The position numbers were made by a program, and so were the translations under genes. The notes below the pieces were generated by a model. The model had not been told where the DNA came from, ran no database searches, and saw only the letters and a program-made list of their open reading frames with translations. This document shows positions 1-64,000 of a stretch of 64,000 nt of DNA, piece after piece. This stretch comes from Anolis carolinensis (Eukaryota): contig NC_085847.1 of NCBI RefSeq assembly GCF_035594765.1, positions 5,642,001 through 5,706,000 of the forward strand, written 5' to 3'. How positions within the stretch are numbered: position 1 is the stretch's first letter; each line of letters begins with the position of its first letter.

Positions 1-41304: not shown

Positions 41305-43499
41305 GAAGACGTTTAAAAGAGGGAAGAAGGGCATCATGGGGGGAAAAGGGGGGGGAATAATGACCCTTTTCGTCAATTAAAAGCCTCCCTTTAATTCAGA
41401 GTCGATTTAAGTGACTAATTGCATTGCAGAAAAGGAATATATATCGCTGGATTGAATGGAGGATCTTCTCCGCAGGCTAACATTTAAAATTATTATTACA
41501 TTTGTAATAATAATAACAATAAAGAGACATTATTAATAATAATAATAATAATACAAAGTAATAACAGAGTTGACTAGATTCTGGAATTATTATTATGTTT
41601 CTATGACTCTCAAAACAATAATAAGACATTATTATTATTATTCTATAATTATATTCCATTATTATTTCTCTGAAAGTAAACTCCGTGTCTGCCTGATAAG
41701 AATTAAACTTCAATTCAGGAAATAAGTTTGATTAAATTAAATCTGATTTTATTATTATTATTATTAATTTTTTACTCTATTTATTTTTCTTAATTTAAAT
41801 GCATTATTGCAACATTGAATAAGTGATTAAATCCAATTTATTACTATTACATTTGATATTTTATTCTATCTATTTTTCTTAATTTAAATGCATTATTACC
41901 ACATTATAAAATAAGTCCAATGAAATTAAATCTGATTTATTACTATTGTATTTGATATTTTATTCTTATATTATCTTTTAAATATTTTCCCTCGTTATCC
42001 CTTCAATACTTTTGTAAAGGATTTAAAAGAAGATAAAATAAAAGGAAGCTTTTAGGCCGAAAGCCATAAAAACCCACTTAAGGCCTTTATTTCCCTTTAT
42101 TTGTGTGGAAATTAGGCCTTTGAGGGCCATAGACAAACAAGGAAATTCACCTTTTTATTATCCTTTTAAAAAAAGCTCCATTAAACCTCCATTAAAAGAT
42201 TTATTTAAAAAACAAAACAAAATAGTCCTGAATATTTTACATTTAATCCTTTTTAAAACCAAAGAATGTATTTAGGCGTCTTCTGTTTCATCACTTAAAC
42301 AAATGGTGAAGAATTAAAAATACAACTATTTATGTAATTTATTTTTAAAATACCTATATATAAATAGTTTTTCTGTCCAATTTTCCAAAAACACAAAGCA
42401 ATATAAATAACAAAAAATCAATACAATGTTATTATTATTTCTGTATTTTATTTTTAAACAAATATACTTTCTCCACCCTATTTCCAAAAGCACTTAACAT
42501 AATAAAATAAGAAAATTTAAAAAAATATTATTCTTTCTGAATTTTATTCAAACAAATCATATATTGATTTGTTTTTTCCATCCATATTTCAAAAACACAA
42601 AGCATATAATAAAACAAAAAATAAAACAAAAATATTTCAAAATATTTGTATTATGTATATGTTGCTTAATAGCATAAAATTAAAAATATTATTTTGAATA
42701 CATACATATTTTTTCCAATTTCCCAAAAATATAAAGCAATTAAAAATAATAAAAATTAATAGAAAAATAAGTTTTTCATCCAGTTTATAATTTTCTCCCA
42801 ATTCCCAAAAGCACAAAGCACTTTAAAAAAGGAAATGATAAAAAATAAAACAAGATAATAATAAAATTATAAATTAAATAAAAAATAAACTTTTGTTTTG
42901 TTGCCCAAAGAAACAAGTTTATAAAAACACAAAGCGAGAAAGAAAACAAATAGGCTTTTAAAGCCGTTCGATAATTATTGATGCAGTAAAAGGGGAAATA
43001 AAAGCTCTTTACCTGAAAAACGGTCAAATAAAAGTCATTAAGTGGACAAATTAAATACTAAAGAAAGACTTGTTAAAAAGTTTCCTTTTTACTCTCATTC
43101 ACTCGCATTTAACGGTTAAAATGATAATTATTTATATTTAAAATATTTTTTAAAAAAGATATTAGGAAAGGTAGCACAATCTAGGCATATAGGCAGAACA
43201 GTAATATCCGGCTATGCTTCATCTCCTATTAACAACCAAGAGAAATTTAAATTTTCCCACTTTATTAGAAAAAGAGAATTCATTATTTATATTACAAAGC
43301 CAGGCAAAGAGTAAACAAAAACAAACCCGGTATATCGCGGTGCGTGACGCCATTCCCGATGCATTCGCAAATATCACCAAAATGAAGCAAACTAATAGAA
43401 GTGATAGACTATATATATATATACATATAATGTAAACTCTTTATTTTCTTCTCCTCATTGAAACATAATTCCCCCCAAAAGGAAACATTTACAGTAATC

Positions 43500-44420
43500 C
43501 CAAAATTCATTTACCGTAATGGCATTTCTCATATATATGTCTGAAATATTACTGGAAATTCATAATATCCCCCCAGATATATATATTATTTAACCAAAAT
43601 ATTATGAAAATCCGCAATCCCGTTCTTCGAATATTTATCTGAATATTTTGTCTGGAAATAGTTCATGAAAATTAAAACTATTACCAGAAGTTATAATCCT
43701 TCAAATGTTTATCAAAATATTACTGGGAATCCATAATAACTTTCAATATATATAAATATTGGTAATATTTTTAATTTTTGGTGATATATATATGTGTGTG
43801 TGTATATAAAATGTACACACACATATATTTATACACATATTCATTTATATATCACAACAATTCAAAATTTATGAAAATCTGCAATCCCTCAAATGTTTGT
43901 CTGAATCTATCTCTCAAAAGATTACTAAAAATTATCATCCCCTTCCAAAAAATATTCATCTGGAGGTATTTCACAAAAAATCAAAATATTCCTGGAAATT
44001 ATAACAATCTGGGTATGTTTCATTGAAATTCAAAATATTCCTGGAATTTATAATCCTTCAAATATATATCACCTCTGGATAAATTTTCCCAAAATTCAAA
44101 ATATTCCTGGAAATGATAATCCCATTCGGCAAAATCCTCATCTGAATAAATCCCATGGAAATTCAAAATATTCTCAGAAATTGTAATATTTCTCAAATAT
44201 GTGTCTGGATGCATCTTGCCAAAATTCCAAAAAATCATAAGGAATTCCAAAATGTTACCAGAGCAATGTTGTTTGTCGAATCCTCATTCAAAATATTATT
44301 GGAAATTATAATCCAGTTCTTCAATCAATTGTCTGGATAAATTTCGCCGAAATCCAAAATGTTATTGGAATTTGTAATCCGGAATTATCCCAAAATGTCA
44401 CCAGAATAATGCCGTTTGGT
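43500..44420. repeat. Degenerate ~60-bp tandem array in the CABIN1 3' UTR region
   Basis: Recurring AAAATATT(C/A)CTGGAAATT(G/A)TAATCC...TCAAATAT...TCTGGATAAA units. Confidence 0.65.
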
Positions 44421-44699
44421 CAAATCCTTAGACTGAAAAAGATGGCTGACCAAAATTTCTGAAATTACGAGGAAGGACCTACAAAAAAAACCAAAAAAAA
44501 AAAAAACCCAAGAAAATAATAAAATGTATCCCCCGCCCCAAAAAAAAATTCAAAATAATAAGAAAACTGATTTATTTTAAAAATGGCTGAAAAAATAGAG
44601 AAATGGGAACAAATTGGATCAAACGGATGGAAAAAGGTCGGGATGTTTTGTCGATCCCTGTTTTGGCTGGAATCCAAGATGGCAGAAGGCACTCGCTCC

Positions 44700-47600
44700 T
44701 CAGGCGTCCATATAGTCTTCCTCCTCCTCTTCGTCATCATCCTCATCTTCGCTCTCCAGAGAGGACTCCTGGCTGGACGTCTCCAGGATCTCCAGGGCCG
44801 GTTGGCGGAGGGCCTCCTTCTTGACGTTGGCGGCCGACTGGGAGGACAAGATGGCCGACTGGCGGCAGACCATGGCCAACAGGAGAAGAGAGAGATCGGA
44901 AACACAAGGTCAACCACCATCCCGTTCTAGAGGATCCTCGAGTCAGAAGGGACCCCAAGGGACACTCATCTCCCGTTCGGCCATGACACCATTTGACCCC
45001 TCCCAACTGATGGCCTTCCAGCCTCTCTTTGGAGGAAGAGGAAGTATATTCTACCGCTGGACAGCTCTATTTCTTCAAATGAACAAGAGAAGGATGAAAT
45101 ATTTTTTCAAAATACAATTCACAAAATAATCCCATTTCAGAGTAATACTGCAATAATGCTACCCTATTAGAATACTATCATTATATGACAATTTTATAAC
45201 TTTGCAATACCATATCACAACATTACAACATAAAACATTATAATACAATATTAGAATCATGTATTATAATGTACTAATATTATAAAATAAAATGAAATTC
45301 CCTTGTAAAGTCTTGTTATTATATTAATATTATAACAATATATTAATGATATAATAGAGTATTAATATTCTAATAATTCTAACGCCACTCAAAAAAGAAA
45401 TTCCGCCCGAATCCCATTCAAGGCTGTCCATTTTGGAATAGCGACCATCTTGTCCCACCTTGAGCTTCTGCTTGGTTTCCTCGGAGACGCTGCCCTTCGG
45501 GGAGAGGAGGGTGGGGGTCGGCGGGGTCACGGTGATCTCCGGGGGGAACTTGGGGGTCATTGGTGTCAGCGACGAGGAGCTCAAGGAGGGGATGAAGAGC
45601 CTGGGGACCCCGGGAGGGGGGCGGGGCTTTGGCCGCGGGACCCCCTCAACCTTCCCGGGGTCAACCTCTGGGGCCGCGACCCCTAAAGCAGGAAGAAATG
45701 GGTAAATAATAATACAGGAAGTATTGCATTCTGAGATCTCCCAGAATCCCCTTCCCTATTGCTCACCCATCGTGGCGGCAGCCATCTTGGAGGGTGGGTC
45801 CAGCTCCCCTTCCTCTTCCTCCTCTTCTTCCTCCTCTACAAGATAGATAAAATATTTATTTAAAATATAAATAAAATACATTACGATTAAAATACAATAT
45901 AACTAAAATATACTACAATTAAAGTCAAATGCTATATAAATAAAATATATTAAAATATCATATTGAAACACTGCATTAAATATATTACATATAAAATATA
46001 GTAATAGTTAAAATATTATAGAAATAAAATGTAGTATTAAAATACAAATTAAATAGCATGTCATTAAATTAAATATATTACTAAAATAAATGAAATATAG
46101 TTTGAATTGAAATACAGTAGAGTCTCACTTATCCAAGCTAAACGGGCCAGCAGAACCTTGGATAAGCGAATATCTTGGATAATAAGGAGGGATTAAGGAA
46201 AAGCCTATTAGGTTATGATGTTACAAATTAGGTTATGATGTTACAAATTAAGCACCAAAACATCATGTTTTACAACAAATTTGACAGAAAAAGCAGTTCA
46301 ATACGCAGTAATGTGATGTTGTAATGACTGTATTTACGAATTTAGCACCAAAATATCACGATATATTGAAAACATTGACCACAAAAATGGCTTGGATAAT
46401 CCAGAACCTTGGATAAGCGAGACTCTACTGTAGTACATAAATAAATTATAATAGACATACAAAATAGTTACTGGGACATGAGAGAAGCCTCCCACAAAGA
46501 TGGTAAAACATCAAAAAACATCCGGGCAACGTCCCCTGGGCAACGTCCTTGCAGACGGCCAATTCTCTCACTCCAGAAGCAACTCCGGTTGCTCCTGACA
46601 CGAAAAATATATATATATAGTTACTAAGTTAACATACTCTATAAATAAGATATAAACTATATTAAATTATTATACAAATAAAATATAGTATTGTTAAATA
46701 AATACAATATTAATATATTAAATTTGTAAAACATTATATAAATAAAATACAGTACTAAATATTTATATTATCTGCAGGAGCTAAGGTACATCACTTGAAA
46801 AATCAATAAAGTACACAATAACCTGGTTTCATGGTGCAAATATATAAATATAATGTATATAAACAAAACAAAACATACAAATAAATCAAAATATATAAAC
46901 AAACTAAAATATATAAAATAAAACAAATATACAAATAACACAAAATATATGAATATACAAATCAAACAATAAAATCATAAACTATATAAAACTATGAATA
47001 AAACAATAGCATAAATAAAACAAAATACAGTAAATATGTAAATAAAATAAAGTATATATATGGAACTTAAACAAAATGTATAAAGAAAATATAAAACAGA
47101 ATAAAATATACAACCAAAATATTCCAATCCAATCCTATAAATGAAATAAGAAACTTTCTCCCAAAATTCAAGAAATACTATTTTTTTCATTTATTTCCCT
47201 TTTAAAAACCTTTCAATGAAAATGCAAATGTGTGACAACAACAAAAACCCTCTATTTGCATGAAAAAATAAATCACAAACAGCAAATCTGAATCTATCTC
47301 TTATTACCTAAAGTAATATATCCATGAATGAACCATGAAAATAATAATCCATGATATTATAACCCTTCTCCTTTATCTACCTTTCTTCCTCCTTCTTCCC
47401 TTTCCTTTCGAAGCAAATAAACATAAAAATAAATAAATATAATGCTCCTCGTTGGCTCCCGTTTCCATGGCAACCCTCTCTCCCTCGTTATGCAAGAGAT
47501 GGGCAGACACACACACCCACACACACAAAGATAAATAGATAAATATAAAACGTACGTGTATCTAAATCATATACACTCCTTTAGGTATACAAATATATTT

Positions 47601-49310
47601 ATAATTTTAATTTTTAATATTTATACATGTGTATATATACATATGTATATGACTACATGCCTTTGTTTAATCTCTGTTTCATATATTTTAATACTTATTT
47701 TATAGAAATACATTTTAATATGTGTGATTGTGGAATTTTTACAATGTTGATGTGTTTTAATTATTCTCTGTAACCCACCTCAAGCCACAAGGAGAGGCTG
47801 GTAAGAAATAAAATTCTCATTACTATCACTATTATTATATTTTCTATATTTCTATATTTATGTGTATTTTTAAATTTTACTGATAGAGGTTTATATTTAT
47901 ACATTAAATATATATACAGTACAGTCTCGCTTATCCAACATAAACGGGCCGGCAGAATGTTGGATAAGCGAATATGTTGGATAATAAGGAGGGATTAAGG
48001 AAAAGCCTATTAAACATCCAATGAGGTTATGATTTTACAAATTAAGCACCAAAACATCATGTTATACATCAAATTTGACAGAAAAAGTAGTTCAATACGC
48101 AGTAATGCTATGTAGTAATTCCTGTATTTACAAATTTAGCACCAAAATATCACAATGTATTGAAATCATTGACTACAAAAATGTGTTGGATAATCCAGAA
48201 CGTTGGATAAGCGAATGTTGGATAAGTGAGACTCTACTGTACATATACACATTAATGTGTATATATATATTTGTATATGCATTTATATGTACATATTATC
48301 AATATTTAATGTTTGTAGATTTATATATGTATTCTATTATTGTTACAGTGTATTATTCTTATCTTGTACTGTATTAATATACAAAATAATAATAATAACA
48401 ATCATATATTACAATATAATGTAATACATATTATATCATTAGAACATTGCATTGTTATGCTATATTGTATTATATTACTGTGTTATAATATTAATATGAT
48501 GATGATGATGATGATGATAATGGTTGGTTCGTCTTACCTCTTTGGTCGCCAATGGAGGGCTTGGTGCTGGACGAAGCAGCCGCCTCAGGCGTCCGGGGGG
48601 TGGGGGTCGGCAGCAGGAGCAACAAAGGGGTCGGGGTCATGGCTGGGGTCGGGGTGGCCATCTTGCTCTCCTTGGGGGCCCGGGGGTCGGAGGTCATCAA
48701 AGGGGTCGACATCAGGGGGAGGGTGCCCTCCTTGGGGGGCTTCGGGGCGGAAGGGGTCTCCCCCATATTCTGTGGAAAACAGCAGGAAGTGGGTGGATCT
48801 CCAAGAGGAAGTGGGTGGGTCTCCAAGAGGAAGTGGGGGCTCCACTCACCTGTTTCTGGGCGGCGGCTCCAACATGGACCTGGCAGAACTTCACCGCTTG
48901 CTCCAGAGCAGCCTCCTCATCCACCTCGAGAAGATAAACATACATTGTGATATGTTATAAATTAAAATGTAATATCAATATGTTATATACATCATAATGC
49001 AATAAAATATAATAATATACATATACATTATGATGCAATTTAAATTAAACATTTATTATAATATAACTATAGATGAATGACAATGTGTAACTCATAATGT
49101 GCACCTTGCTTATCCGCTATTGCAACCTCATTGTTTTTAATTCGATGTTTTAATACCACGTTGTGTTTTTTCGGTTACTGTGTATATATCACGATTGGTT
49201 TTTGTTATTGTTCTTTGCTGTTTCATATTGTATCATTGTTTTGTATCTGATTTTGCTGTAAGCCGCCCCGAGTCCCCTTCGGGGGAGATGGAGGCGGGAT
49301 ATAAATAAAC

Positions 49311-49359
<49 letters not shown>

Positions 49360-52300
49360 GTGTCACAGAAACAAAGTGGCCACCACATGGGAGGACCCCC
49401 GGAGGCCACGGTGACACATGAGCTGGGCTTTGGAAGGGCATTTCGGAGGCCTTTTTTGTTGTGCCTCCCTTGAAGCCGGGGCTCACCTGCTTGATCAGCA
49501 TGTAGGTCTCGGACATGATCTTCTCAATCCTGCCCAGGTCATAGGTCACGACCTTCTGTCCCTGCTGCCAGACCCGGTAGGCGTCCAGGAGCAGCCTCTT
49601 CCCGGACTCCGGGTCCTGCGTCAGCTTCCGCTTCCGGGTCGCCCTCGGGGCCATTGTTGGAACAGGAAGTCGAGAGCTGATGCTCAGCTCCTCAAGAGAA
49701 AGCTCCGGGGTCCGGACCTCCATGTCCATCGCCTCGGTGGCCATTTTGGAAGGGGGCGGGGCCATCTCGACGGTCATCCTATGTTCTTCTTCGGCCGAGG
49801 GCTCAGCGACCTTCTTGTCCCCCCCGCAAGGGTCGTCGGAGTCCTGAGAAAAGGGGTGGGTTGAGTCGGGAGGAGCCCGTTTGTGTGACCCCTCACCCCC
49901 TGAAATATCAGTGACCTCTGACCTCTGTGATGTCGTTCAGCATCTCCTCGAGGGCCAGGACGGTGAGGGCAAAGGCGTGCTGGGCCAGGACTTGCCGGTC
50001 GGCATCCCGGAGGTACTTCCTGTTGGAAGGAAAATAGGAAGTGGCGTTTATGAGGAACAAAATATATACATATACAGCAGAGTCTCACTTATCCAAGGTA
50101 AATGGGCCGGCAGAACCTTGGATAAGCGAATATGTTGGATAATAAGGAGGGATTAAGGAAAAGCATATTAAACATCAAATGAGGTTGATTTTACAAATTA
50201 AGCACCAAAACATCATGTTATACAACAAACTTGGCAGAAAAAGTAGTTCAATATGCAGTAATGTTATGTTGTAATTACTGTATTTACGAATTTAGCACCA
50301 AAATATCATGATATATTGAAAACATTGACTACAAAAATGGCTTGGATAATCCAAAGGCTTGGATAAGCGAGGCTTGGAGAAGTGAGACTCTACTGTATAT
50401 GTATATGTGTATATCAATATCTTGAATCCCACACAATCTCTTTCCCAAAATCACTCCTGAACCCATTCTATTTTGGAAACAAATGTATGTGTGTCATGCA
50501 TATACAGAGATATCCAGTATTTTTGTATACATACATATAAAGGTTGGTAAAAGTAAAGGTTTTCCCCTGATGATAAGTCCAGTCGTGACTGACTCTAAGG
50601 GTTGGTGCTCATCTCCATTTCTAGGCCAAAGAGCTGGCGTTGTCCGTAGACACCTCCAAGGTCATGTGGCCGGCATGACTGCATGGAGCGCCAGGGTTAC
50701 CTTCCCGCCGGAGCGGTATCTAGTGATCTACTCACATTGGCATGTTTTCGAACTGCTAGGTTGGCAGAAGCTGGGACTAACAGCGAGCACTCATTCCGCT
50801 CCCGGGATTTGAACCAGGGACCTTTCGGTCTGCAAGTTCAGCAGCTCAGTGCTTTAACACACTGCGCCACCACCAGGGGCCCTACATACATATATATACA
50901 CACACACATATATCTATACATAGAAAATAAATGTGTATAGATAAAATAATAAAATACAAGAATATGAATTGGAATAATAAAATTTGACAATATAGTATAT
51001 AGACACACACAGCCTCTGGGACTCACTTTCCCTGGTCGGGGGTCCTCTGTAGCATGGAGCAGACCTTGAGGAGGGTTCCGTGGTCCTTCAGTTGCGAAAG
51101 GACCTCCAGGAGGAGGACGATGGAGCGGTTCATGTGCCACGAAAAGCTCCCCGGGCGGTCAATCTCATCCACCGGGATGCGCCAGATGCCCTGCGACCCC
51201 AGGAAGGGAAGCGGGAAGTCAGCTCAGGGACTCCTTTGGGCCTTTTCTGAGGTAAAGAGGGGTTGGGTTTTTTTGAAAAATCCTTCCCCCTTTGGCCTTT
51301 TCTGAGGGAAAACCTGCCTCCTTTTGGGCTTTTCTTAGGTACAGGGGGCCTCCTTTGGCCTTTCCTGAGGGAAAAGATGCATTTTCTGAGGGAAGACCTG
51401 CCTCCTTTGGCCTTTTCTGGGGTAAAAACGGCCTCCTTTGGCCTCTCCTGAGGGAAACCCACCCCCTTTGGCCTTTTCTGACACACAATGCCACTTCAGG
51501 TAACTTATTTTTCCTGATGATAAATATTATTTACAGCCACTTTGAAATACAGTAGAGTCTCACTTATCCAAGCTAAATGGGCTGGCAGAAGCTTGGATAA
51601 GCAAATATCTTGGATAATAAGGAGGGATTAAGGAAAAGCCTATTAAACATCAAATTAGGTTATGATTTTACAAATTAAGCACCAAAACATCATGTTATAC
51701 AACAAACTTGACAGAAAAAGTAGTTCAATACGCAGTAATGCTATGTAGTAATTACTGTATTTGCAAATTTAGCACCAAAATATCACGATATATTGAAAAC
51801 ATTGACTACAAAAATGGCTTGGATAATCCAGAAGCTTGGATAAGCGAGGTTTGGATAAGTGAGACTCTACTGTACATATATTCTTGATAGATATCTATCA
51901 ATTAATATCCATACTGATATTTTTTACACACCTCATGCGCTATATGTTGTATATACATCCATATACATAAAATCAGAACACAGATATAAAGAATCACAGA
52001 ATCGTAGAGTTGGAAGAGACCTCACAGGTCAGTCCAACCCCCTGCAAGAAGCAGGAAAATCTATTTACTTAAATATTTACTAATATTAATTAGTAAATAT
52101 TAAGCAACTACAGTACTTACTTAAATATTTATGGGCATGATAAATACATTTAGTTTATAAACACATATATGCACCACATACACACACCCCCTATATATAT
52201 TTGCCCTTTGTATAGTTAGTGCATAGATACACATTTTTAAAATACTATATCCAATATATTTATAATATATTTATTTCTCTTGCTGTTCTATATATTATAC

Positions 52301-55300
52301 ACCAATCGTGAGGAGAAAACCAAGGCCACTGAGGGCCCTTCCACACAGAGACCCCAAGATCGGTTTTGAACCAGGTTTCCTGAGTCCACACTGTCATATA
52401 TCCCAGTTCAAAGCAGACAATGTGGGCTGTGATCTAGCTGTGTGGAAGGGACCTGAGAGGACTTCTCAGCAGCATATCCCGAAATGCAAAGGGATGAGGG
52501 AAACCGGAAGGAAGGGAGGAATAAAAGGAGGGGCTTAGGCGTCCCCAGCCCCTTCCCAGTACTCCCATTCCCTCCCAGTCTGCCCAGTTCGCTTCCTGCC
52601 TCACCATGACGGCCCCAAGCCGCCTCCTCCTCCGCCTCCGCCGCCTCTTCTAGCACCTCCCTCGAAGCCCCGCCCACCGCCAGGGCCCGCCCAATCACAG
52701 CGAGGGAAGGAGGAGCAGGCCGGGGCTTCCCTCCCCCGGGACTCCAATTCCCAGAGTTCCTCGCCATTGGGCGCATCAGCGGGGGCTTCGGGGAGATGGA
52801 GGCGATGGAGGGGCGGGGCGAAGGGCGCGGCCTCTCTCCTTCGGCCCCGCCCACTGCTGTCGATAGAGAAACAAGGGGCGAGGCCTCCTCTCCCAGAGCA
52901 GGGAGGGGCGGGGCTAAGGAGAGCCCGCGTTCTGCGCATGCCCCAATGACAAAGAGAGAGGGGAGAATTAGAGCAGGAGGAGGAAGAAGGCCTGCCTTCT
53001 GCGCATGTCCAGACAGTGCCTGAGAAGTATCTCTCTCAGGAATATAAAAACAATGGAATACAATTTAAAAGATACAAACCATAAGAATAATCAAACAAGA
53101 AGTGCAATATAAAATAAACAACAACAAATACAGTAGCGTCTCACTTATCCAACATAAACAGGCCGGCAGAATGTTAGATAAATGAATATGTTGGATAATA
53201 AGGAGAGATTAAGAAAAAAACCTATTAAACATCAAAATAGGTTATGATTTTACAAATTAAGCCCCAAAACATCATGTTATACAACAAATTTGACAGAAAA
53301 AGTAGTTCATTACACATTAATTCTATGTAGTAATTATTACTGTATTTACGAATTTAGCACCAAAGTATCATGATATATTGAAAACATTGACTACAAAAAT
53401 GGCTTGGATAATCCAGAACGTTGGATAAGTGAGACTCTACTGTAATCATAAACAGAACATATACAGTAGGAAATAAATATACAAATAATAAAAATAAAAT
53501 AATCATGATAAATAGAATATAAAGTATACAAAGTACAGTGTTCCCTCACTACTTTGCGGTTCACTTTTAGCGGATTTGCTGTTTTGTGGTTTTTCAATGA
53601 ACTCTAAAAGACTATAATAAATCATAAAAAACGACAATTTCCATCCTAAGGAAGGGAGGAAGGAGAAGCCAAAGGGAGAGAAAAGGAGCCCAAGCGGCAA
53701 CAAGAGGAGAAGGAGGCAATTTATCAACACATGACTGGTTGATAAAGACTTAAAATAGTGTGTAACTACTAAAATAATGTATAAATATTAAAATAAATAT
53801 AGCTTCCCTACTTTGTGGATTTTCACTTTTGGTGGGTGGTCCTGGAACCTAACCCCAGCAATAAGTGAGGGAACACTGTATTGAAGATGATAGAATATGA
53901 AATAGCCAAACCACAATGATAGGAAAAGAATAGAAATGGAATAGCAAAGAATGTGAAGTAGGCACATCCAAATCCTCCTACTAAGGCTCCTGCTCACGTT
54001 GAAGAAGTTGGTCTTGTTCCGCTCGCAGAAGAGGCCCTGGGCCGGCATGTGGGGCAGCTGGGTCCACGGCAGGGGGGTGCCCAGGAGCACGTCCCGGGCC
54101 CAGAGGAGGTTCTGCAAGGCAGGAGAGGGCCAGGGTCACCCCATGTGACCCCACCTTCTGCCCCTCCCCTTGTGGACCCCCTCCTCTCTCTGCACCCGAG
54201 ACCCTTCCCCCCCTTCCCACTATGGGGTCCCCCTAACCCCATGGACCCCCATATGGCCCTCTCTGGGCCCTCCTCTCCCCCCCTTTCCCATCGCTCCCCC
54301 GACTGCCAGGTGACCCTTCCCGCCCCCTCTCCCCGTGAGTGACCCCGTTGCTGACCTTGTGGGCGGGGCCATAGGCGTAGAGGGCGGCCAGGCGGTAGAG
54401 GCTCTTGTAGTGCTGGGGGAAGCGGGAGAGGCAGAGGCGCAGGGCCCCCACGCACAGGGCCCACACCCGGCCCACCGGGTCTGCAGGGAGGAGCGGCAGG
54501 GCAGGGGCAGGGGGAGGCTTCTGGGCTGGGGGCTCCGACGGGGGACCCTCGGGCTTCCCTGCAGAGGGGGAGGAGGAGGAGAAGACCTTGTCATAAGGAT
54601 ACACAGAGAAAGAGAGAGATGGAGAGAGATACCACGATGGATGGAGAAGGGAGAAGGAAGGCCTGCCGTGGGCTCTCTCCTCGGGGCAATCCCTACCCCT
54701 TTCCTCCTCGGCCAGGGGGGTGGCGCTGGGTCCCTCCGAGGAGGCGGCGGCAGGTCCCGCAAAGACGTCTTGCGTCGAGTTCGAATCCGAGAGAACAACC
54801 GCCCCGTTGCTGTCCTGGCTCCGTTCTGCAGCGGAACAGAAATTAGAGGGAAAATAATACGGGATAACCATTGAAATATCATGTTAAGCTATATATGGCG
54901 AAAGGAAAAACACTCCAGAGGTTTCCAGAATTGTTTTTTTTTTAAAAAGAAGCAGGGAAAGAAGATGGCGGTTCAACCGGAGTGATAGGAAGAACATTCC
55001 GGAAGCTTCTTGAATATCATTTTAAAATTATATTATGAAATACCATTGCTTATTATATATTACATTAATGTTAAATATACAAAATCAATACAAAATATAA
55101 ATAAATAAATAAATATACAATATTCCAAGAGCTTCCAGAATGTAATTTTCATATCATTTCAAAATTTTAATTATGACAATTGCAGTGGAAAGCAAACAAA
55201 GCAGGGAATGCAAGATGGAGGCTCGATCAGAGCGAAAGGAAGAACATTCCGGAAGCTTCCGGAATATCAATTTATGTTTATAATATTATAAATAAATACA

Positions 55301-64000: not shown

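What the first reader, a model, noticed from the sequence alone, without database searches (positions are those of the whole stretch)
52540..53010. Internal promoter predicts a short CABIN1 isoform containing only the C-terminal calcineurin/MEF2-binding part
Seen: a CpG island in intron 53997-51191 with two NRF1-like sites, several GC and CCAAT boxes, and a minus-strand exon ending GCCGTC-ATG|GTGAGG. The next exon (51190) starts in phase 0 with GGC, giving a strong Kozak context (G at -3, G at +4) and an open frame [15 protein letters not shown]…PEITVT…EETKQKLK…YMDA* of ~459 aa. Established: the N-terminal TPR-rich part of CABIN1 serves the HIRA/H3.3 chaperone complex, while the C-terminus docks on calcineurin and MEF2. 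Inference: one locus makes two separately regulated products, uncoupling signalling inhibition from chromatin assembly. A comparable short transcript may already be annotated in mammals; if so, this shows deep conservation rather than novelty.
Basis: partly seen in the sequence, partly recalled or inferred. Interest (0 to 1): 0.7.

Follow-up and report, generated by a model that had tools for sequence, protein, structure and literature searches.

The report
Lizard start exon for short CABIN1
Inside an intron of a lizard's CABIN1 gene lies a promoter-like stretch ending in a lone start codon, which likely launches a 459-residue short protein; database proteins from fish, snakes and a bird start the same way and a human short form is already known to dampen calcium signalling, so this is likely an old second product of the gene rather than a new kind of thing.

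Summary
Observation confirmed; the isoform is known in human. An anole CABIN1 intron holds a GC/CCAAT/NRF1-like motif cluster ending ATG|GTGAGG; joined to the last eight exons it gives an open 459-aa frame. Of 171 database CABIN1 proteins holding the next exon's start, 34 have Met directly before GIWRIP (teleosts, snakes, a bird, unnamed transcript contigs) and 20 mammalian ones start MPRxSxR, including human B5MEB3. PMC9075502 calls B5MEB3 the low-molecular-weight isoform and shows it represses NFAT and MEF2 reporters. The lizard junction itself was not shown here. Correction: the short form is not only the calcineurin/MEF2 tail. It keeps a conserved six-helix part whose best natural structural match is the end of fungal Hir3 (Z 8.6, a middling score). 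It lacks the HIRA-binding head, so uncoupling from chromatin assembly is likely but untested. This scan already noted the same exon in a cartilaginous fish (e1-9518455). A second salmonid gene copy may have kept only the short form (lead). Verdict: new member of a known isoform, interest 0.42.

The parts
52600..53020 (-). Promoter-like GC-rich island inside CABIN1 intron 53997-51191 (TATA-less; 5 GC boxes, 4 CCAAT boxes, 2 NRF1-like sites)
   Evidence: function as promoter inferred
53000..53011 (.). NRF1-like site 1 (10 of 12 to the recalled consensus)
52933..52944 (.). NRF1-like site 2 (10 of 12 to the recalled consensus)
52739..52801 (.). Decayed inverted-repeat element inside the island; carries one CCAAT box and a ZNF143-like motif (motif name recalled)
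   Evidence: 79-84% matches at three other genomic places
52670..52695 (-). Proximal CCAAT box and two GC boxes; start site predicted just downstream (about 52670-52640, a guess)
   Evidence: start site not measured
52605..52607 (-). ATG, the only coding bases of the predicted first exon; context GTC ATG|G; in-frame TAG at 52652-52650
   Evidence: Met directly before GIWRIP in 34 database proteins
52599..52604 (-). Splice donor GTGAGG
53998..54111 (-). Last exon private to full-length CABIN1 (NLLWARD...TNFFN), ends in phase 0
   Evidence: contigs of runs X8 and X9 join it to 51190
51027..51190 (-). Shared exon 1 (GIWRIP...DQGK): start of the conserved helical part
49923..50019 (-). Shared exon 2 (third helix)
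   Evidence: loose-end sequence of X8 and X9 contigs at 51026
49487..49843 (-). Shared exon 3 (variable linker, then second helical block)
48850..48924 (-). Shared exon 4 (end of second helical block)
48538..48769 (-). Shared exon 5 (Pro/Thr-rich, poorly conserved)
45767..45835 (-). Shared exon 6 (acidic)
45459..45682 (-). Shared exon 7: PEITVT (PxIxIT-type calcineurin docking motif, isoform residues 380-385) and first half of the MEF2-binding helix
   Evidence: PF09047
44700..44858 (-). Last coding exon: rest of MEF2-binding segment, acidic tail, stop

Best explanation
The intron holds a promoter-like motif cluster and an ATG followed by a splice donor, which likely act as a second promoter and first exon making a 459-residue C-terminal CABIN1, the likely lizard counterpart of the human low-molecular-weight isoform B5MEB3. 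Steps: (1, shown) motif cluster, ATG|GT, phase match, open frame. (2, inferred from orthologues) RNA polymerase II starts near 52670-52640 and the exon splices to 51190, supplying only Met. (3, shown in sequence) the product keeps PEITVT and the MEF2-binding helix and lacks the first 1504 residues. (4, shown for the human isoform in PMC9075502, inferred for lizard) it binds calcineurin, calmodulin and SIN3A and lowers NFAT and MEF2 output. (5, inferred from PMC13228460) without the head and shoulder that hold the HIRA trimers and the 380-420 loop that grips the nucleosome acidic patch, it would not join the HIRA complex. (6, predicted) it keeps a six-helix unit resembling the far end of the Hir3 solenoid, role untested.
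For: Motif enrichment and open frame. Among 232 proteins held, 171 contain the start of the acceptor exon: 56 have the canonical upstream exon, 28 Met alone, 6 end in Met, 20 MPRxSxR, 44 end in Q/K/E (compatible with reading in from the intron), 12 other, 5 none (the set was enriched on purpose for short forms, so these are not frequencies). Named Met forms: Notechis, stickleback, Lates, Nothobranchius, Eleginops, Oncorhynchus, goodeids, Astyanax, Junco. Ten unnamed Logan proteins of 587-606 aa starting MGIWRIP lie on contigs of 2.1-3.7 kb, so they are likely spliced transcripts; ATG can come neither from the canonical exon (ends Asn) nor from an intron end (AG). Val-Met before the junction recurs in lizard, Junco, a killifish and an unnamed fish-like entry. 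Human: B5MEB3 and Q9NPU0/DKFZp762G2015; expression and activity reported in PMC9075502. Run X13 (library type not on record) has one unspliced 616-nt contig over 52399-53014 and X4 one over 52604-53022.
Against: The lizard start site and junction remain unshown. Part of the motif cluster comes from a repeat remnant and the CpG o/e is no higher than the window's. No short Anolis model appears among 12 members of the Anolis cluster or the 120 listed hits. One killifish entry (P0203) uses the Met exon internally after a long-form exon. Most mammalian entries are gene models that may be projected from human (my inference), and the human start (MPRRSRR) differs from the Met-only start. [quoted passage not shown] The Hir3 match is middling (Z 8.6, rmsd 4.7, 151 aligned, tied with designed helical proteins and Sec6p) and did not appear with the longer model or by sequence.
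Confidence: 0.82

Rival explanations
1. The element is a vestige or rarely used start in the lizard: the exon is ancestral and active in other vertebrates, but anoles make little or no short protein.
For: No short Anolis protein among cluster members or search hits; modest CpG o/e and a repeat remnant inside the island.
Against: ATG, Kozak context, donor and a dense motif cluster are all intact inside an AT-rich, repeat-filled intron; two snake entries carry the same start.
Confidence: 0.08
2. It is an enhancer or a promoter for an unspliced or antisense RNA; the ATG|GT is incidental.
For: Unspliced contigs run from exon 51190 into the intron (51161 to about 51570) in X8, X9 and X10; X14 has a contig over 52821-53100. 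Contigs give no strand.
Against: Does not explain Met at the same junction in 34 orthologous proteins or the phase match.
Confidence: 0.06
3. The Met exon is an internal cassette of long transcripts rather than a first exon.
For: P0203 (Nothobranchius kuhntae, 1009 aa) reads a long-form exon into a Met-ending exon and then GIWRIP: 1 of the 34 Met forms.
Against: In the lizard an in-frame TAG lies 15 codons before the junction and the sequence between it and the donor is purine-rich, without a pyrimidine tract; 28 entries start at this Met.
Confidence: 0.04

Closest known systems
Human low-molecular-weight CABIN1 isoform, UniProt B5MEB3 (590 aa; also Q9NPU0 / DKFZp762G2015, 589 aa); PMC9075502, sections 22 and 23 part 1 and passages read, figures and supplements not seen
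   Same: Starts at the same exon (GIWRIP), runs to the same C-terminus, keeps PEITVT and PF09047.
   Different: Human first exon encodes MPRRSRR, the lizard's only Met; the lizard protein is about 130 aa shorter (459 vs 590). The passages I saw describe neither the promoter nor conservation. The human DNA could not be examined here.
Full-length CABIN1/cain, subunit of the HIRA complex (PMC13228460: sections 5, 6, 22, figure legends and passages read; PMC2193671: passages read)
   Same: Same gene; identical last 458 residues (P0121).
   Different: Short form lacks residues 1-1504: the N-terminal head and shoulder that bind HIRA trimers and the loop with R392/R396 (human numbering) that binds the nucleosome.
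Fungal Hir3 C-terminal end (Chaetomium thermophilum, PDB 8gix chain E, residues 1527-1793)
   Same: Best natural chain among 48,161 for the folded part of a snake short form: rank 5, Z 8.6, rmsd 4.7, 151 aligned, 11% identity. Hir3 is CABIN1's homologue (PMC13228460).
   Different: Score is in the range of generic helical bundles; no sequence-level match. No separately made C-terminal Hir3 product is known to me (recall).
Short MGIWRIP CABIN1 gene models in teleosts and snakes (e.g. XP_026547992.1, GAA6220827.1, XP_031685986.1, UniProt A0A1A8P304)
   Same: Met alone before GIWRIP.
   Different: Automatic annotations or transcript assemblies, 550-615 aa when complete; none studied in the papers my searches found.

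Membership tests
Short C-terminal CABIN1 isoform (B5MEB3 type) | Alternative 5' end joined to the GIWRIP exon in phase 0 | tested here: met
   ATG|GTGAGG at 52607-52599, phase 0 acceptor at 51190, open frame; met at DNA level only
Short C-terminal CABIN1 isoform (B5MEB3 type) | Keeps PxIxIT-type motif and MEF2-binding segment | tested here: met
   PEITVT at 380-385, PF09047
Short C-terminal CABIN1 isoform (B5MEB3 type) | Spliced transcript from the internal exon exists in this species | tested here: inconclusive
   Only assembled contigs were available; see Tried and rejected
Short C-terminal CABIN1 isoform (B5MEB3 type) | First exon is orthologous to the human one at DNA level | not testable with these tools
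   No vertebrate relatives are held for this genome; only the protein junction can be compared
Short C-terminal CABIN1 isoform (B5MEB3 type) | Protein made; represses NFAT and MEF2 | not testable with these tools
   Reported for human in PMC9075502
TATA-less CpG-island promoter | Over 200 bp, GC over 0.5, CpG o/e over 0.6 (thresholds recalled) | tested here: met
   400 bp, GC 0.70, o/e 0.65; window background o/e 0.63, so barely discriminating
TATA-less CpG-island promoter | Clustered GC, CCAAT and NRF1-type sites, no TATA box | tested here: met
TATA-less CpG-island promoter | Capped starts, H3K4me3, unmethylated DNA | not testable with these tools
   No raw reads or library types on record
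Hir3/CABIN1 solenoid, distal end | Folded part of the short form superposes on the Hir3 C-terminal helices | tested here: inconclusive
   Z 8.6, rmsd 4.7, 151 aligned with the short-form model; not in the top 50 with the 841-aa model; Foldseek no E below 0.001
HIRA complex subunit | N-terminal head and shoulder that bind HIRA trimers | tested here: not met
   Short form lacks residues 1-1504; HIRA core was modelled with CABIN1 1-686 (PMC13228460)

The most novel reading that the evidence does not exclude
Short CABIN1 is an ancient stand-alone vertebrate protein: the far, possibly DNA-contacting tip of the Hir3 solenoid fused to the calcineurin/MEF2 tail, made from its own promoter. It does much of the signalling work credited to 'Cabin1/cain', independent of HIRA, and is useful enough alone that one salmonid gene copy kept it after losing the long form.
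Probability: 0.25. Interest if true: 0.7.

Novelty: new member of a known kind. Interest (0 to 1): 0.42.

Why it matters
CABIN1 has two literatures: a histone-chaperone scaffold and a calcineurin/MEF2 inhibitor. A short product conserved from teleosts to human offers a clean way to separate them: delete the internal promoter and the long form stays; delete the 5' promoter and the short form stays. It also bears on reading old experiments: C-terminal deletions, 3' UTR shRNAs and C-terminal antibodies would hit both forms, N-terminal guides only one (inference). The human isoform appears by accession in 1 paper of the library; searches listed no paper, by title or abstract start, on its promoter or conservation. 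Subscription journals are mostly not held, so this is not proof that none exists.

Tried and rejected
No RNA holder was on record as RNA in the run search. Contigs of X8 and X9 show spliced canonical joints and X10 covers the shared exon on a 1246-nt contig. No 52605-51190 joint was listed in X8, X9, X10 or X14 on 51000-53100 (4 joints listed, all at repeats; X14 does not cover the acceptor exon), 69 joints were not shown. Contigs show presence, not absence, so this is not counted against the isoform. Contig depths are not used as evidence: downstream-exon contigs were deeper than the canonical-joint contigs (X8 71.8 vs 33.1, X9 41.9 vs 17.9) and the X13 island contig deeper than a neighbour (68 vs 3.8), but the tool states depth cannot rank parts of a gene. 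Sequence searches of the PDB found only the 35-residue MEF2-binding peptide 1n6j (one search also two O-GlcNAcase rows at E 0.56, rejected). Foldseek and VIA-align on the 841-aa model gave only generic helical bundles. My first idea, that the short form is a passive MEF2 blocker because SIN3 binds the N-terminus (PMC2193671 introduction), was dropped: PMC9075502 reports SIN3A co-precipitating with B5MEB3. The sigma-70 scan does not apply to a vertebrate. Look-up of earlier findings by place gave nothing. PMC3187368 and PMC11338637 are not held, so the residue limits of the CABIN1 'hand' and Hir3 tail were not read; Fig. 2b and supplements of PMC13228460 and the blots and supplements of PMC9075502 were not seen and bear on the domain boundary and on the size of the second human band.

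Full report
What was checked. The window is from an anole lizard: the acceptor exon is 100% identical to Anolis sagrei CABIN1. CABIN1 runs on the minus strand; its N-terminal exons lie just beyond base 64000. The intron 53997-51191 is AT-rich and repeat-filled except for about 420 bp at 52600-53020. That stretch holds 5 GC boxes, 4 CCAAT boxes and 2 NRF1-like sites, each above dinucleotide shuffles (P 0.008, 0.003 and 0 of 2000; motifs chosen after seeing the sequence, consensus recalled). It ends GCCGTC ATG|GTGAGG. ATG plus the last eight exons gives an open 459-aa frame, matching the last 458 residues of the 1962-aa database protein P0121. An in-frame TAG at 52652-52650 makes this ATG the first usable one. 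The island is modest: CpG o/e 0.65 against 0.63 for the whole window, and 63 bp of it look like a decayed repeat.

Evidence from other species. Searching with the acceptor exon (176 hits, 120 listed) and with the C-terminal region among shorter proteins (235 hits, 120 listed), plus two cluster look-ups, gave 232 proteins, 171 with the start of that exon. What precedes GIWRIP: canonical exon 56, Met alone 28, a stretch ending in Met 6, MPRxSxR 20, Q/K/E 44, other 12, nothing 5. The set was enriched for short forms and is not a frequency. Met cannot come from the canonical exon or an intron end, so it needs a separate exon ending in ATG, as the lizard DNA predicts. Named carriers: tiger snake and a second snake-like entry (97% identical), Junco, stickleback, Lates, killifishes, goodeids, Eleginops, Oncorhynchus, Astyanax. 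Ten unnamed Logan proteins of 587-606 aa lie on 2.1-3.7 kb contigs, likely spliced transcripts; two are about 77% like bat and horse, showing a Met-only start in a mammal-like sequence. Primates, carnivores, bats, horse and musk deer have MPRxSxR, including human B5MEB3 and Q9NPU0; many may be models projected from human (inference). The Notechis model lies on a 9.6 kb contig and is marked partial, which weakens that entry. One of the 34 Met forms uses the exon internally (P0203).

Evidence from this species. Assembled contigs of X8 and X9 show the canonical 53998-51190 joint. Unspliced contigs enter the intron above 51190 in X8, X9 and X10. Run X13, library type not on record, has a single unspliced contig over 52399-53014, and X4 one over 52604-53022. 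The 52605-51190 junction remains unshown; the details are under Tried and rejected.

What is known. [quoted passage not shown] Re-expressed in knock-down cells it lowered NFAT and MEF2 reporter activity and co-precipitated calcineurin, calmodulin and SIN3A. It is the only paper in the library with that accession. PMC2193671 (passages): mice lacking the last 123 residues are healthy with raised T-cell cytokines, a presumed null allele dies near E12.5, SIN3 recruitment is ascribed to the N-terminus, and the Northern blot text mentions one transcript at the expected size. PMC13228460 (preprint; sections 5, 6, 22, legends, passages): CABIN1 head and shoulder hold the HIRA trimers, residues 392/396 bind the acidic patch, lower arm and distal hand bind DNA; the text I saw gives no residue limits for the hand.

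What the short protein contains. Conservation across 20 vertebrate sequences is high at residues 2-80, about 162-222 and 380-440, low between. PEITVT is present in all 21 sequences. AlphaFold2 on a snake short form (P0136, 50 sequences) gives six helices with block pLDDT 88-96 at 17-94 and 258-330, the rest mostly under 60 (mean 56.5); an 841-aa fragment gave the same helices. Against 48,161 chains the best natural match of the short-form model is Chaetomium Hir3 1527-1793 (rank 5, Z 8.6, rmsd 4.7, 151 aligned). Four designed proteins rank above it and Sec6p is tied; the tool warns that such scores may mean only a common arrangement, and the longer model and sequence searches did not find Hir3. 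That the match is to the known homologue, at its C-terminal end, makes chance less likely.

Mechanism and odds. Most likely (0.82) the island is a TATA-less internal promoter whose exon gives Met alone; the product binds calcineurin through PEITVT and MEF2 through the C-terminal helix, and lacking the head would stay out of the HIRA complex. Sequence anatomy is shown; transcription in the lizard, protein function in the lizard and exclusion from HIRA are inferred. Rivals: vestige in anoles (0.08), enhancer or unspliced/antisense RNA (0.06), internal cassette (0.04).

Novelty. The isoform is already in human databases and has been used experimentally, so the lizard case is a new member. Its conservation to teleosts was not listed in searches (titles and abstract starts seen). 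This scan reported the same exon in a cartilaginous fish (e1-9518455), an unreviewed note that I saw after reaching the same reading and do not count as support. New leads here are the Hir3-like helical unit and a salmonid duplicate that may have kept only the short form. Interest 0.42.

Noticed in passing
Proteins P0117, P0152, P0154, P0155, P0156, P0171, P0177 (salmonids): A second salmonid cabin1 copy (GIWHIP variant) is listed almost only as 534-615 aa proteins, three starting M|GIWHIP. The one entry with the upstream exon (P0156) differs from full-length trout CABIN1 at 6 of 35 residues there, against 0-1 of 35 in 12 other ray-finned fish entries, and at 3 of 56 downstream (Fisher P 0.08 for upstream vs downstream). 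It may have kept only the short form after genome duplication. One entry, gene models only.
   Followed up: partly
window 51161-51570: Unspliced contigs run from the acceptor exon into the intron up to a repeat in X8, X9 and X10: retained intron, or RNA from the internal promoter before splicing.
   Followed up: partly
window 52739-52801; L002-L004: Decayed inverted-repeat element inside the island, with relatives elsewhere in the genome; it may have donated a CCAAT box and a ZNF143-like motif.
   Followed up: partly
Protein P0203: A killifish entry reads a long-form exon into the Met-ending exon, skipping the two exons before GIWRIP.
   Followed up: partly
Proteins P0164, P0208-P0218, P0220: Thirteen unnamed Logan proteins of 567-568 aa on 2.4-2.5 kb contigs all begin a few residues into the GIWRIP exon, as expected if assemblies branch at this exon border.
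   Followed up: no
window about 38450-41231 (-): T-box gene just downstream of CABIN1 (PF00907).
   Followed up: partly
window about 27976-36940: MED15 (-, PF21538) and an SH2/SH3 adaptor, CRK/CRKL-like by reading (+, PF00017), start head to head about 700 bp apart across a CpG-rich stretch at 34850-35560.
   Followed up: partly
L005:1195-1290 and 2400-3600: The N-terminal CABIN1 exons lie just beyond the window; a CpG island (o/e 0.8-0.9) 1-2 kb above the first coding exon is the likely main promoter, stronger in CpG but poorer in GC/CCAAT boxes than the internal one.
   Followed up: partly
window 50110-50395, 51551-51875, 53130-53445 and others: Many copies of a roughly 320-bp element with terminal inverted repeats in CABIN1 introns; two flank the internal promoter.
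   Followed up: no
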